Shown: one piece after another, positions 1-46,303 of the stretch
Position numbering within the stretch: the stretch's first letter is position 1
How the letters are laid out: every line of letters starts with the position of its first letter
DNA from: a virus
Taxonomy: Duplodnaviria; Caudoviricetes
Strand: one strand, 5' to 3'
Virus record (IMG/VR): IMGVR_UViG_3300044787_000016
Location: 1 to 46,303 of that record
DNA: 46,303 bases
The notes under the pieces: generated by a model
What the model saw: only the letters and a program-made list of their open reading frames with translations
The model's database searches: none
What the model was told of the DNA's origin: nothing
Translations under genes and position numbers: made by a program

Positions 1-447
1 CCGCTCCCAAGCATCCCCATCGAGTTGAACCGGAGCATCGAACATCCAATCCGCAGGGCGCCGCCAATGATGGTCTAGGAAGAACCGGCGGGCAGGGAAG
101 CCGCAACCCAGCATCCACTCTAGGATCTGAAGTTGGAGATCCTCACCGATTCGACTCCAATCCCAGATTTCTGGATTCCCGAACCATGGAAAACGGACGT
201 TGGGAACCGCAGGAATGTACCGTCGAACAAACTCTGCCCATGGCGAGTGCCATGTGTCCAAGGGCTTCGTCAGGACGTTGTAGTACCGGATTAGTTCGAC
301 TTCTGGCCGGGCGAGGGCGAGCGCCGATGGCCGGACCATATTCCCCTCAGATTGGGAGACGATGATTGCATCGACCTGAGGGAGTACCCACCCATTAGCG
401 ATTCGGTCGAAATCTGTATTCTCAAGGGATCGAAGGATCTTTGCCAT
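1..447 (-). CDS. 5' part of the putative glycoside hydrolase-like protein (duplicate of 44814-45557, truncated by window edge)
   Basis: Identical to 45111-45557. Confidence 0.8.
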   Translation of the reverse strand, partial: MAKILRSLENTDFDRIANGWVLPQVDAIIVSQSEGNMVRPSALALARPEVELIRYYNVLTKPLDTWHSPWAEFVRRYIPAVPNVRFPWFGNPEIWDWSRIGEDLQLQILEWMLGCGFPARRFFLDHHWRRPADWMFDAPVQLDGDAWER

Positions 448-824
448 TAGACGACGTAGAGAAGGCCACCACGCTTTAGGGCGTCCTTGATAAGGGTAGT
501 ATCCTCAAGCTGGATCCCAATGCATCCCAAGGTTCCGGGGACATTTCCATCGGGGTGAATCCCAAGGCCCGTCCGGTCAGAATCGAACTCGGGGTGAAGG
601 GGCGCAAACCAAGCGTTTCCCTTAGGATCTACGAATCCCTTGTTAGATTCAACATTTGCGTCGATCGCCATAGCCGGACCGATTCGATAGGATCCCTTAG
701 GTGCAGCACCCTTTCCAAAGGGGCCACTCACGGCCTTGGCCTTAATTCCACCAGGCCCAAGTTCATAGAGCGTGTCGCCAGTGAATACAAAGACATCGAC
801 AGCGCCAGTCAGGGTTACGCGCAT
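447..824 (-). CDS. L,D-transpeptidase-like (YkuD/Tlde1-like) cell-wall enzyme
   Basis: GLGIHPDGNVPGTLGCIGI matches the His-x(n)-GC catalytic signature, with an upstream PKGSY motif. Confidence 0.7.
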   Translation of the reverse strand: MRVTLTGAVDVFVFTGDTLYELGPGGIKAKAVSGPFGKGAAPKGSYRIGPAMAIDANVESNKGFVDPKGNAWFAPLHPEFDSDRTGLGIHPDGNVPGTLGCIGIQLEDTTLIKDALKRGGLLYVV

Positions 825-1816
825 GGAGTTCCTCCTTCAGGATTCGCAAGCTTTTCAATGCAATCAATCGTGGCGTTAGGGATAACCATATCAGGATGGC
901 CCCCCTCGGTCAGCACAGTATCCAATACCCGGGCAAATTGAGATATGAGCAAACGCTCCTTATACCATTCGGCAAAACCTTGAGCAGCGCCTCGGGCAAC
1001 CTTGGTCTTTGCCCAGGTCCACAGGGCTTCCTTAATCTCTACTTCACATTCGGTTAGTACATCTTCCTTGACGATACCAAGGAGTGGGCCGATATCCTGC
1101 GGAGCGTTCTCCAGCCGGCCCTCATCCCGGAGCCTCTGAACCGCCTTTTCCCACCGAGCAGGCGTGCAAAAGAGCGCCCCGATATTTTCAACAACGGCAG
1201 TCTGGGATGGGTTCCGCTCCTTCCAATCCTTCGAGTGCTTCTCCTTGAACGCTGGGGAGACGTGCTTGCCCATCAGGGCCTTGCCATCCTCCCCAAACTT
1301 CCCATAGTTCTTAATTACGACCCCCTCGATCTTGACCCCACCCAAGACGCTCTGTCGAGTAAGGATGGCATCAAGCTCCTCAAGGGTGACTGAATCGAAG
1401 GTGCCAATCTCGGGGACGCACTCCAGGTCCAGGCGCTTGGCCTCATCCCGAAGGTTCATGTAGATCTCATGGAGCGAGACCACATCAAAGAGAATGATGT
1501 TCCCCTTAGGGACACGCTCGTAAACCAGGGTGTTATGCTTCGGCTTCGAGAGGTACTCGCCTCGGTACACCACCCCCGGGATGAGCCTATCAGCTACTTG
1601 GAGAACCGTGTCAACAGCCGCCGCAAACATTCCTGGAGCCGCGATGTTAACAACCGCACTCTTGGAGCGGCAATGGATCTGGCCTGTCGCATCCCGCATA
1701 AAAGAGAATTGAGAGCCATCGACCTTCTCTTGGATAGTAACAGGGCCAGAGAATAGATCCTTGATCTGAGGGTGTCCCAGGTTAAAAATCTTCGGATATG
1801 ATGGAATTGTGTTCAT
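815..1816 (-). CDS. ATP-dependent RNA ligase, Rnl2-like
   Basis: N-terminal SYPKI, motif I EKVDGSQFS, motif III YRGE, IIIa LFDV, IV EGVVIK, V GKHVS. Start set at MNTIP (1816). Confidence 0.85.
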   Translation of the reverse strand: MNTIPSYPKIFNLGHPQIKDLFSGPVTIQEKVDGSQFSFMRDATGQIHCRSKSAVVNIAAPGMFAAAVDTVLQVADRLIPGVVYRGEYLSKPKHNTLVYERVPKGNIILFDVVSLHEIYMNLRDEAKRLDLECVPEIGTFDSVTLEELDAILTRQSVLGGVKIEGVVIKNYGKFGEDGKALMGKHVSPAFKEKHSKDWKERNPSQTAVVENIGALFCTPARWEKAVQRLRDEGRLENAPQDIGPLLGIVKEDVLTECEVEIKEALWTWAKTKVARGAAQGFAEWYKERLLISQFARVLDTVLTEGGHPDMVIPNATIDCIEKLANPEGGTPCA

Positions 1817-2129
1817 GGCTTTCCCAGGTTTTAATTCGGTGGCAGTTAGCACATCGAACTACACACTTATCAATCTCAATTAGTAGTTGCGCTTTAGATT
1901 TTTGCATTTTCTGAGAAATGCTAAACCTTTTTTCAGTTGGATCTTTGTGGTCAAAATCCAAAGCGATGTGGTGTGCATTATACCCACAATCAACACAACC
2001 ACGTTCAATCTTAATTTTTCTAACAAACTCTTGGTGCCGGCGTATGCGTGCCAAAGCAGCTTTTGTGCGATATGCACGCCCCGCATCAGTCTTAAGCCAG
2101 ACTTTTCGTTGCTCTTTTGTCCAGGGCAA
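1782..2129 (-). CDS. HNH endonuclease
   Basis: CVDCG...LDFDHKDP...KCVVRCANCHRIKT. AT-rich relative to flanks. Probable TTG start at 2129. Confidence 0.85.
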   Translation of the reverse strand: MPWTKEQRKVWLKTDAGRAYRTKAALARIRRHQEFVRKIKIERGCVDCGYNAHHIALDFDHKDPTEKRFSISQKMQKSKAQLLIEIDKCVVRCANCHRIKTWESHEHNSIISEDF

Positions 2130-2431
2130 AATTCCGTCTTTACTCCAGGTGCGTTGTATCCTGGGACCCACATGATATCAGATGGGGAATCCCACTTATG
2201 CGATGGAACCGGGTTAGGAAGAATAGGGCCTTCAATATGGATACCAATGTAAGCAAGCTTTTCGCGGACTTCCTTCGAGCAGTATGCTGCGACCTCATAG
2301 ATCGAAGAGTCATACATATTATTGTCTGAGGCGAACGGATTTCTCCGCAGGACCTCCACCGGAACGAAGGCGACAATCCGGGAAGGCTTGTACCAGCGGT
2401 CGCGAGCGTATAAAGGGACTAGGACTTGCAT
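1880..2431 (-). CDS. Hypothetical protein; C-terminal ~80 codons overlap the HNH in another frame
   Basis: ATG lies 1 nt after the polA stop. The first ~100 codons look like a normal gene. Confidence 0.55.
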   Translation of the reverse strand: MQVLVPLYARDRWYKPSRIVAFVPVEVLRRNPFASDNNMYDSSIYEVAAYCSKEVREKLAYIGIHIEGPILPNPVPSHKWDSPSDIMWVPGYNAPGVKTEFCPGQKSNEKSGLRLMRGVHIAQKLLWHAYAGTKSLLEKLRLNVVVLIVGIMHTTSLWILTTKIQLKKGLAFLRKCKNLKRNY

Positions 2432-2432
2432 A

Positions 2433-4829
2433 TTAGTTTAGAGTACCCCACGCAGCGCCAGGTTCTCCAATTTTCGAAGTAACCGGGACGCTAAACCCGG
2501 GGGTGATGGATGGCCACTCACGCTCCATGGTTGCCTTAACCTTCGCCACCACGCCCTCAATCTCGTCCTTATGGGCTTCAATCAGGACGGCATCGTGGAC
2601 GGGCGTGAGGAGCCAGGGGCCAACGTCCGGGAGGATCGCCCACAGCATATCTGCCACGGTCGATTGGGGGATAAACCCAATCATTGCGGGGGCGGCAGAG
2701 GAGTGGTAGAAGTAGCGCCGCCGACCAAACGGGTTCGTCGTGTAGCTCTTTGCGCGAGCTTCGGCGACCACACCGTTCCTCCACGCAGTCCACTTTGGGA
2801 AGAGAGAGAAGAGCCGTCGTTGCATAGCCTCACACTCAGCCACAGACACGTCAAAGCCAGCCATTGACAAAACGCGAGCCAGCTTCTTCGGACCCGCCCC
2901 GCGACCAGTACCATAATATACGTTCTTAGCCCGGGTACGATCAATCCCGAGGGCAGAACGTACCACTTCGTGGAGGTCCCCATTTATAGCTTCCATAAGG
3001 GCCTCATCCCCTGAGAGCGAGGCCTCGACGCGCGCCTCCGCGCTATTCCAGTCAACATACGCCATGCACCAATCAGGATAGGACGGGACGTAGATCATCC
3101 GCGCATCGTCCGATTGGTTCATGGTATTTGGATTTCGGCTTTGGACTCGGCCGGTCCCAGCGCCTTGCCCCTTTTGGGTGTAGGTCGCCCCAGCCTCATC
3201 CTTGTCCGAGGTTAGATACTGTGGATGGACCCGGCCATCGGGCCCCGCCTCGACGTTCGCGTAGGTAGCCAGGGACTTAGAACACTCCCGAATCTGCCGA
3301 AGGGCAGCCAAGCTTCTCCGCGCTTCCTCATGCCTGTCACATAGCGCAAAAGCGCGAGGATCCTCAAGGAGAGCCGTGATTGCCATGTCATCCGTCGTGA
3401 GGCGATCGTCCTTTCCATACTGCTTAGGCAGCTTAAGGTCTTCGTAGAGATAAGTCTTGATTTGCGTTGGAGATGCAGAGTTAATGTGCGGGGGCCAGTT
3501 TTGCATGGCCTGTCTGAGATTCTCCGTAAGAATCACGGTCCAGGTAGCAGCTTCCTCCACCCCGAGTTTGATCCCCCGCAGGGAGATATTCATCAGGACG
3601 GGGAGACCGCGCATCATGGTCTCAAACACTGGAAGCTGGCCACTCTTTTTGAGAAGGACATATTGCTTTTGGGCGAGTTCATAAGCTGCCCAAGCGTCCA
3701 TCCGGTTATACACGTCGGGGCGATCGAGGTCGAGGTGCTTCCACGGGCGGACGTCTAGGTGCATGGTCGCTGCCCTTTCCAACCCCTTCGGGAGGTCTGG
3801 ATTGAGAAGCTGGGCGCCCATCATGGTGTCGAAGACCTTAGCCTTTGGATCAAGGATCCCCAAGCGCGGCAAGTCAAACTGCGCGTTGTGGATGATTAGA
3901 GTAGCCTCAGGATCCTGGGCCATTTTCTGGAGGCGGACCTGAATGGTCTCCACACTATTCGGAGTCCCATAAGTATCCGCCCCATATTTCGATGAAGTCC
4001 CAATGCGCTCAACCACCCAATCATTAGGGGGCATTGGGGTTTCAATGTCTACCGCCGTGGCTTCGGGAAGGATGATCGCGGAGACCGGGATATCATCTGG
4101 TCCCTTAGGCTCGGACTCCTTTCGATAAAGGCGTCCAACCCGGAGGAGGTCAGCCTTCAGGGCTGGGATGGTCTTAAATTGCATCCGCATGATGCCCGCC
4201 GGATCGAGCACCGGGATAATCCATTTGACCTTGGGTGGGAGGACAGGGGAGATAGCCATGAGCTTCATGGCAAAGCGCGGGTCACCCTTAGTGTAAAGGA
4301 TACCCGCACCTTCACACTTCCTGCACTTAAAGTTGAGTAAAACATCACCACGCTCTCCATGAAGCAGTTTGGGAAGTACTCTCGCGCCGCCACACGCAGC
4401 ACACTTTTTTGTCGTCTTGTACTCCCCAATCTGGACGCGCACCTTGCGCCGGATAGGTACGCAATCCGCCGGGGTGAGACAATACCCCCGCATGTTCGTG
4501 ATGTTCGAGAGGCCGGTCACGCGCTTGAGGGCTACCCCTCCTACGAGAACCATGATCTCTGCATCTGATTGTCTCATCTCATCATCGAGACGATCCCATT
4601 CCTCCACGATTTGAGATTGGGTCGGAGCACCGGATGCGCCCAACGGAGGACTCTGGACCACATTCGTTACGCAGCAAAGGCTGCGACTCAGGCCGGCCTC
4701 TCGTGCAACGCTCCAGAAAATCCGACCCCTAGGACCTACAAAAGGAATACCTTGCTTGAGATCTTCCCGCGATGGGGCATCGCCGCAGACGAAGATGGGG
4801 AGAGTAGGGTCGCCTGATGCTTCGATCAT
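2433..4829 (-). CDS. polA: Family A DNA polymerase with N-terminal uracil-DNA-glycosylase-like domain and 3'-5' exonuclease
   Basis: UDG family-4-like VCGDAPSREDLKQGIPFVGPRG and TNVV. ExoI DIET, ExoII HNAQFD, ExoIII YNRMDA. TGRVQSRNPN, motif A DWNSAEAR, motif B RAKNVYYG, motif C VHDA. Confidence 0.92.
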   Translation of the reverse strand: MIEASGDPTLPIFVCGDAPSREDLKQGIPFVGPRGRIFWSVAREAGLSRSLCCVTNVVQSPPLGASGAPTQSQIVEEWDRLDDEMRQSDAEIMVLVGGVALKRVTGLSNITNMRGYCLTPADCVPIRRKVRVQIGEYKTTKKCAACGGARVLPKLLHGERGDVLLNFKCRKCEGAGILYTKGDPRFAMKLMAISPVLPPKVKWIIPVLDPAGIMRMQFKTIPALKADLLRVGRLYRKESEPKGPDDIPVSAIILPEATAVDIETPMPPNDWVVERIGTSSKYGADTYGTPNSVETIQVRLQKMAQDPEATLIIHNAQFDLPRLGILDPKAKVFDTMMGAQLLNPDLPKGLERAATMHLDVRPWKHLDLDRPDVYNRMDAWAAYELAQKQYVLLKKSGQLPVFETMMRGLPVLMNISLRGIKLGVEEAATWTVILTENLRQAMQNWPPHINSASPTQIKTYLYEDLKLPKQYGKDDRLTTDDMAITALLEDPRAFALCDRHEEARRSLAALRQIRECSKSLATYANVEAGPDGRVHPQYLTSDKDEAGATYTQKGQGAGTGRVQSRNPNTMNQSDDARMIYVPSYPDWCMAYVDWNSAEARVEASLSGDEALMEAINGDLHEVVRSALGIDRTRAKNVYYGTGRGAGPKKLARVLSMAGFDVSVAECEAMQRRLFSLFPKWTAWRNGVVAEARAKSYTTNPFGRRRYFYHSSAAPAMIGFIPQSTVADMLWAILPDVGPWLLTPVHDAVLIEAHKDEIEGVVAKVKATMEREWPSITPGFSVPVTSKIGEPGAAWGTLN

Positions 4830-5077
4830 GTCCGTACCTGGAATATACGCGGCATGGACTCGGGGAAAACGTAATCTGGATCATGTGCGCGAAGCGGCGA
4901 GCGCGCTGCCGAGAAACCTGCTGCTTCTACACAAGTCTCACATACAAAGAACTTCTTAATGCTTGGAGTGCGTAAATGCGTTTGTGCGTAGCCCCCCTCC
5001 ATTAAGGTAAGTTGGACAACATCAGTAGATAAAAGTACCTTATCGCACTTGTCACACAAGATTCTAGTCTGGATCAC
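4826..5077 (-). CDS. Small Zn-binding hypothetical protein
   Basis: CDKC...CETC; coupled to neighbours. Confidence 0.6.
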   Translation of the reverse strand: MIQTRILCDKCDKVLLSTDVVQLTLMEGGYAQTHLRTPSIKKFFVCETCVEAAGFSAARSPLRAHDPDYVFPESMPRIFQVRT

Positions 5078-5577
5078 TTAAGCCACCTTAAATGCTTCTC
5101 AGGGAGGATCTTAGTCCATTCCCGTCGAATGCGGATCAAGACTTCTTCGTCCGAGAAGCGCCCTGCCCCCCGGATCCCGTTGCACCCTTGGCAGAGCGGC
5201 CGGAGCTTCGCGTGCGGGGAGCCTTTTTCTTTGGGGTCGATGTGATCTGGTTGTAACCTTCTCCAGTGAGTGGCATCCCCGAAATACGGGAAGGGGCCGT
5301 TCGTCCGCTGGAGCGTTTTGAGGAAGCGGTTCGTGACCCCGCAGATGCCGCACGCTTGGAGGGGGTCTGCGATCCACTTAGCCAATTCACGAGCCTTTGG
5401 ATGATCCGCTCGGAAGCCATGCTTATTGATAAGCTGTTCGAACGCCGCGATCTCAGGGTCAAGTCTCTGCCTCTTTCTGTTTGTGCGCCCCCGGGTTCTG
5501 CATCTTTCACAAGTCTTAAAGTCACCCGCCTCATGCCTACACTGCCGGCCTTTCCCGTCCCGATTCGAGCATTGCAT
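5074..5577 (-). CDS. HNH endonuclease
   Basis: CGICG...DHIDP...LRPLCQGCNGIRG, with a Cys-rich N-terminus. Confidence 0.8.
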   Translation of the reverse strand: MQCSNRDGKGRQCRHEAGDFKTCERCRTRGRTNRKRQRLDPEIAAFEQLINKHGFRADHPKARELAKWIADPLQACGICGVTNRFLKTLQRTNGPFPYFGDATHWRRLQPDHIDPKEKGSPHAKLRPLCQGCNGIRGAGRFSDEEVLIRIRREWTKILPEKHLRWLK

Positions 5578-5923
5578 TGGGTGTCCTAAGGTGCTGTGGG
5601 GGCATATTATCTAAGGTCGATGGGAGAATCCCAGCTTGAATGCGAGCCCGCGTAGTAATCGCAGCGACCAGATTCCAGGCCGCCGCAACCAGGTGATCTT
5701 CATCCACTTGACCGGCCATGAAGCTAACCAGGTGGCGTAGGCCAGAATCGCAGTAAGTACCAAGATCCTGACCCTTCTCCCAATTGCGGTCCTCATACTT
5801 CCTTGCCCCCTGTTCGAAATGCTTGGCGAGGGCAAAAAGTGCCTCAGGGGGGAGGAGATCGAACCTCCCCTTCCCGTCACGAATGTCTCGTTGGGAACCT
5901 GTCTCGAACTTACGGACTTCCAC
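5537..5923 (-). CDS. dATP/dGTP diphosphohydrolase-like protein (DUF5664-type)
   Basis: FETGSQRD..GKGRFDLLP...GARKYEDRNWEKG...RHL...EDHLVAAAWN. GTG start at 5923 follows AAAGGAGG. Confidence 0.82.
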   Translation of the reverse strand: MEVRKFETGSQRDIRDGKGRFDLLPPEALFALAKHFEQGARKYEDRNWEKGQDLGTYCDSGLRHLVSFMAGQVDEDHLVAAAWNLVAAITTRARIQAGILPSTLDNMPPQHLRTPNAMLESGRERPAV

Positions 5924-5983
5924 CAGGCCTCCTTTGCGGCGGCGTATTTCAGCCGCCGCTTGGATCCACTTCAGATAACCCAA

Positions 5984-6220
5984 CTATTCACTGGTAACAT
6001 TGGTAGTCATCCCATGAAGGGCACACGCAAGGTTTGCAGCCATAACTGCATCCTGAATCTTGCGAAGAGCGATGGTTCGCTCAGGAGTTTCCGGGAGGAA
6101 GTCGAACACGAAAAGAGCCAAAGTCTTCGCGCGCTCCCGAATGCCTTCATAGAACAATGGTTGGTCGCCAGTCGGAGGATGATAGGTGAATGCGTGAATC
6201 ACATCGTCAAACGTCCTCAT
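5984..6220 (-). CDS. Acb2/Tad1-like helical hairpin protein (candidate immune-signal sponge)
   Basis: FTYHPP...IRERAK.LA...LPETPERTIALRKIQDAVMAANLACA resembles the FTYH..P.SRE.SLA.TKLEE..MWAN family. Confidence 0.65.
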   Translation of the reverse strand: MRTFDDVIHAFTYHPPTGDQPLFYEGIRERAKTLALFVFDFLPETPERTIALRKIQDAVMAANLACALHGMTTNVTSE

Positions 6221-6808
6221 CTAAACCTCCTGCGGAATGAATCCCACAACGTCAGTCTGCTTCCGATCCTGGCCCTTCGAGGTGCCCTGCTTGATCTTCG
6301 CATACACCTTCTGGCCCACGATCTGCTCGCGATAATCAAAAACAACAACTCGGGGGGTGAGGCCAAGGTCCGTCTCCATGCCGAGAGCCCCAAGGAACTC
6401 CTTCATCATGGCGTTGGACATTTGGGTCATAGCTGCCTGACCCTTCTGGAACCCGGTATTGTTCGTCTTCGCCCGCTTGAAGGCGCTCAGGTTATACCGC
6501 ATCCGGGCATAAACCCGCTTCCCAGGGTTTGGTGAAGGCTCACCATCAGCAACCTCAGACTCGGGGGCAACCTCAAGGGTAAGCTGAATCAGGAAAGTCG
6601 TGTCCCCCGGCGTCTCGGGGTTCTCAAGCCCCGGCTCCTTGAACTCGATCTCCTTCACCTGACAAAGCTCCGGCCACTGGACGCCCTGGAACTTCTTACC
6701 ATTGATCGTTCGCGCCGAGTCAGGCTCGATCAAGAGATTCGACCCGGCTTGCTCATATTCCTTACGCGAATCTTCGCCGAAAGCATAAGGATCATCGACA
6801 TCGTACAT
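6221..6808 (-). CDS. Putative single-stranded DNA-binding protein
   Basis: Directly downstream of the Sak4-like ATPase. Beta-rich OB-like pattern with an acidic terminus. Confidence 0.55.
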   Translation of the reverse strand: MYDVDDPYAFGEDSRKEYEQAGSNLLIEPDSARTINGKKFQGVQWPELCQVKEIEFKEPGLENPETPGDTTFLIQLTLEVAPESEVADGEPSPNPGKRVYARMRYNLSAFKRAKTNNTGFQKGQAAMTQMSNAMMKEFLGALGMETDLGLTPRVVVFDYREQIVGQKVYAKIKQGTSKGQDRKQTDVVGFIPQEV

Positions 6809-7611
6809 TATTTACCTCCAATGAGTTTTGCGTACTCACCCCAGAAATGCCTTGGATCCTCACCAAGGACCACATCAGGCAGGTTCACCCCCGGGTTCCG
6901 CACACCACAGATCCAAGGACCGTGGGGATTGGTATGGGCGATGAACTCAGTAACCTTCGGCTTGCCCGGCTCTCCCCGCTTCTTCGCCTCACAGCGAATC
7001 ACGGTATCGAACCGACCGGGAAGGGTTTTCGCAGTGGCCGACCCAACGGTTGCGGGACCACCAATACATTCTTGGGCGTTCTTCGGTTCCACCCAAAGTT
7101 CATGGGTCAAGATAATCAGGTGCTTGGGTTGCTCAAAGAGAAGTCCAAGCAGGTGCTCACACACCGAGTTCTGCGCTGCCCCATAGTCACCCATCGTAGG
7201 ATGGGCATGGAAGGATGCGGTTCCGGGCTTACCATAGGTAATCTGATCCTTGGCATAATTCCCTAACCGAGCATATGCAGCCAGGACATCTTCGGCAGTT
7301 GCCGTGAGAGTATCCCAGATAATAGTCCCCGCATCCTTCCAGTCATGGGTCGCAATCTCCACTGCCTCATGGAGTGGATCATACTTGCGGCCGACCTCCG
7401 GCTTGGGCTCTACCGGAATCAAGTGCGCACGGTCAGGGAGGAGGACCGATCGGAGGGAAGCTGCACCTGGGTCGGCCGCAACATAGACTGCCTTCTCGCC
7501 CCAGAACTCCCCCCATGGGAGGGCCGTAGCGAGTCGGGTCTTCGCACTCTTAGGCGAGCCATAGATAAGGATACGCTCAGGAGCCTTCTGCGCCCCATCA
7601 AGAATTCTCAA
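6808..7611 (-). CDS. AAA_24 / Sak4-like ssDNA-annealing ATPase
   Basis: ILIYGSPKSAKT (Walker A variant), IIWDTLT (Walker B), DYG, IILTHE. Confidence 0.8.
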   Translation of the reverse strand: MRILDGAQKAPERILIYGSPKSAKTRLATALPWGEFWGEKAVYVAADPGAASLRSVLLPDRAHLIPVEPKPEVGRKYDPLHEAVEIATHDWKDAGTIIWDTLTATAEDVLAAYARLGNYAKDQITYGKPGTASFHAHPTMGDYGAAQNSVCEHLLGLLFEQPKHLIILTHELWVEPKNAQECIGGPATVGSATAKTLPGRFDTVIRCEAKKRGEPGKPKVTEFIAHTNPHGPWICGVRNPGVNLPDVVLGEDPRHFWGEYAKLIGGK

Positions 7612-7997
7612 TTCGTCACCTTTTCGAAGTCAACACTCTCCGAGTAATACCCATTTGACGACCCAATCCATCGGAGAGTTACATACCCTTTGACTGTGGC
7701 AAACTTATAAAAGGTCCAAGTTTCTGAGTCGCCGTAGTCAGTTTTATGAGACTCTTGCTTACTCTCAACTTCCTCAGCCATAGTAATGGGGGATCCAATC
7801 AGGTCCGCAAACTCTCCAGTTACATCAGCAAGGTAGACATGCTCGCAGCAACTCTGATCGTGATAGAGCTTAAACTGCGTTCCATCCTCCAACGTGAAGA
7901 TAAGTTCCTCATCTTCCTTTTGCTCGATATTCGTTAGGGTCTTCCCCACGAGGTCGCTAACCCCATACGAGATCCACTTTCCATTTTCCCAACTCAT
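7608..7997 (-). CDS. Conserved phage protein (DUF7448-like)
   Basis: YHDQSCCEHV...SETWTFYKFATVKGYVTLRW.GSSNGYYSESV is a motif widespread in phages. Confidence 0.7.
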   Translation of the reverse strand: MSWENGKWISYGVSDLVGKTLTNIEQKEDEELIFTLEDGTQFKLYHDQSCCEHVYLADVTGEFADLIGSPITMAEEVESKQESHKTDYGDSETWTFYKFATVKGYVTLRWIGSSNGYYSESVDFEKVTN

Positions 7998-8000
7998 GAC

Positions 8001-8168
8001 TTAACTCCCTTCCCGCTCTACTGGCGACAACTTAGCCAGATAATAACGAGTTACACTTACAATACATCCGCCAGGCGTATTGCGGGTTGTTAACTCAGAA
8101 AATAACCCAAGTCCCAATGGTCGCAGCACGGTAGCTGCGCGCTCTACTAAACTTTCCCATTCAGTCAT
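8001..8168 (-). CDS. Hypothetical protein
   Basis: ATGA-coupled small ORF (MTEWES...). Confidence 0.5.
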   Translation of the reverse strand: MTEWESLVERAATVLRPLGLGLFSELTTRNTPGGCIVSVTRYYLAKLSPVEREGS

Positions 8169-8416
8169 TGGATATTCTTTCCACCACAGTATTCGCAGAC
8201 TCCTCCGACGAATCCCGGGGCACCGCACCCGACACACTGTCCAGGAGATCCTCCGCGCGGTAAGGTAAAGATACTTCCTGGATCACCAGCCCAGAAACTT
8301 CCCGGAGCCGGGAAGCATGACGCCGTAAGACCATACGTCGGACTAGCGGAAGCGAGAAGAGGATTTGCCGCAAGCGCTGCCTTGAGTTGCGCCGAATTGA
8401 CAAAGAGTTCATTCAC
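8165..8416 (-). CDS. Hypothetical protein with C-terminal Zn ribbon
   Basis: CVGCGAP...CEYCG. Confidence 0.6.
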   Translation of the reverse strand: MNELFVNSAQLKAALAANPLLASASPTYGLTASCFPAPGSFWAGDPGSIFTLPRGGSPGQCVGCGAPGFVGGVCEYCGGKNIQ

Positions 8417-8625
8417 TAAAGATCCTTACAAGTTATCTTCCCAAACGCGAGAAGCATCAAACACACCGTACACATCGGACGAAAGCCCCCCTTATGTGTA
8501 GCCCATATCATTTGAAGTGGAGTTTCAAGTCCCCAAGGCTTAATGAGGGGGCCCACTCCAGCGGCAAGCTGCGCTCCGCAGTCTGCACAAAGGTATCCTT
8601 GCTCGCCCGTCTCATGCTTTAGCAT
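8416..8625 (-). CDS. Small Zn-binding hypothetical protein
   Basis: CADC...CTVC. Confidence 0.55.
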   Translation of the reverse strand: MLKHETGEQGYLCADCGAQLAAGVGPLIKPWGLETPLQMIWATHKGGFRPMCTVCLMLLAFGKITCKDL

Positions 8626-9493
8626 AAACTCTCTTCACAATCCGAAGCACTTCTCCAGACTCAAGCGGTGGGTCACAACGCTCAGCTCCCTTGAGGAGCC
8701 ATTCCGTCGCAATTGCCTCAGGAACCCCAGCCTCAAGTAAGGACTTGGATGCAGCATAACAACACTTATGCCGGCGAGTTTGTTCCACTCCGAATTGAAT
8801 GAACTCCCTCCCCGTAAGCGTAAGGAACATCGCAGCTTGCGGCCAGGTGGTGCGCAACCCGGGGATGGGTACCTCCCACACGATCGGGCCATCTTCCTGG
8901 TGGTGGAAAAGGAACGCCGCAGATTGGACGTCCCCTTCCACTACTAGGCGCGCTTCCCTTCCTGTCTTTTGATTCATGGTTCCGGGAAGACGCGCAAGGC
9001 GCGCAAGATCCGAACAAGAAGAGTCAATAACGCAGCCATACCTAGTCCCAAACTCAGCGCTTAGGGTATTCACGAAGTTCTTCACCGTCCGCGCTAGTTG
9101 CTTATCCACTGTCAGGGGCTTGAATCGGATCCAGCATTGGATACCCCGCCCTGAGTCCACTACAGTCATAGACCAGGGATCGACCTCCATGGATTCAAGC
9201 ATATCTCGCGCCTCCCATAGCGCCTCCCCGGGTTGGGCCGATGGCTCGATGGGGTCTATGTCTACGAGAATAGCTTGGACGTGGGAAACATCGTTCGAAG
9301 ATGGGCGAGTGCGATCCGCACGCGAAACGGGGTTAAGGGTGATGTAGCAATTCGCTTTAGCGTACCGTTGGGCAAACGCCCCAAGTGCCTCAGGGCCACT
9401 GACCCAGGTTCCATCAACCATGCCGCCAGCCTTTGCGAAGACATAGCGATAAGTTCCTTGTGGAAGGGGGAGGATGCGCCAGACATCATTCAT
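8612..9493 (-). CDS. DNA primase (RepB/AEP-like) with C-terminal PriCT-like domain
   Basis: YITLNP, ILVDID, DSGRGIQCW, DLARLARLPGTMNQK; C-terminal ...CDPPLESGEVLRIV. Confidence 0.8.
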   Translation of the reverse strand: MNDVWRILPLPQGTYRYVFAKAGGMVDGTWVSGPEALGAFAQRYAKANCYITLNPVSRADRTRPSSNDVSHVQAILVDIDPIEPSAQPGEALWEARDMLESMEVDPWSMTVVDSGRGIQCWIRFKPLTVDKQLARTVKNFVNTLSAEFGTRYGCVIDSSCSDLARLARLPGTMNQKTGREARLVVEGDVQSAAFLFHHQEDGPIVWEVPIPGLRTTWPQAAMFLTLTGREFIQFGVEQTRRHKCCYAASKSLLEAGVPEAIATEWLLKGAERCDPPLESGEVLRIVKRVYAKA

Positions 9494-9906
9494 CTAGCTA
9501 GCTCAGCGAAGAGTGCATTTGTGTCCTTGAACACACCTGTCGCGAAGTTATACATCACATCCCAGCGCTCGGGCCAGACTCCCGGGAATAAAACGTAGCC
9601 CGCCTTACCTTGACCCAATAGCCAACCAAGCTCCAGATGCCCACTCTTTCCTGCGGGAAGTAAAAGGACTCCGGCCCTTGCTCGGGCCAAGTGCGCGAAA
9701 TCGAAGCGATACACATGCTGCGCGGCGTACCCCTTGAGCGCCCTATCGTAAGGTGTACCTCGCTGTGTTTCGTAAGCTTGCCATTCATCGTCGGCATGTT
9801 CTCCTGCGGCGTACCAATCGTCGAAGATTTCATACCCAGCTTCGCGTAATTGAGCAGCTAGGACGGGGACTTGAGGATTTCGAAGGGAGCCAATGAGGTA
9901 GATCAT
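9490..9906 (-). CDS. Nucleoside 2-deoxyribosyltransferase-like protein
   Basis: IYLIGS.RN...LREAGYEIFD...D..HL...VLLLPAGKSGHLELGW..GQGK. Confidence 0.72.
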   Translation of the reverse strand: MIYLIGSLRNPQVPVLAAQLREAGYEIFDDWYAAGEHADDEWQAYETQRGTPYDRALKGYAAQHVYRFDFAHLARARAGVLLLPAGKSGHLELGWLLGQGKAGYVLFPGVWPERWDVMYNFATGVFKDTNALFAELAR

Positions 9907-10133
9907 AGAGGTTCCCCATCAAATGCAACAATTACAACCCGGGATGATCCCCACAAAGTAACTTGTTTTCGCCCGACTTCTTCACCCCTCCAATTTCGTA
10001 ATACTTTTTCTACCACCAATTTAGGGTCGCAAGCGATTACTGTACCATCGTTCATCCAAAGCGAACTAGATCGACGTCCTGGATATACCACCCTATCTCC
10101 GCGATTAATTTCGCGACCAAAGTAATCTTTCAT
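9903..10133 (-). CDS. Hypothetical protein (SH3-like pattern)
   Basis: MKDYFGREINRGDRVVY; ATGA-coupled. Confidence 0.6.
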   Translation of the reverse strand: MKDYFGREINRGDRVVYPGRRSSSLWMNDGTVIACDPKLVVEKVLRNWRGEEVGRKQVTLWGSSRVVIVAFDGEPL

Positions 10134-10873
10134 AGGAGCTTATACCCCTTAAGCGGATCGATGGATCCCATCTCCTCAATCTTCATCTTCCCTTCACACA
10201 CATCGATGTAATCGCAAAGGTGGTTCTTAAATCGTCCACCACATGAATCGGGGTTTTGTGGGTACTCACCCTGGAGATTTGCCCGATACATATTGCTAAT
10301 GATAACCAAAAGGTCATCCATAAGATCCCCGTGGATTGGGAGATACTCAACAGAGAAGGGTGACTTACCTTCGGAGAGGGCCTTGTCTGTCAGTTTCTTT
10401 GCGATAAAGAGGATAGTCCCCCCATAGGGCTTTCCATATTTATCCTCAACCATCTTTCGGTAACCATGTTCGTGAAAGGATCGAGAGATTAGCTTCGAAA
10501 AGATAGGGATGTTTGTCGTAGCCGCAGTGGTCTTATGTTGCCCATGCCAGAGCTTCCCATTCCATTCAATCAAAGAATCAAGGCGCCCGATCAGGGTATG
10601 CGCCCCAAGCTGACACGACATTTCAACTTCAACGCCAAGGAACTTAACCTCAGGATGGTCTTCCTTCCATAGGTCAAACCCTGTCAGGGCGGCGTGCATC
10701 CACTCGGGGTCTGAAAGTTCAATGTCTCGTTCTGAGGCGCAGATCTGGTGCCAAGTTGTTCCAAGCCTAAGGGCTTCCGAATCTGTCTCGATCCCACGCT
10801 TGAGGATGTATTTGTGATACCACATCCTCGGACATTCAAGGTAGGTTTGGATCGCAGAGATATTAGTTTTCAT
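10130..10873 (-). CDS. PD-(D/E)XK exonuclease (RecB/Cas4-like)
   Basis: SAIQTYLECPRMWY, LGTTWH, VE...GRLD...HKT, C-terminal Cys cluster. Confidence 0.8.
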   Translation of the reverse strand: MKTNISAIQTYLECPRMWYHKYILKRGIETDSEALRLGTTWHQICASERDIELSDPEWMHAALTGFDLWKEDHPEVKFLGVEVEMSCQLGAHTLIGRLDSLIEWNGKLWHGQHKTTAATTNIPIFSKLISRSFHEHGYRKMVEDKYGKPYGGTILFIAKKLTDKALSEGKSPFSVEYLPIHGDLMDDLLVIISNMYRANLQGEYPQNPDSCGGRFKNHLCDYIDVCEGKMKIEEMGSIDPLKGYKLL

Positions 10874-11154
10874 TCCCTGTCCTTCTTCATCGCCTCGGCC
10901 CAGGGGAGCGGGTAGGTGCCAATGCAGCCATCTGGGCGATCACAGGGATGGCCCGTCGCGCGTTCAGCCATCGCCAGCCGCTCCGCGAAGTCGGCGGCGA
11001 TGCGGGCGGCCAGCTTGCTCAACCCGTACTTCTGCTGGTCGGATAGCGGACCAGAAAGGAAGGCGTATGCCGGGTATGTCTGCGAGTCCCACTCGGCGCG
11101 GATGGCAGCCGCAAGCCGCTCAATCCACGCCTCCCGCGCGCTGTCGGTGGTCAT
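10870..11154 (-). CDS. Hypothetical protein
   Basis: Coupled ORF (MTTDSAR...) in a GC-rich block. Confidence 0.55.
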   Translation of the reverse strand: MTTDSAREAWIERLAAAIRAEWDSQTYPAYAFLSGPLSDQQKYGLSKLAARIAADFAERLAMAERATGHPCDRPDGCIGTYPLPWAEAMKKDRE

Positions 11155-11321
11155 GGCTGGATCTCCCATCGCGCCCAGCAGTGATTACAATGCACCACGC
11201 GCTCCGGCCTGGCTGGCATATCAAACTCGCCGATCGAAGGGACGAAACGCACCATGCTCGGAATCACCACGGTAACAGTCACAGTTGGATGCTCGCAGCC
11301 TTGCCGCGGAAAGTTATCCAT
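11151..11321 (-). CDS. Hypothetical protein
   Basis: MDNFPRQGCEH...CNHC; GGAGGGGGAG upstream. Confidence 0.5.
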   Translation of the reverse strand: MDNFPRQGCEHPTVTVTVVIPSMVRFVPSIGEFDMPARPERVVHCNHCWARWEIQP

Positions 11322-11725
11322 CACTCCCCCTCCTCCGCTGCATCCGCTTCGGCGGCGGCGATGTAGGCGCGGGCGGCTTTGCAGGTTGCGGTATGGTACG
11401 GACGTGGAGCATGCGGCCAGCGGGATTGTTCTTGCATTCGACCGCACCAGCATGGCCCGCCATTAACTGTAAGCATCTGCACGCCCTTCAAGATCCGCAC
11501 AGCCTCGCGCTTGGCATCGCTGGCGCCTTCCTTGCGTCCGATACGGCGGCAACGCGAGCAATAGTGCAAGTGCTCGGGGCCTACACCCCCGAGCGAAGCA
11601 TCGACCGCGGCGACTAGCGCCATCAGGCATTCGTTAGTCACTCGCTCGCCGCCGTGGTGCATGCCGTATGAAAAGCACCGTCGCGCGATGGCCAGGTCCC
11701 GGGCGGCTTGCTTGTCGATGCTCAT
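11321..11725 (-). CDS. Hypothetical protein
   Basis: Coupled ORF; CWC...HT..C motif. Confidence 0.55.
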   Translation of the reverse strand: MSIDKQAARDLAIARRCFSYGMHHGGERVTNECLMALVAAVDASLGGVGPEHLHYCSRCRRIGRKEGASDAKREAVRILKGVQMLTVNGGPCWCGRMQEQSRWPHAPRPYHTATCKAARAYIAAAEADAAEEGE

Positions 11726-11964
11726 GCCTGGATTATTGCGTCAATGATCCCCACCGCCTCGCGCTTGGCCTCGCGGGCTCCCTTGGCATAGCCTTCCGAC
11801 CAAGCGTCAAGCCCAGCCTTATCGGCCTCGGTGGGCGGCAGGTTCAGCATAAGATCGCCCGGGGGCTCGGCCGCTTGCGCTGGTTCCTGGCTGGCCGATA
11901 GTTGTGTTTCCGCAAGATCGGCACCCAGCCACACCCCGAGCGAAATCTTTCCCTTAGACTTCAT
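11722..11964 (-). CDS. Hypothetical protein
   Basis: Coupled ORF (MKSKGK...). Confidence 0.5.
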   Translation of the reverse strand: MKSKGKISLGVWLGADLAETQLSASQEPAQAAEPPGDLMLNLPPTEADKAGLDAWSEGYAKGAREAKREAVGIIDAIIQA

Positions 11965-12181
11965 TAAGACTCCCAAGCTTAAACCATGGATGTAGAAGAA
12001 TGTTCTCCCGGGTCATTCCGCACCCTTTACACTTTGGCGAGGATTGGACTAAACCCGGGGAGAGGCGATGGGCTCGACGCCACTTCCTCGCGATCCTTCC
12101 ACCCCGATACCCATCACGATAGGATGGGTTCCGTTGGGCTTCGCGAACCGAGGCGGCGTGGAGCTTTTCACAGAGTCGCAT
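11954..12181 (-). CDS. Hypothetical protein
   Basis: TAATG-coupled to rtcB; CKGC motif. Confidence 0.5.
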   Translation of the reverse strand: MRLCEKLHAASVREAQRNPSYRDGYRGGRIARKWRRAHRLSPGLVQSSPKCKGCGMTRENILLHPWFKLGSLNEV

Positions 12182-13374
12182 TAATTCCCCTTCACATTCA
12201 CAATTTGGCGAAGCGTATGGTCAATGGTCGCTAGCTCCTTCGAGTGCGCCATGACCTCATCGATATCCTTGTATGCCCCGGGGAGTTCATCGATCAGGGC
12301 ATCGTCATGCCGGCACTCGATCCCCTTCATGGCTGTCTCAAAGTCAGCCATAGTGAACCGGCGCCTAGCTTCAGTCCGGGAGAACCGACGTCCTGCCCCG
12401 TGGGGCGCGGATTCGAAGGCATCTCTATTCCCAAGGCCTGAGACGATGTACGTTCTCGAACCCATCGACCCCGGGATCACGCCCTTCTGGCCCTCCTGCA
12501 TTTGGATCGCACCCTTCCGGGTCACCCACACGTTATGCCCGAAGTGGTGCTCCATCTGGGTGAAGTTATGGTGGCAGTTAATGCGCTCGATCTCCATCTC
12601 AGCTTGGTGTCCATCCTCACCACAAATGGTATAGGAGAACTCAGTCAGGACCCTATCCATCATCTCGTCTCGGTTGAGGCGTGCAAACTCTTGTGCCCAA
12701 AGGAGATCGCGGATATATGCCTTGAATTCAGGGCGATCCTCGGGGAGATAGGCTAAGTCCCTGTCAGGAAGGGAGATAAAGAACTCACCCATTAGATGTT
12801 GTGCCGCTTTGATATGCGAATCAGCGATTCGATTACCTACTCCTCTGGATCCTGAGTGGAGGACGATCCATACACGATCCGCCTCGTCCAAACATACTTC
12901 AATGAAGTGGTTTCCCGAACCCAGGGAACCGAGTTGGACAGGCCAGTTTGCGAACTTAGTGTAATCAGGATAGTCCTTCCCATAGCCAATCATATCCAGC
13001 TCGTTGATCCGGCAGGTCATGGTCGCGGTGGCACGCGAATTCTTATTTCGCCCACCAGCACCCAAGGGGATCCTTCGCTCGATCCCAAGGCGAAGCGCAT
13101 TCAAGTTATCGGGGAGTTGACTCGCGTTGAAACACGTTCGAACGGCCACCATCCCACACCCAATATCAACCCCAACGGCCGCAGGGATGATCGCCCCCTT
13201 GGTTGCGATAACCGTTCCGACCGTGGCGCCCTTGCCCAAATGGCAATCGGGCATGACCGCGACGTGCTTAAAGAGGAAGGGCATGGACGCAATGTTCTGG
13301 ATCTGCTGCATAGCCGCAGGCTCGATAGCAGCTGTCGGCAGCCACGTCTTAATGTTTACATCTACATCAAACAT
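12181..13374 (-). CDS. rtcB: RtcB family RNA ligase (3'-phosphate/5'-OH ligase)
   Basis: MPDCHLGKG, GVDIGCGM, GSLGSGNHFIE, HSGSRG, HHNF, RKGA, PGSMG, HGAGR, DELPGAYK. SD AGGAG before ATG 13374. Confidence 0.96.
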   Translation of the reverse strand: MFDVDVNIKTWLPTAAIEPAAMQQIQNIASMPFLFKHVAVMPDCHLGKGATVGTVIATKGAIIPAAVGVDIGCGMVAVRTCFNASQLPDNLNALRLGIERRIPLGAGGRNKNSRATATMTCRINELDMIGYGKDYPDYTKFANWPVQLGSLGSGNHFIEVCLDEADRVWIVLHSGSRGVGNRIADSHIKAAQHLMGEFFISLPDRDLAYLPEDRPEFKAYIRDLLWAQEFARLNRDEMMDRVLTEFSYTICGEDGHQAEMEIERINCHHNFTQMEHHFGHNVWVTRKGAIQMQEGQKGVIPGSMGSRTYIVSGLGNRDAFESAPHGAGRRFSRTEARRRFTMADFETAMKGIECRHDDALIDELPGAYKDIDEVMAHSKELATIDHTLRQIVNVKGN

Positions 13375-13389
13375 GCCCAATCTCCTAGG

Positions 13390-13466
13390 TGGTTGGGGAG
13401 CCGGGACTCGAACCCGGATCGGCTTGCTTCCAAAGCAAGGGGGTTAGCCAATTACCCTACTCCCCA
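13390..13466 (-). tRNA. tRNA with TGG anticodon (Pro by anticodon; atypical identity elements), CCA encoded
   Basis: Cloverleaf: TGGGGAG/CTCCCCA, GGGT/ACCC, CTTGC-TTTGGAA-GCAAG, CCGGG-TTCGAGT-CCCGG, ACCA. Confidence 0.9.
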
Positions 13467-13483
13467 GGTAATGTGTAGATAAC

Positions 13484-14356
13484 CTATTCCTCAGAAGGAT
13501 TCATATTTCTTCGCGGAGGATAGTGGCGATTCTCATCCTTTGGGGGCTTTCGCTTGATCGGCCGCCCCCTTACTACCCTAGTGAAAGTCATTTGAGTTTG
13601 ATCCCAGGTCATGCGATAACGTAGGCCTGAGGTATCATCCCCGCCACGTCCCTTTGCCCAATGTGCCGTGATGATCTTCTTCCCAGGGTGGGGAAGCTTC
13701 ACCTTCGCCGGCTCAAGGACGATATGAGAATCAACCGAGTTATGGATGGCCCCGGAACCTCGGGCTGAGTCCCACCCTACGGAGGACGTAAACTCCCCTG
13801 GCTTCTTTGAATGGTGGATCAAGACGATGGCGCAATTCCGTTCAGCCCACTTACGAAAGAACCTCATTACAGGCGCCATGAGTTCCGCCTTGTTCTCATC
13901 ATGGTCATGGATGGACCTAAGGCAGTCAACCACAACGAGATCGGCCAGTGCCCCTGAAGGGAAGGCAGTGGTGTTCATAATCTCATCGAAGTGCCCATCC
14001 TCCAGGAGAAGGGGATCGAACCTATACCAGATGCCTCCCGCGAAATCATCCCTCTCCGGGTCTAGATCATCGTAACTAAGGCCTAACCCGGCAGTGATCC
14101 GACGCGCAGCGTGGGCATAGTCCCATGCTGCGGCATCCACCCCAAGGTAAACCACCCTCATGGGGCGGATAGGTGCGTCCTCATGGAGGAAGGCGCGACC
14201 CGCAGCGGCAGAGAGGGCCATGGCTTGAGCGAAGTTCGACTTGCCTACTCCACCAGGGGCAGAGAGCATAGTCAGGGTCCGCTCCCTAAACCAACCCGGG
14301 AGCACCCAAGGTGGGACTGGAAGGTCGGCGGTCTCTGACAGGGTGTAGAGTTTCAT
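13484..14356 (-). CDS. RepA-like / AAA_25 replicative helicase
   Basis: PWVLPGW, APGGVGKS (Walker A), LVVVDCL (Walker B), DENK, VLIHHSKK, ARGSGA. Confidence 0.85.
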   Translation of the reverse strand: MKLYTLSETADLPVPPWVLPGWFRERTLTMLSAPGGVGKSNFAQAMALSAAAGRAFLHEDAPIRPMRVVYLGVDAAAWDYAHAARRITAGLGLSYDDLDPERDDFAGGIWYRFDPLLLEDGHFDEIMNTTAFPSGALADLVVVDCLRSIHDHDENKAELMAPVMRFFRKWAERNCAIVLIHHSKKPGEFTSSVGWDSARGSGAIHNSVDSHIVLEPAKVKLPHPGKKIITAHWAKGRGGDDTSGLRYRMTWDQTQMTFTRVVRGRPIKRKPPKDENRHYPPRRNMNPSEE

Positions 14357-14700
14357 TAGTCTGAGGAACCCTTGAATACCAGGCCCAGGAGTTTCTTTGC
14401 GGCAATGTAGTCTGTGCTTTGCAAATCCACTATTCCGTTGATAGTCAACAAGCTCCCGATCACAGCAAAGCTCACTCCGAAGACTCCGAAGACAAGCCAA
14501 CAGTCAGTCGTTCTCCGCCGAATATAAGCTGCGATAAAGGCAGCTAAAGAAAGGGCAACAAGGGTCAACCCGCTGCCAATAAGCCACTTAGCACAAACTA
14601 TCGTGCGAGTAACAGCCGCAGCATAGGTGGAAGAAAGCGCCGGAGCTAGGCTCGTAGCGAGTGAGTCGGCGACAGCAATGACCTCATTTGGGGACCACAT
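14356..14700 (-). CDS. Membrane protein
   Basis: Two hydrophobic segments; AAGGAG SD. Confidence 0.7.
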   Translation of the reverse strand: MWSPNEVIAVADSLATSLAPALSSTYAAAVTRTIVCAKWLIGSGLTLVALSLAAFIAAYIRRRTTDCWLVFGVFGVSFAVIGSLLTINGIVDLQSTDYIAAKKLLGLVFKGSSD

Positions 14701-14715
14701 GACGTTCTCCTTTTA

Positions 14716-14908
14716 GTGACTTAAGGTACCCTTGAGACACCCCTTTTGGGTGGTGGTTTCAAAAAAGGATTAAGCGGGGCCGCAGCGAAAACAATAATGT
14801 CAAGCGACCCCGCCCCTGCAAACCCTTATATTTCAATAGGGTTTATAGGTGGATTTATTCTCCCCCTATTACATAGGGGGGATAAGAATCCCCCCGTTGA
14901 ATGGGGGA
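14716..14908. other. Intergenic cluster of inverted repeats (candidate origin/regulatory region)
   Basis: GTGACTTAAGG/CCTTGAGACAC, CACCC/GGGTG, GCGGGGCCGC/GCGACCCCGC, AAACCCT/AGGGTTT, TCCCCCTAT/ATAGGGGGG, CCCCCGTT/AATGGGGG. Confidence 0.55.
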
Positions 14909-14925
14909 AGGAGAGAAAGAGAGCA

Positions 14926-15330
14926 TCATCGAAATGCAAACTGAGGGATCGGCAAGGGCCCAACCCGGAGGGGGATGACCTGAACCGATCCGGCTTCCCG
15001 TTTGATGATTAGGGTGTATTCACCCGGAGGGAGGGAGAGTGCCAAAGGCCACCGATCGAACCAATGGAGCACCCCCGAACCAACGAGGAGCCAGGCCTCT
15101 ACTCTTTCATCGAAAAACGGCGATTCTAGACCCTCAACTTCGGGGGGCCATATGGTGATATGGGTGAGGGTGTCAGGGGGGTCGTTTTCTTGCGCTGGCG
15201 GGGTGGTTTCAGCACAAGGAGGGCCATCCAGGGGACAGGCCTCCACCGTTCGGACGAAGGCCTTCCCCGCCAAGTACCCAACGAGGGTAAAGGCGAGGAA
15301 GGTTACCATCCATTTGAGTAGGTATTTCAT
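14926..15330 (-). CDS. Secreted or membrane-anchored hypothetical protein
   Basis: N-terminal basic plus hydrophobic signal-like segment. Confidence 0.6.
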   Translation of the reverse strand: MKYLLKWMVTFLAFTLVGYLAGKAFVRTVEACPLDGPPCAETTPPAQENDPPDTLTHITIWPPEVEGLESPFFDERVEAWLLVGSGVLHWFDRWPLALSLPPGEYTLIIKREAGSVQVIPLRVGPLPIPQFAFR

Positions 15331-15665
15331 TAGAAGGTCACAGCGCGCGGAGCCATCTCACGCTTGAGGACCTTGGCGTAAATGACCCAACGCTCCTCAC
15401 CGGTTGAGCGCGGAAGGACCCCAAGGATCTTTCTCGTGCCCCCCTCGCAACCGGTAAACTCAACGCGCATGTAGCCCTTACGCGGGAAGCGGCGGACATC
15501 GAGGATCGCGCCCTCGCTGGGGGCTAGCTTAGTATCCTGGTGGACTGAAGCGGCGCCTTCTGGCTGGTCCTCGAATAGGATGAATCCAGTCCCTTTTTGC
15601 TTGAGGGGATGGCGGGAAACAACAAGCAGACCAGGGCTTTCATGGTTTGCGACAAAGAGTCTCAT
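15330..15665 (-). CDS. Hypothetical protein
   Basis: TAATG-coupled ORF. Confidence 0.6.
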   Translation of the reverse strand: MRLFVANHESPGLLVVSRHPLKQKGTGFILFEDQPEGAASVHQDTKLAPSEGAILDVRRFPRKGYMRVEFTGCEGGTRKILGVLPRSTGEERWVIYAKVLKREMAPRAVTF

Positions 15666-15667
15666 GG

Positions 15668-15781
15668 TTAAAATGCCTCCAGGTTGATTGCCTTCCAGAT
15701 TCCGAACAGGATGACGGCCATGACGGCCATGACAGCTAAGGCACTGATGATCGAGCGCTTGATCGAATGGTATTTAGCCAA
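15668..15781 (-). CDS. Small single-TM protein
   Basis: TTG start after GGAGGAGG; hydrophobic helix. Confidence 0.5.
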   Translation of the reverse strand: MAKYHSIKRSIISALAVMAVMAVILFGIWKAINLEAF

Positions 15782-15947
15782 CGGCTTCCTCCTCCATGAG
15801 TGCGAGGAAAGATTTAACAAGTTCTTCACATGAGTCGCACCGCAGGGGTTGGATCGTGATCCCACCCACAGTCTTGGGGTACATCATGTTGGGGCAGAAT
15901 GACCCAGGAGGACGAAGGCCCGGGCACGGCTTAGGGTTCATCGACAT
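15774..15947 (-). CDS. Small Cys-containing protein (not in ORF track)
   Basis: Manual translation MSMNPKPCPG...CPN...RCDSCEELV; fills the gap between neighbours. Confidence 0.5.
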   Translation of the reverse strand: MSMNPKPCPGLRPPGSFCPNMMYPKTVGGITIQPLRCDSCEELVKSFLALMEEEAVG

Positions 15948-15948
15948 G

Positions 15949-16233
15949 TTATAACTCCGTTAAGTCTGTAGACGGCTTAGGCTTAACCCGGGGGGTAGCA
16001 CGGAGGCCAAAGCGTGCGAGAGAGAATGAATCAGGGGGGAGAAGGACGGTCCCGGCTACCTCACGCCGGCCGATGGTGAATACGTCCTCTACCTTCCCCC
16101 CGAGTTTCGCAGCCCTTCGCTTAAGGGCCTTCCAATGGGAAGGGTTAGTTGTATACACCACAACACCTTGGGTATCCGCGACGATCACGGTCTCGGCTTC
16201 ATCTCGGGTGATCTTGAAATTATCCTTGTTCAT
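15949..16233 (-). CDS. Hypothetical protein
   Basis: ATGA-coupled ORF. Confidence 0.6.
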   Translation of the reverse strand: MNKDNFKITRDEAETVIVADTQGVVVYTTNPSHWKALKRRAAKLGGKVEDVFTIGRREVAGTVLLPPDSFSLARFGLRATPRVKPKPSTDLTEL

Positions 16234-16472
16234 GCCTTGACCTTTGCGGCGATTCGGCGAAGAAGGTCCATAGCCTCCTCCCGGGTTGAGCGTGGAGGCG
16301 TCATCCGCGTGCGAAGTAAGGTGATTAGGTCGTTGGGAGTTAGTGTGGTTTCTTGAGTCTCGCCAGCGTTGCGGAGGTGGATGTCCGCGAAAGAGTAGAT
16401 GTGGATCGTGACAAGGCCGGACTCAAGGGTGAGATGGCCATCGAACAGGGTGATTTCAACCTTCTTATCCAT
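16230..16472 (-). CDS. Hypothetical protein
   Basis: GGAGGT SD before MDKKV. Confidence 0.6.
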   Translation of the reverse strand: MDKKVEITLFDGHLTLESGLVTIHIYSFADIHLRNAGETQETTLTPNDLITLLRTRMTPPRSTREEAMDLLRRIAAKVKA

Positions 16473-16474
16473 GA

Positions 16475-16732
16475 TTACCTCCACGAAAGGGTACGGGAAA
16501 CCTGACGGGCATGCGTATCCCAACCATCGAACCAACCATCCATCCAAACGGCAAGTTCCTTGGGAGTGAGCCAGCCTGAGACATTCAGGGTTTGACGCCC
16601 GATGTACTTGACAAGGGCCACCTTACGGGGCTCATGGGCGCGACGCGTAAACATCGAGACGATTTGGTAACGGTTTGGGGTGTCCCGCTTTGCGTTTAAG
16701 AGGGCAACCTTGTGGTTCAGCGTGTGGGTCAT
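16475..16732 (-). CDS. Hypothetical protein
   Basis: GAGGAG SD before MTHTL. Confidence 0.6.
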   Translation of the reverse strand: MTHTLNHKVALLNAKRDTPNRYQIVSMFTRRAHEPRKVALVKYIGRQTLNVSGWLTPKELAVWMDGWFDGWDTHARQVSRTLSWR

Positions 16733-16775
16733 TTGACTCCTCGTATGATTTTGCAATGTTTACATGTGCAGCGAA

Positions 16776-16943
16776 TCATCGGACTTCACATTCGAGTAGT
16801 GTGTCCCATGCGACGAATGCCCCGCCGGGAAGGAAGGGATTCGGGCAGGTTGGACTAGGGGAGCACTGACAGGCCAGGACGAGCCATAAGGCAATGCCTA
16901 AACCTGTGGAAAGGGCGATAAAGAAGCTGAATCGAGTTTTCAT
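16776..16943 (-). CDS. Small putative lipoprotein/membrane protein (not in ORF track)
   Basis: Manual translation MKTRFSFFIALSTGLGIALWLVLACQC...; lipobox-like VLAC. Confidence 0.45.
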   Translation of the reverse strand: MKTRFSFFIALSTGLGIALWLVLACQCSPSPTCPNPFLPGGAFVAWDTLLECEVR

Positions 16944-17443
16944 GCAGCCTTTACCTCAAGGTATGGATTGATGGAGAAAGGTGCCTTGCATCGTGCGCAA
17001 AGCTTTGAACCAGGACGCTTTAAGATGGCGGTTCGCATTTGTTTAGAAACGCGATGGGAGCGACAAGGGCAATGGATCCAGGTTGCGTGGTTCCATGCGG
17101 CTTGATTTGCGGTCGCAACGGCTCCGGGATCGCTTGAGCATTCGTCGGGGCGGGCGCCGACAGCGTACATGAGAGCGCGCCATGGGAGCCCATGCCCTGA
17201 GGCTTGGCCGTTTAGAAATGCGTCAGCTAAGTGCATAGCCTCATGGATTAGGGTTTGACGCTTCCCTTCAGGAGTTGCGCCAAGCCACGATTTGGAAAGC
17301 TTGACGCGAGTGAACCCATATCCTATCTCTGCACGCCCGCAGTAGTTATAGGCGCGAGTGTATAGGATTTGCGGGGAAGGGCACCTAGGGGTGACCTTAT
17401 CTAAGGCCTCGCGTATGATGGTTTCGACTTCATGGGTGTTCAT
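16940..17443 (-). CDS. SprT-like zinc metalloprotease
   Basis: GRA, TLIHEAMH, GHGLPWRALM, C-terminal CPC...CARC. Confidence 0.82.
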   Translation of the reverse strand: MNTHEVETIIREALDKVTPRCPSPQILYTRAYNYCGRAEIGYGFTRVKLSKSWLGATPEGKRQTLIHEAMHLADAFLNGQASGHGLPWRALMYAVGARPDECSSDPGAVATANQAAWNHATWIHCPCRSHRVSKQMRTAILKRPGSKLCARCKAPFSINPYLEVKAA

Positions 17444-17447
17444 GGTG

Positions 17448-17732
17448 TTAGACTCTCGCAAGGCGCGTGCCGTTTCGGATGGTACGCTTGGAAAGGTATG
17501 CCATACAACGGTTTACGCGTCCAATGCACTCATCTGCGTAGTGTCCATCAAGGCCTAAGATTGGGGCATTTTGCAATGTACGCAATGCTACATTGCGCGC
17601 ATGGCAGATAGCCGCAACGGCACGAACGGTCCACGGCCAGGCCTTAGGCATAGGTTCGCAGTGGAACAAGCATCCATGAAACCTACGATAAGGGGCGCGG
17701 CAAAATCCGCAAATCGAGGGTGAGGTGACCAT
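17448..17732 (-). CDS. Hypothetical protein
   Basis: ORF between gp88-like and sprT-like genes; CGFC motif. Confidence 0.4.
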   Translation of the reverse strand: MVTSPSICGFCRAPYRRFHGCLFHCEPMPKAWPWTVRAVAAICHARNVALRTLQNAPILGLDGHYADECIGRVNRCMAYLSKRTIRNGTRLARV

Positions 17733-17733
17733 T

Positions 17734-18423
17734 TTAAGCGGCTTCCCTTCTCTGAAGGACAACAGCCCATTTGATCGGGGCTTTTTGCCCGTGGACGTGG
17801 TAGTCAACATGCGAAATGGACTTATCCCAACATGCCCTACACTTCGCGGCCTCGCAGGATCCGGCGGATTGCTTTGGACATCCCGGACCGGTTGACGCGA
17901 CGCCCGACGATAGGGGCAATGCCCTATCCCCCGGGATCGGCTCATCTACCCTAAGGGCAGAGCGACGTAAGGCAACGTTGGGAAGGGATGCTAAGGCCTT
18001 CAGGGCCGATGCATACTCCGGGCGCCACCATACGCGCGTTGGAATCCAAAATGAGACATTGGGGAGAGATGCACAAATCTCGGACCAGATGCGGACATCC
18101 TCGACTGTGGCAAAATCCCCAGAATCAAAGACCCGGAAAAATGGAACCTTGCGGCAAGCGGATTGGATCGCGCCGACAAGGGTAGAGATACGCTCAACTC
18201 GGGGTGTAGTGGTCCACCATGTCCAACGCGCCATTTGGGCGCGTATGACGTTTGGCATAGCGTAACGGCCTTGGCCAGCATAGCAAGAGCCGCAGATAGT
18301 ACCCGGCCCTCCCTTAAAGCCTCCGCACGTTGTGGGTCCGGCGGGTAGAGACCAAGACATGCATGACATGGCCTCAGTTTCAGAGAGTAGGCTAACGGTT
18401 GAGCCGGGTACTTTGGGAGTCAA
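17734..18423 (-). CDS. Gp88-like protein (Cys-rich, radical-SAM-like fold)
   Basis: WSLPAG.TC...ICGSCYA..GRY, FRVFDSGDF, WIPTR, LPNV, CP...C...CRACW. Confidence 0.75.
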   Translation of the reverse strand: MTPKVPGSTVSLLSETEAMSCMSWSLPAGPTTCGGFKGGPGTICGSCYAGQGRYAMPNVIRAQMARWTWWTTTPRVERISTLVGAIQSACRKVPFFRVFDSGDFATVEDVRIWSEICASLPNVSFWIPTRVWWRPEYASALKALASLPNVALRRSALRVDEPIPGDRALPLSSGVASTGPGCPKQSAGSCEAAKCRACWDKSISHVDYHVHGQKAPIKWAVVLQRREAA

Positions 18424-18424
18424 T

Positions 18425-18652
18425 TTAGGTTCCGTTGTATGGGGTAGAGTAGATTAGGCCCCCGTGTGTCCATCCGGTCTGATAGCCTTGCGAGTAGGCG
18501 CCGACGTAGGAATCAGGGGCTTGGTCGCTGCCACAATGCCATGCGTACTCGGATTTGATTCCGAGATAGCGGTCGCGAAGGCCGTTTTCGTAACCATGAT
18601 CGTAGGCGGCAGTTTGCGCGATGTGTTGATCTTGTGTACGGGCGGGTTTCAT
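18425..18652 (-). CDS. Hypothetical early protein
   Basis: GGAG SD; AY..GY..G repeats. Confidence 0.55.
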   Translation of the reverse strand: MKPARTQDQHIAQTAAYDHGYENGLRDRYLGIKSEYAWHCGSDQAPDSYVGAYSQGYQTGWTHGGLIYSTPYNGT

Positions 18653-18861
18653 TTGATTGTCTCCACAAGGGATACCATAGGCAGGCCTGCGAGGGTCGCA
18701 GGTTGAGCCCTTACGACCCAAACTGAATCAATGGCGCCCCATGTCCCGGGGTGCGCTGGATCGCGAAGGTTAAGGATCGCAAGGCGCTTAGTAGGCGCTA
18801 GGACGTTATAGCGCCGTCCATCGGATAGCTTGATCGTCCAAAGCTTAACGCGCGGGATCAT
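18649..18861 (-). CDS. Hypothetical early protein
   Basis: ATGA-coupled. Confidence 0.55.
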   Translation of the reverse strand: MIPRVKLWTIKLSDGRRYNVLAPTKRLAILNLRDPAHPGTWGAIDSVWVVRAQPATLAGLPMVSLVETIK

Positions 18862-19064
18862 GACAGCACCTTGACGATCATGCCCTCGACAACGCGCACG
18901 CGAGCGTAGAATCTATGGGGCTCAGGAAAATGCGGGCCCTCAAGCGTATGCTCTCCATCCGCAACGTTCGGACCAAAGGGGCCAGGTTGAAAGCACGCAA
19001 CGGGCGCAAGTTTCACGGCTTCCTTCAGGGCTTTCTTAGATTTGAAATTTTGGATTGAGTACAT
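18858..19064 (-). CDS. Conserved small phage protein
   Basis: NFKSKKALKEAV...QPGPFG...EGPHFPEPHRFYA.V.V..G..VKV. Confidence 0.65.
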   Translation of the reverse strand: MYSIQNFKSKKALKEAVKLAPVACFQPGPFGPNVADGEHTLEGPHFPEPHRFYARVRVVEGMIVKVLS

Positions 19065-19066
19065 GG

Positions 19067-19237
19067 TTAGGCCGCCTTTCTGTTAGTACGGAACGTAACA
19101 GGGCGTCCCATGGTGGATGATGCGAGCATAACGGCCCAGCAAGATCCAGACCGAATGACAGCGTAGGGCATGGAATGAATTTGCGCTAAGCGCGAAGCGT
19201 ATGCTTGCGCGGTTTCGATTGAGCGGAAGTGAATCAT
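19067..19237 (-). CDS. Hypothetical early protein
   Basis: GGAG SD before MIHF. Confidence 0.5.
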   Translation of the reverse strand: MIHFRSIETAQAYASRLAQIHSMPYAVIRSGSCWAVMLASSTMGRPVTFRTNRKAA

Positions 19238-19241
19238 GGCC

Positions 19242-19394
19242 TTAGTTATCTCCAAAGCCCTTGCGGATAAGGCAAGGGATGATGAACACATGGATGCGAC
19301 CGCGAAAGCGCAGGCCTATCCCATAGGTTGACAAGCTGATACGCTTGTCCCCTGTATGGGCTCTGAAGGATCGATGAAGGATCGGGCTTCGCAT
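19242..19394 (-). CDS. Hypothetical early protein (first gene of left arm)
   Basis: ORF MRSPIL... downstream of the predicted promoter. Confidence 0.45.
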   Translation of the reverse strand: MRSPILHRSFRAHTGDKRISLSTYGIGLRFRGRIHVFIIPCLIRKGFGDN

Positions 19395-19449
19395 TGGATT
19401 TTCACTCTCTTTTCTCGCTCGCACTATTGCGGCGACGATCGAACACTCC

Positions 19450-19482
19450 AGCATGTATCATGCCCGCGCTAAGTTGTTTGTT
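19450..19482 (-). promoter_or_regulatory. Sigma54-like -24/-12 promoter with adjacent IHF-like site
   Basis: Minus strand GGGCATGATACATGCT (GG-N10-GC) preceded by AACAAACAACTTA (IHF consensus WATCAANNNNTTR, 2 mismatches). Confidence 0.5.
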
Positions 19483-19560
19483 TTCAATGGACTCGTGCAT
19501 ATATATGGGGCAAAGCGCAATTGCAGTAGGGGTATTTTGCACGCTGGTCTCGGGGTGATG

Positions 19561-19608
19561 GTGTAGGTGAGAGTGTAGGTGAGGCTATGGCATGGGCTTA
19601 GGTGAGAG
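19561..19608. repeat. Short direct repeats (GTG)TAGGTGAG x3
   Basis: GTGTAGGTGAG at 19561 and 19573; TAGGTGAG at 19599. Confidence 0.65.
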
Positions 19609-19678
19609 CACGCGCGCGTGAGGCGACGCCTTGGGGTAGGGTGGAGCCCCTCTGCGATATTTTCCTATAATCCCCTAA

Positions 19679-19707
19679 TTGACTCGCGCCCCGGACTAAA
19701 GTACGAT
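19679..19707 (+). promoter_or_regulatory. Sigma70-type promoter of right arm
   Basis: TTGACT-N17-TACGAT, 9 nt before ATG 19717. Confidence 0.7.
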
Positions 19708-19716
19708 TGCCAGGTT

Positions 19717-20508
19717 ATGACTGAGGAACCTACCCCTGCGAAAATTCACCCACCCACTAAAGTCAAATCTAGAGGCCGGACAAAAACCATGTCCAGGCAG
19801 GCTGGAGTCCGGCTAACTCCTTCGCAGCAACAGCATTTGCTCGAAATGCTCCTGACGAAATATAAGGCAGCGAATGGGGGACCTGGCCATGGGCTCTCAG
19901 ACCGCCAAATCGCTATGCGCCTTGGGGTTGGCTTCCGCTCGGTGGGTCGATATAAGGCCCTATTCATCAAGAGATCCCCGGAACTCGCTGAGGCTATCCA
20001 GGGTACTCAGTTGGATAGTATTACGAATCTCTGCCGACTCGTTTCGAGTCAAAACGTTGATATAGATAACACTTGGGATCCAATTCCCAGAGATCCTAAA
20101 CCAGAACCCCCTCCGGCTGAGCCGGAACCCCCTAAGGAAGAAAGGCTAAAGAAAGCCGCCCAGGACCATGGACTGTCCACGATCAGATCTGAAGGGACCC
20201 TCCCCGTTGAAGAGATGCTTCGGGTCCTTTCCGAGATGGCGACCATGGGACCCCCGCAATATCGGGTCCAGGCCGTCAAGCTCCTCGATGAACTCCAGGC
20301 AATTCACCGCCCTGTCGAGTCCTTTGGCCCACCTCCACCGCTTACTCCTGAGGAACGAACCTCCCGCCTTACCGTCTTGATGGAAGTCTGTGGGAAAGAA
20401 ACCACAGACGCCGCCTACGCCCGTCTTTGGGGACCTGATGTCAGACAAGACCAGCCGCCGATGGAGTCACCACCGGCTGCGGAAGCACCTAAGGAAACTC
20501 CTGCGTGA
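19717..20508 (+). CDS. HTH protein, candidate terminase small subunit
   Basis: LSDRQIAMRLGVGFRSVGRY helix-turn-helix; positioned upstream of TerL. Confidence 0.5.
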   Translation: MTEEPTPAKIHPPTKVKSRGRTKTMSRQAGVRLTPSQQQHLLEMLLTKYKAANGGPGHGLSDRQIAMRLGVGFRSVGRYKALFIKRSPELAEAIQGTQLDSITNLCRLVSSQNVDIDNTWDPIPRDPKPEPPPAEPEPPKEERLKKAAQDHGLSTIRSEGTLPVEEMLRVLSEMATMGPPQYRVQAVKLLDELQAIHRPVESFGPPPPLTPEERTSRLTVLMEVCGKETTDAAYARLWGPDVRQDQPPMESPPAAEAPKETPA

Positions 20509-21022
20509 TCCCCGAGTTGAAATCAAGCTCGAAACCCTACCAGATTCTCTGGGTTGTGATGCCCACACCAAATGGACAACTAGTTCCACCATTCGCATCG
20601 TTATCGACACCGCCCGAGTCGGACTGGTTCGAGGCGCGATCCATGAGCTACTCCACGTCCTTCTGGATGGAACCATGTGGCCCTTCTCCGAGGATGTCGA
20701 GGAATCTATCGTAAACGCCCTAGAGGAAGACCTTTACGAAGCCCTGGTGATCGAGAACAAGTTGGAGGCCTTCGCCACCCTTGTCCAGACCAGGGTGATT
20801 ACCACCCCCCGAGTTAGGCCCAATATGCCCCGAAAGTCTCCTTCATCCGCTTCCTCTAAGCGGAAGGTCGAAAAGACCCTATCTGAATTTAAGGCGGGAT
20901 CCCTTCATACAGGCTCCGAAAAAGGTCCCCTGGTGACCGACCGTAAGCAGGCCGTTGCGATCGCTCTCAGTCAGGCCAAGAAGGCCAGATCCCGCCCTTC
21001 ATCTCCTGGAAAGCCTTATTAA
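20438..21022 (+). CDS. HExxH-motif protein fused in frame to a DUF6496-like domain
   Basis: AIHELLH; C-terminal KVEKTLSEFKAGSLHTGS...VTDRKQAVAIALSQA; internal ATG at 20825. Confidence 0.6.
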   Translation: MSDKTSRRWSHHRLRKHLRKLLRDPRVEIKLETLPDSLGCDAHTKWTTSSTIRIVIDTARVGLVRGAIHELLHVLLDGTMWPFSEDVEESIVNALEEDLYEALVIENKLEAFATLVQTRVITTPRVRPNMPRKSPSSASSKRKVEKTLSEFKAGSLHTGSEKGPLVTDRKQAVAIALSQAKKARSRPSSPGKPY

Positions 21023-21028
21023 GTTGAA

Positions 21029-22783
21029 TTGGTCCGTAGCTTAATGTCAGAGCTTCCGTCTCCAAAACGGGAAGGTGTAGGTTCAAGTCCTACCGGGCTA
21101 GCCATTTGGCCCACAGGCATAGAGCGATCCCTCCTTGCGGATGCTTGTGTCCAGCATTTCTGGCCTTTCCTTTGTTACGCCTTTGGAGTGAAAAAGAACC
21201 CCAAGGGGGCGTGGTTGGATGAAGAGATCCATAAGCCCCTCTGTGACTGGCTTGAGAAGGTCGCTCGGGAATGGCTCGCGATGCGGGCCTCGGGAAAGCA
21301 GGAACGGTTCTATATCCTCATCGATGCTGCACGCGACTCGGGGAAGACCGTTATTGTAACGAAGGCCTTCACGGTCTGGCTCCATCTCCAGGAACCGGAC
21401 ATGGCCTCGGTCATTGACTCCCTGACCATGGAACGATCCATGGAGTTTGCGGAGATTGCAAAGCGTCTCTGGGAGGGAAAGGATCCCTGTGCATACTTCA
21501 CCTGGCTCTATGGAAAGTGGGAAGGCCCCGATATCTGGACAAAGAAGCGACTTGTCCATAGAGCACGAAAACTCTCCCTCTCTGAAGCTAGTCTGGAGTG
21601 TATCTCCGTTGACACCGGAGCTACTGGAGACCATCCTGACCACATTACGATTGATGACCCAGTTAGCCGGGATAAGCTCAGAGAGTCAGGTAATTATATT
21701 CAGGTTGCCAACACCCACTTCGGAGCCCTCTTCCCCGTCCTAAAGAACGACTCCCTTTTGGTCCTTTGTGCGACCCCCTATATGGATGGGGATGTGGTGA
21801 CAAACGCCATCGTCATCGATGGGATCAAGGAACTTATCGGCCAGCAACTCCCCTTGGAGTATAGGAAGCACCTGAGGAAGGACGGGAAGTGGCGGATGTA
21901 CTATATGCCCGCCGCAGGGGAGGATGGGAAGACCCTGATGCCCAAGTCCTGGCCTCAGAACGAACTTGATAACTACCGGAGGAAGTACCCAGCGGAGTAC
22001 GCGGCTCAATGCCTTCTTCGTCCGGGCTCGGGAGACCAGGTGCCTCTTACATGGGATCAGATCCAACAGTGCATTGTTGAGCGAAAAGACGTCCCCAAGA
22101 ACCTAACCATTACCATCCATTGCGATACAGCCTTCAAGAATCCTGATCGCATGGGCCTTGGAGATGATTCGGTCATTGAAATTTGGGGTCATGCAACCAA
22201 TGGAGACGTCTACTACCTAGAGGGATATGGTTCAAATAGATGGAGGTCTGAGGACTTCACCGATAAGCTCGTCTCCATCGTTCAGCGATATAAGAAGTCA
22301 GGCCGGCAGATCCGTTGGATGACGGATGATAGGACCCTTGGAGGGAAAGAGGGCCTTTGGAGAGACCATCTTCAATCATGCTTCTCCAACGCTCAAATGT
22401 GGATGCCCCCCTTCATGGAGATTAATCGCCGGGCTGGCCCAAATAAAGTTGCCCGAATCGCAGAGCCCGCAGGCTATTGGGTTGATGGCCATGTAAAGCT
22501 CGTTAGGGATGCCCCTGGGATCGATCAACTTATGTGGCAGATGGCCCGGATTGGCGTTTCTGAGCATGATGACTGGTCGGAGTGCGCTGCTGACGTCTTC
22601 CACCCAGAAGTGTATTGTCCAAACCTTCCTCCCGGGACAGATGCCGCACCACCCGTACCTTCGCGCCCCTGGGATAGAGAACTCCAAACAGGCCGCATCT
22701 CCAACTCAGACGCCCAAGATATCTATGACACCTACTTTCAAGATGAGGAACCTACTCGTTGGATGCGCGACCCGATCCGTTGA
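21029..22783 (+). CDS. terL: Terminase large subunit (start uncertain)
   Basis: Walker A ARDSGKT, TGDHPDHITIDD (Walker B), ATPY, nuclease HCDTA, DDS, HDD. Confidence 0.88.
   Translation: MVRSLMSELPSPKREGVGSSPTGLAIWPTGIERSLLADACVQHFWPFLCYAFGVKKNPKGAWLDEEIHKPLCDWLEKVAREWLAMRASGKQERFYILIDAARDSGKTVIVTKAFTVWLHLQEPDMASVIDSLTMERSMEFAEIAKRLWEGKDPCAYFTWLYGKWEGPDIWTKKRLVHRARKLSLSEASLECISVDTGATGDHPDHITIDDPVSRDKLRESGNYIQVANTHFGALFPVLKNDSLLVLCATPYMDGDVVTNAIVIDGIKELIGQQLPLEYRKHLRKDGKWRMYYMPAAGEDGKTLMPKSWPQNELDNYRRKYPAEYAAQCLLRPGSGDQVPLTWDQIQQCIVERKDVPKNLTITIHCDTAFKNPDRMGLGDDSVIEIWGHATNGDVYYLEGYGSNRWRSEDFTDKLVSIVQRYKKSGRQIRWMTDDRTLGGKEGLWRDHLQSCFSNAQMWMPPFMEINRRAGPNKVARIAEPAGYWVDGHVKLVRDAPGIDQLMWQMARIGVSEHDDWSECAADVFHPEVYCPNLPPGTDAAPPVPSRPWDRELQTGRISNSDAQDIYDTYFQDEEPTRWMRDPIR
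21030..21104 (+). tRNA. tRNA-Trp(CCA), CCA end encoded, atypical D-loop
   Basis: TGGTCCG/CGGGCTA, GCTT/GAGC, TCCGT-CTCCAAA-ACGGG, GTAGG-TTCAAGT-CCTAC, GCCA. Confidence 0.85.
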
Positions 22784-23340
22784 TCGTCTTTTTTGATACC
22801 GAAATCTCCAAGTCCGTCGATGAAGTAGGCGGATGGGAGAACGTAGCGCAAGGCCATGCAGGTCTTTCTGCCGCCGTTACTGTCTCTGCCCCTACCCCCC
22901 GGGTTGGGCTCTTTGATCTCCACACTGTTGAGAACCTAGTTAACTACCTTGAGGACGCTGATGTAGTGGTGTCCTTTAATGGAAGAGGATTTGATGTACC
23001 CTTACTCGCGTCGCTCGTCGGACGACCCCTCGTCCTCCCCCGCCATATTGATCTTTGCGATCTCATCTCCCGATCTGTTGGGAAACCTAAGCACGGCGCC
23101 TGGAGTCTCGACGCCATCTGCCGACGAACTCTTGGATATGGTAAGACTGGAACGGGAGAGTTTGCTCCTGAGCTTGCGAAAGCTGGACGCTTTGGAGAAC
23201 TTTTTGACTATTGTTTGAATGATGTGTATATCCTCCAGGACCTCTTCGAACATATCCGTGTGAAGGGTTTTGTGGTGGGAACGCTGGGAGAAGAGATTCT
23301 CCTCCCCAAGGTGCAGGAGGCCATTAATGGCGTTTGTTGA
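22759..23340 (+). CDS. RNase H-like / DEDD 3'-5' exonuclease (YprB-like)
   Basis: FFDTE, SFNGRGFDVP, HIDL, SLDAI, YCLNDV. Confidence 0.82.
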   Translation: MDARPDPLIVFFDTEISKSVDEVGGWENVAQGHAGLSAAVTVSAPTPRVGLFDLHTVENLVNYLEDADVVVSFNGRGFDVPLLASLVGRPLVLPRHIDLCDLISRSVGKPKHGAWSLDAICRRTLGYGKTGTGEFAPELAKAGRFGELFDYCLNDVYILQDLFEHIRVKGFVVGTLGEEILLPKVQEAINGVC

Positions 23341-23842
23341 GGGTGGACTTAATTTGAATCTTGGGGCGAATTATCATGCCCGCCCTGAATTTACGAATGT
23401 GGATATCCATCCATACCCCGGAGTCCAGGTAATTTGTGACCTAGAGAAGACATGGCCGTGGGAAGATGGTTCGGTGGATTATATCCTCGCGGAGGATATC
23501 TTCGAGCACTTGCATGATCCCATCCACGCCATGAATGAAACATGGCGAGTCCTTAAAATGGGCGGGGAGATCTCGATTTGGGTCCCTTCTACAGATGGAA
23601 GAGGAGCTTTCCAGGATCCTACGCACGTCTCCTATTGGAACCCAAATACCTTCCTTTATTACTCAGCTAACCATCCTGAGTACCACGACATATACCCACA
23701 TCTGATAAAATCATCTTTCGACATCTCCTTTGGCGAGTCGCCTCCCTCGCCCCTTAAGGTCATCTGGATCCGTGCCGTTTGCCGAAAGGTGCCGAACAAT
23801 GTTAAGCAACTGGTTCACGATGGAGTTCCCGGAGGCTCTTAA
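23327..23842 (+). CDS. Class I SAM-dependent methyltransferase
   Basis: LNLGA, NVD, CDL..TWPW.DGSVD, FEHL, RVLK.GG, DPTH. Confidence 0.85.
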   Translation: MAFVEGGLNLNLGANYHARPEFTNVDIHPYPGVQVICDLEKTWPWEDGSVDYILAEDIFEHLHDPIHAMNETWRVLKMGGEISIWVPSTDGRGAFQDPTHVSYWNPNTFLYYSANHPEYHDIYPHLIKSSFDISFGESPPSPLKVIWIRAVCRKVPNNVKQLVHDGVPGGS

Positions 23843-24041
23843 GGATATCTTAGAGGTTCCTATTGACGAAGCTGGGTTAGAAGACTATGATCCAGATGAG
23901 TTATGGTGCGTCTCCTTAGTGATTTGCCTGGAGTGCGGTGAGGCCTGGAAGGCCTGTTGGACGGATGGGCCAGGGAATGAGTTCATCCTGGATTGTCCTA
24001 ACTGTGGGGCACACCATTCAGCCCCTATTGTAAGCGAATAA
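23820..24041 (+). CDS. Small acidic Zn-ribbon protein
   Basis: CLECG...CPNCG. Confidence 0.55.
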   Translation: MEFPEALKDILEVPIDEAGLEDYDPDELWCVSLVICLECGEAWKACWTDGPGNEFILDCPNCGAHHSAPIVSE

Positions 24042-24047
24042 ATACAA

Positions 24048-25991
24048 ATGCTTGATTCCTCCCGGCCGGAACTTTCCCGGTCTGCTGGCCCGCCTAGCCC
24101 CCTTGAGTTGGTTATGTCGCGTTGGAACCACTCTAAGAACAACTATAACGCGCATTTTATCAGGACGGGTAGATGGTACGACCTTTTCAGGGGATGGTCC
24201 ACAGGGACCTTCCAGGCGTTTCGGAACAATGTGAGCCTGCCCCTTCTCTTCTCGACGGTTTGGACGGATGTGGCTCGGAAGATGAATATTTCCTTCGGGG
24301 TCTGGCCATACGTCTCGATGTTCGGGTACGGCCCAGAGGACGCCCAGGCCGCGAGGAAGAACGAACTCCTCGTAAGCGCTCAGATGCGAGACGCCGACCT
24401 AATTACTAAGGCGGCAGATATGTTCCTTCTCGGGGACCTATACGGGACTGCGATCTATCGGACAGGGTGGCTTCACAGTACAAAGCGCCTTCGTCGGAGA
24501 GAGGCAGAATACGCCCCTATGAGCGGAACCCGGGGGGAGCGTATCATCACCGAGAATCGGGTGGTGTTTGATGGGCCGCAATGGGATGTGATTGATATCC
24601 TTGATTTCTTCCCTCAGCCGGGCGTGCGAGAGATCAAGGACATGGATTGGGTCATCCATCGGTATTATCTGGACCTCGATAAGATCGACCAGATGTCGAA
24701 ACCAAAGGAGGAGGGTGGACCCGGTGAGTTCGATCGAACTGCCTTCCTTGAGCTTAAGAACAAGTCGCTCCTTCGAGAAGTTGAAAGGGAATTCAACACC
24801 CGGACGAACTTGATCCGGTCCCCCTTTGTGGAGACCGAGACTAAGAAGATGGAGCGCTATGCGAAGCCGGTGGAGATCTTGGAGATGTGGGGCACCGTCC
24901 CTTCCGAGATGGCTCCAGATGGCTTTATTACTGAGCGTCTTATCACCATCGCAAATCGGCAAGTGTGTCTCAGGAACACCCCGAATCCCTTCTGGCATGG
25001 GGAAAAGCCCTTCGGCGCATACTCCCCCCTCCGGGATCCGCACTTCTTCCATGGAATCGGGAAGGTTGAGTCGGTCGAGAAGCTTCAGTACACGATGAAT
25101 CGCATCGCGAACCAGAAGCTCGATGCCTTGGATATCTTCCTCGATCCAGTGTTTGCGTATAACCGCCAGGCAGGCGTCGATACGCGGAACTTGTATATGC
25201 GTTCGGGCAAGCTTGTGGGGGTTAATGGAAACCCTGCCGAATCTATCATGCCTATCATCCCGAATCTAAGTCAGATCCAAAATGCCTATCAAGAGGTCGA
25301 GTTCCTGCACCGGATGATGCAGCATGGGACGGGGATTAGTGACGGGCTCCAGACAGAGCAATCTTCCGGGGACACGACCGCAAGAGAATTCCTTGCGCGC
25401 CAGGAGAGCGTTTCGGTTCGCTTGCTTCTCGAAAGCAGATTCGCAGAAGAGATGTGGATCGAACCCCTGGCCGATGCTTTCGTCTCGCTGAATAAGCAAT
25501 TCCTTGAGACGCCGAAGGAGATTCGAATCCTGGGCACGAACGCCTTGATCGATCCAATCTCGGGGGTTCCACTCCAGCCTGAAGCAGTACCGATCAGTCT
25601 GGAAGATCTGAACCACAACTACGACGTGAGGGCTCGGGGTGCGACCCAAACCATTGGGAAGGCCGCACGCCAGCAGAACATGGTCCTCCTCTTGAATGCT
25701 GTCCAGGCAAATCCCTTCGCCATGCAGATGGTGAACTGGACCGCCTTCTTCCGCGATATGTTCGCGACCTTCGAAATGGGGAACATTGACGATCTCCTCC
25801 AGCCATCACCGCAGCAGCAGGCTGCAATGATGTCCCTCCAGGGAGGGATGCTTCCAGGCTCGCCAGCTCAAGGCGGCATGGGGATGCCTAACCCGGGGGT
25901 AGGTGGAGGGGCCGTGGACTTGATGTCGCTCCTCCCACAGGCGGGAGAGGCGCAAATCGGATCTATTGAGGGAAGCCTTTCAGGAAATTAA
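24048..25991 (+). CDS. Portal protein
   Basis: 647 aa between TerL and scaffold; YGTA, DFFPQP, EMWG, FHGIG, TTARE, Gln/Met-rich C-terminus. Confidence 0.85.
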   Translation: MLDSSRPELSRSAGPPSPLELVMSRWNHSKNNYNAHFIRTGRWYDLFRGWSTGTFQAFRNNVSLPLLFSTVWTDVARKMNISFGVWPYVSMFGYGPEDAQAARKNELLVSAQMRDADLITKAADMFLLGDLYGTAIYRTGWLHSTKRLRRREAEYAPMSGTRGERIITENRVVFDGPQWDVIDILDFFPQPGVREIKDMDWVIHRYYLDLDKIDQMSKPKEEGGPGEFDRTAFLELKNKSLLREVEREFNTRTNLIRSPFVETETKKMERYAKPVEILEMWGTVPSEMAPDGFITERLITIANRQVCLRNTPNPFWHGEKPFGAYSPLRDPHFFHGIGKVESVEKLQYTMNRIANQKLDALDIFLDPVFAYNRQAGVDTRNLYMRSGKLVGVNGNPAESIMPIIPNLSQIQNAYQEVEFLHRMMQHGTGISDGLQTEQSSGDTTAREFLARQESVSVRLLLESRFAEEMWIEPLADAFVSLNKQFLETPKEIRILGTNALIDPISGVPLQPEAVPISLEDLNHNYDVRARGATQTIGKAARQQNMVLLLNAVQANPFAMQMVNWTAFFRDMFATFEMGNIDDLLQPSPQQQAAMMSLQGGMLPGSPAQGGMGMPNPGVGGGAVDLMSLLPQAGEAQIGSIEGSLSGN

Positions 25992-26399
25992 ATGACACCC
26001 ACAATGACCCCTGAGGAACGGCAGCAGGCCCTTCAAGGCCTTCTTGCCTCGCGCGCGTGGTTGGAGATCATTGAGCCGATGCTTAAGGCCAAGATCTCCG
26101 TCGAACTCCAAGCCCTTGTCGATACAGGAGATGACGTGCATCGAGGGGCGTTTGAGTCCATAAAGTACGCCCTTGGGATGGCTAGCCCACCCCCGAGTTC
26201 GGCCCGTAGACGCGGAAGGATCAAAGCACTCCAGACTTTCTTGACGTGGCCCCGCCAAGAGGTTGAGCAATATACGCTTGACGTAGGGCGGAAGAAGGCC
26301 CATAATGAGGAACACGAACGTTTAGTTCATTATGCGACATGGGGAAGGTATTCCCCTGTCTCGCCCCCGGACTACCCGGGTTCTGAAGGAGATAGATAA
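25992..26399 (+). CDS. Hypothetical head-module protein
   Basis: Between portal and scaffold; LLASRAW motif. Confidence 0.65.
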   Translation: MTPTMTPEERQQALQGLLASRAWLEIIEPMLKAKISVELQALVDTGDDVHRGAFESIKYALGMASPPPSSARRRGRIKALQTFLTWPRQEVEQYTLDVGRKKAHNEEHERLVHYATWGRYSPVSPPDYPGSEGDR

Positions 26400-27151
26400 T
26401 GCCTGACGGGACTACCCCACAAGGCCCCCGCACTTACGCGGGAAAGTACCAGTCGCCCGAAGCCCTTGAATCTGGCTATAACGAACTCTTCCGCCTCTCG
26501 CAGAAGACTTCGGCCGAACGGAAGGCACTGGAGGAACGGAATCGGTTGCTTGAAACCATGCTTGCTTCGCGGACCCAACCGCAGCAAACGGAACCTGACG
26601 AGGATCCATACGCTGGTATGAGCGACGAAGACCTGAATAGACGAATCGATCAGCGCGCGGTAGAGAGAACGCAGCAGATCCTTGATCCCCTCCTAAAGGC
26701 AGCCGAAGCGGCGTCTTATTTTGGATCGGATCAGTCGGCTATCAGTCAGTTCCTCAGTGACACTCCCGAGATTCAGACCACCTTCCAGTCGATGGTGAGT
26801 GCAAACCCTGAAGGCGCTGCGCGATACGTCAAACTTGAGTATCAGCGGCACCTTGCCGAAAATAGAGAATCCGACGTCCAGAGTGCTTCGAGGGAAGCCA
26901 AAGAAGAGCGAGCGGCTGCACGCCAGAGCGCGGCTCTCCCGGCTAATCGAGGTGCCGGACGAGTGGAACCAAACCCCGCTGCTGACCATGATACGCGCCT
27001 TGATAAGGCGTGGGACAAGGCTAAGGAAACCGGCGATGCCACGACTTGGGTTAAGGAGCGTCTTCAGAATGGCGCGAAGATCCAGGCTTGGTGGCCGGAA
27101 GAGCCGCCTCCCGATGTGTATCTGAAGGCACAGCAAGAAGGTAGAATTTAA
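26399..27151 (+). CDS. Capsid scaffolding protein
   Basis: YAGKYQSPEALESGYNEL motif; helical and charged; precedes MCP. Confidence 0.8.
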   Translation: MPDGTTPQGPRTYAGKYQSPEALESGYNELFRLSQKTSAERKALEERNRLLETMLASRTQPQQTEPDEDPYAGMSDEDLNRRIDQRAVERTQQILDPLLKAAEAASYFGSDQSAISQFLSDTPEIQTTFQSMVSANPEGAARYVKLEYQRHLAENRESDVQSASREAKEERAAARQSAALPANRGAGRVEPNPAADHDTRLDKAWDKAKETGDATTWVKERLQNGAKIQAWWPEEPPPDVYLKAQQEGRI

Positions 27152-27153
27152 CA

Positions 27154-28125
27154 ATGGCTGCAAACGGTTATTCCGTTTATTTCGGCAGCGGCTTCGGGTC
27201 GGGTGGGCAGAACCGTGAGGATCTGCTTGACCTCATCGTCAACATCGACCCACACGAGAGCCCGCTGCTGACTAAGAGTCCTAAGACCGTGTCGCGTCAT
27301 ACGCTTCACGAGTGGCTGACTGATACGCTGGCTGCAACTTCGACCGCTGGCGCGGAGGAAGGCGGAACCTTTTCGTCTTCGACCGCCGTTTCGGCACGAG
27401 TTCGCCAGAACAACTGGACGCAGATTTTCCGCAAGGATATCGACGTCTCGAACACTATGCGTGCCGTTGACCCGGCTGGCGTGCAGGATGAGTACGCTTA
27501 CCAGGTCATGAAGGCCCTGAAGGAAATTGGCCGGAATATCGAGGCAACGTTCTTCGCTGTCTTGACTACGGCTACCGCTTCGGGTGCTGCGCGTGCGATG
27601 AAGACCCTTGAGAATCTCGTCACCACGAACCGTTTCTCCACGACCGCCGCGTCGATTGGTGGACCGGGCTCGGGTACGTCGTTCCCCATCTCCGAAGCCG
27701 TCTACAACGGTATGCTGGAGCAGATCTTCGCGACTGGTGGGAACCCGGACACGGTGTATGTGAACTCGAAGGGCAAGCGTCAGATTAGCCAGTTCATTGT
27801 GAACGCCTCGGTGGCGCGGAATATCGCGCTGGCCGACCGCCGGCTTATCAACTCGGTTGATATGTACGAGTCGGACTTCGGGATTCAGCAAATCGTGCTG
27901 AACCGCTGGGTGCCGCAGGCTGCTGACTCCGCCGCGACCACGACTGGTGGGAAGTGTTGGTTCATCGAGAGCCCAATGGTTCGCGTGGCCTTCCTCCGAC
28001 CAATCAAGCATGTGCCGTTGCCTCCGGGCGGCGACTCCGCGCGAGGTATGGTCCTCGGTGAACTGACCCTTGAGGTTGGTAACCAGGCGGCCTTGGGCGT
28101 GCTCGCTAACGTGCAGGCTGTCTAA
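27154..28125 (+). CDS. Major capsid protein (DUF5309/SU10-like)
   Basis: NREDL.D.I, HEW.TDTL, N.TQIFRK..VS.T, AG..DE.AYQ..K..KE..R..E, YESDFG, GELTLE. Confidence 0.92.
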   Translation: MAANGYSVYFGSGFGSGGQNREDLLDLIVNIDPHESPLLTKSPKTVSRHTLHEWLTDTLAATSTAGAEEGGTFSSSTAVSARVRQNNWTQIFRKDIDVSNTMRAVDPAGVQDEYAYQVMKALKEIGRNIEATFFAVLTTATASGAARAMKTLENLVTTNRFSTTAASIGGPGSGTSFPISEAVYNGMLEQIFATGGNPDTVYVNSKGKRQISQFIVNASVARNIALADRRLINSVDMYESDFGIQQIVLNRWVPQAADSAATTTGGKCWFIESPMVRVAFLRPIKHVPLPPGGDSARGMVLGELTLEVGNQAALGVLANVQAV

Positions 28126-28127
28126 TC

Positions 28128-28418
28128 ATGCCTAAGCGTAAGCCCTGGGAGCCGGTAGAAAAGGCTAACGACTCGGATCCGAATCCGATGCGACGTGAGG
28201 GTGGGCTGTCTTGGCAGCACCGCATTGCGCCGTATGATGAGATTCGGGCCGGGGGGATTACGCTGGACCCAATGGGGTATGTGGATCAGAATATCGGGGG
28301 GAGTTATGAGACTCCCTCCGATACTCCACAGGCTCCGGGGGAGCGGCGTGGTCTGTATCGTTACGAAAGTAAGCCATCCACTAGTGACCCAGCGCCGGGG
28401 AAGATCGGCGCGGAGTAA
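28128..28418 (+). CDS. Hypothetical protein
   Basis: ORF directly after MCP. Confidence 0.55.
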   Translation: MPKRKPWEPVEKANDSDPNPMRREGGLSWQHRIAPYDEIRAGGITLDPMGYVDQNIGGSYETPSDTPQAPGERRGLYRYESKPSTSDPAPGKIGAE

Positions 28419-28422
28419 TAAG

Positions 28423-28584
28423 ATGAGTCAAGGTCCAATGGCGAAGACGACTGCTGAAAGCGGTCCTCCGAGCGCTCCGAATGATGCGTTTAAGACCCTC
28501 CCTAACAAGGACTCTCGCGTGATCCGCAAGGGTCACGAGTCGGGTGACGGTAAGGTGCAGGGGTCGAGTTCGTCTAATGGCTAG
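28423..28584 (+). CDS. Small hypothetical protein
   Basis: GGAG SD before MSQGP. Confidence 0.45.
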   Translation: MSQGPMAKTTAESGPPSAPNDAFKTLPNKDSRVIRKGHESGDGKVQGSSSSNG

Positions 28585-28804
28585 GCGTTCGCCTAGTGTC
28601 CGTTCTCAAGCTCGCGCAAACTTCGAAAAAGAGGAAGATCTCGCAAGGGAAAAGAAGGGGCTGACCAATCAGCCCCTTATCCTTGGCGAGTATGACCGTA
28701 AGACGGGTAAGGGTCGGGATCGCTTGATCGAAGCCCGGTCGCGGGGTCCAGCCCTTCGAGGGGAGCGTAAGCGGAAGCCGAAGAAGTCGGACATGGGTTA
28801 TTAA
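28577..28804 (+). CDS. Small basic protein
   Basis: Arg/Lys-rich ORF MARRSP... Confidence 0.5.
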   Translation: MARRSPSVRSQARANFEKEEDLAREKKGLTNQPLILGEYDRKTGKGRDRLIEARSRGPALRGERKRKPKKSDMGY

Positions 28805-28812
28805 AGGTTTCC

Positions 28813-29145
28813 ATGCAAAGGTTAACTAAGGAACTCGTGGATGATGTCACCTCAGCCCAAACGTTGAGGGGCAAACTCCCGGGGATTGAGACATTCGTAG
28901 CGGCCGTAGCGGACGTTCGGGAGGCCATGGAAGAGGCCAGGATTATCTCGAACGTCCGCTCTATTCGTGGCCTAAACGACTCGAAGGTTTGGTTCCAAAG
29001 AGCCATGGTTCCCTTCGAGGTTGTGGCGTTTCTGGAGAACAATGTTTCTCACGACTTCTTCAGGGACCCTAAGTTCTATGAGCCCTGGTTTAACAAGCAC
29101 CCTGAGTATTGCACAGGGAAATATAAGGGAATGAAGATTGGATAA
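28813..29145 (+). CDS. Hypothetical virion-associated protein
   Basis: VP..V...W.N.HPEY pattern typical of small genes following the MCP. Confidence 0.6.
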   Translation: MQRLTKELVDDVTSAQTLRGKLPGIETFVAAVADVREAMEEARIISNVRSIRGLNDSKVWFQRAMVPFEVVAFLENNVSHDFFRDPKFYEPWFNKHPEYCTGKYKGMKIG

Positions 29146-30466
29146 TGAGGTTGCACTTAAGCCCCTTGGGACCTTCCCCAGGAAGTTAAATATCTATGTT
29201 CCTTGGGCTGGGAAGATGGGCTGGATCTATAAGTATCGGCTGGAGAATCCCTTCGACTTTGCTGATAAAGCAGGGCAAATCCAATACCTTGTAGATACTG
29301 GAGTTATCACCGGAGACGACTCAGGGGAAGCACGTCTCGCAGCGCTCGCCGAGAGCGACTGTCATATCTACCATCAGTATTACCATAAGCGCGTGCTTGA
29401 ACTCGCTATGATGGAGCCGCGCCCTGCAATTATTCTCTCCTCGGATGACCATCTTGAAATGGTCGAGCCATTCAACCCCTCCTTCTGCCATACTGGAACC
29501 CATAATCTAACGGGAAAGAAGCTTGAGCCGGGTGACCGGATCATGCGTATTGACGTTAAGGGAGAGCACGTTCCACTGTGGGAGGATGGAAAAGAATACA
29601 GGGAGATGGGGAAGACTGCGCTCTTTGACATCACACGAAACCTTGAGCAGGTCGAAATGCTTAAGGGAATCGCCCGGGAATGTGATGGAGTTGTGGTTTC
29701 AACCGAAGCGCTTGCTGAAGTCTATCGGGGATACGGGGCGAAGAACGTCTACGTCTACCCAAACTCCCTCAACTTCGAGATCTATCCCAAGGTCGAACTT
29801 GCCCAAAGTAAAGAGGTCAAGATCCTTTGGACGGGCGGTGCTTCACATTACATCGACTTGTATACCATCAAGGAGCCCCTCGGAAAGGTCCTAAGGAAGT
29901 ATCCTCACGCGAAGTTCCTATACTTTGGTCAGGAATACCCGATCTTCAAGAAGTGGTTCGGGGATTCGATTGAGTTCATCGATTGGGTGGATCCTGAGGC
30001 ATACACCTATCGCCTCTCCATGATCGGGCATGACATCAACCTATGTGCCCTCCGCCCAACACCCTTTGCGGAATGTAAGTCCGCTATCAAGTTTTATGAG
30101 TCCGCCGCGATCTGGAATCCTGCTGTAACCCTTGGAGCAGACTTCGGTCCCTACCAGGAGATCATCGACGGAGAAACCGGCTTCCGCTATACCTCTCCAA
30201 AGGAGTTCGAATGGAAGCTGTCTGAATTAATCGAGAATGCACCGCTTCGTAAGCAGTTGGCCCAGAATGCTCAGGATTGGGTTCATTCCTACCGCGATGT
30301 CCGCTTCACCACAGGGCCATATATCGATTGGCTAAGGAGCACAAGTGAGTCCGTCCGTGAATATTGTAGTAAGGCCCTGCAATCCCGAGAGCCTGGAGTG
30401 GGAGAAGCTAGTCCAGACGAGTCACCAAACGAGCCTGTTCGTAAGCTCATCGTGGCTGAACGCTGA
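29138..30466 (+). CDS. Glycosyltransferase (GT-B, family 4-like)
   Basis: YKYRL..P, SSDD, DGVVVSTEALA, VYPNS, ILWTGGASHYIDL, CKSAIKFYE, PYQEIIDGETG. Confidence 0.85.
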   Translation: MDNEVALKPLGTFPRKLNIYVPWAGKMGWIYKYRLENPFDFADKAGQIQYLVDTGVITGDDSGEARLAALAESDCHIYHQYYHKRVLELAMMEPRPAIILSSDDHLEMVEPFNPSFCHTGTHNLTGKKLEPGDRIMRIDVKGEHVPLWEDGKEYREMGKTALFDITRNLEQVEMLKGIARECDGVVVSTEALAEVYRGYGAKNVYVYPNSLNFEIYPKVELAQSKEVKILWTGGASHYIDLYTIKEPLGKVLRKYPHAKFLYFGQEYPIFKKWFGDSIEFIDWVDPEAYTYRLSMIGHDINLCALRPTPFAECKSAIKFYESAAIWNPAVTLGADFGPYQEIIDGETGFRYTSPKEFEWKLSELIENAPLRKQLAQNAQDWVHSYRDVRFTTGPYIDWLRSTSESVREYCSKALQSREPGVGEASPDESPNEPVRKLIVAER

Positions 30467-31076
30467 TCGTCCCGTCGTCATAGGAGCCTTTGAGAATGGG
30501 GAGCTGATCTCGGGGGTGGTAGCCAGAGAGTTCTCTGACACCCCCTGCGCCCCGTATCAAGGGTTGCTCCTTTCCGCCCGTTCGAAGCCTGTCCATACCC
30601 ACGCCCTCCTCGATTGGCTTGAGGGAATCGGCGGGATGCCGGTGGTTTGGAACGCTCCTTCCCTTATTGATATCCGGCCCTTCCTAGAACGCGCTGATAA
30701 AGGTGTCGTTTGGAAGGAGCACATCCGGTATACCTACTTCGTCAGCACGCCCTTCGTGGTACCTCACCCCGAGTTGGGCGCAGAAAAGACCAATGAACGA
30801 ATTCAACGGCTTGCCGGATCTTTGGCCCCCGGTAATGTATCTCGCGTACTCATGGCAGACTGTGTATCTCTGTATGAAGATGGGGATGCCTTGGTTGCTT
30901 GGGGAGTTGATGCACAGGGGCGAGGTTATCTCGTCGCGTTTGACGGGCCTTATGTACCACTTGCGAAACGCCTTATCAAGAGCGTAGAATCATGTGACTT
31001 GGGGGGCACTCCCTCATGGGCCAAGGAATTCGGCCCAAAGCTCAGGACGTCTTATGGCTGTGTTAGAGTGGTTTAA
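30345..31076 (+). CDS. GNAT/FemAB-like acyltransferase-like protein
   Basis: EWEKLVQTS.Q.SLF.SSSWL, PYQG, DIRPF, RYTY, DLGG. Confidence 0.6.
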   Translation: MSPSVNIVVRPCNPESLEWEKLVQTSHQTSLFVSSSWLNADRPVVIGAFENGELISGVVAREFSDTPCAPYQGLLLSARSKPVHTHALLDWLEGIGGMPVVWNAPSLIDIRPFLERADKGVVWKEHIRYTYFVSTPFVVPHPELGAEKTNERIQRLAGSLAPGNVSRVLMADCVSLYEDGDALVAWGVDAQGRGYLVAFDGPYVPLAKRLIKSVESCDLGGTPSWAKEFGPKLRTSYGCVRVV

Positions 31077-31771
31077 TGGCGATCCTTACGTTTGCTCAGG
31101 CTAAGGCGCAGGTAGCGCAAGCCATTGGAAATGCGACTGATGCTGATGCTTTGACCGAGGCGGGGGCTGAGATCCAGCGCGTCGTTGAGGAGCTTAACCT
31201 CAAGGACCTGGACTGGCTGACGGCTGAGCAGACCATCGCGCTTGTAGTTGGGACGGATGAATACAACCTGAATACAGACTTCAGGAAGATTTATTCTGTG
31301 CGTTTGGAGACGAATAAGCGCCCGCTTAAGTATATTGAACAGCGCGTATGGGATCGATCGATTTATGACCAGACTTCGAACCGGACGCCTTGGGGATATA
31401 ACATCTTCCCACGGTCTTCGAATACGGTCGCACAGATTAGGGTGCTTCCACCCCCTGCATCTGTCGAAAACATTCTAGTTAAGTATTACAAGCTCATGGC
31501 CACTCCCTCGGTGGATGGTACGGCTTTGGATATCGTAGAACGGTATCAAGCCTGGATCATTTATCAGGCGCGCGCGAACATTCTTGCGAACCATGGAGAG
31601 AATGACTCCCGCATCATGTATTGGCAGGGGAAGGCGGATAGGATGCTCGCCCTCATGCTTGATGAATCTCAAGTCCAGCCAGATAATGATGAAGGCTTTC
31701 GTCCTGGTTTCACTGGAGATCGCGTGTTCCCGGGCGATGTCCCTGACGCTTGGTATGGCTGGTACTATTAA
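31076..31771 (+). CDS. Head-tail adaptor / tail tubular protein A-like
   Basis: LVVGTDEYNL..DF, IRVLPPP, position before the nozzle gene. Confidence 0.7.
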   Translation: MAILTFAQAKAQVAQAIGNATDADALTEAGAEIQRVVEELNLKDLDWLTAEQTIALVVGTDEYNLNTDFRKIYSVRLETNKRPLKYIEQRVWDRSIYDQTSNRTPWGYNIFPRSSNTVAQIRVLPPPASVENILVKYYKLMATPSVDGTALDIVERYQAWIIYQARANILANHGENDSRIMYWQGKADRMLALMLDESQVQPDNDEGFRPGFTGDRVFPGDVPDAWYGWYY

Positions 31772-33681
31772 TGCTCCATACTGAGCCGCTTACTAACGGC
31801 CTCGTCACTGCCCGCGATCCTTCGCTCCTTGGTCCTGGGGAGCTTGTTCGTGCTGAGTCAGGGCTCTACCGTCCGTTTAACCATGCCCTCTCTCCGATCA
31901 AGGGACGGGCTGTGTTTGGAACGGCGATTGGGGTGAACATCGATGGCCTCAGGGCGATCCCCTTCGAGGCTGATGGAACGACCACGACGCGGCTTATTGT
32001 CGCGCATGGGACGTCTTGGCAAACGGGAACTGGCGGCGCATGGACTACGATTCGATCGGTGACCACAGGTCTTCGAATCGAGGCCATTGGGTTTGATAAT
32101 ACCTACTTCCTCTCCAATGGAGTTGATGTCCCTCAGGTTATCAATAGTTCTCTTACCCTGAACCGTCATGGAATGTTCCCTACGGACACGGATGAAATCA
32201 GTCCAGGGGGTGCCCTTACCACAGGAGGAGATTGGTCTGCGGTTGGAACGGGCTGGTATGAATATTGGTTTACCGAGTATGACTCCAACCTAGATATCGA
32301 GTCAGCTACATTAGGGGATGATATCCTCACTGATCGTCCGATTGGGAACGCACTTGAGAATGCGTGGCAGGTCAGCGTTACAATCGATTATGGTGGCGTA
32401 GCCTATCCCATCCTGCACAATTCTAACGCAACGCACTGGCGGCTTTATCGGGGGATTACCTCGATCGGGTCTGGATCCTCTATCGGAAGTTACGAGACCT
32501 CCTTTCCGAATGGGCTTCTGATTGAGCAAATTGCTATCCCAGGAGGAGCACCTGCCCCTGTTACTACGTTAGATCCAGGTACGGTAGGAACCACCCCATA
32601 CGCCTTTCTAACTATCTCGGTAGCTGGGGCTGCTGCGGTAAACATTGCTCGCGATCGGGAGCCTCCAACCTGGAGTACAGGGGACGTCTTCGAGGACTCC
32701 CTTGTGGTGAACGATACCGCTAATCCAGGGCTTGTGCGATATTCCTTTCCAGGCCTACCACACTCCTTCCCCGAGTTGTATTTCGTAGGTTTCAATACAA
32801 AGCAAGTAGATAAAGTAACTTGTATTAAATCCCTTGATGCAGTTTGTGTGGTGGGGCTTCAAAGCCAGGTGTGGCGCTTGAACTACCTCCCCAATGAGAC
32901 TGACTCCGAGTTTTCCCGAGGAAGGTGCCGCGAGATTATCTCTGCGAACCATGGGATCGTGGGACCAGATGCCGCGTGCTTGTTTACTCCAGTTGAAGGA
33001 AACTCTCGCGTAGCCTACGTCAGCCACGATGGACTTTACGCTACAGACGGGATTCGGACGCAACTCCTCACCATGGACCTTAATTGGGATGCCTTGGTGA
33101 ATAAGACGCTTCTGTCAAACTGTCTCCTTGTGAACGTCCAGCATCTCTGGAGCCTCTTCTTCTATTACACCTCTGCTGGAGGTAGTGCGCCGAACGATCG
33201 AGTGCTTCACCTAAGTTACCATCCACAGCACCTCAAGGATGGGGGATATCTTAAGGTTTCTGGCCCAACGTCCTTGGTCGGACGTGCAGCGGATTATGCG
33301 AATAACTCAAGCCGTGCCTTCTCTGCAACGAACTCGGTGCAAGAAGAAGACGTAACGGCTGGGGTAACGACCATGGTTGCGGAGACGCGCTTCATTTATC
33401 CCCAAGGGGCAGATCTCTCTACTGAGATTCATGCCCAGCGCGTGCGAATCTTAACTGGCCCATTCAACGGAGCGGGGACTTTTAACGCAGCCTTCACTCG
33501 GCGAAAGTCGAATGCTGCTAAGGCTACAGATACCGCTAAGGCATATGTTCCCCACGCCTCTGAGAACCAGCTTATTGAAATGGAACTTCACGCACGCGCA
33601 GAAGCGGTCGGGATGGTCCTTAACACTCAGGCAGATACGGCATACCTTGCCTTTGAGTATGATGTTTCTTCAGGAACCTAA
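31771..33681 (+). CDS. Tail nozzle / tubular protein B-like
   Basis: GL...DPSLL..GE, VRYS..G.P.SFP, HGIVG; beta-rich, ~636 aa. Confidence 0.7.
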   Translation: MLHTEPLTNGLVTARDPSLLGPGELVRAESGLYRPFNHALSPIKGRAVFGTAIGVNIDGLRAIPFEADGTTTTRLIVAHGTSWQTGTGGAWTTIRSVTTGLRIEAIGFDNTYFLSNGVDVPQVINSSLTLNRHGMFPTDTDEISPGGALTTGGDWSAVGTGWYEYWFTEYDSNLDIESATLGDDILTDRPIGNALENAWQVSVTIDYGGVAYPILHNSNATHWRLYRGITSIGSGSSIGSYETSFPNGLLIEQIAIPGGAPAPVTTLDPGTVGTTPYAFLTISVAGAAAVNIARDREPPTWSTGDVFEDSLVVNDTANPGLVRYSFPGLPHSFPELYFVGFNTKQVDKVTCIKSLDAVCVVGLQSQVWRLNYLPNETDSEFSRGRCREIISANHGIVGPDAACLFTPVEGNSRVAYVSHDGLYATDGIRTQLLTMDLNWDALVNKTLLSNCLLVNVQHLWSLFFYYTSAGGSAPNDRVLHLSYHPQHLKDGGYLKVSGPTSLVGRAADYANNSSRAFSATNSVQEEDVTAGVTTMVAETRFIYPQGADLSTEIHAQRVRILTGPFNGAGTFNAAFTRRKSNAAKATDTAKAYVPHASENQLIEMELHARAEAVGMVLNTQADTAYLAFEYDVSSGT

Positions 33682-36285
33682 GTGCGTAATTACGAAGGTG
33701 TAGTAGGACTCGCAGAGACGAAGGATCCGATCTTGCGTCGGAATATCTTCGTTATTGATCGTTACCTCCGGCTGCTTGATGCAGCAGGGTTTGCTTCTGG
33801 GCAACCTACGAATACTGGTGCGAGTGGAAATACCCATGGAGAAGGGTGTTGCCCGAACCAGGTTGATGAATTCGAGCGGGTGCATGACGCGACCGAGGGG
33901 ATCCTTTCCTTTGGGCGCGCAACTGAACTTGCTTCTGCGGCACCACTCAGTGGACATACCATCACGCGAATTGAAGGTGGGGAACTCAATACCATCTTCA
34001 ACTTGAATGGGGATACCACTGCTGGTGCAGTCACCTTTTCAACTACAACTGTTCGCACTGGAACTTACTCCATCCTTATCACTAAGGGTGGGGCGGCAGC
34101 AGCAAACTTCTCCCTTGCGCTTTTCTTTGATGCGGATGGACAAACCGCTTCCACCGGCCCGGTAGCTGCCTGCGCTTGGCGCGCATGGATTCGCTTCTCC
34201 GCACTTCCCGACGCCGCCCGCCAGATTATCTCGATTCGTAGCGGCGCTACGATTCGTTCTCAGCTTAACCTTTCGAACACTGGAATCCTGACTCTTGATG
34301 GTGTATCAGGAACCACAGTTCTGGCGATTAATACCTGGTATGAACTTACTGGAGTTTTTACTTCAGCGTCTACTGGATCTCATTCCATCCGCATCTCTGA
34401 AGATGGCCGAGATCGCACTCAAGAGTTCTCGAACGTCACTCCCGTTGCTAACGGCACCGTCCTCAACATCCTCTTTGGGTCTACATCTGTTGCTGGAACC
34501 TATACGATGTTTGTGGATGACATCATGCTCGAAGCTGGGGCAAGTACGTCTGTTGTAGACTATCCCCCACCAGGTGGGGTATACGCCATCCCACTTTCCG
34601 CAGATGGAGCAATCGCTGATGTCTGGGGTCTTACTGGCGCCGCAACCAGATGGCAAGCTTGTACTGCTCCCCATGACGCAGCCTCGTTTATTGCAGTCAC
34701 CGGAACGGGAGATAGGAACCAAAGCTTTCTTCAAACGCCCCAAGCCGCAGTTACCCACACTATTAACTGCGCACAATTTGGCAGCATTGTTGGATGTTCC
34801 ACCGCTGGAAACTATAACTCCTTCCTTAAAATTGCGATATCTAATGCTGTCGCTGCTGGGAGTTTAACGTCACTTACTGCCGGAGCAATCGGTGGGGCAA
34901 CTGCCCTTCAAAATATCGGGTCGCTCCAACAGAATTCAAACTTCACTCTCGCCCCATGGACTGAAGCAGAACTCGAAGGGATGGTAATCGTCGCCCACGC
35001 AGCTCCATCCGCTGGTGGGCAAACTGTTAGCGTCTATACCCTAGCCACCCAGGTAGATGTTGGGCCGGCGGCTACAGCAGACTTTGCTCGGGCTATTCGC
35101 GTTACCGCAGAAGACGGGCATGTTATCCCGGCATATCTTGTGGCAGATGGGAGTGCAGTAAATGCTGACTCTCAGGCGCGCCTTGTTGCAGGGTACGATG
35201 GGACTAATGCACAGATCCTCCTAACGGATACCTCTGGGCGGTTGGTTACCGTAGGCGGCGGTGGCATCACCGTTGATCTCGCAGATGACGCTGCGTTCAC
35301 TGTAGGTACCTCCCGGGTTGTGCCTATGGGCGCCATGGCCGACGAAACTGGCACCGATTCAGTGGATGAAGGCGATATCGGCGTCCCAAGAATGACGCTC
35401 GATCGAAAGCTCCTTATCGGGTCTGAGCTTTCAGATGATGCTGCGTTCACTATCGCCTCCTCCAAAGTAAACGTTATAGGGTTCCTCGCGGACGAAACTG
35501 CAACCGATTCGGTTGACGAGGGAGACGTCGGCGCAGCTCGTATGACGCTCGATCGTCGGATCATTACTTCCTCTGAGCTTATTGATGATGCTGCCTTTGG
35601 AATCGGTACTGCGCGTATTTCTGGGACTGGTCTTCTTGCGGACGAAACTGGCACCGATTCTGTAGACGAAGGGGATATTGGCATCGCGCGCATGACGCTC
35701 GACCGGCGTGCGCACGTCAAGAACACTGACTTCTCCGCTGGCGCAGCCCTCGGCGACACCGACGCGAACCCGACGACCACGAAGGTCGGCGCGGTGACGA
35801 TGTTTCGTAATGAGGGAACCACCACCCTCTCTCGTGCGTCAGGTGAGACCCACGCCACGGATGAATTAGGGAATACGGATGATGCCGGAGTCCATGTCTC
35901 GGACATTCATAAGAGCTTTGTCGTCACCCTCACCAACGTCAGTACTGCCTACGATACAAATCCAGAAACGCAAACCTCTGCGAGCACTGATTGCCGGCGC
36001 TTCCGCTATGCCATCCTCTCCTTCACACTTGACTCAACCGGCACCCCAACCGATATTCTCTTTGACGTAGAAATGTCCCCGGACAACTCGAACTTCTATA
36101 AGATCGGATGGGGCTTTCTTCAGGATCTTCGATACGACGACACCGTTTGTGCAACCGCGATCAACGAATCCATCCTTATTGAGAAGTTAGACCGCTACGT
36201 TCGATTGGTTGTAACCGCAACTGGCGGAACTGGCGCTGGTACTAAGTTCGACGTAACCAACGCTAAGATCACGTTCTTCAACTAA
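33682..36285 (+). CDS. Tail fibre/spike-like protein with LamG-like domain and internal repeats
   Basis: Thr/Gly/Ala-rich; TTVLAINTWYEL...FVDDI lectin-like segment; three 50-aa repeats. Confidence 0.7.
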   Translation: MRNYEGVVGLAETKDPILRRNIFVIDRYLRLLDAAGFASGQPTNTGASGNTHGEGCCPNQVDEFERVHDATEGILSFGRATELASAAPLSGHTITRIEGGELNTIFNLNGDTTAGAVTFSTTTVRTGTYSILITKGGAAAANFSLALFFDADGQTASTGPVAACAWRAWIRFSALPDAARQIISIRSGATIRSQLNLSNTGILTLDGVSGTTVLAINTWYELTGVFTSASTGSHSIRISEDGRDRTQEFSNVTPVANGTVLNILFGSTSVAGTYTMFVDDIMLEAGASTSVVDYPPPGGVYAIPLSADGAIADVWGLTGAATRWQACTAPHDAASFIAVTGTGDRNQSFLQTPQAAVTHTINCAQFGSIVGCSTAGNYNSFLKIAISNAVAAGSLTSLTAGAIGGATALQNIGSLQQNSNFTLAPWTEAELEGMVIVAHAAPSAGGQTVSVYTLATQVDVGPAATADFARAIRVTAEDGHVIPAYLVADGSAVNADSQARLVAGYDGTNAQILLTDTSGRLVTVGGGGITVDLADDAAFTVGTSRVVPMGAMADETGTDSVDEGDIGVPRMTLDRKLLIGSELSDDAAFTIASSKVNVIGFLADETATDSVDEGDVGAARMTLDRRIITSSELIDDAAFGIGTARISGTGLLADETGTDSVDEGDIGIARMTLDRRAHVKNTDFSAGAALGDTDANPTTTKVGAVTMFRNEGTTTLSRASGETHATDELGNTDDAGVHVSDIHKSFVVTLTNVSTAYDTNPETQTSASTDCRRFRYAILSFTLDSTGTPTDILFDVEMSPDNSNFYKIGWGFLQDLRYDDTVCATAINESILIEKLDRYVRLVVTATGGTGAGTKFDVTNAKITFFN
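35275..35724 (+). repeat. Three tandem 150-bp coding repeats
   Basis: DDAAF...ADET(G/A)TDSVDEGD(I/V)G..RMTLDR units start at 35275, 35425 and 35575. Confidence 0.9.
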
Positions 36286-37091
36286 TGGCAAACCGCACTG
36301 TCACAGTCCGCAAGTCCAGTCGAAAAGGCGCTTTCCTTGGCACTGGCGCGAGTCTTTCTTTCGCTTGGACCTATGTTCCCGGTTCGGGTGCAGAAGACCA
36401 AAACGTAACAGGTGTGACTTTTGACGGCAAATATCTTATTTTCTGTACGGACGAACCCAATCCAGCCCTCGGCACATCAGCACGCTTCGTAGTTGTAGAT
36501 CCTACTAACGGCTCTATCATCCGTAACATCAACGCTGGTATTATCTCTGATGGCGGATTTCGCGATATCTGTTGGGATGGAAAGTACATCTGGGGCCTCG
36601 ACTACTACGCCAATGACGCGGTTCCAACCTGTGCAATCTCAAAGTATAGCCGTAAAACAGGGGGACTTATTAGCCGTCTTGTTACCGGTTTAAGCACTGA
36701 CTATTGGTCGATAACCTTTGATGGTAAGTATATTCTCGCTTTAAAGGGTTTCTCCGGCGGCAGTCCACAATGTTATGTTACCGTCTTCCATCCTAGAACT
36801 GGCGCTATTATTGCAACAAAGATTATGCTAAACGTGCTTGACTTTAATCTTTCCATCCATGCTGGCATCGCATGGGATGGAAAGTATATCTTAAGCAAAC
36901 AACATCCAGTGTTCGATATCTTTGGTGCTCCGGTCAATATGATCTATCAAGCTCAGCATAGGCGACAACCGGATGCTGGCGCAGGTGTACTTGCTGCTTG
37001 TCTTTCAAACGCAACAGTTCCCGCACGAACCGGCGAAGCTAAGGCTATTACTTTCGATAATAAGTATCTCTACGACTTCACCCAAGTGTGA
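36285..37091 (+). CDS. Beta-propeller protein (candidate receptor-binding)
   Basis: Five (F/W)D(G/N)KY repeats. Confidence 0.65.
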   Translation: MANRTVTVRKSSRKGAFLGTGASLSFAWTYVPGSGAEDQNVTGVTFDGKYLIFCTDEPNPALGTSARFVVVDPTNGSIIRNINAGIISDGGFRDICWDGKYIWGLDYYANDAVPTCAISKYSRKTGGLISRLVTGLSTDYWSITFDGKYILALKGFSGGSPQCYVTVFHPRTGAIIATKIMLNVLDFNLSIHAGIAWDGKYILSKQHPVFDIFGAPVNMIYQAQHRRQPDAGAGVLAACLSNATVPARTGEAKAITFDNKYLYDFTQV

Positions 37092-37465
37092 CCCTCAGCA
37101 ATCAACTTCCCTACTTGGGACCTAAATCAATGGCAAACACACCTCTCCTTAAAAAGTACGCCGAGATCACGAAGACTAAAGTTGCAGCAGATTTCGGCCT
37201 CGGTAGTGTGGCAAGTATTCTTTCGTGGGGGTCGGAGGGTGTTGGACCAAACTTTAACATGATTACCCAGATCGCCAACACCACTACTACGCCCATCCCG
37301 GGGGTGAACATCGTTACCGAAAACTACCGGCGTACCCCGGCAGCCGACATCTTTGCGCTGTATTTCAACGGCTTAGGCTTGCCCCCTAATTACTTCTCTG
37401 CCGCTACCATGAGGTTTACCACCAACACCGTCCAAATCTGGCGGAATCAGGAAGACGTAGCCTAG
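37088..37465 (+). CDS. Hypothetical tail-module protein
   Basis: GTGA-coupled ORF. Confidence 0.55.
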   Translation: MTLSNQLPYLGPKSMANTPLLKKYAEITKTKVAADFGLGSVASILSWGSEGVGPNFNMITQIANTTTTPIPGVNIVTENYRRTPAADIFALYFNGLGLPPNYFSAATMRFTTNTVQIWRNQEDVA

Positions 37466-37483
37466 CCAAGCTACTCTCCTGTA

Positions 37484-37492
37484 TGGTAGAAT
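37484..37492 (+). promoter_or_regulatory. Extended -10 promoter, probably leaderless transcript
   Basis: TGGTAGAAT ends 6 nt before ATG 37499, within a short intergenic gap that has no SD. Confidence 0.5.
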
Positions 37493-37498
37493 AACCCT

Positions 37499-38137
37499 AT
37501 GCCTAGACCCAACAACCCTTTCCGCAGTGACTTGCCTAGCCTTAATCAGCGCCCAGCTACTTTGCCCCGTCCCCAGCCGGCACCAGCTCAAGCCGCCCCC
37601 TCCCCAGAACAAGCTCAATGGGATCGCCTTATGAGCCACTCTACCGGACGTGGTAGGGCAGCCCGCGCAGAATCCGAGCTTTACCTTGGCCCTGACGCAA
37701 TCTCCAACGACACGAACCGGCTTTTCGAGCTTATGGTTGGCTCCCCCATGTTCCAAAACATGATGCGTGGGCTAATCCAGTCCGGGAGCCAGATGAACAC
37801 TGGCTTCCAGTCAGCCCTTGGACGAACTGGCCTGTCTAGCTCGGGGGTTGGGGCAGCCTCAGGTGCGCTTGCAAAGTCCGCAACGGGAAACGCCATTCAA
37901 GGGGCGCGGGGGGATATGTTTGCCCAAGCCCTTCAGACTGCACTTCAGGCCCTCCAATCGCGGATGCAAATGGCTCCAACGTTCATGGAGGAGCGTCGGG
38001 CTGGACCATCCTTTATGGAAGGAATTGGTGGACAGTTACTCGGTGGCGCGGCAAGTGCAATTCCGGGGGCAGGAACCGCGGCAACTGTCGCACGAGGCGC
38101 GGGTCGGGCAGCTAGTGCAGCCAGCCGGAGACGATAA
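37499..38137 (+). CDS. Internal virion/ejection protein
   Basis: Gly/Ala/Gln-rich, GRTGLSSSGVG; first of three genes of increasing size. Confidence 0.6.
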   Translation: MPRPNNPFRSDLPSLNQRPATLPRPQPAPAQAAPSPEQAQWDRLMSHSTGRGRAARAESELYLGPDAISNDTNRLFELMVGSPMFQNMMRGLIQSGSQMNTGFQSALGRTGLSSSGVGAASGALAKSATGNAIQGARGDMFAQALQTALQALQSRMQMAPTFMEERRAGPSFMEGIGGQLLGGAASAIPGAGTAATVARGAGRAASAASRRR

Positions 38138-39204
38138 TGCCTTTCGGAATCCCACCACGACAGAATCCTGTACAGAACGACGTCATGCCCTCGCCATCCC
38201 TTCAGGGGACGATGACGAATAATGCCCAACCCGGGGGGATGATGCTGCCTAAGGCAGCTATGCAGGGGCTTCCACCGGACTATCAGTCGATGCTTACCTC
38301 CCCGGGTTTGGCCCCGGCGTTCGAGTCTACGGCGCCTGAGGAGCCTCAAGGTGGGCAGAAGGCGCTCGACTATATTCTCGGCGCGCTAGGTGGCCTCCTC
38401 CAGGGTGGCGCTCCAGGGCTTGTCGGTGGAATCATGGGCGTGCGAGATAACATGCGCCAGATCCGCGAGGAGCAACGCATCGCAGCCCAGGAGTCTGCCC
38501 GGGATAAGATGAAGTTCATCACCGAGGGCCTGACCCAAGGGCGCGCAGACAAGCTCGCGAACGCTGAAGCCAAGCTTCGGGAAGCAAAGCTTCAGGGTGA
38601 CGAGAACGCTGTCCGTATGGCCAGTCAAGATGTGGAGAATGCTAAGTCGCGGGATGCGGCCGCCATGGATCGGCAGGAAGCTGAGCTTGAGGCACAGCGC
38701 TCCGAGCTTAAGCTTGCCCAAGCACGCCTTGAGTCTATGAACACGCCTGACCATGAAGCGGGACTCGCCATGATCGGGAACTATGGCTCACTTCTCGAAG
38801 ACTACAAGACCCAACTTAACGATCAGATTACCGCTGGCACCGATGGAGAACCCGTTCTCCGCAAGAAGATCGGGGATACGGTCTACGAGGTTCGGGGGGT
38901 TGAAGCCATCCGTAATGATCTCGAAGCTGGCCTTGAGAACGCTGTGAATCAAGCCTCTGGCCTCCAAGATCCCGAGGTCCAGGAGCGCCTTCGCACATCC
39001 TACCAGATTGCCCTTGAGCCACTTCTCGAACGGTGGTCGGAGAAGGTCACCCTCTCCCGGGTTGCGCGTGCAAAGAAGAGTCAAGCTAAGGCTAAGGAAG
39101 GCGCTCGCAAGTTTAAGACTGGCCAGGAGCGGCGTGAGCAAGCCCGAGCAGTCGGCCGGCAAATGGGCGGCGGCTTCGGTGGATCAGGCTTCCTACCACA
39201 GTAA
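38137..39204 (+). CDS. Internal virion/ejection protein
   Basis: Gly-rich hydrophobic stretch followed by a coiled coil. Confidence 0.6.
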   Translation: MPFGIPPRQNPVQNDVMPSPSLQGTMTNNAQPGGMMLPKAAMQGLPPDYQSMLTSPGLAPAFESTAPEEPQGGQKALDYILGALGGLLQGGAPGLVGGIMGVRDNMRQIREEQRIAAQESARDKMKFITEGLTQGRADKLANAEAKLREAKLQGDENAVRMASQDVENAKSRDAAAMDRQEAELEAQRSELKLAQARLESMNTPDHEAGLAMIGNYGSLLEDYKTQLNDQITAGTDGEPVLRKKIGDTVYEVRGVEAIRNDLEAGLENAVNQASGLQDPEVQERLRTSYQIALEPLLERWSEKVTLSRVARAKKSQAKAKEGARKFKTGQERREQARAVGRQMGGGFGGSGFLPQ

Positions 39205-42200
39205 ATGCCAAATCTCTTCTTTGATTCAGGTTCCTCTTCAGGGAATCTGTTCTTCAATCCGTCTAAGCGTCAACCCGCCCAGGAGACGCCTGAGATCGAA
39301 AAGCTGGAGACGCGAGCTGATGAAGCTGAGCGCCTTCTTGCTGCATCAGGTGAAGTCCCTGAGCCGGCACCTCCGACCCCACTAGAGAGAATCTCTGACG
39401 TTCTCCTTCGCCCCAACTTTGCGGGCGCCGGATTCGTTGAGGAGATGGTCACGACTGGCGATATTCGTCAGGCGGTTAGTCGGGCTAGCCGCGAGCTATC
39501 GTCAGGACTTCCCGGGATTACGGGCGACAAGGAAACTTTCGGGAAAGTCCTTGAGGACCTTGGAGTTCCTGAATATGGGCACGTCTCCTCCCTCCTTCCA
39601 TTCCTCTTCAACGATAGCGGTAAGGGCTGGCGCTTTAAGCGTGGTGATATCATGGATATCACTGGCCGGGGAGCTATTGGCTTTGGGATGGACGTTCCCC
39701 TTGACCCACTTACCTACGTTAGTTTCGGGACGGCCCCGGGGGCCGGCGTAGTTCTACGGCAGGGTGGCGTTAAGGGAATTCGGCGCTTCTCCAAGGTGGG
39801 GCTGAAGGCTGTTACTAAGGCATTCGAGGAAGAGACTCCAGAAGCAGTCCGTTACGCTGAGTGGTTGTCCAAGAACATGAATCGGACGGCGCCTAAGGTC
39901 CTCGATGAAATCGAGATCGCCCCGCGTATCAAATCAGTTGTTGAGAAGGAACTCGAAGGCCAGATTCACATTGCCCAACGGCAGGCAGACGAGGCCGCAC
40001 GCTTGGTTCAGAAGGACCCCCTCAACATCGATAAGATGGCGATGGAGCAATCAACCCGGGGGGAGGTATCCCGCCTCCAAAGCCAGCTTGATAATGCTAG
40101 CCGCTTCGAAGACGACCTGACTCGCCAGGCCACAGGGAAGCTTACCGCTCGCCGGGGTGGACTAGATCCACTTACTTCGGACGAAGCGCTTCACGTTGCC
40201 CGCGATGCAAACCTGTTTGGACATGAAGTCGCCCACCAGGCTGCGATTTCCAAGGTCGATGACCTGATCCGCGCCGGAGCGTCGAAGTACGCTGACGATA
40301 GCGTTGTCCGCTTTATGGGCAAGCCCCTCCTGTCGAACGAGCGGTTCAAGGCTATTGGAACTCCAGTGACCCGCCTCATGCGGCACCTGGAGGAACTTCC
40401 TATTGGCGCGCAGATCTCCTCCGGGATCCGCAAGATGACCAATTCGCGAGGGAAGCGCGTCCTTGAGAAGCAGATCGATGGGATGTTTAACGAGACCCTC
40501 AAGGCTGCCCGGAATATCCCCGGGGCCTTAGAGGCTCGTTCGCTCTACCGTGCCGAGAGCCGCCTTCTCCGTAGGGGGAACGCAGAATCCGTAGCCAAGC
40601 TAACCGCCAAGTGGCGGAAGATGAAGCTTGCCCAACCAATTGAGTTCGCAGGAAAGAAGATCCTGACCGTCGCAGACTATGCGGCACTCCATCTGGACGA
40701 TCCAACCCGATTCCCAGCAGAGAACCTCCCGCCTTCGGCACGCGATCAAATCACTCAAATTCGCCAGATGACGGCTGAGTGGTTCCATAATGAGGCGCGG
40801 AGGGATGCCATCGACCCTCGCGCCTTCCGCGAAAACTACTTCCCACATATGTTCGACAACCCGGATGACGAGATGGATAAGCTCTCGTCTCTCTGGCAAT
40901 CGCGCAAGGGAATTGGGTTCGATAAGACCTTCTCCAAGGGGCCATGGGGCGAGCAGCGTGTCTTCCCTACCTTCTCAGACGCTATGGAGTTCGCCGGCCA
41001 ACTTAAGAAGGAAGGCGTTATCAACTTCGACCTGAAGCCAATCCTTGATTCGGCTGAGGTCCTCGCACGTCGGGGCGACTCGAACGCTTCCATCATGGCT
41101 GCGGAGAATTATTACTCCCGAGTCATTAACCACTTTGGCCTCTCAGACCACGTTGTCGCAGAGGAGACCTTCAAGCGCGCCTTCCCAGAGATAGCCCAGA
41201 CCCTCAAGGCAAAGCTAGACAGCGCCCCAGAGAAGGCATCGCGCAATCTATTCTTTGGCGTCGAGAAGGAACTTGGCCGCACCGAAGCACTGCGTCAGAG
41301 CCTTGGCCTCACCCCCGAGATGGGCCCTCAAATCTCCTTCCTCGACAATCTCTTCCCTCCTACGGCTCCCCGGAAGAAGGGCCTCGTAGATGTTGGGAAG
41401 CTTCTCGCGCGCGCCCAAGCTGGACAGACTGCGAACCTGGCAGGACTAACTCCTGAGCTTAAGGGCCTCTATTGGATGGGGCGCATGACGGCGGTGGATA
41501 GTCTTTCCTCGCTGAATAAGCTCATGAAGCGCCATGCGGAGGATATCTCTAAGCTAGATCCAGAGATCATTGAATCTATTCGTGGGCTCTTGGGAACTTC
41601 GCGTCGGCAATACCTCTCCACGTTCAACGAACCATATAAGCGCATCGCATCCGGCCCATATAAGGGGCTCTGGATGCCGCAGGCTATGGCCGAGGAAGCG
41701 GATCGCCTTGGAACTTCCGTCCTCAATCGTCGGGAAGTGCGCGGACTCTTGAAAACTTGGGACCTTACCCAGGACATCTTCAAGGGTGCAGTCACGACGC
41801 TCTGGCCTGCGTTCCATATGCGAAATCACTTTTCAAACGTAGCTACTACCTTCACCGATATCGGGATGAGCGCCTTTGATCCGCGCAAGATGTTCCATGT
41901 CGCAGGGATTATGGGTGGCAGAGACGGGACCCTTCAGACTCCACTTGGACGATGGACCTATGATGAAGTACGGACTCTCTTCAAGCGATTTGGCCTGGAG
42001 TCTGAGGGACAGGAACTTGCTGAGCGTCTGACGCGCTCAAGGAACATCATCCTTGATAACCCAGCAACCAATGTAGGCCGTGGTGTCGGTGCGCGTATTG
42101 AGAACCATGCGAAACTCATTAACTTCGTAACTTGGCTTGAGCGCGGACTTGATCCTGCCCAAGCAGCGCAGCGCGTTCAACGCGCTCTTTTCGATTACGA

Positions 42201-43023
42201 CCAACTCGCTCCTTTCGAGCGAGACGTCATGCGGCGGCTCTTTCCATTTTACACCTGGACTCGAAAGAACCTCGAACTCTCAGCTAAGCAACTCCTGCAA
42301 CACCCCGGGCGGATGAAGGCGCAGCTTGCTATTTCAGATCAAGAAACTGGACCTGAACGGGAGATGCTTCCTGAATATCTTCGCGGTGATTTCCGCGTAA
42401 AGATCAAGGGGGATGGGAAGCTGACGTATGTAACGGGAATCGATCTTCCCTTCTCGTCCGCAGTAGAAACGGCGATGGGCGTGCCGGGCCGCAATGCCTT
42501 TCGCCAAACCCTCTCCTCCATGACCCCCGCACTTAAAGCATTCATCGAGCTTGGAACCCAACGCAACCTCTGGACGGGACGTTCGCTTACGGAGCGTCAA
42601 TCAGTCGGGGATGTGATGGGGAATGTCATCGAAAAACTCCCAAGTGAGACGCAGAAGTGGCTTGAGTTCCAGAAGGGTTCGTTCGAAGGTGAACCTACTT
42701 ATTCGATTAACGGCCTCAAGGCATATGTCCTCTTTAAGTCCTATGCCCTCTCGCGGGTCTTCTCTTCAAGCGCACACCTGGAATCCGATAACATGAAGTC
42801 CTGGTTGGTGAACTACTTTACCGGGACAAATATGAAGGAATTCGACCTGAGTGAGAAGCAGGAACGAGTCCTTAGAAATCGAATCAAGACTTGGGAAGAC
42901 GAACTTCTTCGCCGGGGCGTGATGCAGCGTGGCAAGCCCTATCTTCCAAAGACTTCCCCATATAGGGTGGAAAAGCCAAAGAAGGCCAAGAAAAAGAAGT
43001 CTGAAGGATTATTCAGTCGATGA
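39205..43023 (+). CDS. Large internal virion/ejection protein
   Basis: 1272 aa, helical; DPLTY, NYFPH, PAFHMRN, FDY..L..FER..MRR.FPFYTW.RKN. Confidence 0.75.
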   Translation: MPNLFFDSGSSSGNLFFNPSKRQPAQETPEIEKLETRADEAERLLAASGEVPEPAPPTPLERISDVLLRPNFAGAGFVEEMVTTGDIRQAVSRASRELSSGLPGITGDKETFGKVLEDLGVPEYGHVSSLLPFLFNDSGKGWRFKRGDIMDITGRGAIGFGMDVPLDPLTYVSFGTAPGAGVVLRQGGVKGIRRFSKVGLKAVTKAFEEETPEAVRYAEWLSKNMNRTAPKVLDEIEIAPRIKSVVEKELEGQIHIAQRQADEAARLVQKDPLNIDKMAMEQSTRGEVSRLQSQLDNASRFEDDLTRQATGKLTARRGGLDPLTSDEALHVARDANLFGHEVAHQAAISKVDDLIRAGASKYADDSVVRFMGKPLLSNERFKAIGTPVTRLMRHLEELPIGAQISSGIRKMTNSRGKRVLEKQIDGMFNETLKAARNIPGALEARSLYRAESRLLRRGNAESVAKLTAKWRKMKLAQPIEFAGKKILTVADYAALHLDDPTRFPAENLPPSARDQITQIRQMTAEWFHNEARRDAIDPRAFRENYFPHMFDNPDDEMDKLSSLWQSRKGIGFDKTFSKGPWGEQRVFPTFSDAMEFAGQLKKEGVINFDLKPILDSAEVLARRGDSNASIMAAENYYSRVINHFGLSDHVVAEETFKRAFPEIAQTLKAKLDSAPEKASRNLFFGVEKELGRTEALRQSLGLTPEMGPQISFLDNLFPPTAPRKKGLVDVGKLLARAQAGQTANLAGLTPELKGLYWMGRMTAVDSLSSLNKLMKRHAEDISKLDPEIIESIRGLLGTSRRQYLSTFNEPYKRIASGPYKGLWMPQAMAEEADRLGTSVLNRREVRGLLKTWDLTQDIFKGAVTTLWPAFHMRNHFSNVATTFTDIGMSAFDPRKMFHVAGIMGGRDGTLQTPLGRWTYDEVRTLFKRFGLESEGQELAERLTRSRNIILDNPATNVGRGVGARIENHAKLINFVTWLERGLDPAQAAQRVQRALFDYDQLAPFERDVMRRLFPFYTWTRKNLELSAKQLLQHPGRMKAQLAISDQETGPEREMLPEYLRGDFRVKIKGDGKLTYVTGIDLPFSSAVETAMGVPGRNAFRQTLSSMTPALKAFIELGTQRNLWTGRSLTERQSVGDVMGNVIEKLPSETQKWLEFQKGSFEGEPTYSINGLKAYVLFKSYALSRVFSSSAHLESDNMKSWLVNYFTGTNMKEFDLSEKQERVLRNRIKTWEDELLRRGVMQRGKPYLPKTSPYRVEKPKKAKKKKSEGLFSR

Positions 43024-43226
43024 ATGCTCGACAGATCGTCTTCCCCGTGATATTATCCTTCGTAACCGGTGGGATCTCTGGTGTAGGCGCCTCTCGCCTA
43101 GTCACCGAGCACCGCCTTACCGCGCTTGAAACGGACGTCAAGCATATCCTTGAGGATGGAAGAGACCTTAAGGACGATGTTCGGGAAATCAAGTACCTTC
43201 TACTTCAAGATAGAAAGAAGAAATGA
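43020..43226 (+). CDS. Holin-like small membrane protein
   Basis: N-terminal TM helix, coiled coil, basic C-terminus. Confidence 0.45.
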   Translation: MNARQIVFPVILSFVTGGISGVGASRLVTEHRLTALETDVKHILEDGRDLKDDVREIKYLLLQDRKKK

Positions 43227-43534
43227 ACCCTTTCAAGATCCTTAGAAACTTGCTGCCATATCTCATTGAGCTTGTGGTGGCCCCATTCATCCGGCCCGTC
43301 ATTGAGAACAACCTGCGTCGGGCACAGACCATCGAGATTGTAGCCTCCGCTGTTGCGCGGAACCTCATCGCTGAGCATCCAGCGGCCGAATGGGCCGTTC
43401 TGGTTGAGCTTGCTGTGCGTTTGCTCGGGGAGCAGGTCCCGGATGGTGCAGTCTCGGCGAACCCTGCGGTCCTTCGGCGTGTGGCGATTGACGCCCTGGC
43501 CAAGGTCGGCGTTGTGAAGCCTATCGTGAAGTAA
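43223..43534 (+). CDS. Hypothetical protein (possibly lysis-related)
   Basis: ATGA-coupled, amphipathic helical. Confidence 0.55.
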   Translation: MNPFKILRNLLPYLIELVVAPFIRPVIENNLRRAQTIEIVASAVARNLIAEHPAAEWAVLVELAVRLLGEQVPDGAVSANPAVLRRVAIDALAKVGVVKPIVK

Positions 43535-43800
43535 TGCCACGCCAGTCACCCAATACCCGCGCCGAAATTCGCCGTAAGCCAACCCCACCACGAGGCCCCT
43601 TCGATGAACTTATTCGTGCGCCTCTTGCGCGCGATCTAGGCTCAAGTCGCGTGGGAGAACTTAAGGAAGAAGATTATGCTAAGAAGGCGGGAATGGGTGA
43701 TGTCCAGGAACAAGAAGGCCGCCGCGCCAAAGCATCTAAGTACGCAACTAAGATGCTGAAGGAAGGCAAAGGCGGGACAGGAAAAAAGAAGTACACCTAA
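43534..43800 (+). CDS. Small basic protein
   Basis: TAATG-coupled ORF. Confidence 0.55.
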   Translation: MPRQSPNTRAEIRRKPTPPRGPFDELIRAPLARDLGSSRVGELKEEDYAKKAGMGDVQEQEGRRAKASKYATKMLKEGKGGTGKKKYT

Positions 43801-43801
43801 A

Positions 43802-44338
43802 ATGCATAGCAATTCAATGAGGCTTATGGGAGCGTTCGCTGCGCGTGTGCCGGCGAACGCTTCCGTTTTAGACGTAGGCTCGCAAGACGTGTGTGGATGT
43901 TACAGATCCCTCTTCCCCACACAGGAATACATCGGAATCGATGTGGCCGCTGGAAAGAATGTAGACATCGTAGTCGAGCCCTATGATTGGGCCAATCTCG
44001 GGGGGAGGCAGTTCGACTACGTTATCACTGGCCAGGCGCTAGAGCACATCGAGTTCCCATGGGAGACCATGAAGCTCATTGCGGCGCACCTTAAGCCCGG
44101 TGGGCGCCTTGCTGTTATCGTCCCTGCTAAGTGGCCGATTCACTATTTTCCCCTCGATTGCTATCGGTTCCATCCCGATGGCTTGAGTGCTCTGGGGAAG
44201 TGGGCGGGCCTTCGATTATACGAAGGCACAATCAGCGAGATAGACCACGACCAGTGGGATTGCTACGCGGAGTACATCAAAGAGGACGAGACCCACACCC
44301 TCGAAATGGCAGAAGAAAAAGAGGCCCCTCTTCCATGA
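43802..44338 (+). CDS. Class I SAM-dependent methyltransferase
   Basis: VLDVGS.DV.G.YR, G.NVD, FD.VI.GQALEH, LKPGG, H..P.DCYRF.PDG. Confidence 0.88.
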   Translation: MHSNSMRLMGAFAARVPANASVLDVGSQDVCGCYRSLFPTQEYIGIDVAAGKNVDIVVEPYDWANLGGRQFDYVITGQALEHIEFPWETMKLIAAHLKPGGRLAVIVPAKWPIHYFPLDCYRFHPDGLSALGKWAGLRLYEGTISEIDHDQWDCYAEYIKEDETHTLEMAEEKEAPLP

Positions 44339-44349
44339 GGGGCCTTTCT
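44314..44349. terminator. Bidirectional rho-independent terminator between convergent arms
   Basis: AGGCCCCTC-TTCCAT-GAGGGGCCT flanked by AAAAA on the left and TTTCT on the right. Confidence 0.75.
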
Positions 44350-44394
44350 GCTACCCAACCGTGCCGGGCACACGGCTCTGTTCCACCTGGGTAG

Positions 44395-44817
44395 CTAGCC
44401 GAATAGACCGAATACGCGCCGCCGAGCAGCCAGTTTATCCTTGGCAGATTTCAGCGCTATTAGCAAAGCTTTATTTGCAGCTTGTAGCCTTTCGGTCTGC
44501 AACAACATCTCCTTCATTTCCTTAATTGTCGCGCGCTCGCCAACTACCTCCGTCGCGATGAACTTAGTAGGCATAGCGTAATCTACGAAGGAACCACTCC
44601 CTAAATAGGGTTGTTCCACCTTTTCTTCAAGCGCTTTCGGGACGAGAACCTTGAGCGTATGATCGCGCATCGCGTTGTGATACCCCGTAGGGATCTGCCA
44701 TTCAAGGGTAATCACCGCGTAGGTTTCCTCCTTTCCATCGACTACCCGAACGTAGTCAACACAGTCAGAGGCGAGGTTACGGACCTCGACGTTATCCCAC
44801 TCCTTGATCCGAATCAC
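44395..44817 (-). CDS. Hypothetical protein with C-terminal coiled coil
   Basis: Last ORF of the left arm. Confidence 0.6.
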   Translation of the reverse strand: MIRIKEWDNVEVRNLASDCVDYVRVVDGKEETYAVITLEWQIPTGYHNAMRDHTLKVLVPKALEEKVEQPYLGSGSFVDYAMPTKFIATEVVGERATIKEMKEMLLQTERLQAANKALLIALKSAKDKLAARRRVFGLFG

Positions 44818-45557
44818 GATGCTAGCTCCTTTGTGCGGCGCTGGCCTACAATAGCGTAGACGTTATCGTCATTTTGCGGGTAGTCGCAGGTGAAGGCCAT
44901 CCACCCGGGTTGGGCAAAGTATGGCTCATAAATCTCGAACGCGCACCGATCCACGTTGAACGATAAGACGTTTTGTGGGTTGAGTCTCCATAGCTCTGAG
45001 CGCCCAGGTTCCGGGACAGCCTGAGAGTTCTCAAGGTAGCGTGTGGAATTGTGGGTTTGGTCTCCATTCGCAATCGGTGAAATAAGGGGCTCGAAGCAAT
45101 CGGTGATGTTCCGCTCCCAAGCATCCCCATCGAGTTGAACCGGAGCATCGAACATCCAATCCGCAGGGCGCCGCCAATGATGGTCTAGGAAGAACCGGCG
45201 GGCAGGGAAGCCGCAACCCAGCATCCACTCTAGGATCTGAAGTTGGAGATCCTCACCGATTCGACTCCAATCCCAGATTTCTGGATTCCCGAACCATGGA
45301 AAACGGACGTTGGGAACCGCAGGAATGTACCGTCGAACAAACTCTGCCCATGGCGAGTGCCATGTGTCCAAGGGCTTCGTCAGGACGTTGTAGTACCGGA
45401 TTAGTTCGACTTCTGGCCGGGCGAGGGCGAGCGCCGATGGCCGGACCATATTCCCCTCAGATTGGGAGACGATGATTGCATCGACCTGAGGGAGTACCCA
45501 CCCATTAGCGATTCGGTCGAAATCTGTATTCTCAAGGGATCGAAGGATCTTTGCCAT
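44814..45557 (-). CDS. Putative glycoside hydrolase-like (TIM-barrel) protein
   Basis: DAIIV, ARPEVELIRYYN, FFLDH, IANG and YLEN resemble strand motifs of GH114/GHL15-like barrels; Trp-rich. Confidence 0.4.
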   Translation of the reverse strand: MAKILRSLENTDFDRIANGWVLPQVDAIIVSQSEGNMVRPSALALARPEVELIRYYNVLTKPLDTWHSPWAEFVRRYIPAVPNVRFPWFGNPEIWDWSRIGEDLQLQILEWMLGCGFPARRFFLDHHWRRPADWMFDAPVQLDGDAWERNITDCFEPLISPIANGDQTHNSTRYLENSQAVPEPGRSELWRLNPQNVLSFNVDRCAFEIYEPYFAQPGWMAFTCDYPQNDDNVYAIVGQRRTKELAS

Positions 45558-45934
45558 TAGACGACGTAGAGAAGGCCACCACGCTTTAGGGCGTCCTTGA
45601 TAAGGGTAGTATCCTCAAGCTGGATTCCGATGCATCCCAAGGTTCCAGGGACATTTCCATCGGGATGAATCCCAAGGCCCGTCCGGTCAGAATCGAACTC
45701 GGGGTGAAGGGGCGCAAACCAAGCGTTTCCCTTAGGATCTACGAATCCCTTGTTAGATTCAACATTCGCATCGATCGCCATAGCCGGACCGATTCGATAG
45801 GATCCCTTAGGTGCAGCACCCTTTCCAAAAGGGCCACTCACGGCCTTAGCCTTGATCCCACCAGGCCCAAGTTCATAGAGCGTGTCGCCAGTGAATACAA
45901 AGACATCGACAGCGCCAGTCAGGGTTACGCGCAT
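45557..45934 (-). CDS. L,D-transpeptidase-like protein, second copy
   Basis: Protein identical to 447-824; DNA differences are synonymous. Confidence 0.7.
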   Translation of the reverse strand: MRVTLTGAVDVFVFTGDTLYELGPGGIKAKAVSGPFGKGAAPKGSYRIGPAMAIDANVESNKGFVDPKGNAWFAPLHPEFDSDRTGLGIHPDGNVPGTLGCIGIQLEDTTLIKDALKRGGLLYVV

Positions 45935-46303
45935 GGAGTTCCTCCTTCAAGCCATTCGGCCACGATAGAATTTGCAAACTGTTGGTCAGTAAGACGCGCC
46001 TTATACCACTCGGCAAAGCCGTGAGCAGCGCCCCGGGCAACCTTAGTCTTCGCCCAGGTCCACAGGGCTTCCTTAATCTCTACTTCACATTCGGTTAGTA
46101 CATCTTCCTTAACCATGGGAAGAAGGACTCCAATATCTCGCGGGTCATTGGTCAGCCCACCAAGATCACGAAGCCTCTGAACCGCCTTCTCCCACCGAGC
46201 AGGCGTGCAAAAGAGCGCCCCGATATTTTCAACAACGGCAGTCTGGGATGGGTTCCGCTCCTTCCAATCCTTCGAGTGCTTCTCCTTGAACGCTGGGGAG
46301 ACG
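45925..46303 (-). CDS. 3' part of Rnl2-like RNA ligase, alternative allele (truncated by window edge)
   Basis: ...KEDVLTECEVEIKEALWTWAK... with a different C-terminus ARLTDQQFANSIVAEWLEGGTPCA. Confidence 0.8.
   Translation of the reverse strand, partial: VSPAFKEKHSKDWKERNPSQTAVVENIGALFCTPARWEKAVQRLRDLGGLTNDPRDIGVLLPMVKEDVLTECEVEIKEALWTWAKTKVARGAAHGFAEWYKARLTDQQFANSIVAEWLEGGTPCA

What the first reader, a model, noticed from the sequence alone, without database searches (positions are those of the whole stretch)
21029..21190. Complete tRNA-Trp embedded in the 5' end of the terminase large-subunit reading frame
Seen: the tRNA (21030-21104) is stop-free in the TerL frame. The only near-upstream in-frame starts are TTG 21029 (overlapping tRNA base 1) and ATG 21044 (in the D-arm). 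After the CCA end the frame continues IWPTGIERSLLADACVQHFWPFLCYAFG, which looks like a genuine TerL N-terminal helix, and the next in-frame start is GTG 21188 with no SD. The D-loop lacks the conserved GG (AATGTCA). Inference: dual-use DNA in which tRNA processing would decapitate the terL mRNA. That could throttle terminase level, or couple packaging to tRNA processing or cleavage in a phage that also encodes two RNA ligases. An ATT start right after the CCA is an alternative.
Basis: partly seen in the sequence, partly recalled or inferred. Interest (0 to 1): 0.72.

Follow-up and report, generated by a model that had tools for sequence, protein, structure and literature searches.

The report
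Terminase gene starts inside a tRNA
In a small group of sediment phages a tryptophan tRNA gene sits on the front of the DNA-packaging terminase gene, where relatives have a plain start codon, and the enzyme is likely translated from a start codon inside the tRNA, so each transcript would yield either the tRNA or the enzyme.

Summary
Observation confirmed. tRNA-Trp(CCA) 21030-21104 lies in the TerL frame. The helix after it is genuine: its motif is in 62 of 85 homologues, pLDDT is about 95, and changes are synonymous. So TerL must start before 21107.

Close relatives without the tRNA start TerL with GTG/TTG coupled to the upstream stop, so the tRNA looks inserted at that start. A relic TTG-AAT-TGG (21024) opens a six-codon frame whose stop overlaps the D-loop ATG 21044 (TAATG), a likely relay. 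TTG 21029 is the main rival.

A diverged fused relative keeps the 21-residue leader. It differs at 9 of 20 leader residues against 37 of 557 in the body, in a stem-preserving pattern, and has Thr at the ATT position. Selection therefore appears to act on the RNA, not the peptide.

An open frame alone is ordinary (53 of 106 viral tRNA-Trp). No read evidence of processing, splicing or regulation was found; the RNA-ligase link is unsupported. G19 is missing, so charging is uncertain.

New variant of a tRNA nested in an ORF (selC in selB). The scan noted similar tRNA-borne starts on other DNA.

The parts
20438..21022 (+). Upstream gene (HExxH-motif region plus C-terminal DUF6496); its stop TAA 21020-21022 is the coupling point. 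Exact start uncertain.
   Evidence: ORF; DUF6496 E 1.2e-8; a similar C-terminus precedes terL in tRNA-less L081, L085, L090, L010, L020
21024..21044 (+). Six-codon mini-ORF (TTG start, M-N-W-S-V-A-stop), likely a relic of the original M-x-W terL start. Its Trp codon is tRNA bases 1-3 and its TAA overlaps ATG 21044 by one base.
   Evidence: gap to upstream stop +1 in the window, 0 in L006; absent in L003; M-x-W is the commonest start form (14 of 62 homologues)
21029..21031 (+). TTG in the TerL frame at tRNA positions -1 to +2; rival start
   Evidence: gap +6 (window), +5 (L006), +1 (L003)
21030..21104 (+). tRNA-Trp(CCA) gene with encoded CCA end, G73, non-canonical D-loop (G18 U19)
   Evidence: compensatory anticodon-stem change in L003; 0 of 75 differences to L006
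21044..21106 (+). Predicted 21-residue tRNA-encoded TerL leader from the D-loop ATG
   Evidence: Gene callers start here in P0086 and P0098, and give P0092 a leader of the same length; pLDDT about 52 for model residues 1-20
21104..21106 (+). ATT codon overlapping the last A of CCA; disfavoured start
   Evidence: Thr at this position in P0092; ACC in L003; 81 nt from the upstream stop
21107..21187 (+). Conserved TerL N-terminal helices (W27, E32, L35, A37, C40, F44, F47 of the ORF)
   Evidence: At least 90% conserved in a 50-row alignment; helices 29-42 and 44-51 at pLDDT about 95-98; 4 synonymous and 0 non-synonymous codon changes against L006
21044..22783 (+). Terminase large subunit gene (579 aa from ATG 21044; 584 aa from TTG 21029)
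   Evidence: phrog_38 E 3.2e-32; 85 homologues; weak profile hits to solved terminases 8dgc and 4bij

Best explanation
A tRNA-Trp gene occupies the position of the terL start codon, and TerL is likely translated from the ATG in the tRNA's D-loop (21044), probably reached by a relay in which ribosomes ending the upstream gene would restart at the relic TTG 21024, read six codons, stop on the TAA that overlaps the ATG and restart in the terminase frame. Shown: the anatomy, the coupled starts of tRNA-less relatives, conservation of the helix after the tRNA, and a stem-preserving pattern of change in the tRNA. Inferred: the start used; the 21-residue disordered leader on TerL; and that a transcript is either translated through the unfolded tRNA or folded and cut by the host's processing enzymes, which would remove the terL start. 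The arrangement is most likely a tolerated insertion, made possible because this frame of tRNA-Trp is often open and often carries a D-loop ATG, rather than an evolved regulator.
For: (1) TerL needs the region after the tRNA: motif in 62 of 85 homologues; helices at pLDDT about 95-98; 4/0 synonymous/non-synonymous codon changes against L006, 8/4 against L003, 10/5 against L081. (2) Ancestral junction: 7 of 8 tRNA-less relatives examined start TerL with GTG/TTG at -4 to +1 nt from the upstream stop (loci picked by me). L081, with 96% TerL identity, has stop-GTG-TCT-TGG and no tRNA. (3) The first start after the stop is TTG 21024 in the window and L006, closing on TAATG; in L003 it is the in-frame TTG. 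This phage uses such junctions: 15 of 25 late junctions are 1- or 4-nt overlaps or gaps of 0-2 nt, 6 of them TAATG, some without an SD. Passages of PMC10666635 put coupling at -8 to +6 nt and say about 20 nt nearly abolishes it, which argues against direct use of ATG 21044 (+21) or ATT (+81) by coupling. (4) P0092 keeps a 21-residue leader with 9 of 20 residues changed against 37 of 557 in the body (P 5e-6). All nine are single-base changes; two together give a compensatory T-stem pair, and one would need C at tRNA base 2, which would remove TTG 21029. (5) tRNA identical to L006 (0 of 75) where flanks differ at 43 of 1012 sites, P about 0.04. (6) Leaders of 20 or more residues occur in 10 of 62 homologues.
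Against: No translation or processing data. The DNA of P0092 was not seen: its start, its stems and the loss of TTG 21029 are read back from a predicted protein. The mini-ORF is absent in L003. Two successive restarts, the first at a TTG, may be inefficient, and ATG 21044 is predicted paired in the naked mRNA (P unpaired 0.02-0.19). The tRNA lacks G19 (105 of 106 have GG) and the cloverleaf is 4.6 kcal/mol less stable than an alternative fold in mRNA context. L007 has no ATG/GTG/TTG before its conserved W, so non-canonical starts appear to occur in this family. The TerL tree leaves the close clade unresolved, so L081 could be a secondary loss.
Confidence: 0.5

Rival explanations
1. TerL starts at TTG 21029 by direct coupling to the upstream stop, so the whole tRNA is translated as a 26-residue leader. 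Dual use and decapitation by RNase P are the same as in the best explanation.
For: TTG at tRNA -1 is in all fused loci with DNA and in L003. Gaps of +6, +5 and +1 are inside the -8 to +6 window. The portal gene of this phage has a +6 gap without a good SD. The codon is predicted unpaired (0.95-0.97). Tested tRNA-less relatives use TTG/GTG.
Against: A nearer TTG (21024) lies between it and the stop in the window and L006. The Leu-to-Arg change in P0092 implies G71, which keeps the acceptor stem only with C2 and so without this TTG (inferred from protein).
Confidence: 0.22
2. TerL starts at ATT 21104 (or another near-cognate codon) right at the CCA end, giving M-W-P, and the tRNA is not translated.
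For: Gives a native-length N-terminus. L007 appears to need an ATA start. The ATT is unpaired in the predicted mRNA fold.
Against: Thr at this codon in the fused-type P0092. No SD (-2.5), whereas the ATA of L007 has one. 81 nt from the upstream stop. ATT works at about 0.3% of ATG (as cited in PMC10666635). No homologue has a single residue before the W (minimum 2 in 62). Cutting after CCA would split the codon.
Confidence: 0.1
3. The cloverleaf is a tRNA-like element that is never matured or charged, so there is no real competition and TerL simply carries a leader.
For: G19 missing. P0092 implies further changes at D-loop 19 and T-loop 55. Acceptor pairs U1-A72, G2-U71 and U4-G69 differ from the B. 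subtilis Trp determinants (PMC9976931 passages). The alternative fold is predicted more stable. The isolated tRNA's folding z-score is only -1.06.
Against: Compensatory stem changes in L003 (DNA) and P0092 (inferred). Anticodon CCA, G73 and the CCA end are kept in all DNA copies. 0 of 75 differences to L006. The leader peptide itself is not conserved, so something at RNA level is being kept.
Confidence: 0.12
4. The tRNA is removed from the message like an intron (cut, then joined by RtcB or the RNA ligase), or skipped by a ribosome hop between the two TGG codons 77 nt apart, restoring an M-N-W-P start.
For: Matching TGG at 21030 and 21107, with the relic start in front; the phage encodes RtcB and an RNA ligase.
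Against: Standard cuts (recalled) remove 72 or 75 nt, and neither puts TTG 21024 in frame; 71, 74 or 77 are needed (arithmetic on the sequence). No stop follows the first TGG directly and the nascent chain is two residues, unlike T4 gene 60 (recalled). L003 lacks the relic start. The duplicated TGG is explained as the insertion's microhomology.
Confidence: 0.03

Closest known systems
selC (tRNA-Sec) nested in the selB ORF of Alphaproteobacteria (Mukai 2021, PMC8124441; passages read)
   Same: Same-strand tRNA inside a translated frame. The tRNA sequence becomes a non-conserved protein extension. Processing is proposed to destroy the mRNA. The trait is conserved but not essential. Bioinformatic prediction only.
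   Different: There the tRNA is at the 3' end (C-terminal extension, non-stop mRNA on cutting) of a functionally linked gene in bacteria. Here it is at the 5' end, would supply the start codon itself, lies in an essential phage packaging gene with no clear functional link, and tRNA-less and cassette forms survive in close relatives.
Translational coupling by termination-reinitiation (PMC10666635; passages read)
   Same: Stop-start gaps of +1 and -1 (TAATG) at the two proposed restarts; the commonest junction types in this phage.
   Different: The bridging six-codon ORF and the TAATG lie inside a tRNA gene, so coupling would compete with tRNA folding.
Mitochondrial tRNA punctuation with a start directly after a tRNA (recalled, no paper read)
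   Same: A tRNA abuts the 5' end of a protein gene, with an ATT at the junction.
   Different: There excision releases a translatable mRNA. Here the ATT overlaps the CCA, is not conserved, and excision would remove the start.

Membership tests
Bacterial-type tRNA-Trp | Cloverleaf with all four stems; Rfam RF00005 above gathering score | tested here: met
   58.2 bits against 29; 21 of 21 pairs standard
Bacterial-type tRNA-Trp | Major identity elements: anticodon CCA and discriminator G73; CCA end | tested here: met
   Sequence; elements as given in PMC9976931 passages
Bacterial-type tRNA-Trp | Acceptor-stem determinants A1-U72, G2-C71, G3-C70, G4-C69 (E. coli / B. subtilis) | tested here: not met
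   U1-A72, G2-U71, G3-C70, U4-G69: one of four. The host is unknown, so its rules may differ.
Bacterial-type tRNA-Trp | Constant D-loop G18-G19 | tested here: not met
   G18 U19; 105 of 106 viral tRNA-Trp have GG
Bacterial-type tRNA-Trp | Processed to a mature, aminoacylated RNA | not testable with these tools
   Only contigs of depth 2-5 from RNA libraries
Terminase large subunit | Family profile match over ATPase and nuclease regions, with conserved N-terminal helices | tested here: met
   phrog_38, residues 38-515, E 3e-32; invariant R102, K106, D209, D210, D366; no Pfam hit
tRNA nested in a same-strand ORF (selC/selB type) | tRNA sequence inside a translated reading frame on the same strand | tested here: inconclusive
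   Frame open and a start before 21107 required; 61 of 75 nt inside with ATG 21044, all 75 with TTG 21029; translation not measured
tRNA nested in a same-strand ORF (selC/selB type) | tRNA at the 3' end of the ORF, giving a C-terminal extension | tested here: not met
   The tRNA is at the 5' end
tRNA nested in a same-strand ORF (selC/selB type) | Host gene functionally tied to the tRNA | tested here: inconclusive
   TerL is Trp-rich (23 of 579, 4.0%, against 1.75% for late genes; third of 31 genes), but tRNA-less homologues are Trp-rich too
Termination-reinitiation coupling | Start within -8 to +6 nt of an upstream stop | tested here: met
   TTG 21024 (+1), ATG 21044 relative to the mini-ORF stop (-1), TTG 21029 (+6); not met for ATG 21044 directly (+21) or ATT 21104 (+81)
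Termination-reinitiation coupling | Downstream translation depends on upstream translation | not testable with these tools
   Needs reporters or ribosome profiling
Programmed ribosomal bypass (T4 gene 60 type, features recalled) | Matched take-off and landing codons, a stop directly after take-off, and a nascent-peptide signal | tested here: not met
   Codons match (TGG 21030 and 21107), but the stop is three codons later and the peptide is two residues
tRNA-as-intron splicing (hypothetical) | Standard tRNA cuts give an in-frame join | tested here: not met
   72 or 75 nt removed leaves TTG 21024 out of frame; 71, 74 or 77 needed (from the sequence)

The most novel reading that the evidence does not exclude
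The junction is a tryptophan-sensing switch. The first codon of the tRNA-Trp gene is itself a Trp codon in the six-codon relay. When charged tRNA-Trp is short (for example after host anticodon-nuclease attack), ribosomes fail to cross it, the untranslated tRNA folds and is cut out to restore the pool, and Trp-rich terminase is withheld. When tRNA-Trp is plentiful, ribosomes read through, and packaging enzyme is made instead.
Probability: 0.08. Interest if true: 0.88.

Novelty: new variant of a known kind. Interest (0 to 1): 0.57.

Why it matters
It is a well-bracketed natural case of a tRNA gene likely supplying the start codon and first 21 codons of an essential protein, with tRNA-less, tRNA-plus-small-ORF and fused forms all present among phages with 87-100% TerL identity. 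That shows how a tRNA can enter a tightly coupled operon without breaking it: the anticodon frame of tRNA-Trp is open in half of viral copies and often carries a TAATG restart. It makes the competition between translation and tRNA processing on one transcript testable in a short reporter. It also warns annotators: several IMG calls start at GTG 21188 and drop the conserved helices (531-aa calls).

Tried and rejected
Start at GTG 21188: rejected, since it removes conserved, synonymously evolving helices.

Assembly artefact: rejected; the same junction is in L001, L002, L006, L083 and L088 and in one-piece contigs of runs X15 and X16.

RNA evidence: 4 of the 5 RNA-labelled runs were laid, giving 8 short records at depth 2-5, with no joints or molecule ends. 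One record (X21, 21009-21159, 7 mismatches) crosses the tRNA 3' end into terL but may be DNA, so I draw nothing from it. 4 of 19 DNA runs were laid: no joints; the five third-position changes in X16 overlap those of L006 and are not independent.

DNA for P0092: not found in viral contigs or genome contigs; a search for shorter fragments with the leader found none.

Host: no TerL relative or matching tRNA in genome contigs; unknown.

RNA-ligase link: RtcB and tRNAs are both absent from 3 of 3 near-complete farther relatives; the two close records searched are fragments. rtcB sits next to tRNA-Pro, which fits tRNA repair (recalled role); nothing links it to terL.

Own promoter for the tRNA: none seen; 2 promoter-like sites in 19300-23000 against 2.2 expected by chance, so uninformative.

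Order of events: the tree leaves the close clade unresolved.

Literature: searches (listings and abstract starts only) showed no phage tRNA overlapping a terminase start. One search returned 0 papers and only the selC paper. The library lacks most subscription journals and no supplements were read.

Full report
Setting. The window is a whole 46,303-base virus record held mainly in sediment metagenome runs. It encodes SU10-type portal and capsid proteins, a family A polymerase, RtcB and an RNA ligase, and two tRNAs, Pro at 13390-13466 (-) and Trp at 21030-21104 (+). The host is unknown: scans of genome contigs gave nothing.

The observation. The tRNA-Trp scores 58.2 bits, has 21 of 21 standard stem pairs, anticodon CCA, G73 and an encoded CCA end. 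The terminase ORF 21029-22783 (phrog_38, E 3e-32) runs through it. In-frame canonical starts are TTG 21029, ATG 21044 and GTG 21188, all without a good SD. For a baseline I drew 120 viral loci by a tRNA-Trp pattern (2 of 64 parts of the collection), which gave 110 ARAGORN calls and 106 distinct sequences. The same frame is open through the whole tRNA in 53 of 106, an in-frame D-loop ATG is present in 36, TAATG in the D-arm in 25 and D-loop GG in 105. The pattern fixes part of the tRNA and so favours open frames. Only 2 of 69 with at least 330 nt of flank had any frame running 100 codons past the tRNA, neither in this frame. So the open frame is ordinary; the fusion to a long gene and the missing G19 are not.

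The helix after the tRNA belongs to TerL. Of 85 homologues, 62 carry the W-x3/4-[EQ][RKHQ]-x-L motif in their first 70 residues. The other 23 do not match the expression, and several of them are visibly called from later starts. In a 50-row alignment, W27, E32, L35, A37, C40, F44 and F47 are at least 90% conserved. That alignment holds the window plus 49 of the 85: I left out P0032, P0039, P0042 and P0043, whose calls begin after the helix, as well as P0046 and P0055-P0085, so it favours full N-termini. AlphaFold2 gives helices 29-42 and 44-51 at pLDDT about 95-98 and residues 1-20 at about 52 (few rows cover the leader, which lowers that figure by itself). In 21107-21187, codon changes are 4 synonymous and 0 non-synonymous against L006, 8 and 4 against L003, and 10 and 5 against L081. 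TerL therefore has to start at or before 21107.

Relatives show how the junction arose. Three arrangements occur among close phages. Fused: window, L001, L002, L006, L083, L088 (L084 appears to be the same contig as L006). Cassette: L003 and L004 (L082 appears to be the same contig as L003; 92% TerL), where 172 extra bases follow the tRNA. The same tRNA frame runs into a small ORF, which gene callers also start at the D-loop ATG (P0100, 77 aa, 3 members), and TerL has its own TTG start with an SD-like motif. No tRNA: L081 (96% TerL), where the upstream stop is followed directly by GTG-TCT-TGG. Of 97 loci scanned, only these nine have a tRNA-Trp before terL. I picked eight tRNA-less loci for a junction table, five among the closest and three farther ones that looked coupled by eye. 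Seven start TerL with GTG or TTG at -4 to +1 nt from the upstream stop; L007 has no ATG/GTG/TTG before its W. The ancestral state is thus likely a weak coupled start, often M-x-W (14 of 62 homologues, the commonest form), and the tRNA is an insertion at that start. The tree does not resolve the close clade, so the order of fused, cassette and L081 forms is open. P0097 (cassette-type N-terminus) and P0099 (M-K-T-W) differ at only 3 of the first 520 residues compared, which suggests the junction is exchanged repeatedly.

The relic start. In the window the upstream stop (21020-21022) is followed after one base by TTG-AAT-TGG; in L006 the gap is zero. This has the M-x-W form, and its TGG is bases 1-3 of the tRNA; a second TGG, the real W codon, lies at 21107. 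Read on, the relic frame gives six codons and stops at TAA 21042-21044, overlapping ATG 21044 by one base. Passages of PMC10666635 place coupling between -8 and +6 nt, name TAATG as a standard overlap and report that about 20 nt nearly abolishes reinitiation. In this phage 15 of 25 late junctions are short overlaps or gaps of 0-2 nt and 6 are TAATG (gene list chosen by me). ATG 21044 is 21 nt from the upstream stop, too far for direct coupling, but reachable by the relay. TTG 21029 (+6, +5 in L006, +1 in L003) is at the edge of the range and remains the main rival. Both routes send ribosomes through the tRNA.

What is selected in the tRNA stretch. The window and L003 differ at 5 of 75 bases: one compensatory anticodon-stem pair, one G-U to A-U change and two loop changes. 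All five change the amino acid in the open frame. The window and L006 are identical over the tRNA while the flanks differ at 20 of 518 and 23 of 494 sites (P about 0.04; these genomes are mosaic, so this is weak). The most informative case is P0092, one of 15 listed members of a 19-member cluster, a 579-aa TerL with a leader of the same length. It differs at 9 of 20 leader residues against 37 of 557 in the body (P 5e-6). All nine can be reached by one base. Val-to-Ala and Thr-to-Ala together convert one T-stem pair; Pro-to-Ser keeps an anticodon-stem pair; Leu-to-Arg implies G71, which pairs only if base 2 is C, and that would remove TTG 21029; Ile-to-Thr removes the ATT. Its DNA was not found, so all this is read back from a predicted protein. 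The pattern says that the RNA structure is kept while the peptide drifts, with frame and length unchanged.

Is the tRNA functional? Major Trp identity elements are present, but three of four acceptor-stem determinants named for E. coli and B. subtilis are not (PMC9976931 passages), and G19 is missing; P0092 implies further changes at positions 19 and 55. In mRNA context the predicted best fold (-38.3 kcal/mol) beats the enforced cloverleaf (-33.7). It pairs the upstream stop region with the D-arm, and the 3' acceptor strand with the W-P codons. That fold is no better than shuffles (z -0.11) and the model ignores tertiary contacts. RNA runs were uninformative. I put mature, charged tRNA at roughly three in four.

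Mechanism. Shown: anatomy, comparative junctions, conservation pattern. Inferred: ribosomes finishing the upstream gene restart at TTG 21024, stop at the D-arm TAA, restart at ATG 21044 and make TerL with a 21-residue flexible leader, a length matched by 10 of 62 homologues. Transcripts not occupied by ribosomes fold the cloverleaf and are cut at both ends by host enzymes (established tRNA processing, recalled), which leaves a terL fragment without a start. The two products would be mutually exclusive per transcript. I find no sign that this is regulated: the tRNA is dispensable in a 96% relative, the features used are tRNA-Trp defaults, and RtcB lies beside the other tRNA and is absent, with all tRNAs, from 3 of 3 near-complete farther relatives. 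The Trp codon in the relay and the Trp richness of TerL (4.0% against 1.75%) keep a sensing model alive at low odds; the relay is absent in L003.

Known kin and novelty. The nearest published case is selC nested in the 3' end of selB, described there as the first nested tRNA gene in a bacterial ORF, with the same proposed competition (PMC8124441, passages). Literature searches (listings only) showed no tRNA supplying the start of a phage terminase; the library is incomplete. Unchecked notes of this scan describe tRNAs at the 5' ends of tatD and of a protease gene in other genomes, and one of them pointed me to the selC paper; none covers this genome or look-alikes. I class the finding as a new variant of a known kind, interest 0.57.

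Noticed in passing
L007/L008/L009/L086, about 2975-3003: TerL (63% identity) has no ATG/GTG/TTG in the 8 open codons before its conserved W; an ATA follows an SD-like AAGGGAG, suggesting a non-canonical start.
   Followed up: partly
L003 2766-2999: A 77-codon Cys/His-containing ORF starts at the tRNA's D-loop ATG and ends over the terL start. Only 3 database members and no family above cut-off; it may be only a bridging frame.
   Followed up: partly
window 13374-13466 (-): tRNA-Pro lies directly upstream of rtcB, which has its own SD and ATG; unlike tRNA-Trp it does not overlap a gene and has a canonical D-loop GG.
   Followed up: partly
window 20438-21022: The gene before the tRNA joins an HELLH (HExxH-like) region without family hit to a DUF6496 tail in one frame; an internal ATG near 20826 could give the short DUF6496 protein separately.
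   Followed up: no
window 21013-21046 and 21095-21112: Two predicted hairpins compete with the cloverleaf: upstream stop region with the D-arm, and the 3' acceptor strand with the W-P codons. Not more stable than shuffles.
   Followed up: partly
P0092 leader, tRNA positions 19 and 55: Implied changes U19 to C and U55 to G hit both D-loop and T-loop elbow positions together; possibly an alternative loop-loop pairing. Protein-inferred only.
   Followed up: no
window 2433-4829 (-): Family A DNA polymerase with an N-terminal uracil-DNA glycosylase-like domain.
   Followed up: no
L049 1381-2803: A distant relative (32% TerL) has a cluster of nine same-strand tRNA calls at a relaxed threshold ending shortly before terL, without overlap.
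   Followed up: no
window 22773-22796: Weak terminator-like hairpin with a T run at the terL stop, overlapping the start of the next ORF.
   Followed up: no
P0095, P0096: Two 38-aa members of the TerL cluster look unrelated to TerL, probably a clustering artefact.
   Followed up: no
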